Source of the DNA: a virus
Lineage: Duplodnaviria; Caudoviricetes
Virus record (IMG/VR): IMGVR_UViG_3300022867_000024
Coordinates: 1-42,522 of that record
Direction: 5' to 3' (one strand)
DNA: 42,522 bases
Positions within the stretch are counted from its first letter, which is position 1, and each line of letters opens with the position of its first letter. Below the pieces are notes generated by a model that was not told the origin of the DNA, ran no database searches, and worked only from the letters and a program-made list of their open reading frames with translations. A program made the position numbers and the translations under genes. Below are positions 1 through 42,522 of the stretch, piece after piece.

Positions 1-127
1 ATTAGTTCCACCACAGCTTTTAGGTATAATATGATGAACTTCTTTATATCCTTCTAATGTTCTGTTTTTAGCTTTAGCTATAATATTATCATGCCAAGTT
101 TTATACTTATTGTTTATAAAAATATCT
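1..127. repeat. Exact 127-bp duplicate of 40906-41032
   Basis: Direct comparison; match continues with 2 mismatches to 147/41052. Confidence 0.95.
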
Positions 128-144
128 TTTCCTATATAAGCCAT
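1..144 (-). CDS. N-terminal part of the HNH endonuclease (second copy of the 40201-41049 gene start; runs off the window)
   Basis: Reads MAYIGKDIFINNKYKTWHDNII...; 1-127 is identical to 40906-41032. Confidence 0.85.
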   Translation of the reverse strand, partial: MAYIGKDIFINNKYKTWHDNIIAKAKNRTLEGYKEVHHIIPKSCGGTN

Positions 145-443
145 TATGAATTATCCTTTGGATATTTGTCTTTAGTTATTTTAATAGTTGCTTTCCAAGC
201 GTCAATTCCATTGTGGTAGATGTCGTCTAATTGGTCTGCAATAGATGGATATTCTAAAACTCTATCTCTTTGATATTCTTTAGCATCATAGTCAGCTTGT
301 ATCTCTACCATTTTAGCTTCTATGTCAGCTTTAGATATTGGGGTTGTTCCATTATGCCAAGTAATTTCACAAGTGTTAATATCTGTACCTTTTACAACTA
401 CTTTTGCATTAGGATTTATTTTAAGTATTGCTTCTGAAATCAT
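144..443 (-). CDS. Putative tail-fibre assembly chaperone (cassette allele A)
   Basis: 99 aa with C-terminal R..EYPSIADQLD.IYH...W...I..TKDKYPK, similar to 38096-38425; follows a fibre-like gene. Confidence 0.55.
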   Translation of the reverse strand: MISEAILKINPNAKVVVKGTDINTCEITWHNGTTPISKADIEAKMVEIQADYDAKEYQRDRVLEYPSIADQLDDIYHNGIDAWKATIKITKDKYPKDNS

Positions 444-1072
444 TATTCTGCTATCTCCATTAAAGTTATTGTTGACATTGAAGTTCCATCATTAATCCTA
501 ACAACTCCACCAGGTGTATATGGACACTTAAATTGAATTTTATATGTAATTGCACTTGTGCTTAATGGAGAATCTAAATAAGAAATACTGGCAGAACCCA
601 CTGAAACTGTTGAGTTACTTCCAGACGGCGCACTATTTGCAACTTGTGTAGTACCAGATGAATGAACTACCTCAACTCTACCAAATGCACCATTTGTAGA
701 ACTGTAAAGACCATTTGCATGAGCAACAAATAAAATTTTACTACTTGTACTTGATGGTGTAATAGCAGTAGTAACAATATCTGTAGCAGTTGCACTTGTT
801 GTATCAGTTTGTGTTGAGTTACTTCCTTGAATAACTTGTAAAACTTTACCACCTACTGCTGATGCTTCAAATACTGGTGGTGAACCAGCACCTGTTGATG
901 TTAATACTTGACCATCACTTCCTGTAGCAACTGCTACTGGGTTTCCACTTGCGTCATAAGTAATAAGATTTCCATCTGTACCAGATGATAATTTAGGTAA
1001 TGAAACAATACTATCTGCTATATCAGAACTTGTTAATGGTTTGTTTGCTGGTGAAGAACCTATATATGCCAT
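443..1072 (-). CDS. Tail-fibre/receptor-binding-like protein (cassette allele A)
   Basis: 209 aa, S/T/G-rich, MAYIG start, GSDGQVLTS.G and GKVLQV...ITLMEI motifs typical of marine phage fibre modules. Confidence 0.65.
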   Translation of the reverse strand: MAYIGSSPANKPLTSSDIADSIVSLPKLSSGTDGNLITYDASGNPVAVATGSDGQVLTSTGAGSPPVFEASAVGGKVLQVIQGSNSTQTDTTSATATDIVTTAITPSSTSSKILFVAHANGLYSSTNGAFGRVEVVHSSGTTQVANSAPSGSNSTVSVGSASISYLDSPLSTSAITYKIQFKCPYTPGGVVRINDGTSMSTITLMEIAE

Positions 1073-1109
1073 ATTAATCCTATGTTATTTCCATTACTGA
1101 TAATGAAGC
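1019..1109. repeat. Exact 91-bp duplicate of 42432-42522
   Basis: Direct comparison. Confidence 0.95.
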
Positions 1110-1430
1110 GTCAATTTTAGCTGCCACTGAACAGTCTATTTTTAAAACATCTGTTGCTTGAATTACAACTTTTGAACCAGATAAAACTTCTAAAGAACTT
1201 CCAGCTGGAATACTTACATCATTAACTACTTTTACAGTTTCATTTGTTTCTGTATCTACTGTAGTAGAAACTATTTGAACTGTTGCTGTTACTGCTGATG
1301 TGTGAATATTACAAAGTATTAATCCTAATACTACTGCTGTTGTACTTGTTTTTCCTGTGTATAAAGTTAATGGTGTTCCAGCACTTGTTGGCATTGCACC
1401 ATTGGTTTTTATTTTAAATGTATTTGCCAT
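1080..1430 (-). CDS. Small tail-associated protein (MANTFK type)
   Basis: 116 aa, beta-rich, between the main fibre and the variable cassette. Confidence 0.55.
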   Translation of the reverse strand: MANTFKIKTNGAMPTSAGTPLTLYTGKTSTTAVVLGLILCNIHTSAVTATVQIVSTTVDTETNETVKVVNDVSIPAGSSLEVLSGSKVVIQATDVLKIDCSVAAKIDASLSVMEIT

Positions 1431-1439
1431 ATTTTATAT

Positions 1440-2936
1440 TTATCCTAATGCGATTGCTAAAGCTGTAGGGTCTTCTCCTGTGTTTGTTATTGTTAATGTT
1501 TCGTTGCCACCATCACTATTTTCAGTAAATGAAATTCCTGTACCAGCAACTAATTTTCCGTTTAAATATCCAGCAGTTGTGTCATTAGCACTTACTAATG
1601 TTTTTACGTCTGTGTCTGTTGTAAGGGCTACCCAAGAAGTACCATTGTAATATTTTACAACATTTCCAGTTGAGTTATAAACTAAATCTCCTTCATCTAA
1701 AGATGTTAAAGGGTCTGTACTTGCAACTCTATATCTATCTGCAAAAGAATTAACTCCTGCAATATTCGTAGCAACAGTATTTACGTTGGTTACTGCTGCA
1801 GCTACTGTACCTATATTTGTATTAGCACCTGCTACTGTTGTAATATTTGCATTGTTACCTGCTACTGTATTAATGTTAGTTGCATTAGTATTGACTGCAT
1901 TTATATTTGTTGAATTAGAATTTACTGCACTAACAGCACTTGAAATACCTGCAACCGAAGTTACATCACTAGAAATCCCTGCTACTGTAGTTACATTAGA
2001 TGCAACACCTGCCACTGTCGTTACGTTAGCTGCAATATTTTCTACTGCCGATACATCACTTGAAATACCTGCAACGCTTGTAACGTCTCCTGAAATTCCT
2101 GCTACTGTCGTAGTGTTAGCCGATATTCCTGCAACTGTTGTTACGTTAGCTGAAATCCCTGCTACTGTAGTTACGTTAGCTGAATTAAGACCTACTATAT
2201 TTACGTTAGCTATGTTGTTTGCAACTGTATCAATCTCTGATGTTGCTTCGTTTAAATCGTCTGCAACTGTTTCAATTTCGCTAACTGCTTCTGCTAAATC
2301 ATTTGCAACTGCAATTACTTTTGCAATATCAGTTGCTACTGTATTTACTGAAGTTATGTTAGTTGCTACTGTGTTAATTGCTACAGTATCAGTTGCGACT
2401 TGGTTTATATTTGTTTCGTTAGAATTTACAGCATTTATATTTGCTATATTAGAATTAACTGTAGTTAGAGCAGTTTTGTTTGCTGTAGATAACCAAGTGT
2501 TTTCTAAATAGTTTTTTGATACAGCATCTTGTGCTGACGTTGGGTCTGCTACGTTTTTTAATCTTTTACTTCCTACATCATATTGAAAATCTGCATTGTC
2601 TAATGAGATTACATCATTAGCATCATCAATAGCTTCTTGTGACATGAAGAATGCTTGTTCACTATCTGTATCTAAATCATTTTCTGTAAGAACTGAACCA
2701 TCAGCATAATCTGTTAATCTTGTAGTTTGTGATGTTGTTCTTCTAATCTCAATAGCTAGAGTATCAGCAGGTGCAGTGTCGAATGTTAAAGTAGTTCCTG
2801 CTGCATTTAGTGTATATGCAGTCGATGCTGTTCCTGCAATCGTTACTGTTAAATCTGCGGTAGCCCTATAGCTGAAAGGAATAGCGAATGCGGTTGTACT
2901 AGCGTTACCTGTGTAACGTACAAAACTATTTGCCAT
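1440..2936 (-). CDS. Tail fibre protein, T7 gp17-like N-terminal anchor
   Basis: N-terminus F.IPFSY...IRRTT...DYADGSVLTENDLD...QEAID; ~10-aa NVTTVAGISA repeats; C-terminal ALAIALG. Confidence 0.85.
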   Translation of the reverse strand: MANSFVRYTGNASTTAFAIPFSYRATADLTVTIAGTASTAYTLNAAGTTLTFDTAPADTLAIEIRRTTSQTTRLTDYADGSVLTENDLDTDSEQAFFMSQEAIDDANDVISLDNADFQYDVGSKRLKNVADPTSAQDAVSKNYLENTWLSTANKTALTTVNSNIANINAVNSNETNINQVATDTVAINTVATNITSVNTVATDIAKVIAVANDLAEAVSEIETVADDLNEATSEIDTVANNIANVNIVGLNSANVTTVAGISANVTTVAGISANTTTVAGISGDVTSVAGISSDVSAVENIAANVTTVAGVASNVTTVAGISSDVTSVAGISSAVSAVNSNSTNINAVNTNATNINTVAGNNANITTVAGANTNIGTVAAAVTNVNTVATNIAGVNSFADRYRVASTDPLTSLDEGDLVYNSTGNVVKYYNGTSWVALTTDTDVKTLVSANDTTAGYLNGKLVAGTGISFTENSDGGNETLTITNTGEDPTALAIALG

Positions 2937-2969
2937 GTCTTATTATTCCTTATTTTGGGTTGAATTCTT

Positions 2970-2985
2970 CTAAAAGGGGTACTTT
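2970..2985 (-). promoter_or_regulatory. Putative phage-RNAP promoter AAAGTACCCCTTTTAG
   Basis: Recurring 16-mer AAAGTACCCnTnnTAG, here upstream of the tail fibre gene (T7 phi17 position). Confidence 0.7.
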
Positions 2986-5900
2986 ATTGAGTTAGTATCT
3001 CAATGTAGTTTTTCCTAGCATTTTTCTTTGCATTCCTAGAAATTGTTTTTCTAGCCTTCTGCATTTCTTTAATTTGAGGAAATTCTTTAAGCATTTGTTG
3101 GTTAGCTTTTGCTTCTGCTTTATGTACAAATTCTAAGATAAACTTCTGTCTTTCATCTCTCCCTGCAACTGTGCCGTCAGGTTTTTTGTAAAGTCTACTC
3201 TTAGGGTCTGCTATAGTTTTTTCAATTAACTGTTTTAGTGTTAATCTTTGACCATTATAAGAAAGTGTAACTTCTCCTGTTAACTCTCTCCATCTGTCAT
3301 AAGCAGTTTGTTCAGTAGTTGAATTTTTAATTGTTCTTAAATCTACACCAGACTTTCTATCTATTTTTGCAGGTGGTCTATAATCGAAATCTCTATTTTC
3401 ATAAAACTTTTGTAGCATCGGGTTTTCAGTTTTAGTCATAGCAAATGGTGATGACCATAAACCAGATTTACCCCCTAAACCAAACAGCCACCCATTATCT
3501 CTCTTAATAACTTCACCATACATATTACGTTTTGGCATAATACCATCTTTACCTTTAAGTGGATTTAAAGCTAACAATCTGTCATTTAATGTAAACAGTT
3601 CTTTTTGATAATCTTCTTCAACTCTCGTAGCGTATCTTAATGTACCTGATAGTGGTGTCATTTTATAAATTAACCTAGATAACACTGAAGCACTTACTTT
3701 ATCAGGAGACCTCGTAGAAACAAAATCATCACTAAAGAAAAAGTTTGCAGTTTCTATTATATTTTTCATGTAAAATTTAGAATTAAGATTTCTAAATACT
3801 GAAGTTAAAACACCCATAGATAACTCAGTCATATCTTTCTCTACTGCTTCAGGTATGTCTTCATTAGTTCTTAAAAATTTACCAACACTATCAAACAAAT
3901 CTGCCATAATAAGAAATGGCATTATTACTGGGTCTGCTCTATTTAATGAAATATATCTACCATCACTTGTTTTGTAAGAATACGGTTGCCACCCTGTAGA
4001 CATCTCTCTTTCAGCATTTTCTCTATAATCTCTTGAACCACCTCCAGTAATTTTACCTGCTGATACGAGGCTAAATGCACCTGTCCATAAGACAAAGCCC
4101 ATAGTTGCTCTAGCGTTGGCTTCTGCTGCCGCTTCAACATTTAAGTATTTACCATCTGCTCCTGTTTTTAAAGCATGTCTTGTAGATAAAACTAATCTGT
4201 TTGCAAATGGCAGATGTTCAAAATTCCATTTAATCAAGTTAGATGGAGTATTAATAAAGTGTAACCCTAATGCTCTTGTCCATTTGTGTTTACTTGTGAA
4301 AGATAAAACCCCACCTGTAATACCACCTTCTAATTTACCTGTTTCAGGGTCAATAGAATACGCAGATTGTGTATATGTACTTTCTCTAGCATATTGTAAT
4401 GGGTCATTAACTTGCAATCTATTCACGTCACTTATGTTTGTGCTAGACATGTTTGCTGTTTCTATCGCACCTCCAGAAGCAGTTTTTTGATAATCAACTT
4501 CCAGTTCTTTAAATCTTAACTTAAATTCATCATCATTGACAACACCTTTCCAAAACCCTTTACCTGTTTCTTCTCTAATTTGTGAGTTAATTTGAGATGT
4601 CATTCTTGCTTTGTAAGTCATTGTTTTAAGAAACTCATCACCTGCACTTAAAATTCTCATAGGAAAAGTTGTAGCGTAGCCTACAGGTCTAACTACATAT
4701 TTATCAAGTCCAACACCAACTGTTCCCAATCTATCTGTTAAAATTCTAGTAGTTGCTTGTAACCATCTTTGTAATTGTCCCTGTCTCATGTTGTTATCAA
4801 ACTTCATTTGCTTACTATCAAGAATACCTCTGCCCTCTGTGAAACTTCTTTTGGCTGCTAGTAGTGCATCTTTAGTATAATAAAATTGGTGAATGTAAGT
4901 ATCAATAGCTTCTTTAGCTAATGTGTTTGCTCTTTTTTTATCATTAATAGATAAGAAACCTGCTCTAAATAACATAGTTAAAGGCTTCCACTGTGTTTGA
5001 AATAGACCAGATACAATGTTAATTGCGTGTGTATCAGGAGAAGATAATAAGTTATTGTTTATAAATTCTGATGTTAAATCCCACCCATCAACTTTTCTAG
5101 CATTCTGTAATGCCATAATAACTTGGTCTGTATCGTGCAGTTTAGCTATTGCTTTATAAAATTCTTTTGGGTTTCCTACTTTTAACGTAGACATTGTAGG
5201 GTCTTCAGGGTTTATTTTTAATTCTGCTGCTCTGGTAACATCTTTGTTTACTTGCATGAACCTCATGGCTCTAGCTACATTTTTAGTAATTTCTTTTTGA
5301 TTTATTAAAGTTTCACCTGCAATGCCTTGTCTTATATTCAACTCTGCTAATATTTTCGCTTCTTCATCAGGAGTTATATCTAATACATGTAATTGATTTC
5401 CTAGTTTAATTATATCATCACTTTGTTTAGCCAATAAATCACCATGTGCTAGTATTTCAGCATATAACAATCTGTCTGCTTCTGCTCTTGATTTTCCTAG
5501 CGCTAAAACTGCATCACTATCTAAACCTAAAATTTGTGCCTGTGATATTGCATATTTTTCAGAGACAACATCATTATCTATTCGCCCCTCTTTGACCATC
5601 TGGTCTGCAAGGTTTTTTAAATGTAGTCTTATATGTTTAGGATTTTTATAATAATTTAATACTTCTTCAGGCGGTTTCCCAGTGCCAATAGTTTTTCTTA
5701 AATTGAAAATCTTTTCATCAATGGTTTTACCATTAAGTTTACTTTCGGTTGTAAGTCGTTCAACAGTGTTTTTATCAAGATTTTTATATAATGCTTTATC
5801 AGGTTTAGGTTCTGCTAAATCTTGAAACAACCTCTTGCCTGTAATCTCACTTCTTCCATATTCGTGTATATCTTTTAAATTCTTAACGGCTGTATTTTTA

Positions 5901-6724
5901 CTTCCTCTCATGCCTAGTTTAAAACCACCATAAGAAAATGCACCACCAAATACAGTCCCAAAACCATATCCTGCGGCTGTTGCTATCGCACCCCTTTTAA
6001 GACTGTAGCTATCACTTACACCTGTTTTAAGTTCTGTAAGTTGAAGCATGGTGTCATGTGCTACTGCTACTACTGCACCAATTTTACCTTCTACCATTGC
6101 CCCCTTCATCACAGCTTTTCCCATAGCTTCTTTAGAAGCCACTTTAGCTGCTTCTTCTAAGACTTCTTTGTTAATTTGACCTGCTACTCTACCTTTAATG
6201 ACTTCTGTTAAGCCTTTTCTATAAGCAACTTTTGCTGCTTGACCGCCAATACCAAACGATATTAGATTTACTGGGTCTGATATCATTGCTCCACCATTAT
6301 CAACTAACCATTCACCGAAACTCCTATTAGGGTCGTTCCAAAATGAAGGTAAAGCATGATAAGTAGATGAGATATAACCTAGCTGTGCATTTCTTTCTGG
6401 CGTATCAGTGAACGCATTAGCTAAATCCAACGTCATACTACCAGTGTTATTGTTTCTCCACGACCTATCATTGTAAAAATATTCTAATAAGCTGTCATGG
6501 GACATCTCTGAAAATGTGTGCGAACCTTTAGTAGTATAAGCTGTTTCACCATCTCTATGTGTGTAATAACTTTGTAGCGTCTTATAAAATTCTTCTGTTT
6601 GTATTTCTTCTAGTGCTTCTTCTTCACTTGATACTTTTCTTAATTTGGAAATTGTTGATGATGCTGAAATCGCATCTGTTACTTTGGTTTTTTTATTTGT
6701 ACTGAAGTCTATTTTTGTAGCCAT
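2984..6724 (-). CDS. Internal virion protein D (gp16-like)
   Basis: 1246 aa; size and synteny with T7-like ejection proteins. Confidence 0.7.
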   Translation of the reverse strand: MATKIDFSTNKKTKVTDAISASSTISKLRKVSSEEEALEEIQTEEFYKTLQSYYTHRDGETAYTTKGSHTFSEMSHDSLLEYFYNDRSWRNNNTGSMTLDLANAFTDTPERNAQLGYISSTYHALPSFWNDPNRSFGEWLVDNGGAMISDPVNLISFGIGGQAAKVAYRKGLTEVIKGRVAGQINKEVLEEAAKVASKEAMGKAVMKGAMVEGKIGAVVAVAHDTMLQLTELKTGVSDSYSLKRGAIATAAGYGFGTVFGGAFSYGGFKLGMRGSKNTAVKNLKDIHEYGRSEITGKRLFQDLAEPKPDKALYKNLDKNTVERLTTESKLNGKTIDEKIFNLRKTIGTGKPPEEVLNYYKNPKHIRLHLKNLADQMVKEGRIDNDVVSEKYAISQAQILGLDSDAVLALGKSRAEADRLLYAEILAHGDLLAKQSDDIIKLGNQLHVLDITPDEEAKILAELNIRQGIAGETLINQKEITKNVARAMRFMQVNKDVTRAAELKINPEDPTMSTLKVGNPKEFYKAIAKLHDTDQVIMALQNARKVDGWDLTSEFINNNLLSSPDTHAINIVSGLFQTQWKPLTMLFRAGFLSINDKKRANTLAKEAIDTYIHQFYYTKDALLAAKRSFTEGRGILDSKQMKFDNNMRQGQLQRWLQATTRILTDRLGTVGVGLDKYVVRPVGYATTFPMRILSAGDEFLKTMTYKARMTSQINSQIREETGKGFWKGVVNDDEFKLRFKELEVDYQKTASGGAIETANMSSTNISDVNRLQVNDPLQYARESTYTQSAYSIDPETGKLEGGITGGVLSFTSKHKWTRALGLHFINTPSNLIKWNFEHLPFANRLVLSTRHALKTGADGKYLNVEAAAEANARATMGFVLWTGAFSLVSAGKITGGGSRDYRENAEREMSTGWQPYSYKTSDGRYISLNRADPVIMPFLIMADLFDSVGKFLRTNEDIPEAVEKDMTELSMGVLTSVFRNLNSKFYMKNIIETANFFFSDDFVSTRSPDKVSASVLSRLIYKMTPLSGTLRYATRVEEDYQKELFTLNDRLLALNPLKGKDGIMPKRNMYGEVIKRDNGWLFGLGGKSGLWSSPFAMTKTENPMLQKFYENRDFDYRPPAKIDRKSGVDLRTIKNSTTEQTAYDRWRELTGEVTLSYNGQRLTLKQLIEKTIADPKSRLYKKPDGTVAGRDERQKFILEFVHKAEAKANQQMLKEFPQIKEMQKARKTISRNAKKNARKNYIEILTQ

Positions 6725-6725
6725 G

Positions 6726-8741
6726 TTATCCTTCTATGTTGTAAACATTAAATAACAACTCTTGTATTTGATTTAGATTTGCCTTTTTTTCTTCATCTGT
6801 GCCTTTCATCAAACCCAATGAAGTAGTCATATTAATAAGAATAGTTCGGTAATCATCTTCACTCATAGCTGAAAGAATGTTACCATTAAATTCTGAACCT
6901 AAAATTTCTTGTATATACTTTTGAAATTTAGGGTCTCTTATTTGTTCTATAAATTTCTCTTGTGAGATAATTCCTTCAATTCTAGGAACAAGTAAGAAAT
7001 CTTGTTTTCCTGCTTTTTTAATATTTTCAGTAATTTCATTTACATACTGACTAAGAGTAACGTCTGCTAAACCATCACCTGCATCTCTTTGAAATATTAC
7101 AGTGTCATTAGTTTCTTGCTGTGCTTTAAGATTTTTTTCCTCTATTTCTTTATCAATTTCATCAAACTCATTTTGCATTTGAACTTCTGGCATATCAAGT
7201 GTTTCAGGCGCTTTAAATACATCTTCATCATTACCTGTCCATGTTCTAACTGCATAGGTTTCAATTTCAGCAATAAAATCTTTTCTCATTTTAGAAGTAA
7301 CATCAAGACCTTCAGCTTTCCATCTCAATTCTTGTTCTTCAATTTCAAAATCTACATATCTTAAAACATCAGCTTGTGCCGTCTGTGCTGTTCCAGTGCC
7401 ATCATCACTTTTAGTATATTTTTCTGTAACTTGCTTTACAATAGAGTTTTTAGTATTTACATAATGGTGGTCAGTATCTTGAATAGGTTTTAATCCGCCT
7501 GATTGATATTCTGTTTCATACCTATCCCATCTAGCATTTGCCTTTGCCCATAAATCTTGTGGTATTCTTTCGTTAACCATTTCCTTCATCATCTCTGCAT
7601 GAGTCGCAAATCCACCCATAGAAATACTTAATAAGAAATCTTGTGAACCTCTGTAATCTTTAATTTGTCTGCTTTCTGGGTCACTGTTAAAATATTCAGA
7701 AAAAGATTCTATTGTTCCTCTGTCCCCTTTACTGGCGATAGTAATTCGTTTTAGTAAATCTTGTATTTGTAAAGGAGATTTTTCTGTACCATCTTCATTA
7801 GGTGTATAGGCTTCTACCCAAACATTCTGAGTATTTTTAGCTATATTATAACTTTCATCTCTTCTTTCTTTTTGAGTGATAGCATCTCTTTTTGATACTA
7901 AGTCTGCTTTCAATTTATCTGTTTTAGTATTCTTTCTACTATTTAATGAACCAAGTTCTGTACCATCTCTGCCTTTACCTAGATTTAAAGACATAATCTT
8001 TTCTGCTCTCTCAATCTTTTCTGAAGTATCAGCACTATCAATTAGAGAGCCTACATCTTCTCTTAACGCTATCATCAGTTCTTCATTAGTATAGAATTGA
8101 GTTAACTCTGAGTTGTCGCTAGTACGAAGAGCTGTTCCAAAACCTTTCCAAACATCAACATATCTTTCTTCTAAATCTTCAGTAGGAATATTAGACAATA
8201 CTGTTCTAACATCTGAAATTTTCTTTTCCCTTGAAAGTGTTGCCCTGTTTAGAGCATCTTGTTCTGTCTGTTTAGCTTTCCAACCATTAAACTGTGAACC
8301 AAAACCTGCCATGAAAGAACTATCTTGTCCATCAAAGTCAGGAATAAACTTCTTATAAAAATCGTTTAAATTAGTAGTAGTAATGTCATAGTCATCTATG
8401 TTTTCTGTTATGGTATTAATAACTTCTGCCGCTTTAACTTTACCAGTATGAAACTGTGTAGTTGCTTCAACATATTTACCAGTTAAATCTGGGTGCTTAC
8501 CGTCAAGTATTTCTTTTTGTATAGTTTCAAGATTTTTACCACCTGCTTCCATTGCTTGTATTTTTTCAATAGCTGCATCTTTATTATTATTAATTCTGTT
8601 ATTATCTGCTCGTCCAACTACACCACTGGAATTTATTAAGGCTTTAGCTAGACCATCTGCGGAACTTCCTGACCTTACAAATCCTGCATTCCCTGCACCA
8701 TAGTATTTGTTAGTTGATTGTCTTGTATATTTTGTAGCCAT
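6726..8741 (-). CDS. Internal virion protein C (gp15-like)
   Basis: 671 aa, helical; synteny. Confidence 0.6.
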   Translation of the reverse strand: MATKYTRQSTNKYYGAGNAGFVRSGSSADGLAKALINSSGVVGRADNNRINNNKDAAIEKIQAMEAGGKNLETIQKEILDGKHPDLTGKYVEATTQFHTGKVKAAEVINTITENIDDYDITTTNLNDFYKKFIPDFDGQDSSFMAGFGSQFNGWKAKQTEQDALNRATLSREKKISDVRTVLSNIPTEDLEERYVDVWKGFGTALRTSDNSELTQFYTNEELMIALREDVGSLIDSADTSEKIERAEKIMSLNLGKGRDGTELGSLNSRKNTKTDKLKADLVSKRDAITQKERRDESYNIAKNTQNVWVEAYTPNEDGTEKSPLQIQDLLKRITIASKGDRGTIESFSEYFNSDPESRQIKDYRGSQDFLLSISMGGFATHAEMMKEMVNERIPQDLWAKANARWDRYETEYQSGGLKPIQDTDHHYVNTKNSIVKQVTEKYTKSDDGTGTAQTAQADVLRYVDFEIEEQELRWKAEGLDVTSKMRKDFIAEIETYAVRTWTGNDEDVFKAPETLDMPEVQMQNEFDEIDKEIEEKNLKAQQETNDTVIFQRDAGDGLADVTLSQYVNEITENIKKAGKQDFLLVPRIEGIISQEKFIEQIRDPKFQKYIQEILGSEFNGNILSAMSEDDYRTILINMTTSLGLMKGTDEEKKANLNQIQELLFNVYNIEG

Positions 8742-8743
8742 TA

Positions 8744-9247
8744 TTATTTCTTCGCTTTCTTATTAGTTTGAGAAGTTTGGTAACCATCATAACCAGATGA
8801 TGCTACACCAATGATTAATCCTGCTCTTGATGGTTCGGTTGGTGGAGTTAAGCTGTTATAAGTTTTAGACATGTTTGCAAAGGCTTCTGATTTTTGTTCT
8901 GCCAGTGTTGTCATGTCTTTAGAATAATCTCTGTTAATACTGTTCCAATCATCATCAAATAGTCCTCCAATAGATTGAACTATTTTTGTACTATTACCAA
9001 AACCTAAATTTAATGACTGGGCGACCTCTGCGTCTCTCGCAGTCTTTGACCTCAATTCTGCTATAGATTTTTCTTGGTCAGCATTAACTTTCTCATTATC
9101 AATCTTTTGTAAATCGTGTAAATATCCTTTATCGGCGTTTCGTCTTGTTGTCTCTTGGTCTCTTCTGATAGCTTTGTTGTCAGCTTTCGTTTGTTGATAA
9201 GAAACTACTTGTCCTGCGATAGCTAATGCGGCTTCTGGGCTACACAT
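8744..9247 (-). CDS. Internal virion protein B (gp14-like)
   Basis: 167 aa, MC.P start, coiled-coil; synteny. Confidence 0.6.
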   Translation of the reverse strand: MCSPEAALAIAGQVVSYQQTKADNKAIRRDQETTRRNADKGYLHDLQKIDNEKVNADQEKSIAELRSKTARDAEVAQSLNLGFGNSTKIVQSIGGLFDDDWNSINRDYSKDMTTLAEQKSEAFANMSKTYNSLTPPTEPSRAGLIIGVASSGYDGYQTSQTNKKAKK

Positions 9248-9722
9248 GTTTATTTACCTCTTTCATCATTAATATAAATGGCATCTTTCCAATGCCAAAA
9301 TCTCCTATTTTCTTTTTTGGTTCAAATCCTAAGAACTGTAACCATTTTAAACTTTTCCAATTTCTCTCATCTACAAAATTGTAGACATGTTCATAATCTT
9401 CACTCATCTCTGCTACCCACTTAGGACACTCTTTAATAAACTGTTTAATATGTTTAAATAAATCCTCACTAGATAGTAACCAAACTACGCCATAGCCTTC
9501 TTCTTTAGTTGGTGTAGAACCAAACATTCCAATAACACCTTCAGATTCAGAACCTACAATCGTATATATTTTTGCATTATCTTGTGTGAAAGGTATTACT
9601 AATGCCTCTAGTGGTGTTGCACCATCTGAAGCCATAATTTCTTTTCTGTCCCCTATTCGCATTTTAGGTGCTAACTCTAAAGCATCTTTTAATACTGCTT
9701 TCCGTACCTTACCTTTATCCAT
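9240..9722 (-). CDS. gp13-like GNAT-fold protein (internal virion protein A)
   Basis: D..EI.AS, VWLL, YNFVDERN...KWLQFLGF motifs; synteny. Confidence 0.7.
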   Translation of the reverse strand: MDKGKVRKAVLKDALELAPKMRIGDRKEIMASDGATPLEALVIPFTQDNAKIYTIVGSESEGVIGMFGSTPTKEEGYGVVWLLSSEDLFKHIKQFIKECPKWVAEMSEDYEHVYNFVDERNWKSLKWLQFLGFEPKKKIGDFGIGKMPFILMMKEVNKHV

Positions 9723-12214
9723 TAAATCCTTCTTGCTCTTGCGTGGTAGTAACCTTCAACTTCTGCGTCTGCTATATACATAGGAAGGTGTGATGAAGAT
9801 TTTATATTTAAAGTAAACTCTGTATTTCTACATTGCACAGGCACTCTTAGTGTCCCTGAAGCTATTGCAGGTTGTCCAACAACACTTGTTGCTGTACCAA
9901 TAATATAACCATTCATTATACTTGTAGAGGTATCTCTATTACTTGGAGTAACTTCTACTTTAAAGAACCCACTGTTCTCAAAATTGAATGCTATGTTTCT
10001 AATTTGGTATCTACCTGAAGTAACTGCAACTAATCCTCTACCAGTGTTTTCTCTGATGTACTGTGTAGACATTGTGTATGTACTGTCATAAGGGACACCA
10101 ACGTATAACGCTGTGTGGTCTCCTATGATTGTATATGTAGACCCTGAAGTATTTGTAGCTGTATAGTCATTTCCGTTAGTTCTATCTACTGCTAGTAAGC
10201 CAGTCTTTGCACCATAAGGTGAAGTGAAAGTTGTTAAGCCTGTGCCACTTGCATAAGTACCAGTAACAGAAGCCTTTAAATCTATGAAAACTCCATGACC
10301 TATAGTTACATCTTTTAAATTTCTTAAATCTATTTTTAATAATTTTGTAGTTGTTCCCTCTGAAGCTAATACATATAAATAACTTTCAAAAGACCTTACA
10401 CCTAGAATTTTAAGACCTGTGAATGTCCATTTAGACCAAGCATTTTGTACCTTCTCACCACCATCAAAGAAGTATTTATAGATATACATTGTATTTGAAT
10501 TTGTTACAGCAGCAGTGCCACTGTATGGTGCTGTTTGACTATCTGCTGTATCAGAAACTAAGAACGCTAAAACATCTTCTGTAGTATTTGATACAATTTG
10601 ATAACAATTCTCTGGTATTAAATTAGATACAGATACAGATATGTCCATACCATCATTTGTTAATGTATCATCATCAGCAAAGTATTCTCTTATAGCTGTG
10701 CCTGATGTTCTTGCTTGTGCAAAGTAAGCATACTTACCTGCTGAAATTGGTTGTACTTTATCATCATGTTCAAATGCAGATACTTCATTAAGTATTGCAG
10801 TTGTTGGTGAAATTGTATCTCCTGAACTATCTAATTTATATTGTGATGTGTCAGAAAATAATAATAAACTTTCATTGAAGCCCACAGAGTTTTTAAGTGT
10901 ATTAACCTGTGTGCCTGAAGCTGCAATATCAATAGGGTCTGTGTCTAAAACCTGAGTAGATGTTGTTGCAAAGTAATTAAAGAATGAAGCATTCTCAGTT
11001 AAAATTAAATTCTCTCCTGATAAGATACCTAATCTATTTTTGTAATAAGTTAGGTTATTAATATTTTTACCCACAAAGGTAGGATTAGGGTTACTGTCTG
11101 CATCTCCACATACTCTATCTGTCCAAGCTAATTCTTGAAAAGTAAATGTACCATCATTATTGTTAACCAATGCGTGAGGCATTGTAGAATTTGTTACACC
11201 TAAAGAAGTTGCAGGTGCTAATGTTTCATTCCATACGCCAGACTTCCCTGTGAATTTTACATAGTAATCAGATAAGGTATCACCTTCTTCACCAGTGATT
11301 TTTAAAATTACATCAGTCTTACCATAGAACGGCAGCTTACTAAAATCTTGTATCTCATCTCTAATAGAATACATGGCTGTGTTACCAGAACCATCAGAAG
11401 TAGTTATAGTATAATCTTCATCACCATCAGTAGGTTTTCCATAGATTACACTATCAAAACTTTCAAATGTGAAATAAGAAGTGAACCCTGAGTAGTTGCT
11501 TAATCCTTGTGTCGTAGATACAGAAGCCCCTGTAGCTGTGTTTCTTACATTAAATCCAATACCATTAGCTGCAGCGTCCCAGTGTGTGCTTGATGTACCA
11601 TTTAAAAGTATATCTGTAATCTTATTAGTATCTCTAAATTTTGCATCAGTTGCAGCATCATTACCAGTAGGTAATTGAAAAATAACTTCTAACTCATTAG
11701 CCATTGAAGGGTGTTTCAGTGCTACTTTATATTCTCTACCGTAGTTTGTTAATTTACAAACCACTAAAAATTCTTCTACTTTAGCCGCAGACGTTGTTGC
11801 ATCTGCTGTTACTGTTGTAGATGTATTAGCTAAAAATGTATAATCAGCAATGTTTACTAATTTAAAATGTTCTCTAGGATTAGTTGAAGTTAAATAACTT
11901 GAACCACTAGCTATCGTTACAGTTTTTGATACTCCGTTTAAATCAAATACTTTAATACCACCATTGTAAAGTGCTACAATATATTGGTTACTGGCATCTC
12001 TTGCGATTGACCAGAATTTTGTTTTGTTAGAATAAATATTTGAACCATCTAATGTTGCCACATAATCTAAAGGAGGTCTTTTTGATAATCCCTCTGTAAG
12101 ACCATTTTGTAGATTTATCTGGTCTGAACCCTGATTAATTCCTCTTTGGGTAGGTGTCTGTTGAGACATGCCATTAAGGAAATTAGGGATTGATTGAGAT
12201 ACAACACTGCCCAT
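9722..12214 (-). CDS. Tail tubular protein B (gp12-like)
   Basis: 830 aa; SQSIPNFLNGMSQQ, GLSKRPP, W.DR..GD..SNP.P.F, NAWSKW motifs. Confidence 0.92.
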   Translation of the reverse strand: MGSVVSQSIPNFLNGMSQQTPTQRGINQGSDQINLQNGLTEGLSKRPPLDYVATLDGSNIYSNKTKFWSIARDASNQYIVALYNGGIKVFDLNGVSKTVTIASGSSYLTSTNPREHFKLVNIADYTFLANTSTTVTADATTSAAKVEEFLVVCKLTNYGREYKVALKHPSMANELEVIFQLPTGNDAATDAKFRDTNKITDILLNGTSSTHWDAAANGIGFNVRNTATGASVSTTQGLSNYSGFTSYFTFESFDSVIYGKPTDGDEDYTITTSDGSGNTAMYSIRDEIQDFSKLPFYGKTDVILKITGEEGDTLSDYYVKFTGKSGVWNETLAPATSLGVTNSTMPHALVNNNDGTFTFQELAWTDRVCGDADSNPNPTFVGKNINNLTYYKNRLGILSGENLILTENASFFNYFATTSTQVLDTDPIDIAASGTQVNTLKNSVGFNESLLLFSDTSQYKLDSSGDTISPTTAILNEVSAFEHDDKVQPISAGKYAYFAQARTSGTAIREYFADDDTLTNDGMDISVSVSNLIPENCYQIVSNTTEDVLAFLVSDTADSQTAPYSGTAAVTNSNTMYIYKYFFDGGEKVQNAWSKWTFTGLKILGVRSFESYLYVLASEGTTTKLLKIDLRNLKDVTIGHGVFIDLKASVTGTYASGTGLTTFTSPYGAKTGLLAVDRTNGNDYTATNTSGSTYTIIGDHTALYVGVPYDSTYTMSTQYIRENTGRGLVAVTSGRYQIRNIAFNFENSGFFKVEVTPSNRDTSTSIMNGYIIGTATSVVGQPAIASGTLRVPVQCRNTEFTLNIKSSSHLPMYIADAEVEGYYHARARRI

Positions 12215-12216
12215 AT

Positions 12217-12825
12217 TTAAGAAGTCCTTCTACCTGTTCTATTTATTATTGAATATGTGTTAGCGTCACCAGATAAGATATTAATATCACTCTCTTGACT
12301 ATCTGCTTGATGGAATGCCATTAGTGCTTCATTCTCATCTTGACCTATTAATTGTGTAATTTCTTTATCACCAATAAACCTTGAAGCAAATCTTCTAGCA
12401 GCTTTCATAGTTACATATTGTCTAGCGTATTCTGGTAAGTGTTCAAATTGTTGTACTAATACTAAATCAACAGAAGCAGGTGCAGAAGCAAATACGTCTG
12501 TATGATTATCTAAGTCGTATAAGTAACCATTTCTTATTGTGTAGTTTAAATTTCTGTAGGAGATATTTGCGTCAGCTTTAACGCAGTTGGAAGGAAGGGG
12601 AACTTTACCATTACCATCTAAAGATAATGATTTGTAATTAGTGTGTGAATTGAAATTCCACCCTTGTGATTGGATAGACATTGAAGTTTCGTTTAGGATA
12701 TTTATAGCTGTACTTACGTCTACTGTTGTAGTGCCTGTAATACTATTAACTGGTGCTTCTCCAATAGAAGAAAGCATTATATTTATAGATTGTAACTCTG
12801 TAGTTGGAGTAATCTGTGTTGCCAT
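12217..12825 (-). CDS. Tail tubular protein A (gp11-like)
   Basis: EL..IN.ML.SIGEAPV, QSQGWNFN motifs. Confidence 0.92.
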   Translation of the reverse strand: MATQITPTTELQSINIMLSSIGEAPVNSITGTTTVDVSTAINILNETSMSIQSQGWNFNSHTNYKSLSLDGNGKVPLPSNCVKADANISYRNLNYTIRNGYLYDLDNHTDVFASAPASVDLVLVQQFEHLPEYARQYVTMKAARRFASRFIGDKEITQLIGQDENEALMAFHQADSQESDINILSGDANTYSIINRTGRRTS

Positions 12826-12849
12826 TTATCCTTTATGTAAAATTTTTTA

Positions 12850-12882
12850 GAAAATATGATGGGGGAAATAAATCCCCCACCA
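12850..12882 (-). terminator. Terminator after the capsid gene (Tphi equivalent)
   Basis: Minus strand TGGTGGGGGA-TTTATT-TCCCCCATCA followed by TATTTT. Confidence 0.8.
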
Positions 12883-12897
12883 AATATAAGAAGGGTA

Positions 12898-13878
12898 TTA
12901 AGCCGCTTCTTTGATACCTACTGCTGCTTCTGGTCTAAGTACACCATGACCCATAGCGTATTTAGCAACCATTAACGTGCCTTGTCTTCTGATTTCGTAT
13001 TCCTTCTCAACGGATAAATCCATTAATTTAACAGTACCTACTGCTGAAGGGTGAGAAACCAAAGCTACAAAGTCAGATAAGTCTACTGCTTGTGGGTTTG
13101 AACCACCTGCTGTAGCTGAACCTGCTGCTGGCGCTGCTGTTACATTAGAAGAAACGAAATGCGGAACTGGAACTAATTCAATCCCTGCTATTCTCATAAC
13201 TTTTCCTGTAGATATTCCACCATTAGAAGAACCAGTGAAATCAACATTAACAGCATTAGTGCCGTTAGCTAATTTGTAGTATTCTTCCAATCTCATAAAG
13301 CATTTTCTGCCTTCTGAAGGAACATAGTTTGCGTCCAACTCTTTAGCTGCGTCAAAGATTGAATCAATCATTGCGTTAGCTGCAGTTGCTGCTGTAGCAG
13401 AAGCAATACCTGTATTAACTATGTTAGTTGTTGCGTCTCCACCTGTAACTGATGCTGCAGCTAAAGTCGCTTGACCGATAGTTTGTAAGATATGCTTATC
13501 TTTTTGGAAAGCTAATGCTCTGCCAATCTCCATTGAGTAACCACTTCTCACATCATAGTGAGCCTTAGCTTCTTCAATGTTACTTAGGAAAACACTTGAA
13601 GTAAGTAAATCATTTATTGTGATTACTTTCTCGTTGTGATTTACAGTTGAGCCTGTAATTTCATTTCCTGCTTGGTGATAAGCCGCCGCTATTCTTCCCA
13701 TTACTGGAAAAGACGCTGACTTACCTGAACTGATTGACCTAACCATGTCCGCACCTGCTGTTTTCGAAGCCTGTTCAAATGAAGTAATAACCTCACCTGC
13801 AAATTGCTTCAAAAACAATGCATCTTCAGTACCTGTACTGTTGGCTTGACCAAAAGTTGCTGCTGTTATGTTTGCCAT
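12898..13878 (-). CDS. Major capsid protein (gp10-like)
   Basis: ALFLKQFAGEV, RSISSGKSASFPVMG, EKVITIND, YAMGHGVLRPEAA. Confidence 0.95.
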   Translation of the reverse strand: MANITAATFGQANSTGTEDALFLKQFAGEVITSFEQASKTAGADMVRSISSGKSASFPVMGRIAAAYHQAGNEITGSTVNHNEKVITINDLLTSSVFLSNIEEAKAHYDVRSGYSMEIGRALAFQKDKHILQTIGQATLAAASVTGGDATTNIVNTGIASATAATAANAMIDSIFDAAKELDANYVPSEGRKCFMRLEEYYKLANGTNAVNVDFTGSSNGGISTGKVMRIAGIELVPVPHFVSSNVTAAPAAGSATAGGSNPQAVDLSDFVALVSHPSAVGTVKLMDLSVEKEYEIRRQGTLMVAKYAMGHGVLRPEAAVGIKEAA

Positions 13879-13943
13879 AATAGTTTGTCCTTTTGTTATT
13901 GCATTGATTTAAAAACCTTCACATAGAACTGTTTGGGCATTCA

Positions 13944-13969
13944 GATTGTCCACCGCAGTGGGTCAAGTC
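13944..13969 (-). promoter_or_regulatory. Structured element in the capsid 5' leader with a cUGCGg tetraloop
   Basis: GACTTGACCCAC-TGCG-GTGGACAATC; the only GC-rich hairpin in an AT-rich leader. Confidence 0.45.
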
Positions 13970-14016
13970 GCTTTTTAGTTTTTGCTTAGGAGTTGCCTAC
14001 TATAAAGTAAGCACAA

Positions 14017-14238
14017 CTATTTTTCCGTACAAGCGGTTGCTGCCACTTGTTTTTCTTCGCCTTTAACTTCTATGTAAACTCCAGTTTCACCCTCTTTATA
14101 ATATTGAATCTTATCTAAATGCTTTTGACATTCTTGATAAGTCTTAAACCTCTCTTTAACGAGATATTTAAAAACCATTTCTTCGGTTCTAGGGGCTGTC
14201 TGTGGGTTTACTAATAGAAGCAATAATGCCTCTATCAT
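14017..14238 (-). CDS. Small exported two-cysteine protein
   Basis: 73 aa; hydrophobic N-terminus, F.TYQEC...ACTEK. Confidence 0.6.
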   Translation of the reverse strand: MIEALLLLLVNPQTAPRTEEMVFKYLVKERFKTYQECQKHLDKIQYYKEGETGVYIEVKGEEKQVAATACTEK

Positions 14239-14243
14239 CTTTA

Positions 14244-14960
14244 CTATATCTGTGACTTAGATAATTTATTCTTAACCATGTTTTGATAAGCAGGGTCTTT
14301 AGCATATCTAGGGTCGGACATGGCTGCAGTAACTTGTTGCCAAGATTCATAACCATCTACACCCATAGGTGTTGCTTTGCCTTGTACCAGATTAGGTTCT
14401 GAACCATTAACTGCTTCAAACTTTGCTTTCAATCCAACAACAGCTAACTTTGCAGTTTCTAAATCTTTAGAATTTACTGCTGAATTGTAAGCTGTCTTCT
14501 CACCGTCAGTCATATTGTCTGCCGCCCAGTTAGACATTTCATTATAAGCATCATCACCACCTACTAAACTTTTCATAGTTGAAGTCTGTTGGTCAGAGAT
14601 TGCTTTTTGTCCTTGAATAAACTGGTCAACGTATTCTTTTGGTATGCCTGCTTTTTGTAAGGCTTCATAAGAAGTATCATTTAGTTTACCTTCTTTGGCA
14701 TACTCTTCAGTTAGATTATTCATATCCAATCCTGCTTCTGTAACTGCCTTTTCTGCTATCTCTAAATCACCCTTTGCTTCTTCGGCTTTGGGTTCTTCTT
14801 TGTTACCAAGTTTACTTTCAAGCTCAGCATACGATTTAGCCAAGTCTTCAACACTGTTGAACTTACTTGGTAAACCTTCTGGCTTAATACTAGGTGTAAC
14901 ATTATCAACTGGGGCTTCACTGCCAGTCTCAGGTGTCGTTATTTCTACTTTATCTACCAT
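14244..14960 (-). CDS. Capsid scaffolding protein (gp9-like)
   Basis: KFNSVEDLAKSYAELESKLG, VGG..AY..M..WA, AM.DPRY.KDPAY. Confidence 0.9.
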   Translation of the reverse strand: MVDKVEITTPETGSEAPVDNVTPSIKPEGLPSKFNSVEDLAKSYAELESKLGNKEEPKAEEAKGDLEIAEKAVTEAGLDMNNLTEEYAKEGKLNDTSYEALQKAGIPKEYVDQFIQGQKAISDQQTSTMKSLVGGDDAYNEMSNWAADNMTDGEKTAYNSAVNSKDLETAKLAVVGLKAKFEAVNGSEPNLVQGKATPMGVDGYESWQQVTAAMSDPRYAKDPAYQNMVKNKLSKSQI

Positions 14961-14972
14961 ATTTCCTTTTCA

Positions 14973-16535
14973 TTATTGTGGCTTAGTCAAATTACCTGCA
15001 ACAGCAGGGATAGCTTTACTTGCCATATCCATCATTTGGTCATTCTGCATTTGCTCTTCTTGTGCAGCTTGTTCTTCCGCTAACTGTTCTTGTGATTTAA
15101 GAAGTCCGTCTGTATCAATTCCTAGACCAATGGCGATACGCTTAATTAAATCATCAGGGTTTAGAGCCTGAACTACTTGCGGATTTATTTGAGCTAAGTT
15201 TCCTATCTCAGCAATAAATTCTCTTAACTTCATTAAATCATTTCCTCTACCTAGTGCTTCAATACCTGTAATAATTGTAGGCTGAACTGTTCCTTTAGGT
15301 AACGTAGGAATTTCATTAGCTTGTTCCATTCTTTTCATAAGTATTGAAACTAATGGTAATTGAAACTCTTGTGATAACAGTGAATATATTCCACCCATAG
15401 CAGTCTCTAATTGCTCCGCCATGTATCTAATTTCTTGTGCTGTAACTCTTTCAGCATCTCTTTGTATTGCTGTGTGTAATAAGAATGAATAAGACATTCT
15501 TTCTTCTAATTTTTGAACTGCTTGTTGTACTACTTGTAAATCATATTGTTTCTGTGCTTGTAGAACTGTAACATCTTCAGCAGTACCAGTAATAATGTCA
15601 CCATTTCTAGTAGTAGCTAAATCTTTTTTTCTAGTCACACTGTTAGGTCTAACCATAAAGACAATCTTAGATGATGCCGCAGCACTCTCTACAAGTGCTT
15701 GTGATAAACTTTCCAATGACTGGAGGTCACCTTTAAATTCTTCTACATAACTTCTACCGTAATTTTCGTTATCAATTCTAACCATACGTAACGCTTGGTA
15801 GGGCATTCTATCTTTTTTGAATGTACCAATACTAGAAGGTATTTTTATACCTTGCACTTCTTGGCATATGTAGAATTCATCATTTTCTAATTTGTAAATA
15901 TGTGTATATAATTCAACATCTTCATCTTTTTTATATTCAGAGTGTTCAATAACTTGTTCTGCAATCGCAGTACCAAGACTTAATACACTTGCTTTTTCTA
16001 AAATAACAATTTCTAAAACATTTCCTGAACCATCTCTTTCAATTACGTATTGTGATAAAGGGTACACTCTCATGTTTCCCTTTTTTGGTAAGTAAGTTAA
16101 TACATTACCACCAACAATAAGATGTTTTAAGGCTTCAAATACAGAAACTCTTAATGCTAATGTTTCAATTTTAGCAGAAACTTCTTTTTCAATAATAGCT
16201 AAAGACTTCTCTACCTCTGTTTTCATTTCTTTATTTTGTTCTAATTCTTCTTTAGCTTTTCCTGCTATCTTTAATCTAAAAAAGGGAGAGTTTGGTGGAA
16301 GCAAAAGTAAAAGGAGTTTACTTGCTAAATTGTTAACGCCTCTTGCGCCAACTGATTGGAAAGGAGTATAGAGTGAACTGGTATTTGTGAACCCTTCAGG
16401 TGTAATTAAAGATGGGATAGTTAATTCACTGCATGAGGCTGCTCTGTCTAAAAAATGTTCTCTGTTTTGCTTTAACTTTGAGTATCTTTGTTTTGCTGTG
16501 AATGCTGTTGTAACATTACCGTTATACTCTTCCAT
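14973..16535 (-). CDS. Portal / head-tail connector (gp8-like)
   Basis: QSVGARGVNNLASKL, YGRSYVEE, RDAERVTAQEIR, TGIEALGRG. Confidence 0.95.
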   Translation of the reverse strand: MEEYNGNVTTAFTAKQRYSKLKQNREHFLDRAASCSELTIPSLITPEGFTNTSSLYTPFQSVGARGVNNLASKLLLLLLPPNSPFFRLKIAGKAKEELEQNKEMKTEVEKSLAIIEKEVSAKIETLALRVSVFEALKHLIVGGNVLTYLPKKGNMRVYPLSQYVIERDGSGNVLEIVILEKASVLSLGTAIAEQVIEHSEYKKDEDVELYTHIYKLENDEFYICQEVQGIKIPSSIGTFKKDRMPYQALRMVRIDNENYGRSYVEEFKGDLQSLESLSQALVESAAASSKIVFMVRPNSVTRKKDLATTRNGDIITGTAEDVTVLQAQKQYDLQVVQQAVQKLEERMSYSFLLHTAIQRDAERVTAQEIRYMAEQLETAMGGIYSLLSQEFQLPLVSILMKRMEQANEIPTLPKGTVQPTIITGIEALGRGNDLMKLREFIAEIGNLAQINPQVVQALNPDDLIKRIAIGLGIDTDGLLKSQEQLAEEQAAQEEQMQNDQMMDMASKAIPAVAGNLTKPQ

Positions 16536-16537
16536 TA

Positions 16538-16747
16538 TTACGGAGTTGAGTTAGTAGCTATGTTCAAACCAGAAGAAGTATTTAAAGAAGAAGTGCCTGA
16601 CTTCTTAATTTTCTTCTTCTTGATATTCAAATCCTGCTCGTTAGCTTTTACCAATTCAGGAGATAAATCCTGTGCTTGGTCTGCTCTAACTGGTGTTGGC
16701 TGCACTGGTTGTATAGGTGCGGCAGGTATTTTTGGTGACATACACAT
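16538..16747 (-). CDS. Small virion protein (gp7.3-like)
   Basis: MC..PKIP start, Pro/Lys-rich, directly upstream of portal. Confidence 0.55.
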   Translation of the reverse strand: MCMSPKIPAAPIQPVQPTPVRADQAQDLSPELVKANEQDLNIKKKKIKKSGTSSLNTSSGLNIATNSTP

Positions 16748-16932
16748 TATTGTTCTGACCTCTCTTTTAAAGTATTAATGAAATTTACTACGTCTCGCTG
16801 ACCTGACTTAAAGTAGATAGTTTTCGTATCATCTTTAAGTGAAGCAGACTTTTCTGGGTAAACTTTATTTAGTAGTGTTACTAAATCGTCTACCTTTGTA
16901 GGCAATGTTAAATCTTCGTCTAATTTATTCAT
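16747..16932 (-). CDS. Conserved small protein preceding the structural block
   Basis: 61 aa, L.KVYP...SGQRDVV..I; first gene after a phage promoter. Confidence 0.6.
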   Translation of the reverse strand: MNKLDEDLTLPTKVDDLVTLLNKVYPEKSASLKDDTKTIYFKSGQRDVVNFINTLKERSEQ

Positions 16933-16948
16933 CTAAAAAGGGTACTTT
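16933..16948 (-). promoter_or_regulatory. Putative phage-RNAP promoter AAAGTACCCTTTTTAG
   Basis: Same 16-mer, at the start of the late region; the terminal G abuts the ATG at 16932. Confidence 0.7.
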
Positions 16949-17897
16949 ATTCCCACAAACTCCCTGTGACTGTCCCCTTGTTATACTCAGTGGCTCTATT
17001 CTCAAAGAAGTTGGCATGTTCTACGCCGTTTAATACCCAATCTAACCATGAGAGAGGGTTTTCTTTAACCTTATAATTAGGTTTTAAAGACAACTGCAAT
17101 AATCTTCTATCGGCTATGTATCTTATGTATTGTTTAACTTCTTCAGGCTTCAATCCTCTAATACCACCTTGTGCAAAAGCTAAATCAATAAACTTATCTT
17201 CAAGGTCAACCATATCTCTAGCTGTTTGATAGATACTAGCTTTGAATTTTTCTGTCCAAATTTCTGGGTGTTCTTTAATTATAGAATGAAATAACTTAAT
17301 CATACTTTCAACATGGTGTGTCTCATCTCTAATACTCCAAGTAACTATCTGACACATACCCTTCATTCTGCCAAATCTTTGGAAGTTAAGTAGCATCACA
17401 AATGAAGCAAACAACTGTAAGCCTTCACCGAATGCAGAGAAACAAGCTATCTCTCTAGCTAGTCCTTCTGTACCTGCTCCTTTACTTGTAAATAAATAAG
17501 TATGTTTATCCACCATTTCTTTATAGTCTTGGAACGCTTTGTATTCCTTATCAGGTAAACCAATCGTATCATTCAATAATGAATAACTATGTGCATGATT
17601 AGCTTCTGATGTGGCTATTGCTGACAACATCATTCTAATTTCTGGTGGTTTAAATTTAGGAATATATTTATCAAGGTATGCTTGTGCAATATCAACGTCT
17701 CCCTGTGTAAAGAATTTTAATATTTGTCCTATTAAGTTCTTCTCTTCTGGAGATAGTCTTTCATTCCAATCTCTAACATCTTCGTGCATAGGAACTTCAC
17801 TAGGTAACCAGTGCATCTTCTGTTGCATGTCGTAACTCTCGAAAGCCCAATCGTATTCAAAGGGTTTGTAGTAAGGTCTGCTTTTAAATAAACTCAT
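16947..17897 (-). CDS. nrdB: Ribonucleotide reductase class I beta subunit
   Basis: W.P.EV, FFTQGD, EANHAHSY (radical Tyr), EG..LF.SF, RDE.HH, NFFE. Confidence 0.95.
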   Translation of the reverse strand: MSLFKSRPYYKPFEYDWAFESYDMQQKMHWLPSEVPMHEDVRDWNERLSPEEKNLIGQILKFFTQGDVDIAQAYLDKYIPKFKPPEIRMMLSAIATSEANHAHSYSLLNDTIGLPDKEYKAFQDYKEMVDKHTYLFTSKGAGTEGLAREIACFSAFGEGLQLFASFVMLLNFQRFGRMKGMCQIVTWSIRDETHHVESMIKLFHSIIKEHPEIWTEKFKASIYQTARDMVDLEDKFIDLAFAQGGIRGLKPEEVKQYIRYIADRRLLQLSLKPNYKVKENPLSWLDWVLNGVEHANFFENRATEYNKGTVTGSLWE

Positions 17898-18055
17898 ATT
17901 GTCATCATCAATTCGATAAATTCTATGACAACTATCATTCCCAATTCTATTACTAGAATGCTATGATAAATTGTCCATAGAACTGTTTGTTTTTCTGGTT
18001 TAATTTTCTTTCTTCTTGGCTTGTCCATATATTTGAAATCATCTGGGTGTGTCAT
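17894..18055 (-). CDS. 53-aa membrane peptide (not in ORF track)
   Basis: MTHPDDFKY...LWTIYHSILVIELGMIVVIEFI; ATGA-coupled at both ends. Confidence 0.55.
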   Translation of the reverse strand: MTHPDDFKYMDKPRRKKIKPEKQTVLWTIYHSILVIELGMIVVIEFIELMMTI

Positions 18056-18222
18056 TTCTTTTTATATTCCTTAATTGTTTTTTCACTTGGATAATAAACC
18101 TCAACAAGGCTATGACATTTTGGACAAGATAAATTACTAACAATACTATAATCTTCATTTTCTTCTTCAATATCATGGTCGCCACCCCAAATTAATTCAG
18201 CGTCACAGTGCCAACATTTCAT
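18052..18222 (-). CDS. 56-aa zinc-ribbon protein (not in ORF track)
   Basis: MKCWHC...CPKC; GGAG RBS; ATGA coupling. Confidence 0.65.
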   Translation of the reverse strand: MKCWHCDAELIWGGDHDIEEENEDYSIVSNLSCPKCHSLVEVYYPSEKTIKEYKKK

Positions 18223-18332
18223 TTCTTTTTATCTCCTTTCCCAGTTCTTCTACTTCCATACAGTTTTTGCCATGACCAACTTGTTAAATAAGTTGAGTAA
18301 TGGTATATTTTTTCAATTATATATTTCATCAT
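18219..18332 (-). CDS. 37-aa hypothetical peptide (not in ORF track)
   Basis: MMKYIIEKIYHYSTYLTSWSWQKLYG...; TAATG-coupled to nrdA. Confidence 0.5.
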   Translation of the reverse strand: MMKYIIEKIYHYSTYLTSWSWQKLYGSRRTGKGDKKK

Positions 18333-20086
18333 TATTCACACGCCAAACATTCTGCTTCAGGTATGATTGTTCTTTCTATTTTTTTTGATACTAACTCTGC
18401 ACGTTTGATTGCTTCACTTCTGCAATAGTACAAAGTTTTTAATTTACGTTTCCAAGCTAACATGTGTATGTCATGTAATTCTTTGATGTTCACATCAGCA
18501 GGAACGAATACATTTACAGACTGACCTTGACAAATAAATTGTTGTCTGTCTGCCGCATGTTCTATTATCCACTGTTGATTTATCTCGATACCGGTTTTAA
18601 AAATATCCTTTTCGTAGTCTGACAAATCTTTAAGATGTAAGACGCTGCCCCTTTGAGAGACAATGGACGACCATATAGCATCATTATTTATTCCTTTCTT
18701 TTCTAATAACTTTTCTAAGTATTTATTTTTAACTAAAAACGAACCAGACATAGTTTTCTGCACATAAGCATTGGCTCTGTAAGGTTCTATTGAGGGGCTT
18801 GTAGTCCCACAAATGATTGATGAACTGGCATTAGGAGCAACAGCTAAAAGGTGTGCATTTCTCATGCCTGTGCCTTCCATATCTGGTGCTTCTCCACGTT
18901 TAATACCAAGTCTTTTACTCTCTGCTACTGCTTGTTCTTTAATGCTTCTAAACATTTTCATGTTTAATGATTTAGCTAATGCACCTTCAAACGGAATACC
19001 TTTAGATTGTAGGTAAGCATGGAAACCCATAGCCCCTAGTCCAATACTTCGTTCTTGTGTTGCACTAAACTTTGCTCTGAATACACTGTCAGGTGCATGT
19101 GTAATAAAGTAAGTTAAAGCATTATCTAAAAATCTAACTAAATCAGATATAAATAAACTATCATTTTGCCACTCATCAAACTTTTCTAAGTTAACTGAAG
19201 ACAAACAACACACTGCTGTTCTCTCTTCATTAGTGGGTAAAGTAATTTCAGTACATAGATTTGAATGATGTACTTTCAATCCTAATTTCTTTTGTGTTTC
19301 AGGTAACGCTTCATTAATAGTATCTATAAATGAAACATAAGGCTCACCAGTAGCAACTCTATTCTCTAATAGTTTCTGCCACAAATCTCTAGCGGATATA
19401 GTTCTTATAACTTCTTTAGTATGAGGGTCTATTAAATTCCAACTATCATCATAAGTAGGTTCAGCTACACACTTTTCAATTAACTGCATAAACTTATCTG
19501 ATATATTTACAGCATGATGAAGGTTCAAACATTTTCTATGAATGTCTCCACCACTTGGTTTACGCATTTCTAAAAATTCTATTATCTCTGGGTGTGAAAT
19601 ATCTATATAAGCCGCATAACTACCACGCCTTGTTTTACCCTGTGAGAACGCAAGTATCTCACTGTCAACTACATGTAAGAATGGAATTGAACCTGATGAT
19701 TGTGAACCACCTGATGTCATAACACCATCACTTCTGACGTCTCCCCAGTAGCCACCAATGCCACCACCAATAGATGCTAACCAAGCATTCTCTGTGTAGT
19801 GTCCTGTTAATCCTTCTCTGCTGTCTCCAACATAATTTAGAAAACATGAGATAGGCATACCTCTGTTAGTTCCACCATTGGATAAGATAGGTGTAGAAAA
19901 CATGAACCATAATTTAGAAGCATAATCATATATACGTTGTGCCATCTCATCATTATCAGAGAACGCTTTAGCGGCTCTCATAAACCCATCTTGGGGTGAT
20001 GTTTCATTAGGTAACAAGTACCTATCTTTTAAAGTTGTCTTACCAAAATCAGTAAGCAACTCATCTCTTTCATAATGTATGTTCAT
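18332..20086 (-). CDS. nrdA: Ribonucleotide reductase class I alpha subunit, no ATP cone
   Basis: STPIL.N, ISCF, SNLCTEI, APNASSS, KTLYY, C-terminal CLACE. Confidence 0.95.
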   Translation of the reverse strand: MNIHYERDELLTDFGKTTLKDRYLLPNETSPQDGFMRAAKAFSDNDEMAQRIYDYASKLWFMFSTPILSNGGTNRGMPISCFLNYVGDSREGLTGHYTENAWLASIGGGIGGYWGDVRSDGVMTSGGSQSSGSIPFLHVVDSEILAFSQGKTRRGSYAAYIDISHPEIIEFLEMRKPSGGDIHRKCLNLHHAVNISDKFMQLIEKCVAEPTYDDSWNLIDPHTKEVIRTISARDLWQKLLENRVATGEPYVSFIDTINEALPETQKKLGLKVHHSNLCTEITLPTNEERTAVCCLSSVNLEKFDEWQNDSLFISDLVRFLDNALTYFITHAPDSVFRAKFSATQERSIGLGAMGFHAYLQSKGIPFEGALAKSLNMKMFRSIKEQAVAESKRLGIKRGEAPDMEGTGMRNAHLLAVAPNASSSIICGTTSPSIEPYRANAYVQKTMSGSFLVKNKYLEKLLEKKGINNDAIWSSIVSQRGSVLHLKDLSDYEKDIFKTGIEINQQWIIEHAADRQQFICQGQSVNVFVPADVNIKELHDIHMLAWKRKLKTLYYCRSEAIKRAELVSKKIERTIIPEAECLACE

Positions 20087-20088
20087 AA

Positions 20089-20325
20089 TTAAAATGGAAT
20101 GTTATCTTCTTCGTCCTTAGTTACAGTTGTGACACCTTCTTTATCTATGATAAAATCAATGTATTGTTTTGCTTTGTGTAAATCTTGTAAGCCACCTTTA
20201 AGTTTCCAACGAGAAATGTACTTAACAACATTGCCTTCACAGTATGAAAGTTTGTTAGCTACAATGTAATCAATGGGTTCTATTTTTGAACTGGCATAGT
20301 GTGGTGGGTTTTTTATATTGTCCAT
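20089..20325 (-). CDS. DUF3310-type protein (gp1.7-like nucleotide-kinase domain)
   Basis: NPPHY...IEPID...GNVVKY..R...K.G.QDL.KA..Y. Confidence 0.75.
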   Translation of the reverse strand: MDNIKNPPHYASSKIEPIDYIVANKLSYCEGNVVKYISRWKLKGGLQDLHKAKQYIDFIIDKEGVTTVTKDEEDNIPF

Positions 20326-21053
20326 AGTTTTACCTCTCCTGTTTTCTTGTTGTAATCACCGTGTCTACAAATATGCGCTACCCTAGCTTGTTGTAGTGCT
20401 TCTGCTTCTGTGTAGCCTTTGTCTTTGTAAATACCCTGAACGATTTTCCATAAATCTTTATGAGTAACATTGGTATATTTTTGGATTAATTTTTCTGCTG
20501 TCTTAATTCCTACACCTTCAATTCCGTCATAGTTATCAGTCTTGTCACCAGTTAATGTTTGTATCATGTGCCAGTAATTTGCTAATTTTAATGGAACATC
20601 ATTAACAGTAATCCCATCAACAGAAAGTTTACATGGAATTGTTTTCATATCTTTATCAATGCTAACAATTATACGCTTCTCATCAGAGGGTTCAGTTGCA
20701 AGTATTCCCATCACGTCATCTGCTTCTAAGTTTTTCCAAACGACACCATTATGTTTCTTCATCACATAATCTCTTAATGCACCTAACACCATTGGCTTAC
20801 GTTTAGCTTTTCTATTATCTTTATAAGAAGGAAGAATATCTTTTCTGAAATTAACTTTATCAGTTAGACAAACAACATAATCATCAGCTTCTAAATTAGA
20901 ACCTAAATTATCTATCTCTGCGTCTACCTCTGCTTCACATTTTTTCTGGTCACAGTGTAGTGTCCATAAGTCACCCCAATTTGTAGCGACTTCTCCCCCA
21001 GTAGCTATTTTATAAATTAAAATATCACCGTCTATTAATAACTTCGTGTTCAT
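20313..21053 (-). CDS. 5'-3' exonuclease (gp6-like)
   Basis: LIDGD, YK.NR, LEADD, SIDKD, GD.TDNY.GI.GVG. Confidence 0.92.
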   Translation of the reverse strand: MNTKLLIDGDILIYKIATGGEVATNWGDLWTLHCDQKKCEAEVDAEIDNLGSNLEADDYVVCLTDKVNFRKDILPSYKDNRKAKRKPMVLGALRDYVMKKHNGVVWKNLEADDVMGILATEPSDEKRIIVSIDKDMKTIPCKLSVDGITVNDVPLKLANYWHMIQTLTGDKTDNYDGIEGVGIKTAEKLIQKYTNVTHKDLWKIVQGIYKDKGYTEAEALQQARVAHICRHGDYNKKTGEVKLWTI

Positions 21054-21062
21054 ATGTTTCCT

Positions 21063-21485
21063 TTATTTAACTATCCGTTCTTGGATAGATTTGCTTAAAT
21101 TTTTTGGCATGAATATTTCAGCTAAAGGTACAAGTACAAACCTGCTTCTCCAACCATCACCACCATTCTTTATTGTTTTGATATATTTCTTTGCCAACCT
21201 TTTGATTGTTGATGTGTCAAATATTAATCTACAATAATCCTTGTCACCATCTGCCAATATATGACACCAGTAATCAGATGTAGTAGCCATGACACCTGAA
21301 GGCTTACCATTACATTCTATTTCAATAGCAATGTTTCCAGTTTTAAACCACCAGTCTCTCTCAGTCTTAACTTCTATCTTTGTTTTATCTTCATCTAAGA
21401 TAGACGCTAGACGCTTCTCTCTTTCCTGACCATACTTTAAGTCGAGGTCAAATTTTTTATTATATGTCAATGAGTTTCGCTCCAA
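21063..21485 (-). CDS. PD-(D/E)XK nuclease-fold protein
   Basis: E...IEVK.E....TGNI.IE...GKPSG...T.SDYW. Confidence 0.6.
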   Translation of the reverse strand: MERNSLTYNKKFDLDLKYGQEREKRLASILDEDKTKIEVKTERDWWFKTGNIAIEIECNGKPSGVMATTSDYWCHILADGDKDYCRLIFDTSTIKRLAKKYIKTIKNGGDGWRSRFVLVPLAEIFMPKNLSKSIQERIVK

Positions 21486-23164
21486 TTATTTCCGATTGTA
21501 AATTTACCTGTTAAAGGCACTCTTAATTGGAAGTAATCACCTGTTCGTTTAATACATTCGACAGCAAGTCTACCAACTTGTTCAGCATCTTTTTCAAGAC
21601 ACTCAACTTGTATTTCATCATGTACCCAGACAACCTGTTGAACATGTGGAATTTCTTTTATTGCATTGTTAAATTCTACTAACCATCTCTTACAAATTAT
21701 TGCGCCTGCGCTTTGTAACAAACTATTTAATGAGGCATGGCTAGAACGTATTTTAATTTGTCTTTTATCAAGAGCAGTTATAAAGCCTTGCTCTGATACA
21801 GATTTCACAGCTTCTATAAGTTTATGTAATGCAGGTAAGTTATTTAAAAATCTTTTCTTAATCTTTCCTGCTTCTCTTAAAGGCTTGTTTATTACTTCAG
21901 CTATTCTTTTGACTGAACCACCATATAAAAAACAATAGTAAAATCTTTTTGCAAGGTCTCTGCTTTCTAGCCCTGCTAATTTCTGAGTTTCTGTGTGTAT
22001 GTCACCTTCAAGTGCTACTTTAGTGTAAGCACCATTGTCAAACTTAGACATGAAATGACACAACATCATAACTTCTAAAGAGGAAACATCACAACCTACT
22101 AATCGTTTACCTTCTGGGACTGCAAACAATTCTCTACACTCTTTACCAAAGGGTACAGATGTGCTTGGAACTTGTCCTAAATTTGGAAATGAATGACTTG
22201 CTCTAGCAGTGACGCATGAATTTGTATTACATGTGCCATGTATTTTACCATTACGTTCATGTTTTAACCAAGCCTGTGTACCTGTCGCTAATTGTGCAAT
22301 TCTTTTATCTAATAAAAAATGTTCACATAATATCTCAGCTTCAGGGTAATCAAGTTTAGATAATATACTGTCATCTAATTTTGGCTTACCATCTGGAGTA
22401 AATTCTTCAGCTTCCCATTTATACTTATCTTTTAATCTCTTTGCTATGTGATGTCTGCTAGATGGATTAAAAATAGTAATACTATCTTTCAATTTCTTAC
22501 CAGTTTTAACTGACCATCTTTCTTCAGTGATAGGTAAAAATATTGTTTGTAATTTATCTGCTAACTCAATTCTTCTGCTATTTAATGTTGTATATAATTC
22601 TTCTGCTTTTTTTCTATTGAAAGTAAAACCATATCTCTCTTGTTTAAATATTATTTGTGCTACGTCATGCTCTAAATCCATAGCCTGTTGTGAGTAACCT
22701 TTTTTATTTATAACATTATATAAAGAGTGAGTTACCTCTACATCTTGAACGCAATAGTCTAGCATTTCAGGTGTGAATGTTTTCCAGTCAGTATCTATTT
22801 GTTCTTTATACTTACCTATTCTATTTCCCCATGCTTTAAGAGAATGCCTACCAATACAATCTTTTGGAAAGTCTGTTCTAGCAAAGTCAGTTTCTCTAAT
22901 ATCTGAAAAGAGCAATCGAGTAGCTACGATTGTGTCGAAAATTTTAGCCTTAAATGTAACGGAAAATAATTTTTCTAAAACAGGAATATCAAACTTAATA
23001 ATATTATGACCAATAAGTAATTCAGCTTCTTCTAGTTTTTTGATAGATGATTTATTGTCTAACCTGTGAACTTCATTTGTATCTATATCTTTTAAAACAA
23101 TACAATGTGCAGTATCACACTCATCAAGAAATCCATTTGTTTCTATATCAAAGACGTACCTCAA
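21467..23164 (-). CDS. polA: DNA polymerase family A with 3'-5' exonuclease (compact gp5-like)
   Basis: FDIET, GHNIIKFD, YCVQDV; motif A DVSSLE, motif B RDLAKRFYYCFLYG, motif C VHDE. Confidence 0.95.
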   Translation of the reverse strand: MRYVFDIETNGFLDECDTAHCIVLKDIDTNEVHRLDNKSSIKKLEEAELLIGHNIIKFDIPVLEKLFSVTFKAKIFDTIVATRLLFSDIRETDFARTDFPKDCIGRHSLKAWGNRIGKYKEQIDTDWKTFTPEMLDYCVQDVEVTHSLYNVINKKGYSQQAMDLEHDVAQIIFKQERYGFTFNRKKAEELYTTLNSRRIELADKLQTIFLPITEERWSVKTGKKLKDSITIFNPSSRHHIAKRLKDKYKWEAEEFTPDGKPKLDDSILSKLDYPEAEILCEHFLLDKRIAQLATGTQAWLKHERNGKIHGTCNTNSCVTARASHSFPNLGQVPSTSVPFGKECRELFAVPEGKRLVGCDVSSLEVMMLCHFMSKFDNGAYTKVALEGDIHTETQKLAGLESRDLAKRFYYCFLYGGSVKRIAEVINKPLREAGKIKKRFLNNLPALHKLIEAVKSVSEQGFITALDKRQIKIRSSHASLNSLLQSAGAIICKRWLVEFNNAIKEIPHVQQVVWVHDEIQVECLEKDAEQVGRLAVECIKRTGDYFQLRVPLTGKFTIGNNWSETH

Positions 23165-23442
23165 AGTTTTACCTTCTTAATCTGTAATACGTTTACTGTG
23201 GGTATCGTAGTTACATTCCCTACATCAGACAATGTGCCATCATCATTAAAATTAACATCTGCTACAACTATATGAAGGTCTTTATCGGCTTTGATAAGCC
23301 AACCATTTGAAATACAAATAGTAATTTTACTGTTTAGTGCTTCTTTTAAAGTCAACCAAGCTGAAGTAGAATTTATATCTTTCCAGTGTAGGGACACAAA
23401 AGGTGCGTCTAATATCTTTTTATTTATTGTTGGTAATTTCAT
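23161..23442 (-). CDS. Hypothetical protein (93 aa from MKLPT)
   Basis: Coupled to polA; W.D...W...C.S.GW motif; start reassigned to avoid overlap. Confidence 0.6.
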   Translation of the reverse strand: MKLPTINKKILDAPFVSLHWKDINSTSAWLTLKEALNSKITICISNGWLIKADKDLHIVVADVNFNDDGTLSDVGNVTTIPTVNVLQIKKVKL

Positions 23443-23444
23443 AA

Positions 23445-23669
23445 TTAATGTAATGTGTTTAGTCGTACTTCGACATTCCAAGCGGCATCTTCTCCTGATA
23501 ATGCCATTGAGGTTAATGTGTCTTGCAACATGAAAGCAGTTTTTAAATGTCCCACGTTTATTATTGTTTTTTTATGTGTTGATTTTGCCCTAGCCACTGC
23601 GTCAGTAACTAATGATGTCCAAACTAAAGCATCTTTCTTTTGCTTTGCAGTTGGTACTTTAAAAGTCAT
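23445..23669 (-). CDS. Hypothetical protein
   Basis: 74 aa, fills the operon after the helicase. Confidence 0.6.
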   Translation of the reverse strand: MTFKVPTAKQKKDALVWTSLVTDAVARAKSTHKKTIINVGHLKTAFMLQDTLTSMALSGEDAAWNVEVRLNTLH

Positions 23670-25251
23670 CTAAAACTTCTGGGTTTACTTCCGCCAGACA
23701 ACCTGTCTCTAAATTATATTGTAAAGTACAAGCACTTCCTGTCTCACCTGAGTAACGGTTTTTTAAAATAGTTACTTTGGCTAATTTCTTATCTGACTTA
23801 ATGTCCCTAGATAATGCTAACAACATATCTGATAATTGACCAATAGAAGCTGAACCTCTAAGAGCATTCATAGTAACTTCTTTGCCGTCTTCGTAACCTT
23901 TATCTCCTTCACTTCGTCTAAGGTGACTAATAAGTATTACGCCTATTCCAGTTTCTTCAACTAAAGTTCTTAATTTACTTACAAAGTAATCAATAAGTTT
24001 TCTCTCATCATTAGTATGTTCATCACCTAATGCTGATAAAGCCATGTGTAAATGGTCTAATATTACAAAGTCTACGTCACATGATTTAGCTAAATATCTT
24101 ATTTTAGAGAGCAGGTTATCTGCAACGGTAGAACCAAAATGATTATACAGAAAAAATTTACCACTGCCCACAGTGCTGTTATACGTCTCACGTAATTCTG
24201 CTTCACTAATACCCTCTCTAGTTAAATGTAATGGTTTTTTTAATTCGACACCCATAATACCTAAAGCACTACGCTTGACGCTTTCTTCTAAAGCTATATA
24301 GCCAACAGAAAACTTTTGTTTAATTAAATCTAATGCTACATGACGACAGAAAGAACTTTTACCTACTCCACTTCCTGCGGTGATAGTAACTAACTCTCCT
24401 TTTCGTAAACCATGTGTCTTAACATTTAGACATTCAAAAGGGTATTGTGCGGTGACATGATTATCTTCTTTAATAATATCTTCCCAAATATCAGTACCTA
24501 AAACTATTCCATCAGGTCTATATGGTTTAGCTTCCCACATTGCTGTAGTTAATTCTTTAGTTCTACCTGCAATGTGCATTTCGTTAGGGTCTTTTAAAGG
24601 TAGCGTTGCTATCTTAGCTTTGTTAGGTGATAGAAGTTTTGCACATTCTATTGCGCCCTCTTGTCCCTGTTTGTCATTGTCAAACATGAAGATACAACTC
24701 TCATAGCCTTCTAAAAATTCTAAAGACCTTTGAATATCTTTCTTTGCACCTGCCGCACCTGACTTAACAGAGACTACAGGAAAACGATTTTGGTTAAGCA
24801 TAGACATTGATAATGCGTCTATCTCACCTTCGGTAATGATAATCATTTTGCCTTTACCATTCCACAAGTGTTGTCCGAATAATCCTGATTTCTTTGCGTC
24901 ACCTAACCATTGAAATTCTTTGTTAGGGTATCTTAGTTTTTGTGCTACTAAATTCTTTTCGTTATCATAGTAGTTTGCAATTTGGCACGGTCTTCCGAAC
25001 CAAGAACCAACTTGATAATTAAATTTTGTTGTTGTTGCTAAATCTATTTTTCTTTTTGGCAGTGGTGAAATCTCACCTTTAATAAAATCTGTGTTTTTCT
25101 CTGTCTGTGTGGGTGGTGTCAATGTGTTTCCTTTTGTATGTGTGTTGCATGAAAAACAATATGAATGAGTATCGTAGACAGCGTTTGCGTCACTACTCCC
25201 ACAGCTATCGCATGGACTGTGATATAAAAATTCACTTTCAGTTTGGTGCAT
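23659..25251 (-). CDS. Primase/helicase (gp4-like)
   Basis: Zn finger CDSC..CFSC, TOPRIM EGEID/MFDND, Walker A AGSGVGKS, ILDHL, LRGS. Confidence 0.95.
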   Translation of the reverse strand: MHQTESEFLYHSPCDSCGSSDANAVYDTHSYCFSCNTHTKGNTLTPPTQTEKNTDFIKGEISPLPKRKIDLATTTKFNYQVGSWFGRPCQIANYYDNEKNLVAQKLRYPNKEFQWLGDAKKSGLFGQHLWNGKGKMIIITEGEIDALSMSMLNQNRFPVVSVKSGAAGAKKDIQRSLEFLEGYESCIFMFDNDKQGQEGAIECAKLLSPNKAKIATLPLKDPNEMHIAGRTKELTTAMWEAKPYRPDGIVLGTDIWEDIIKEDNHVTAQYPFECLNVKTHGLRKGELVTITAGSGVGKSSFCRHVALDLIKQKFSVGYIALEESVKRSALGIMGVELKKPLHLTREGISEAELRETYNSTVGSGKFFLYNHFGSTVADNLLSKIRYLAKSCDVDFVILDHLHMALSALGDEHTNDERKLIDYFVSKLRTLVEETGIGVILISHLRRSEGDKGYEDGKEVTMNALRGSASIGQLSDMLLALSRDIKSDKKLAKVTILKNRYSGETGSACTLQYNLETGCLAEVNPEVLDDF

Positions 25252-25286
25252 AATGTAATAATTTGATTTTTAATTTTAGAAATTTT

Positions 25287-25360
25287 GGCATTGTGGCGGA
25301 ATGGTTACGCAGTGGATTGCAAATCTACGTATCCCAGTTCGATTCTGGGCAATGCCTCCA
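25287..25360 (+). tRNA. tRNA-Cys(GCA), encoded CCA
   Basis: Acceptor GGCATTG/CAATGCC-T-CCA; anticodon arm GTGGA-TTGCAAA-TCTAC; T-arm CCCAG-TTCGATT-CTGGG; U73 discriminator. Confidence 0.95.
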
Positions 25361-25449
25361 CAGGTTGGAGGTAACTTCAGTCTCCCTCCATTACCCCATA
25401 AACGACAAAGCCCTCAACTATTGCTAGCAAAGGGCTTCATCTACAAACA

Positions 25450-25881
25450 CTATGTCAACAACTCTGAAACATCAAAGTTGGGACACAGAATGGAGTTGGT
25501 CACATCTCTGTGACCCACAACGCTGACTGTATACTTCTGTTTCAACTCTTTTACAAGATTTACCAACGAGGTATATTGTTTGAACGTGTAGTTACAGTCA
25601 GGCTTATTTTCTATGGACTTGCCCCCTATCAGGCAAACACCAATAGAATTTTTGTTAGTAATGTCAGGATTACCTTCAACATGAACTCCTGATAAAAGAA
25701 TGTCTCTGCCTTCTTGGACTGTACCGTCACGTTTAATAACGTAATGGAACGCACAAGAGAATAAACCTTTCTTTCTGTGTTCTGTATCTAAATCCTTAAC
25801 ATCTAAATTTTCTTTCGGAGCAGTTTGGCTTGAATGTATTATGACGTAAGAAGTTTCTTTTCTTTGATTACTCATATCCAC
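25450..25881 (-). CDS. T7 gp3.5-like amidase / RNAP inhibitor
   Basis: IIHS, FHYVIKRDG.V..GR, NSIGVCLIGG, GHRD, CPNF. Confidence 0.85.
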   Translation of the reverse strand: MDMSNQRKETSYVIIHSSQTAPKENLDVKDLDTEHRKKGLFSCAFHYVIKRDGTVQEGRDILLSGVHVEGNPDITNKNSIGVCLIGGKSIENKPDCNYTFKQYTSLVNLVKELKQKYTVSVVGHRDVTNSILCPNFDVSELLT

Positions 25882-26282
25882 TCCAGTGGTATGTGTTTAT
25901 CTGCATGTTTAAATTCGTACTTATCGCACCACATGGCGTAAGTTGTTGCAGATTTTTTAGATATTCTACTTCTTGAATTACTGAATATAAATCTAATGTC
26001 TAATTTTGGGTGTTGCTCTTTGACCAATCTCATCTTCTGTCTATCAGCAGAAGTGAACAAACCTTTTGTTTCTATGAAAATGTCTTTATCTGTTAAATGA
26101 AAGTCAGGGGTGTAAGTATGTGATTTCTCAGGTTTAGTATATTTCAACTTAACCTTTTCATACTCATACTTTACACTATTAGCTTTTAACTCTTGTGAGA
26201 TTGCTATTTCTAGTCCTGACCTGAAGCCATATTTCAAACCGACTTGATTAAAAGTCTGTGTTTGTTTCTGATTGTACTTCAT
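25872..26282 (-). CDS. Endonuclease I / Holliday junction resolvase (gp3-like)
   Basis: FRSGLE, YTPDF, IETKG, LDIRFIF; start placed at MKYNQ is uncertain. Confidence 0.9.
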   Translation of the reverse strand: MKYNQKQTQTFNQVGLKYGFRSGLEIAISQELKANSVKYEYEKVKLKYTKPEKSHTYTPDFHLTDKDIFIETKGLFTSADRQKMRLVKEQHPKLDIRFIFSNSRSRISKKSATTYAMWCDKYEFKHADKHIPLEWI

Positions 26283-26865
26283 TTTCAAATGACTTGTCTT
26301 CTGGAGCAGTGTATCCATCTTCAACTTTATCAAATCCATGTACTTCTGAATTTGAAGTTCCACCTGAAACTAATTTAGTTATCTGTACTGCTCTCATTCT
26401 TAATGAAACACCTGCACCTGCCATTGCCGTAAAGTACGGTATCAAATCAGCAGATACTTTCATTTCACTACCAGACCAAATACTAATATCGGTCATGGGC
26501 TTACCTTGACTATCAAAAATTGCAACTTTGTTTGGAATAACTTTTCCATCTTTAGTCATAATTTTTGCTTTAGCTTTGAATTTAAAGATTATATTTCCAG
26601 TTGGTTTTCCTTCAATATATTCTTCTTCAAAAGGTAAGTTTGCTTGCTTAACTTCTTTGCCTTTAGATTTCTCTGCACCTAAAGCAATCGCTTTCTTAAC
26701 TTCTTCATTTATGCTTTTAGTAATTGCTAATCCTTCTTTTGCATTAACAATTAAGTTTGTCTTATAATGCCCTGTCTCATCAAATTTTGTGTCAGGGACA
26801 TTTAACCAACAGAATTGAGATACACCTACTGGTGTCACAATTTTTGTATAGTTCATTTTACTCAT
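26248..26865 (-). CDS. Single-stranded DNA-binding protein (gp2.5-like)
   Basis: TP.G, PDTKF, GSEMKV, GVSLR..AVQI, acidic tail ending in F. Confidence 0.88.
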   Translation of the reverse strand: MSKMNYTKIVTPVGVSQFCWLNVPDTKFDETGHYKTNLIVNAKEGLAITKSINEEVKKAIALGAEKSKGKEVKQANLPFEEEYIEGKPTGNIIFKFKAKAKIMTKDGKVIPNKVAIFDSQGKPMTDISIWSGSEMKVSADLIPYFTAMAGAGVSLRMRAVQITKLVSGGTSNSEVHGFDKVEDGYTAPEDKSFENEVQSETNTDF

Positions 26866-26971
26866 CTTCGTCCTTTGTTATTGGTTCTATTATCTCTCCG
26901 TCCATTACACGTGCCACTAGAACGTCTAATGGTTGGTAATCAACTGGATAATCTTTGTCGTATTTATCCAT
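26858..26971 (-). CDS. 37-aa acidic peptide (not in ORF track)
   Basis: MDKYDKDYPVDYQPLDVLVARVMDGEIIEPITKDEDE; GGAG RBS; directly after a phage promoter. Confidence 0.6.
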   Translation of the reverse strand: MDKYDKDYPVDYQPLDVLVARVMDGEIIEPITKDEDE

Positions 26972-26998
26972 TCGTATCTCCTGTGTGTTTGTTGTTTA

Positions 26999-27014
26999 CT
27001 ATGATGGGTACTTT
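26999..27014 (-). promoter_or_regulatory. Putative phage-RNAP promoter AAAGTACCCATCATAG
   Basis: Same 16-mer, just downstream of the RNAP gene (T7 phi1.1 position). Confidence 0.7.
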
Positions 27015-27056
27015 AATCATTTTCCGATTTCGAATATGTTCCGATTACGGATTGTA

Positions 27057-29513
27057 TTAGGCAAAGAAAAACTTAGCTTTCTCTAGTAAACTGATATCCA
27101 ATGAACCCTTTTCAGGCACATTAGGTAGAGTTTTCCTTAACTTCTCAGGTAGTTGTTTTTCAACATCATCTTTAAAGTCTTGCAGTACGTCATGTTTAGT
27201 AAAGATATTCATAAAAGCCTTTCTTATGCTTATGTTAAGTTTATCAATGTCACACGCATTTGTGGCGTAACTATCATGCACATTACAAAAGTTTTCTATT
27301 CCTGCTTCTTTTGCAATATTTACACAAATCATCATTGCCGCAGAATCTAATCCGTGAACAAAATTTGGAGCTACCCCATTTTTTTGGCGTAACTTGTCAG
27401 TTAAGTCAGTCTCAGTATTAATACGAGGTTTAATAACTTCTCCCATTAACATTGCTTTAACTCTTTTAGATTTCATTTCAGGATAACTTTGAAATATAGG
27501 AAAACCTGTTGGAGCAATCCAAGTGATTGGTAGTTGTTCTTTAGAAACAATTTTAGCTATGTCTTGAAGATACTTCATACCACTTCTAGCAGACATTAAG
27601 TTGTCTCCTATGCTGTCCCAGATAATACCAGACAGATAACTTGCAGGTTTGAACATATCATTTTCAAATGGGTGCATTTCTCCTTTATCTTTTCTTTTAG
27701 TCAAATCTTCCACAACAAAATCTGTGCAAGAAAATCTAGTAGAGCCGTAACAGATAGTCATAATACTTCTTTTAGTAGTAGTACGTTTAACTCCATAGTC
27801 TAACCATGCTTGTGCATAAGGTTTATATTCAGCTACATCTAATTTAAGTTTTTCATTAACTGTGTTTGCAACTAATTGATAAATGTCTTGTGGTGTTTCT
27901 ACTGGTAATAAATTAACCATCTTTCCTGCTTTTTCATCTTTAAGCATTAAAGAATAAATTTGAAGACCATTACAACTTCCATCAACATTAACAGGTATGT
28001 AAGAAATAAAACCTTCACCTTCTTTTAGGTATCTAGCCCACTCATCACAAAATGCTAAAAATTGAAAAGCATTCCCTGCGTTCTCCCACTGTCTATTAGT
28101 TAATGGGTCTTCCGCACAAGCTACAATCATAGCTTCATTATCTTTAGTCCATTGTTCTCTAGCTTCAAATGTTACTTTATCTTCTCCATACATATTAGCA
28201 CCATGCACAGCTAACCAGAACACGCCTCTATTCTCTATAGTGATAGGCTTACCTTTAGCAAAATTTAATAATGCTTTAGCACCGTTAACGGATTGATAAT
28301 TAAGAAATGCAGGGACACAATATGCTCTTCCTCTAAAGTCTAATTGTATTGGAAAATATAAAGTAGCAAAGTCTTTAAACTTATCTGCTAACCAAATTAT
28401 TTTTGCAAACAATAACCTTTTAGAAAACATACGGTTATTCTCTGTGTGAACAATTACAGCTTCTTTTTTCCAAGATTTTCTACTGATGTCGTTGGTATCA
28501 ATATCATGCGGTTTATTGGGTATCTCTTTATTCGTAGTTGGAGGCATTCCACCGATAGACATTCCTCTATCCCACGCTTGTTTCATTACATCTAAGATAA
28601 AATGATTAATCTTATAAGCTGTTGATTGCATAGCATTGACCGCACTATAGACCTGTGGCATTTCAAAGTTTTGCAACTCTTTTTGGAACAGTTTTTTGCC
28701 TAAACCGTGCTGTTTAACTAGCTGTAATTCAGGGAGTTCCTTAGTCCAATAACCTCCACCAACAGTGCTTTCCCACGACTTAGGAGGCATTACAGTAGGC
28801 ATATATTCTGGGTTTAGGAGTTCATTGAAGGTATTTCTCTCTTTAATCCAATCTCTAGTTTTTTGAGTTTGTTTGATAACTTTAGTCTTTTTATGCTTAA
28901 CAGTTTCAGTCTTAATTTCTATCATTCCTGTCGAATATATCATCAGTTCAATCAAACGTAGTCCAACGTGTAATTTCTCTGGTGTAGTCCATTCTTCCCA
29001 TTTCATTATTTCGTCTCTCTTGGCACTCTCTTTTAGTTTTCTTCTTTTATAAGTGTAGTTCCAACTTCTTCTGTCTAAGTCTTGACGTACCGTTTGGTAT
29101 AACTCTGGGTTTAATAGCTTGAAATTTTTCAGTGCTATTTCAGTTTCTACTTTACCACCTAATGTTATGCAGGTAGCAGTTAAAGGTCTATTTTGGGTGA
29201 TTGTGTTTATGATTGACTTTGCGGTGATGAGAGCCAGAATTTCTGGTTCAACTTCACAAATTTTAATGAATGCTAAAGGTGGCTTTTTAACAATATTCTT
29301 TGAGGTGTCTTCTATCCATTGGGCTATCTCCATAGCTAAAGGTCTAATGGTATTAGCAACCATGACTTTACCATAAGAGGTAACACTTTCTTCTTCTCTA
29401 ACAATATGGGATTGTAGCCTTGTATTCGTTCTGTGGACACCAGAGAGTGCCATGTCTTTCTCGTTTGATAGTTGGTCTTTGAATGTAGGTAGGGCTTCTA
29501 ATAACTTCGTCAT
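27057..29513 (-). CDS. Single-subunit T7-like RNA polymerase (818 aa from MTKLL)
   Basis: DFRGRAY, DGSCNGLQ, R.TTKRSIMTICYG, PNFVHGLD, HDS; GGAG RBS precedes ATG at 29513. Confidence 0.96.
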   Translation of the reverse strand: MTKLLEALPTFKDQLSNEKDMALSGVHRTNTRLQSHIVREEESVTSYGKVMVANTIRPLAMEIAQWIEDTSKNIVKKPPLAFIKICEVEPEILALITAKSIINTITQNRPLTATCITLGGKVETEIALKNFKLLNPELYQTVRQDLDRRSWNYTYKRRKLKESAKRDEIMKWEEWTTPEKLHVGLRLIELMIYSTGMIEIKTETVKHKKTKVIKQTQKTRDWIKERNTFNELLNPEYMPTVMPPKSWESTVGGGYWTKELPELQLVKQHGLGKKLFQKELQNFEMPQVYSAVNAMQSTAYKINHFILDVMKQAWDRGMSIGGMPPTTNKEIPNKPHDIDTNDISRKSWKKEAVIVHTENNRMFSKRLLFAKIIWLADKFKDFATLYFPIQLDFRGRAYCVPAFLNYQSVNGAKALLNFAKGKPITIENRGVFWLAVHGANMYGEDKVTFEAREQWTKDNEAMIVACAEDPLTNRQWENAGNAFQFLAFCDEWARYLKEGEGFISYIPVNVDGSCNGLQIYSLMLKDEKAGKMVNLLPVETPQDIYQLVANTVNEKLKLDVAEYKPYAQAWLDYGVKRTTTKRSIMTICYGSTRFSCTDFVVEDLTKRKDKGEMHPFENDMFKPASYLSGIIWDSIGDNLMSARSGMKYLQDIAKIVSKEQLPITWIAPTGFPIFQSYPEMKSKRVKAMLMGEVIKPRINTETDLTDKLRQKNGVAPNFVHGLDSAAMMICVNIAKEAGIENFCNVHDSYATNACDIDKLNISIRKAFMNIFTKHDVLQDFKDDVEKQLPEKLRKTLPNVPEKGSLDISLLEKAKFFFA

Positions 29514-29707
29514 GTTTATAACTCCTGTGTATGTGTGTGTTATGTTTTTGGGATTGTATCTATAAGGGGGTCTTTTATATTGATACGCTATCGGATTAAC
29601 GTACAAAAATTGTTTCGTCCTTTGGCACTCAACGGTTTACTAGTTAAAGAATAGTTGAGTGTTTACTTATCTTTTTGACAGTGACGTATGCGAAAGCGTA
29701 TCAATTA

Positions 29708-29724
29708 CAGAGGATTGCAAATCC
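29708..29724 (+). other. Putative attP core matching a tRNA-Cys anticodon arm
   Basis: CAGAGGATTGCAAATCC in the integrase-RNAP intergenic region; related pelagiphages integrate in tRNA genes including tRNA-Cys. Confidence 0.7.
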
Positions 29725-29819
29725 CATTGCATTAAATCGCTATCGTATTGGTCTCTTCTACTATCATTGTTCAGTAACATTAATCAACTATCCTTTAACT
29801 TTCGTTATCCCTCTATCGG

Positions 29820-30695
29820 TTAAGCACTTTTGTTAATCGAATTAAGGACATTTACTGCACCCATCAAATTATTTGGTATCAAATGAGCATATCTTTTTAT
29901 CATCTTCCACGACTTGTGACCTAGCATTGCGCCTATCATGTGAAGTTCAACTTTACCTGATTGAGCCAGACGAGTTGCACAAGTGTGTCTTAAACAATGA
30001 ATAACAAACTCTTTGTCTTCAGTAAGGTTCATTGCTTTTCTTAGTCTTCTCCAAGTATTCTCACATGTCCAATACTTCAACTGTGAAAACACAAGGTCGT
30101 TTCTCTCCGCTTTAGTTAACAACTTATCAACGATTGCTTTAGCACGATATGTTAGTGGTATTCCTCTAGCTTCACCATTCTTAGTGAGACTAGCAGGTAA
30201 ATTAACAACAGTGTGTCCGTTGTTAGTGTGTACCATCAACTTCTTAATAGACAGTGCTTCCCCTAAACGCATTCCAGTGTCGATTAAAAATAAAAAGAAA
30301 TCTGAATAATTAACCATATCCCATTCAGTTAATAATTTAATAATCTCCTTCTCTTCTGGAGGCTCTAGGTATCGTTGTCGTCCATTGTTTTCGCTTTGCC
30401 ATTCAATGTGAGGCATTCTATCTAAATGATAAATAGATTGTCTTTGATTGGCATAACGTAACATCTTAGAGATTGAGGACATATAACGATTTATAGTAGC
30501 AGGAGCAAATTTCCTGTCTTCTAAAGTATCCACGAGTTGTGCTATGTGGGTATCGTTAACTTCAGTCACAAGCATTCCACGACCAAGCATTTCAATTACT
30601 TTTTCGCCTCTACTCGCTTGCAACTTTTCCCAACCTTTATCTGTTAACTTGCGGTGTATCTCCGATAGCAACTTTACATTCTTTTGTTGCAACAT
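29820..30695 (-). CDS. int: Tyrosine integrase
   Basis: TGMRLGE (R), TKNG (K), HCLRH (HxxR), LGH, RYAH (Y). Confidence 0.95.
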   Translation of the reverse strand: MLQQKNVKLLSEIHRKLTDKGWEKLQASRGEKVIEMLGRGMLVTEVNDTHIAQLVDTLEDRKFAPATINRYMSSISKMLRYANQRQSIYHLDRMPHIEWQSENNGRQRYLEPPEEKEIIKLLTEWDMVNYSDFFLFLIDTGMRLGEALSIKKLMVHTNNGHTVVNLPASLTKNGEARGIPLTYRAKAIVDKLLTKAERNDLVFSQLKYWTCENTWRRLRKAMNLTEDKEFVIHCLRHTCATRLAQSGKVELHMIGAMLGHKSWKMIKRYAHLIPNNLMGAVNVLNSINKSA

Positions 30696-30719
30696 GTGTA
30701 CCTCCGCTTGTTGTCATTG

Positions 30720-31046
30720 TTATTTGACCAAATCAGAAAGAGTGCTGAACACTCTTCTGCCTTTTGCAGTTAAACGTACAAGTTTTCTTCTACGTTCATC
30801 TGGGTCTTCAAAAGCCTGTAATAAGCCTATCCCAAGTCCGCCCCTAGTCTTGTCACTTAATTTGTAACAGTTCCTAGAAACACTTGATTGAGCTATGCCT
30901 AATTTAGTTGAGATGGTTTGCATACTTACTCCATCTTTGTCTCCATATAAACTAACATAAAAGAAAACCGCTATTGTTTGGCTTTCCATATGACTGTCGA
31001 ACTTACGCATTTCCTCTATTATTTTCAATAAATTCAATCCGTGCAT
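30720..31046 (-). CDS. MarR-type winged-helix regulator
   Basis: LGIAQSSVSRNCYKL...EDPDERRRKLVRLTAKGR. Confidence 0.85.
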   Translation of the reverse strand: MHGLNLLKIIEEMRKFDSHMESQTIAVFFYVSLYGDKDGVSMQTISTKLGIAQSSVSRNCYKLSDKTRGGLGIGLLQAFEDPDERRRKLVRLTAKGRRVFSTLSDLVK

Positions 31047-31168
31047 TAGATACTCTCCTGTTTTTCATCTTATTAGTGGCTATTTTGAAAGTGCAGTCAC
31101 TCACACTTATAGATTAATTTACTTAGGGTAAGGGAAATAGCTTTTCCAATAGCTTTAGATAAATTAAT

Positions 31169-31291
31169 TTATGATACATACAACCTATATTTTCCAAAAT
31201 CAATTATAGTCTCGTGTGTATCTCTGGTTACAACCAGATTACTCCATTTAGTATATTTTTCAATATGCAGTTTAAAAAGAATAAAATTCAT
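31169..31291 (-). CDS. 40-aa hypothetical peptide (not in ORF track)
   Basis: MNFILFKLHIEKYTKWS...DFGKYRLYVS; GAGGAG RBS. Confidence 0.6.
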   Translation of the reverse strand: MNFILFKLHIEKYTKWSNLVVTRDTHETIIDFGKYRLYVS

Positions 31292-31311
31292 AGTTATAGT
31301 TACTCCTCTAG

Positions 31312-31458
31312 TTAAGCATTAATTGGAGGTGAGGTTTCAGTGTGTGACACCCAACAACCTTTGTTATTACATGATGATGTACTGGTTAATTTAGTCTGTC
31401 TCGTGAACAAGCCAAATACCTGTATAGGCAATTGCCTAACTCTTCTTATTCTTTTCAT
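31312..31458 (-). CDS. 48-aa basic peptide (not in ORF track)
   Basis: MKRIRRVRQLPIQVFGLF...; AAGGAG RBS. Confidence 0.45.
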   Translation of the reverse strand: MKRIRRVRQLPIQVFGLFTRQTKLTSTSSCNNKGCWVSHTETSPPINA

Positions 31459-31544
31459 TTTTTCTCCTTTCATTTTTGCATTTCTGATTAAGCTATCCTG
31501 TCACAATTAGTAATTGCAAGAGGATAATTGATGTAAGCTACAGT

Positions 31545-31605
31545 GCAAAATACACCGTCTAGTCATTAGACGGCATTTCATGGATTAACCAATCGTCAGT
31601 TTTGC
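31545..31605 (-). ncRNA. Hammerhead ribozyme, type I
   Basis: GCAAAA CUGACGA U-UGG uuaau CCA-U GAAA UGCCGUCUA augac UAGACGGUG UA^ UUUUGC: full core plus three stems; predicted cut between 31551 and 31550. Confidence 0.85.
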
Positions 31606-31607
31606 TT

Positions 31608-31820
31608 TTAATTTATCTTTAACTCAGCATCATCTTCTTTTTTTAACTGGTCTTGTTCTATTTTTAACTGATTAATTTCTTTTTGATTTGCAATTACGAT
31701 ATCCATAAGTTTAAAAGATTGTGCCATTAAGACATCAATGCACTTTCCTATAGATAATTGTTTGTGTAAGTTTTCCAGTTTTATTGATTTATAGTTACTT
31801 GTGTGTTCATTTTTTGTCAT
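31608..31820 (-). CDS. Hypothetical early protein
   Basis: 70 aa, coiled-coil C-terminus. Confidence 0.55.
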   Translation of the reverse strand: MTKNEHTSNYKSIKLENLHKQLSIGKCIDVLMAQSFKLMDIVIANQKEINQLKIEQDQLKKEDDAELKIN

Positions 31821-31846
31821 ATCTGCCTTTGTTGTGATTAATTGAA

Positions 31847-32021
31847 ATAAACTCGCCGTCTAGTCCTTAGAGAGAGTTTTTAGAAATAAACTCACCGTCT
31901 AGTCATAAGTATTGTTTTTTAGAAATAAACTCGCCGTCTAGTCATAAACTCGCCGTCTAGTCATAAGCATGTTGGCAAAGAAATTTTGCTACACGCCTAC
32001 AAATAAACTCGCCGTCTAGTC
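31847..32021. repeat. Five direct repeats of ATAAACTCRCCGTCTAGTC
   Basis: Copies start at 31847, 31886, 31925, 31944 and 32003; gaps 20, 20, 0 and 40 nt. Confidence 0.95.
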
Positions 32022-32044
32022 ATTTAAGAAAGTTTTTAGTATTG

Positions 32045-32076
32045 GAAAACGCTACCTAGTTAATAGATAGCGTTCT
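32045..32076 (-). terminator. Candidate terminator or processing hairpin
   Basis: AACGCTATCTA-TTAAC-TAGGTAGCGTT followed by only a short U-tract. Confidence 0.45.
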
Positions 32077-32098
32077 CTGTGTGTGCTTTGTTAGTTTT

Positions 32099-32494
32099 TT
32101 AACTTAGCTTTTTTAATGGAAACTGTACTACGTTGCTGTTTGCCATCAAATAGATATAGAACTCATCACCGCCCAAAAACTCATGTAAGTTCCAATTATT
32201 AAAATGGTGTGCTTTCAGCTTTTTAAGGTTTTTTAATAAACTTAAAATTGAAGCCTTATTATTATTTATATTATAATTACAAGTTTGTAATTTGAATTGT
32301 ATTTTTTCAACGTCTTTACTAGGTACAAAAACTTCAAACCAATTAAAAACGTCATCAAAAAACTTCTTTTTGTTTGATGCACCGCTTAAAGGTTTGAAAG
32401 TAAAATATTGCTTACCCTTGTTTGTAGGCTCATATTTACAATTCAGTACATCTGTGCCGAGTATAGTGAATTGCTTGATTTCATTTTGTAGCAT
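32099..32494 (-). CDS. Hypothetical early protein
   Basis: 131 aa, GAGGAG RBS. Confidence 0.7.
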   Translation of the reverse strand: MLQNEIKQFTILGTDVLNCKYEPTNKGKQYFTFKPLSGASNKKKFFDDVFNWFEVFVPSKDVEKIQFKLQTCNYNINNNKASILSLLKNLKKLKAHHFNNWNLHEFLGGDEFYIYLMANSNVVQFPLKKLS

Positions 32495-32533
32495 TGCGTC
32501 TCCTCTGTGTGTGTTTGTGTTTGTATGACTTTT

Positions 32534-32576
32534 AAAAAGTCTCTAAGCCTACTCTGTGTGAATAGGCTTAAAGTCT
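32534..32576. repeat. 43-bp exact intergenic repeat, copy 1 (hairpin)
   Basis: Identical to 32989-33031. Confidence 0.95.
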
Positions 32577-32766
32577 ATTTAAATTCTTCTTCAAACATTC
32601 CTTGTTTTCGTTTTTCTAATACTTCTAATATTTCTCTTGCTCTGTTTGGTGTCAGTTCCATTTGATTGGTGGCGTTTCCGTCTCCGTCAAATATCTTTAC
32701 GCTAAAACCATATTTAGTAGTTTTCAGTCTTTGGAATTGCGTTTCTATGTATTCTTTACTATCCAT
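32575..32766 (-). CDS. Hypothetical early protein (63 aa from MDSKE)
   Basis: TAATG-coupled to the upstream ORF. Confidence 0.6.
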   Translation of the reverse strand: MDSKEYIETQFQRLKTTKYGFSVKIFDGDGNATNQMELTPNRAREILEVLEKRKQGMFEEEFK

Positions 32767-32930
32767 TAATGTACCCAACCTTCCGCAATAGCTGAATGAA
32801 ACAATTTTAGCTTGTCCGCTTGTGTTGCTGTTTGGTATCCTTCAAACAGTTCTTTTTTTTCTGTCTCATCTTTATACTTTGAGATTGTTTCCGCCCTCTG
32901 TATGTTTTGAACGCATTTTGATATACGCAT
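32766..32930 (-). CDS. 54-aa hypothetical early protein (not in ORF track)
   Basis: MRISKCVQNIQRAE...AIAEGWVH; GGAG RBS. Confidence 0.6.
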   Translation of the reverse strand: MRISKCVQNIQRAETISKYKDETEKKELFEGYQTATQADKLKLFHSAIAEGWVH

Positions 32931-32988
32931 ATTTATCTCCGTTCTGTGTGTTTGTTAGTGTTTGTATGACTTTCTTAATTTAAGATAA

Positions 32989-33031
32989 AAAAAGTCTCTA
33001 AGCCTACTCTGTGTGAATAGGCTTAAAGTCT
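32989..33031. repeat. 43-bp exact intergenic repeat, copy 2 (hairpin)
   Basis: Identical to 32534-32576. Confidence 0.95.
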
Positions 33032-33035
33032 GTTT

Positions 33036-33545
33036 TTAATTCGTTCTATAAATGTAATAATCAACGTCGTCGATGTTAGCTTCTTCCTCCGAACCATCAT
33101 AATGATTAAGAAAATGACCTCTGCCGTCCATTTTAGCGTCACGTTTCCATTTCTCAGTATCAAAATAAGAACGTGCATTCTCTGGCAACTCTGGCAAAAT
33201 GCAGTCGTCAAGATAGCTGTCCAGAGCCTCGTCCCATGCGCACTCTGCTTCTTCCTCTGTCATTACATCATATAAACGTTCTCCGCTTTCTTCTGTTGTG
33301 TATGCGTCCACGTTCTGCCAAACGTCAAAAACTGACGAGCCACAAATTATAGGCAAGTCATTAAAGCCGTCCGTCTGTGTACTGTCATAATCTCCGCTAT
33401 CTCTTAGCGTGACCGCTAACGCTTTCATTCTTTCTTCTGGTTCTTGTGTGCCAACTGTTAGAAAATTAAAGCCGTCTACTGTGTGTTTAACAAGTTTGTC
33501 AGACGTTCTGCTAAACTCATCTTTTTTAATTGTGTTTGTTTGCAT
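33036..33545 (-). CDS. Acidic first early protein (169 aa from MQTNT)
   Basis: GGAG RBS at 33554-33557; D/E-rich; first gene after the terminal non-coding region. Confidence 0.7.
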   Translation of the reverse strand: MQTNTIKKDEFSRTSDKLVKHTVDGFNFLTVGTQEPEERMKALAVTLRDSGDYDSTQTDGFNDLPIICGSSVFDVWQNVDAYTTEESGERLYDVMTEEEAECAWDEALDSYLDDCILPELPENARSYFDTEKWKRDAKMDGRGHFLNHYDGSEEEANIDDVDYYIYRTN

Positions 33546-33558
33546 TGTGTTAACTCCA

Positions 33559-33620
33559 TTGTTTGTTTCATGCTGTCCTCTGTGCAATCGTCAGTAGCGT
33601 ATTAAACGCCATACAAACAA
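33559..33620 (-). ncRNA. Hammerhead ribozyme, type III
   Basis: UUGUUUG UA^ UGGCGU uuaau ACGCUA CUGACGA U-UGC acagaggaca GCA-U GAAA CAAACAA; predicted cut between 33612 and 33611. Confidence 0.88.
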
Positions 33621-34055
33621 GCTGTCCGTAACATCACACAGAGTGACCGCTTACAGCTTTGGAGGACTTTCCACACACTTTAAAGACTTACTCGCCCAGA
33701 TTAACCCTATCGGAAGGATTGTCACCGTGTGTGGCTCTAGATTTTTGTATGTAGATAAAAACCAGTAAAAATAAGTATTAAAAGAGTAATAACATACCAT
33801 TTACGGATTGCAAGCATTAAATTAAATTAAATCACTAGCGTATTGTTAGAGCTGTGTCTTTGGTGTGTCTTCTATGGAGGTGTTATCATTAATAATAATA
33901 ACTATAATGAATGCTTATGAGGTGTACTTGTGGTGTACCTTAGGTGTACCAATGGTAGATACTAGCTAGTAGGTAGGTATATATATATGGTGATATATAC
34001 ACTTATATGCGCATAGGATACACTATATACACAGTGTCTTTCTTTTTTGTTTTCA

Positions 34056-34071
34056 CTAAAATGGGTACTTT
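34056..34071 (-). promoter_or_regulatory. Putative phage-RNAP promoter AAAGTACCCATTTTAG
   Basis: Same 16-mer in the terminal region (phiOL/phiOR-like). Confidence 0.65.
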
Positions 34072-34111
34072 TATAATTAAATATCAATAGCCTTTGCTTG
34101 CGTTCTGTCTT

Positions 34112-34278
34112 TGGTGTAGCTGTGCGTGGCTGTGTGTGGCTGTGTGGTGTGTGTTTGTGCGTGTGTGTGCATACTTAATGAATGCGTGAGGTGTGTGAGT
34201 GTGCATATATAAAGAACGCTTGAGCGTGTGGCTGTGCGTTGGCTCTGTGTGTGCTGTGCGTTGGCTCTGTGTATGTGA
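34112..34278. repeat. GT-rich low-complexity repeats
   Basis: GCTGTGYGTG units and tandem GCTGTGCGTTGGCTCTGTGT at 34231 and 34253. Confidence 0.85.
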
Positions 34279-34572
34279 GAATAAAAAAACAGACTAGCTG
34301 AAGCATACGTACAAATCTAAAAAAATACGCCCACGCCGCGCATAAACAAAGGATATGCTATCCTTATATATGAAAAAAGCCCTTTAATACCTCACTTATT
34401 GATATTCTGTGGTGTTTTTTGTGTAGTCTATGGGGGAAAGTCATCATTTCGTAGAGACGAATACCCTTTCATATTTTTTCTTCAAACAAATCGCTATTTT
34501 GAACTTACCCTGCTCTCGGCATCTCTTAATAATCCCTTTTAGTCTCAACACAAAGGCAGTCCGTCTACTTAC

Positions 34573-34992
34573 CTAGATACTCCCCATTCGTTCACTCATA
34601 CGCATAGCTCTCTTTGGCGTCTGTGTAGCCCACTTACTATCCAACATCTCCTCACTAGCTAACTTATAATCCTCATCTTGTAGTGCTTTAAGCATGCCTT
34701 TGAACTTGGAAACACCGTAGCCACCCATCTGGTAACACATCTCAACTACTATATTCCTAGCAGTCTCATGTATGTTGGGACATAACATTAACAATTCTTC
34801 TGAACCAGATACAGCTACAGCGAAGTCTCTCTCAAATAACTTATTCCACCCTGCCATATCTGTAGGGACATCTTCGCCTTCTATCATTTTGTGACCATAG
34901 CCACCTGTGTCAAACCCTAGAGTGTCTTTGTAGACTTCCATTCTGAAGCCTTCTTCTTTTTTAATCTCTTTTTTAGTATCCGCTATATCCAT
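34573..34992 (-). CDS. T4-like lysozyme (GH24)
   Basis: EG...VYKDTLGFDTGGYG (E-x8-D-x5-T), SKWATQTPKRA. Confidence 0.9.
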   Translation of the reverse strand: MDIADTKKEIKKEEGFRMEVYKDTLGFDTGGYGHKMIEGEDVPTDMAGWNKLFERDFAVAVSGSEELLMLCPNIHETARNIVVEMCYQMGGYGVSKFKGMLKALQDEDYKLASEEMLDSKWATQTPKRAMRMSERMGSI

Positions 34993-36614
34993 CTTTCTTT
35001 CCCTCGTATTGTTCCAGTTGTATGTTCCATAAACCTCTCCAAGTCTTTATCTAGCAAGTCTTCTTTGTGTTGACTGTAAGATAACTGTTGGTCTCTATCT
35101 AATCGTGTTACCCAATAGTTTGCACAGATAGCTAATGCGTCTATGGCATCATCATGTCTTAATGAACCTCTATCTCTAGTTAACCTTGTCATCTGTCTAA
35201 ACAACTGATGGTCAGGTTCGTTCTTGAAATCTTCATTAATTAACAAATCATCTATGACTAACCTATGGCTATTCATTAAAGGCTCTAAGGTATCTATGAT
35301 ACGTTTCTCCTTTTGGATATTGTGTCTAACTTCTTCTATCTCACAGGGGTGTATCTTAGCCATGATAGGTTTAAGTAATTGTGTTGCCATACCGTCACCA
35401 AAGTTACTCTCGATAACCACATAGTTCACATCATGCTTCCTCGCAATGTGTGATAGTTGAGACATAGTGGCATCTGAATATCCACCTTCTAGTGAACCCA
35501 CAGCAGTCAAATATAATACTCCGTGAAGCATTTTAAGAACTGCATAAGCTGTTTTATCTTCCCCTCTACCTGATGGGTCAATAGACATACACGTACCTTC
35601 AAATTTTGTAAATTCCTCAGACATATACATAGGGGCTACAAAGTAATCTCCTTTAAGTCCTACGTTAGGTATATCTGGGTCTATAGCTTTCATTTGCTCT
35701 GGCGATGAAGCCCACTGTATTTTAGCAGGTGCTTCTGTCCAAGTTGAACAACCTGAAGCTACTATTAAATCATTTAATTTAAGAGGGTATCTATTTGCAT
35801 CAGACAATGATGTGTCTAACATAAATTGTAAGTTAAAACCTGAACGACCATAAGAAGATAATCTTTCCATTAAATCTACTCCATCAAACCTTTGAGGGTC
35901 TGTGGGGTCTCCTTCTTTACCTACAATGATAGAAGCTAGTTTGTCTCCATAACCTACGGCTTGTGTTTTAGTAGGTACTAATGCTGTCCATATCTTAGTC
36001 TTAAATCCTCTTTCTTCTAAAGTATTATATAATGACATCTCATTTTGAGGTGTACCTAGAAATATAATTCTTCCTACTTCTGGTTTAATAATTGCATCAA
36101 ATTCTTTTACTGTCTCACTCAATCTATCTCTCATAAGCTGAGTTTGGGAGTTATTCGCACTCTCAACGTCATCAGCAATGATTAAGTCTGCTCTACTACC
36201 TGTCATCTGCCCTGAGATACCCATAGATTTAACTGAGGGTGCATGTGAAGCTAACGCAGGGGCTACATCAAAACTTATCTTTGAGTGTCTCTGGTTATCT
36301 CTAGGTATTAGATGAGATAATAAAGGCATCTCTCCAATTAGTCTCTGTGTAAATGTACTGAAATCATCAGCCCTACTTTTAGAGGCAGAGACAACTAAAA
36401 TGTTTCTCTGTGGGTTTAATAATAATTGATGTACGACAAAAGATGACGTAATCCAACTTTTACCTACACCTCTGAATGCTTCTATAACTAACCTCTTGTG
36501 AGGAGACTGTAGATAATCTGCAATGTCATATTGTATCGGTGTTGGTTCTGGTAAGTTTAAATGCTTCCAACATAAATATAGAAAGTTTTTAAAGTTCTTT
36601 AATCTATTGTCCAT
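34983..36614 (-). CDS. terL: Terminase large subunit (gp19-like)
   Basis: AFRGVGKS, IIADDVE, IDPSGRG.D, ESNFGDGM, HDDAIDA; start placed at MDNRL. Confidence 0.95.
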   Translation of the reverse strand: MDNRLKNFKNFLYLCWKHLNLPEPTPIQYDIADYLQSPHKRLVIEAFRGVGKSWITSSFVVHQLLLNPQRNILVVSASKSRADDFSTFTQRLIGEMPLLSHLIPRDNQRHSKISFDVAPALASHAPSVKSMGISGQMTGSRADLIIADDVESANNSQTQLMRDRLSETVKEFDAIIKPEVGRIIFLGTPQNEMSLYNTLEERGFKTKIWTALVPTKTQAVGYGDKLASIIVGKEGDPTDPQRFDGVDLMERLSSYGRSGFNLQFMLDTSLSDANRYPLKLNDLIVASGCSTWTEAPAKIQWASSPEQMKAIDPDIPNVGLKGDYFVAPMYMSEEFTKFEGTCMSIDPSGRGEDKTAYAVLKMLHGVLYLTAVGSLEGGYSDATMSQLSHIARKHDVNYVVIESNFGDGMATQLLKPIMAKIHPCEIEEVRHNIQKEKRIIDTLEPLMNSHRLVIDDLLINEDFKNEPDHQLFRQMTRLTRDRGSLRHDDAIDALAICANYWVTRLDRDQQLSYSQHKEDLLDKDLERFMEHTTGTIRGKERWI

Positions 36615-36813
36615 CTGTATCAAAAGGTATGTCATCAAGAATGTTGTCTTCCTTCTTAGTCAAAGGTTCTGTGCTGTAAGTTTTACAAACTTCTAAACAC
36701 ACTTTCATTTCTGATGCTGTTAGTTCGTCACCTGATTTTAATTTGTTATATGCATGAGTTACTAATAATTCTGGTAACTCTTTTACAATGTCTGCTAGTT
36801 TAACATCTGGCAT
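36604..36813 (-). CDS. Terminase small subunit (gp18-like)
   Basis: 69 aa upstream of terL; LKSG..TASE, C-terminal IPF. Confidence 0.6.
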   Translation of the reverse strand: MPDVKLADIVKELPELLVTHAYNKLKSGDELTASEMKVCLEVCKTYSTEPLTKKEDNILDDIPFDTDGQ

Positions 36814-36938
36814 TATTTACCCTGCCTGTTGTAAGGTTTAAAATCTCTCTTCTCGTCTTTGTTTAATTTCTTTTTGTGTCTGCCAACTGATTTCTTCGTA
36901 ATTTTTTGATACGTACTTGTCGTTTGCTTCTTAGCCAT
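36813..36938 (-). CDS. 41-aa lysine-rich peptide (not in ORF track)
   Basis: MAKKQTT...GRHKKKLNKDEKRDFKPYNRQGK; TAATG coupling. Confidence 0.6.
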   Translation of the reverse strand: MAKKQTTSTYQKITKKSVGRHKKKLNKDEKRDFKPYNRQGK

Positions 36939-37113
36939 GATTTTTGATATCCTGAAAAAGCCCAATCAATATATTTATTGAAGAGCCACTTAAATGGGTT
37001 CATAGGGAAACCTCTGGTTAATGTTAATTAATGAGTAATAGTAGCCGTAATTAAAGTTAGCCAAAAAATGACTAAAAGTCCGTAAACTATTGATTTTATA
37101 AGATTATTCACGA

Positions 37114-37326
37114 TTACACTTGTTCTTCTTTGGTACACATAAATTTAGTTGCTATTTTGTTATCATTTACAAAAGTATCTTCCTGTGAAATTACTAATTG
37201 CTTAGATATGTCTAATGCCGCAATAGTACATTCTTTCCATGAAGCATACAGTTGTTTAATTGCTACTGGAGGTAAGCATTGATTGTTTATAAAAGAACAT
37301 AAACTTATTGTTAATATAAAGTTCAT
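37114..37326 (-). CDS. Small exported cysteine-containing protein
   Basis: 70 aa; hydrophobic start, CS....QC, YASWKEC...FMCTKE. Confidence 0.6.
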   Translation of the reverse strand: MNFILTISLCSFINNQCLPPVAIKQLYASWKECTIAALDISKQLVISQEDTFVNDNKIATKFMCTKEEQV

Positions 37327-37433
37327 TTCTTTTTTCTATTCTTACACTTACATCTGGGTGCAAATAGATTGCCAATCCATGCAAAAGCATTGTCTATTTT
37401 GCCAAAGAAACTTAATAAAATTTTATCTATCAT
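37323..37433 (-). CDS. 36-aa amphipathic peptide (not in ORF track)
   Basis: MIDKILLSFFGKIDNAFAWIGNLFAPRCKCKNRKKK; ATGA-coupled on both sides. Confidence 0.5.
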   Translation of the reverse strand: MIDKILLSFFGKIDNAFAWIGNLFAPRCKCKNRKKK

Positions 37434-37783
37434 TTCTTCTTTAACTTATTCATTGTAGTGACACCGAAAGATGCACCAACTATTGTTAATATAATGTACC
37501 AGAACATAGGGTCAGCAAATTCTAAAATCTCCCACCCTCTTTGCATTGTGTCCTGAGTGTATGGAATAAAATGGAATGCCATAAGGCAAGTAAAAAATAC
37601 TACCAACCACTCGTCTTTCCACGAATGTTCTTGCTGTTTAATTTGTTCTATTGAAATCTGTGAAGCTGCATCTAATTCTTTTTCTCTAATGATTTTATCT
37701 TTAGCTAATTTATGAGAAATTGCTCCAAATGTTTTTTCTGCTATAATTCTTGTAAGTGGATTTTTAAGTAACGCAAACCACAT
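37430..37783 (-). CDS. Putative holin
   Basis: SWKDEW followed by two TM segments and a basic tail. Confidence 0.6.
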   Translation of the reverse strand: MWFALLKNPLTRIIAEKTFGAISHKLAKDKIIREKELDAASQISIEQIKQQEHSWKDEWLVVFFTCLMAFHFIPYTQDTMQRGWEILEFADPMFWYIILTIVGASFGVTTMNKLKKK

Positions 37784-37784
37784 G

Positions 37785-37907
37785 TTACATTAAATACAAT
37801 CCGATAGACCAAACCATGAATAATGCAAAAGCAAATTTATTAGTATTATTCCAATAAATCTCTGCTTTGCTTCTCCAAGTTTTTAGTGAGTATCCATATA
37901 TTATCAT
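37785..37907 (-). CDS. 40-aa membrane peptide (not in ORF track)
   Basis: MIIYGYSLKTW...FAFALFMVWSIGLYLM; GGGAG RBS. Confidence 0.55.
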   Translation of the reverse strand: MIIYGYSLKTWRSKAEIYWNNTNKFAFALFMVWSIGLYLM

Positions 37908-37922
37908 ATTGTTTCTCCCTTA

Positions 37923-38096
37923 TTATTTTAAAAAATTGTAAGTGCCTGTGACGATGCTGCTAAGAATCAACAATAACCATAATGCACCTTTTCCTTTATT
38001 GATGTCTGCTCTTAAACCTTTAGTTTCATGTCTAAGTTCTTTTATCTCTCTAACTAGGAAGTCAATTTTTACTTCAGTAGATGATTTTCTAGTCAT
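37923..38096 (-). CDS. 57-aa coiled-coil plus TM protein (not in ORF track)
   Basis: MTRKSSTEVKIDFLVREIKEL...KGKGALWLLLIL. Confidence 0.6.
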   Translation of the reverse strand: MTRKSSTEVKIDFLVREIKELRHETKGLRADINKGKGALWLLLILSSIVTGTYNFLK

Positions 38097-38425
38097 TAGC
38101 CTTTAGGATTATCTAATTTAACTTTAGCTACTGCGTCTTTCCAAGTAGTAGTACCATTTAGTAAGTCTTTGTATTGCATATCCATTTGTTCTTGCCATGT
38201 TGGATAAGCATTTGCTCTAGTGTTTAAAACAGTTTGTAATGCTTCTTCTGCGTTACCAGCAGCTTCATAACTAGCTAATTGTATATCAGTAGGTTTAGCA
38301 ATAGATAAATTCCATTCTTTAATGTATGCACCATTACCATCACTATCATCTTGTAAGATTACATCACTTCCAAAATCTATTTCTTGATTTGCGTATAGTT
38401 TTATTTTTGTATTTAAGTTTGCCAT
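38096..38425 (-). CDS. Putative fibre chaperone (XkdW-like)
   Basis: LQDDSDG.GAYIKEWN...KPT; R..AYPTWQEQMDM.Y.D. Confidence 0.6.
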   Translation of the reverse strand: MANLNTKIKLYANQEIDFGSDVILQDDSDGNGAYIKEWNLSIAKPTDIQLASYEAAGNAEEALQTVLNTRANAYPTWQEQMDMQYKDLLNGTTTWKDAVAKVKLDNPKG

Positions 38426-38436
38426 AATTTATATTC

Positions 38437-38997
38437 CTATTCTATTAATTTAAATCCTGTAAAATATGTTCCTATTCCATTAGAATTTGAATAACTTACA
38501 CTTCCACTAGATTGATGTAATGTATATGCTTCTATATAATCTCCAACAGATAAACTCATTGTTGTTGATACTAAAACTGAAAATTGTTCACCTCCACCTG
38601 AACTTCCATTTGTAAAAAATTCTGGTATATCAAATGAGGTTGCTCCATTTTTTGCAATCCAAATATAAATTTTTTTTTGGTCATCAATTGAACCTGTTCT
38701 TACAGAAGCACTAATGAAATATTTTCCAGCTTTACCAGATGGAACTGTAAATCTGTAATTTGTAGAACTATCAAAAGCACCATCAGTATCAAATACTTCA
38801 CTATTATACTGTAATTTAACAGAGGTATCGCTTCCAATACTTTGACCAGCTGACATAGTTGCTTTAAAAGCTGGAGTATTATCTCCACCAACAGCTTGAA
38901 AGTCTGATGCAGTTGCAGATGTAGCTGTCCAAGATTCTCCTGATGCAGCTGTGTCTGCTCTATTAATTGCTCTGTTATTTATTGTTGTTATTGCCAT
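38437..38997 (-). CDS. Fibre/adhesin with a C1q-like head
   Basis: PAF.A, FDTDGAFD....RFTVP..AGKYF, L.VGDYIE, F.GFKL. Confidence 0.65.
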   Translation of the reverse strand: MAITTINNRAINRADTAASGESWTATSATASDFQAVGGDNTPAFKATMSAGQSIGSDTSVKLQYNSEVFDTDGAFDSSTNYRFTVPSGKAGKYFISASVRTGSIDDQKKIYIWIAKNGATSFDIPEFFTNGSSGGGEQFSVLVSTTMSLSVGDYIEAYTLHQSSGSVSYSNSNGIGTYFTGFKLIE

Positions 38998-39001
38998 ATT
39001 A

Positions 39002-39265
39002 TTATACTCCTAGTGCAGCTTCTTGTGTCGATTTAAAAGTTTCATAAGCACTTTTAACTTCATCTGTCCAAACTGCGTTACATACTGCTTGAACTTCTGT
39101 GTGTTCATCAGTTATAATTGCGTCTGGTGATAAAGCATGTCTATGATATTTTCTTGATAATTCTTCGCCATCTTCGATAACTACAGTATCTGTTCTTACT
39201 TGAACTGATTTGTATTTTCCGACCACTTCGATTTTACCAATCTGTGTCTCTTTTGTTATTGCCAT
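39002..39265 (-). CDS. Small fibre-associated protein
   Basis: 87 aa; KIEVV...VQVR...ELSR.YHRH...VQAVCNAVWT. Confidence 0.6.
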   Translation of the reverse strand: MAITKETQIGKIEVVGKYKSVQVRTDTVVIEDGEELSRKYHRHALSPDAIITDEHTEVQAVCNAVWTDEVKSAYETFKSTQEAALGV

Positions 39266-39285
39266 GTGTTGTCTCCTTGTTGTTG

Positions 39286-40200
39286 TTAATCTGTTTGATA
39301 AGTTAAACTAACCATTATATCTTCAGTTCCATTCATTGCTGATGCACTTACATCTACATTGACATTATTTCTAGCATCTGAACTTGCTGATTTTCTTAAA
39401 GCAATATGGTTGTCAGCACTACCTACAGCAGCACCTTTAGGTGCATTATCTGTATCAAAAAGTTGAGTAAAAGCAATAGAACCAGAAGCATAATAATTAC
39501 CACCACCATCACTTTTAGAAGTAAAAGGTAATCCATTAATTATTGCACCACCACTTGGTGCTGAACTCCAACTTGATAAATTCATCCATATATCTACTTG
39601 AACTATTCTTCCTATTTTAGTGTAGATACCAAGTCTTGAAGCATAGCTTACACCACTTGGTGCACCAGTACTTCCACTAAAACTAGGTGTAAAAGTTCCT
39701 TCTTCGTAATCATCTAAAAGATTAGCTGCTGTTGCAGAACTAACTCCTAAATAAATTCCAGCACTAGCACTTGCTGGTAGTAAATTATTATTAGCACCAT
39801 CTTCTGACCAACCATTTAATCCAGCTGCAGCAAAAGTATTATCTCCTCTTAAAAAGGTTGTAGCATCTTTAGTTCCAGTAGCTGTAAGTTTAGCAAGAGA
39901 AACTGTATCATCACTTGGTACACCTAAATCTAAAACTGAACCTAGTATCTGAATAAAATCTATTACGTCTGAACTTGTTAATGCCGAAGCAAAAACAATA
40001 GTAGAACCTGAAATAGTAAATCCACCACTTGCTCCTGGCTTTTGTATAACTCCATTTAGAGATACTATACAATGATTAGCTGTTTCTGGTGAAACTGCTA
40101 CTGTATCTACAAGTAAATTATAAGTAGCTGTAGCCGAAGTTGTTATTGCATCACAAACTTGAAAATTCCCACTCTGAGGCGTACGACCGATATAAGACAT
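39286..40200 (-). CDS. Tail-fibre-like protein
   Basis: MSYIG start; LNGVIQ.P, TFLRGD, NLLDDYEEGTFTP, YTKIGR.V, GLPF. Confidence 0.7.
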   Translation of the reverse strand: MSYIGRTPQSGNFQVCDAITTSATATYNLLVDTVAVSPETANHCIVSLNGVIQKPGASGGFTISGSTIVFASALTSSDVIDFIQILGSVLDLGVPSDDTVSLAKLTATGTKDATTFLRGDNTFAAAGLNGWSEDGANNNLLPASASAGIYLGVSSATAANLLDDYEEGTFTPSFSGSTGAPSGVSYASRLGIYTKIGRIVQVDIWMNLSSWSSAPSGGAIINGLPFTSKSDGGGNYYASGSIAFTQLFDTDNAPKGAAVGSADNHIALRKSASSDARNNVNVDVSASAMNGTEDIMVSLTYQTD

Positions 40201-41049
40201 CTATGCTACCTTCCTTTGCCAATAGGCTTTTGTTTTTTGAGATAATAAGTTTCTAGTTTCGCCTGTCATATAAGACATATTTCTACCAAGTTTATATCCA
40301 TTACTTAAATAATCTTTTTTCAATTCTTTATTAACTCTTTTAGATTTATTGTCTTTATTAACCCAGATAAGATTTGAATATATTTTACTATAATTTTTTC
40401 TTTGTTCATCAGAGCATACTTGAAATTGTCTAGCATATTTAATTTTAGCTTTAGTTTCTTCTGTAAGTTTTTTACCAGTATGTGCTATAGATATTTTTTT
40501 CCTAGTTTCTAATGATACTTTTTTTCCAAGACTATATTTATTACCCATATTACGAAGAGTAGTAGCTAATTTGTTTTTTTCGCTAACTTTTCTACCCATA
40601 TTTCCTAAGCTAATTTTTCTTTTAACATATTCTGGTAATTTAGTTCCTGTTAATGTTTTAGATATTTTTGCTTTCCATTCAGGAGTTAATCTTCTTCCTT
40701 TTAATGATTTACTAAATTCACTTTTTAATTTTTCATATACTCTTGAGTTAATTTTATAATCTCTTTTACAAGCTTTAGATTTAGCAGTCATAAATATAAA
40801 GGCATTTAACATTTTATGTTTAATTTGACCTGCTGTAAAATATGGTAATAACATATGGATTATATAATGTTCTCTAGCAGCCAAAGGTACTAAGTTAGAT
40901 TTATCATTAGTTCCACCACAGCTTTTAGGTATAATATGATGAACTTCTTTATATCCTTCTAATGTTCTGTTTTTAGCTTTAGCTATAATATTATCATGCC
41001 AAGTTTTATACTTATTGTTTATAAAAATATCTCTGCCTATATAAGCCAT
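40201..41049 (-). CDS. HNH homing endonuclease with NUMOD3-like repeats
   Basis: EVHHIIPKSCGG.....NLV.L..REHYIIH; repeated K.SEET(K/R).KIS...GK. Confidence 0.85.
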   Translation of the reverse strand: MAYIGRDIFINNKYKTWHDNIIAKAKNRTLEGYKEVHHIIPKSCGGTNDKSNLVPLAAREHYIIHMLLPYFTAGQIKHKMLNAFIFMTAKSKACKRDYKINSRVYEKLKSEFSKSLKGRRLTPEWKAKISKTLTGTKLPEYVKRKISLGNMGRKVSEKNKLATTLRNMGNKYSLGKKVSLETRKKISIAHTGKKLTEETKAKIKYARQFQVCSDEQRKNYSKIYSNLIWVNKDNKSKRVNKELKKDYLSNGYKLGRNMSYMTGETRNLLSQKTKAYWQRKVA

Positions 41050-41150
41050 TATTCGCCACCTCCATTATCTATTATTGTTCCACCATCAGCTATCCATTCT
41101 TGGATTGCTTGGTAATCTGTGTTTGCTTCGTTTAGTGGTATATTAATCAT
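41049..41150 (-). CDS. 33-aa chaperone-like remnant (not in ORF track)
   Basis: MINIPLNEANTDYQAIQEWIADGG...; resembles the C-half of the upstream ORF. Confidence 0.5.
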   Translation of the reverse strand: MINIPLNEANTDYQAIQEWIADGGTIIDNGGGE

Positions 41151-41317
41151 TATTCATTTTCCTCTACTGGAAGAGGAGTATTTCCTTTTTCTAACCAATC
41201 TAAATATTCTTGATAATCTGAATTAGCTAAATCTTTTGAAAAAGTAGTTACATACCCATCTTTAATTTTCATTATTTGAGTTTGACCTAAAGTATTAATA
41301 TAAAGTTTATACATCAT
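41150..41317 (-). CDS. 55-aa fibre-associated protein (allele B; not in ORF track)
   Basis: MMYKLY...ANSDYQEYLDWLEKGNTP. Confidence 0.6.
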   Translation of the reverse strand: MMYKLYINTLGQTQIMKIKDGYVTTFSKDLANSDYQEYLDWLEKGNTPLPVEENE

Positions 41318-41318
41318 T

Positions 41319-42485
41319 TTATAACTCCGAATTAAATGCTAAAGATGCACTTGAATTGTTAGTTCCTATCCAACCACCTTGTCCAGCAGTTCCTGAAAGA
41401 TTTGTATTACCAAACACAAGCATTGAATAAATATTTTTTGGTCCACCATCTTTAAGTACATTAAAAGTATCATCTGCACTATCTCTTTGAACTCTAAAAC
41501 AATCGCTTACATCAGAAGAAATTAAAGATGGTCCATTTCTCATTGCAGTTGGAAATGAAACAATCATTCTAACGTCAGAACTAGAATAATATGCACCAGA
41601 AGCGATTGTTTGTTGGTCATCATTAACCCATTGTAAATAATACCTCTGACACCTTTCTAAATTCACATCAACAGGTAAGAACTCAAAATCAGATGCTACT
41701 GTTCCAGCTTCAAATTGCACTCCTGTAATCCAAAAGTTATTAGCTACATTGTCTGCATGATTAACTTGTCCTACTGCTCTGTTTGCAGTTGTAACTGAAG
41801 TCCAAGTAGTTGATAAAGTTCCTGATGTATAATTACTTCCAGCCGCTAACCAAAATAATAAAGTTAAAGAAACGCCATTATCATTTCCAAAAGCACCAGA
41901 TGTATCTCCAGCAAAAGTTATAGTTTTCTTTTCCCAAGTATTGGCTACTGAAATTGTATAAGCAGTAGAAATTTGTCTTGTGTTATCTGCATCATATAAC
42001 TCACAAATATTTGTTCCAGTTTTTGTTGCTTTTACCCAAAAAGAAACGGTTGTACTTTCAGCAGAAGCTGTACCTTTTTTTAAATACTGTAAGTTTTGAC
42101 CTTCAACTTTTTGTTGAAGTATGCAATTATCTCCAGCAGCTAAACTTCCATCTGCTGTTGTATTATCCATTTTTAAAGATGTAGCAAAACCTTGAGCTGA
42201 TGGAACATCTGTATCTTGTGATTGTGTCCAAGTTCCAGCAGATGTTAAGCCAAGAAACATTCTATCCACTGTGTGATAACCATTACCAGTAATAGATGCA
42301 GTAGAAGTTGCTCTTTGAGAAATACTCATATCACCATTGATGATGATGTTTCTAAAGTTTGTATCAGCAATTATTTTTTCTGCTGTAACAGAACTATCTG
42401 CTATTTTTGCTGTACTAATAATTCCATCTGTTATATCAGAACTTGTTAATGGTTTGTTTGCTGGTGAAGAACCTATATATGCCAT
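41319..42485 (-). CDS. Tail-fibre protein with carbohydrate-binding-like domain (cassette allele B)
   Basis: 388 aa; RNIIINGDM.ISQR, TVSFWVKA, ITGVQFEAG, L.RCQRYY, FPTAMR. Confidence 0.75.
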   Translation of the reverse strand: MAYIGSSPANKPLTSSDITDGIISTAKIADSSVTAEKIIADTNFRNIIINGDMSISQRATSTASITGNGYHTVDRMFLGLTSAGTWTQSQDTDVPSAQGFATSLKMDNTTADGSLAAGDNCILQQKVEGQNLQYLKKGTASAESTTVSFWVKATKTGTNICELYDADNTRQISTAYTISVANTWEKKTITFAGDTSGAFGNDNGVSLTLLFWLAAGSNYTSGTLSTTWTSVTTANRAVGQVNHADNVANNFWITGVQFEAGTVASDFEFLPVDVNLERCQRYYLQWVNDDQQTIASGAYYSSSDVRMIVSFPTAMRNGPSLISSDVSDCFRVQRDSADDTFNVLKDGGPKNIYSMLVFGNTNLSGTAGQGGWIGTNNSSASLAFNSEL

Positions 42486-42522
42486 ATTAATCCTATGTTA
42501 TTTCCATTACTGATAATGAAGC

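Follow-up and report, generated by a model that had tools for sequence, protein, structure and literature searches.

Why should two hammerhead ribozymes of one phage, which differ in permutation and have unrelated stems, both carry U·U where the hammerhead consensus has the pair G10.1-C11.1? The question is raised by a stretch of viral DNA of 42,522 nucleotides, referred to here as the window, and in particular by a ribozyme on its minus strand at 31545..31605. A preliminary description had argued that such a coincidence is unlikely to be due to chance and that it marks a hammerhead subtype specific to the lineage of this phage. The evidence is taken up in turn, beginning with the ribozyme and ending with a second position, N17, with which the unusual pair proves to be associated.

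Structure of the Type I Ribozyme and Its Partner

The features needed to describe the locus are listed below.

31545..31605, minus strand: type I hammerhead ribozyme of 61 bases, with stem I open and a GUA site; predicted cut 31551/31550
31580..31592, minus strand: stem II block U10.1-UGG-UUAAU-CCA-U11.1, with 8/8 stem positions unlike the common G-C allele and the loop kept
31551..31551, minus strand: A17, immediately 5′ of the scissile bond; 69/73 U·U hammerheads have A here (pooled types I and III, viral plus genome loci)
31608..31820, minus strand: 70-aa open reading frame (ORF), function not assigned, the last gene before the type I ribozyme; no PHROG and only a sub-threshold Pfam match
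33559..33620, minus strand: type III hammerhead with U10.1·U11.1 and GUA, just upstream of the ribosome-binding site of the ArdA-like gene; predicted cut 33612/33611

The type I ribozyme begins 2 nt after the stop codon of the 70-aa ORF. Its stem I comprises 6 bp, formed by GCAAAA (31605–31600) with UUUUGC (31550–31545), and its core consists of CUGACGA at 31599–31593 and GAAA at 31579–31576. U10.1 (31592) and U11.1 (31580) face each other at the base of stem II, which continues with 3 bp (UGG/CCA) and ends in the loop UUAAU (31588–31584). Stem III has 10 pairs and the loop AUGAC, and G16.2-U16.1-A17 stands at the cleavage site, with the predicted cut between 31551 and 31550. Stem I is open and stems II and III are closed by loops, which is the type I permutation. 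The partner ribozyme, of type III, likewise reads CUGACGA-UUG...CAU-GAAA, with its UUAAU located in loop I. The two ribozymes therefore do share U10.1·U11.1, GUA and a UUAAU loop on different stems, as had been noted from the letters alone.

Several lines of evidence speak against a chance resemblance. A descriptor of three stems, in which pair 10.1/11.1 was left free, matched the window exactly twice, at the type I and type III ribozymes, and matched none of 400 dinucleotide shuffles. The fold of the type I ribozyme has a z-score of −3.38, with equally good shuffles at 1/200; stem II is absent from its MFE structure. Among 27 distinct type I orthologues, 97.6% of cells pair and 7/20 pairs change on both sides, a covariation score that was reached by 0/500 shuffles; slid controls pair only 33–45%. 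The changes on both sides fall in stem I (four pairs) and stem II (three pairs), and stem III shows one-side changes only. Across the same 27 orthologues CUGACGA and GAAA are invariant, N7 excepted, and A15.1-U16.1 is A-U in 27/27 rows; GUA conforms to the NUH rule for H17. The ribozyme departs from the consensus in having U·U in place of G10.1-C11.1, which does not disqualify the element because U·U is a published, active natural exception. Also conserved among type I orthologues are the loop, as U(U/C)AAU, and its flanking A residues. A pseudoknot between loop II UUAAU and an upstream AUUAA was considered as a general contact and rejected, since it is possible in this genome and not conserved; a 5-bp match of loop II to a flank was found in 8/36 orthologue contexts, and no conserved tertiary partner of loop II was identified.

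The site is covered by contigs of 4/4 public sequencing runs with zero differences, although the runs share year and habitat and may stem from one campaign. Because all four carry identical letters, an assembly error is not the explanation. In three of the four runs a related phage is represented as well, by a minor contig whose stem II at this site is different.

By descriptor, shuffles and covariation, 31545..31605 is a complete type I hammerhead as judged from its sequence, in agreement with the preliminary description, and self-cleavage is predicted. Cleavage after GUA would be expected from the intact core and from the activity of the U·U/GUA ribozyme of Pseudomonas phage PaP3. The Rfam hammerhead families have a common core (CUGANGA, GAAA and NUH at a three-way junction), yet neither window ribozyme matched the type I, II or III model at the gathering score or at E ≤ 10. 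Matching an Rfam model does not define a hammerhead; the miss reflects the reach of the models, and standard annotation overlooks both ribozymes.

Genomic Setting and Proposed Role

The genes that surround the two ribozymes include the following.

33036..33545, minus strand: ArdA-like anti-restriction gene, the first gene after the type III ribozyme (phrog_2059, E 4.7e-5; PF07275 at 26.1 bits, just under the cut-off of 27)
30720..31046, minus strand: MarR-type winged-helix regulator, downstream of the predicted type I cut
29820..30695, minus strand: tyrosine integrase, its start 856 nt downstream of the predicted type I cut

The genes of the window are those of a T7-like phage with RNA polymerase (RNAP), an integrase and a MarR-type gene. 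The RNAP is 64–72% identical to those of the top 17 records, all of which are pelagiphages or one uncultured Pelagivirus, and the early region and marR-int region align with HTVC019P and relatives. By its sequence the window belongs to an HTVC019P-like pelagiphage (Autographiviridae), in which the T7-like RNAP is preceded by marR and a tyrosine integrase, and its relatives make SAR11 the likely host. In the HTVC019P group, attP is described as lying between integrase and RNAP, and HTVC019P is described as carrying a spare tRNA-Cys, its integration splitting the host gene (bioRxiv 10.1101/410191). The window has a matching tRNA-Cys (GCA) at 25287–25357 on the plus strand, between lysozyme and primase and opposite in strand to the genes. 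A short stretch resembling the tRNA-Cys anticodon, near 29730–29715 in the int-RNAP gap, is likely the attP core.

Between the two ribozymes lies a block of 2.06 kb with small early genes, the first being the ArdA-like gene. One early protein of 131 aa (32099–32494, minus strand) has a sub-threshold Pfam match to SiaC (23.5 bits versus a cut-off of 24.5). Two identical 14-pair hairpins, at 32996–33028 and 32541–32573 on the minus strand, directly follow stop codons and are followed by U runs; they may be terminators or RNase III-type sites within the block. Contig joints and loose ends concentrate at the hairpin at 32996–33028, as would be seen where two modules join. An ORF-free region at the genome end, situated between the first ribozyme and the lysozyme gene, has simple repeats that are ACAC-rich (34050–34260) and ATAT-rich (33950–34030). 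A scan for sigma-70 sites gave 14, versus 17.0 expected.

Transcripts of T7 are processed at RNase III sites, and the overall role proposed for the ribozymes is a similar one, namely constitutive processing of early transcripts. Cleavage by the type I ribozyme would separate the variable early genes from the marR-integrase module on the early transcript. The upstream early-gene message would retain stems II and III and end in a cyclic phosphate, which together would form its 3′ cap, and a 5′-OH RNA for marR and the integrase would be released. At the other end of this block, before the ArdA-like gene, the type III ribozyme would provide a 5′ cap. Transcripts may be terminated or cleaved earlier, at the hairpin-plus-U sites 33028 and 32573 inside the block, and so not extend to the type I ribozyme.

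Comparable arrangements are known. Clustered prophage and phage hammerheads that flank ardA or lie near integrases (Agrobacterium, Azorhizobium and Clostridium) are reported to cleave in vitro and in E. coli (PMC3088659, section 6), and for such clusters cleavage is described with no circles found (Perreault 2011, PMC3088659). The window resembles them in its mixed permutations at gene junctions of the early region, one before an ardA-like gene and one before an integrase module, and differs from them in that the carriers are HTVC019P-like pelagiphages.

A repeated 12-mer runs through the type I ribozyme and the region upstream of it.

31553..31564, minus strand: 12-mer GACTAGACGGTG, covering the loop end and the 3′ arm of stem III, with free copies upstream too
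31854..32021, minus strand: five free copies of GACTAGACGG(C/T)G, upstream of the 70-aa ORF

In total, GACTAGACGG(C/T)G occurs 6 times in the window and 1–6 times in relatives (L124–L196). All copies lie upstream of the integrase and on the coding strand. A hairpin with U residues after it often contains one of them, and another forms the 3′ arm of ribozyme stem III. A remnant is present at the ribozyme site in relatives without the ribozyme (L162, L173, L175, L177 and HTVC021P). The repeat may be an operator, an antitermination site or a recombination joint. Its use as a promoter of the phage RNAP was rejected, since no copy precedes the capsid or other late genes.

Orthologues and Alleles in HTVC019P-like Phages

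Related phages were compared at 66 integrase-anchored IMG/VR loci, of which 53 with at least 830 nt upstream were used for the type I slot. A type I orthologue precedes marR-integrase in 49/53. The ribozyme is dispensable in some relatives, because it is missing at the site in 4/53 loci and in HTVC021P. Cultured HTVC019P, HTVC201P, HTVC131P and Jormungand, as well as MedDCM-S35-C6, have the type I orthologue in G-C form, and HTVC031P has three other G-C hammerheads. In the HTVC019P record the orthologous sites lie near positions 3002 and 977. All pelagiphage hammerhead matches are on the coding strand.

The type I slot (n = 49) holds 42 G-C, 3 G·U and 4 U·U alleles, the four U·U loci being a copy of this same phage, two contigs that share one identical integrase, and L156. 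In the type III slot (n = 17) there are 13 G-C, 3 G·U and 1 U·U, and the sole U·U is that of the present phage. The closest relative, L126 (96% identical integrase), is mixed, with a U·U type I copy and a G-C type III copy. The absence of U·U from homologous loci, which the preliminary description had itself named as evidence against a lineage-specific subtype, is thus largely what was found.

The G-C orthologues have GUA and the UUAAU loops as well, and on this sequence comparison both are ancestral in the phage group rather than marks of a local subtype. The shared UUAAU loop was rejected as such a mark for the same reason, and also because U(U/C)AAU occurs in 25/101 type I ribozymes outside the integrase-anchored set. 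For the shared GUA, which had likewise been offered as a common trait, the subtype reading falls; the observation nonetheless pointed to the wider U·U-A17 rule described below.

Relative to the common allele, the U·U allele has three perfect compensated stem II pairs and an unchanged loop. The U·U type I rows do not form one clade on the integrase tree (42 rows, p-AU 6e-5), and recombination is suggested because an identical U·U stem II block occurs in two integrase lineages; the block was likely moved between related phages in this way.

Hammerheads are numerous in these genomes. Up to four, of types I, II and III, are found in the early region of the HTVC019P-like phages L124, L135, L145, L148, L157, L194 and L196; every one lies on the coding strand, and the GenBank records examined do not annotate them. 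In L157 (1326–1385) only 16 nt separate the type I ribozyme from the integrase start, too little for marR to fit between them. No report of a ribozyme in HTVC019P-like pelagiphages was found in the literature searched, and the word "ribozyme" occurs 0 times in bioRxiv 410191.

The U·U Pair beyond This Phage Group

The pair itself is not new. A natural U·U hammerhead of PaP3 is listed as active by Perreault et al. (2011; PMC3088659, section 8, Figures 5 and S6), who place U-U under "rare" variations and, in the sections covered, draw no link to A17. A descriptor scan of PaP3 finds one hammerhead, of type III, with U·U and GUA. The window ribozyme resembles it in the mismatch, the next pair U10.2-A11.2, the GUA site and the position in a phage early region, and differs from it in being of type I and in occurring in a temperate pelagiphage.

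The pattern search for the U-U core that had been suggested for viromes returned 123 viral loci, 41 with full structure; when U·U was sought together with a UUAAU loop, 20 loci were retrieved, and 6 of them had the full structure. A blind type III scan, which imposed nothing at 10.1/11.1 (122 loci from 3/64 parts of IMG/VR; 42 passing, 44 unique), gave 27 G-C, 17 U·U and nothing else; it fixed stem III and length features, so the 39% of U·U is not a global share. Of its 17 U·U ribozymes, 14 have U10.2-A11.2. The corresponding type I scan had a low yield, with 8/120 loci passing and 7 unique (6 G-C, 1 U·C and 0 U·U), so that the type I share of U·U may be lower. In the samples scanned, U·U is the second most common allele in phage hammerheads. 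Rare candidates with other combinations, L076 (255–306), L414 and L518, have U·C twice and A·A once, all with C17.

U·U occurs in both permutations and in diverse phages, including PaP3, a groEL-bearing phage and phages of 58–63 kb with a different gene order, and some genomes have up to six U·U copies (L439). In the 58–63 kb phages L439 (9684–15465), L440, L442 and L443, which have a T7-like primase and terminase, 3–6 hammerheads, mostly U·U, lie in a run at junctions around phrog_1314 and phrog_1297 genes. Of five U·U-rich phages compared by PHROGs, two carry the T7-like primase and terminase and another carries groEL; a Pfam DNA_pol_A search of the five gave 0/5. U·U ribozymes cluster within genomes, as the neighbours of a U·U ribozyme are 11 U-U, 12 G-C and 2 other, versus 2 U-U and 19 G-C for those of a G-C ribozyme (Fisher p = 0.008). 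This fits both copies in the window being U·U, and on this point the claim that the shared pair is not chance stands.

The same survey bears on the proposed lineage-specific subtype. In its favor, both copies of the present phage are U·U with UUG/CAU, and three other related contigs share the type I allele. Given that most orthologues are G-C, that L126 is mixed, and that U·U is found in PaP3, in the groEL-bearing and 58–63 kb phages and in many unrelated viral contigs in both permutations, a subtype peculiar to this phage group is highly improbable.

It also bears on whether U·U marks a ribozyme that has lost some or all of its activity, its site being kept for the GACTAGACGG element or for a terminator-like stem III followed by U residues. 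The 12-mer remains at the site in relatives without the ribozyme, and the 3′ arm of stem III is near invariant, with mismatch accepted in the 5′ arm in 9/27 rows, all of which this reading would accommodate. Yet the three stem II pairs are compensated with the loop kept and the core intact, and the U·U ribozyme of PaP3 is listed as active (PMC3088659). Moreover, of 16 possible combinations at 10.1/11.1, the blind type III scan shows only G-C (27/44) and U·U (17/44); decay is unlikely because it would not yield only these two. Loss of function is accordingly regarded as a quite unlikely account of the allele, and a functional variant of the core is preferred.

Association of U·U with A17

One other position, N17, which the scans left free among A, C and U, varies strongly with the U·U pair. 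In matched scans, with U10.2-A11.2 fixed and N16.2, N17 and type free (U·U, 121 loci and 21 passing; G-C, 128 loci and 73 passing), A17 was found in 20/20 U·U versus 10/71 G-C ribozymes (p = 5e-13). The blind type III scan gave 14/17 versus 3/27. In a pooled set of 846 loci and 262 unique ribozymes, the corresponding figures are 25/25 versus 37/112 for type I and 44/48 versus 18/64 for type III. A17 is also present in 5/5 G·U intermediates. A replicate on JGI metagenomes (119 loci, 21 passing), which overlaps IMG/VR in origin, had A17 in 19/20 unique U·U ribozymes and in 17/18 among new sequences, and a GTDB scan, in which 4/120 loci passed, had it in 4/4. The exceptions are 5 U·U ribozymes with C17 or U17, four from the pooled set and one from the metagenome replicate. 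The requirement is one-sided: about 19/20 U·U cases need A17, whereas G-C accepts either, and G-C with A17 is common.

Base composition does not explain this, because the contrast persists in loci under 40% GC (A17 in 57/62 U·U versus 12/59 G-C). Neither does a genome-wide taste for A17, because only 4/14 G-C ribozymes beside a U·U one have it. The pelagiphage set taken alone shows no coupling (A17 in 2/2 U·U and 30/54 G-C; p = 0.5), which is attributable to both slots being mostly GUA already.

Another conceivable explanation is shared ancestry: duplication and recombination would have multiplied a small number of U·U/A17 founders, and the two positions would not be functionally linked. The clustering of U·U within genomes would be expected on this account, as would the same stem II block in two integrase lineages and a single type III family that places 39/70 U·U sequences in one cluster. 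However, the association is found separately in types I and III, in which N17 lies on opposite sides of stem II with a variable stem between. When 244 ribozymes were clustered on stems outside stem II with N17 masked, and one ribozyme was taken per sequence cluster, the association kept a p below 6e-8 (worst 5e-8), and 22–34 separate clusters show it. Permutation within clusters gave p of 2e-4 to 3e-3, with 5–7 informative clusters only, one of them, with 53 members, dominating. Same-type paralogues on one contig switch 10.1/11.1 and N17 together (L070, L489, L048 and L336); other contigs have G-C with A17. Finally, A17 is kept while N16.2 varies, as GUA, AUA, CUA and UUA. Descent from few founders is therefore an improbable sole explanation, and a functional link between the two positions is favored.

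Possible Basis of the Association

The crystal structure of a different hammerhead shows N17 stacked on G12 and the G12·A9 pair located beside G10.1-C11.1 (PMC11300833). Compensation by A17 is plausible because N17 stacks on G12, which itself sits on pair 10.1-11.1. According to the mechanism proposed here, U·U would alter the platform under the general base G12, and the larger purine A17 would restore the lost stacking from the other side. U·U would then arise mainly in ribozymes that already have A17, and both slots of this phage group would provide such a background. U·U beside tandem sheared G·A pairs is a motif of box C/D kink-turns.

The combined evidence is read as follows, with a probability of about three in four. 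The element is a type I hammerhead at a conserved junction, with a predicted cut in the early transcript, and it carries a published U·U allele that co-occurs with A17 and is likely a co-adapted alternative to the G-C/C17 core. A broader proposal, to which slightly better than even odds are given, is that natural hammerheads have two co-adapted active-site haplotypes: G10.1-C11.1 with mostly C17, and U10.1·U11.1 plus U10.2-A11.2 with A17. The second would hold a large share in phages, would be missed by Rfam, and would have arisen repeatedly on A17 backgrounds through epistasis across G12.

A different mechanism would leave the ribozyme active and place the cause in folding. U10.1 makes G8-A9-U10.1 complementary to GUC or AUC, such that a weak stem II together with C17 would misfold and A17 would be selected as an escape. 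According to Carbonell et al. (2006; PMC1636495), NUC triplets can pair with the core during transcription and slow cleavage. Predictions for natural sequences have C17 paired off-pathway more often than A17 (median 0.17 versus 0.02), and stem II is predicted to be weaker in U·U ribozymes (median P 0.76 versus 0.98). On the other hand, GUC with GAU or GAC at core positions 5–7 is tolerated in most G-C ribozymes, and the coupling is strongest (25/25) in type I, whose triplet is transcribed after the core and stem III. The folding trap thus seems unlikely, if still the most credible of the alternatives to compensation across G12.

A17 in place of C17 is also known from viroid and satellite hammerheads that cleave at AUA or GUA (ELVd +, sLTSV −, cscRNA and sCYDV-RPV; PMC1636495, Table 1), and in the ELVd scaffold A17 is reported to be slower than C17 after folding (PMC1636495). 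No report of a U·U-A17 coupling was found in the literature searched, outside which fell most subscription papers, two key Eckstein papers and Perreault Dataset S1; in the part covered of a pairwise mutagenesis paper (PMC9901934), nothing was seen that links 10.1/11.1 to position 17. The U·U pair was already published in 2011; the natural U·U-A17 covariation and the hammerheads of HTVC019P-like phages are new as far as the literature searched goes.

A selection for AUA cleavage by Nakamaye and Eckstein in 1994 is said to have randomised positions near 10.1/11.1 and may have recovered a U·U variant. It reportedly concerned engineered trans-acting ribozymes, as distinct from natural covariation. 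If U·U was indeed recovered, this would support the mechanism and lessen the novelty.

Implications

The association of U·U with A17 is a strong one-way covariation between non-pairing positions that both touch G12. It addresses an open question in viroids, namely why some natural hammerheads keep the slower NUA site. If the two-haplotype proposal is true, it would add an undescribed long-range sequence rule to what is known of the best-studied small ribozyme, and would offer a ready scaffold for cutting NUA sites. In practical terms, searches that require G10.1-C11.1 miss a large class of phage ribozymes.

For the phages themselves, hammerheads are a regular, unannotated part of the early region in the HTVC019P-like group that infects SAR11, with one conserved at the border of the lysogeny module. 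The cultured HTVC019P-like isolates make the pelagiphage hammerheads testable.
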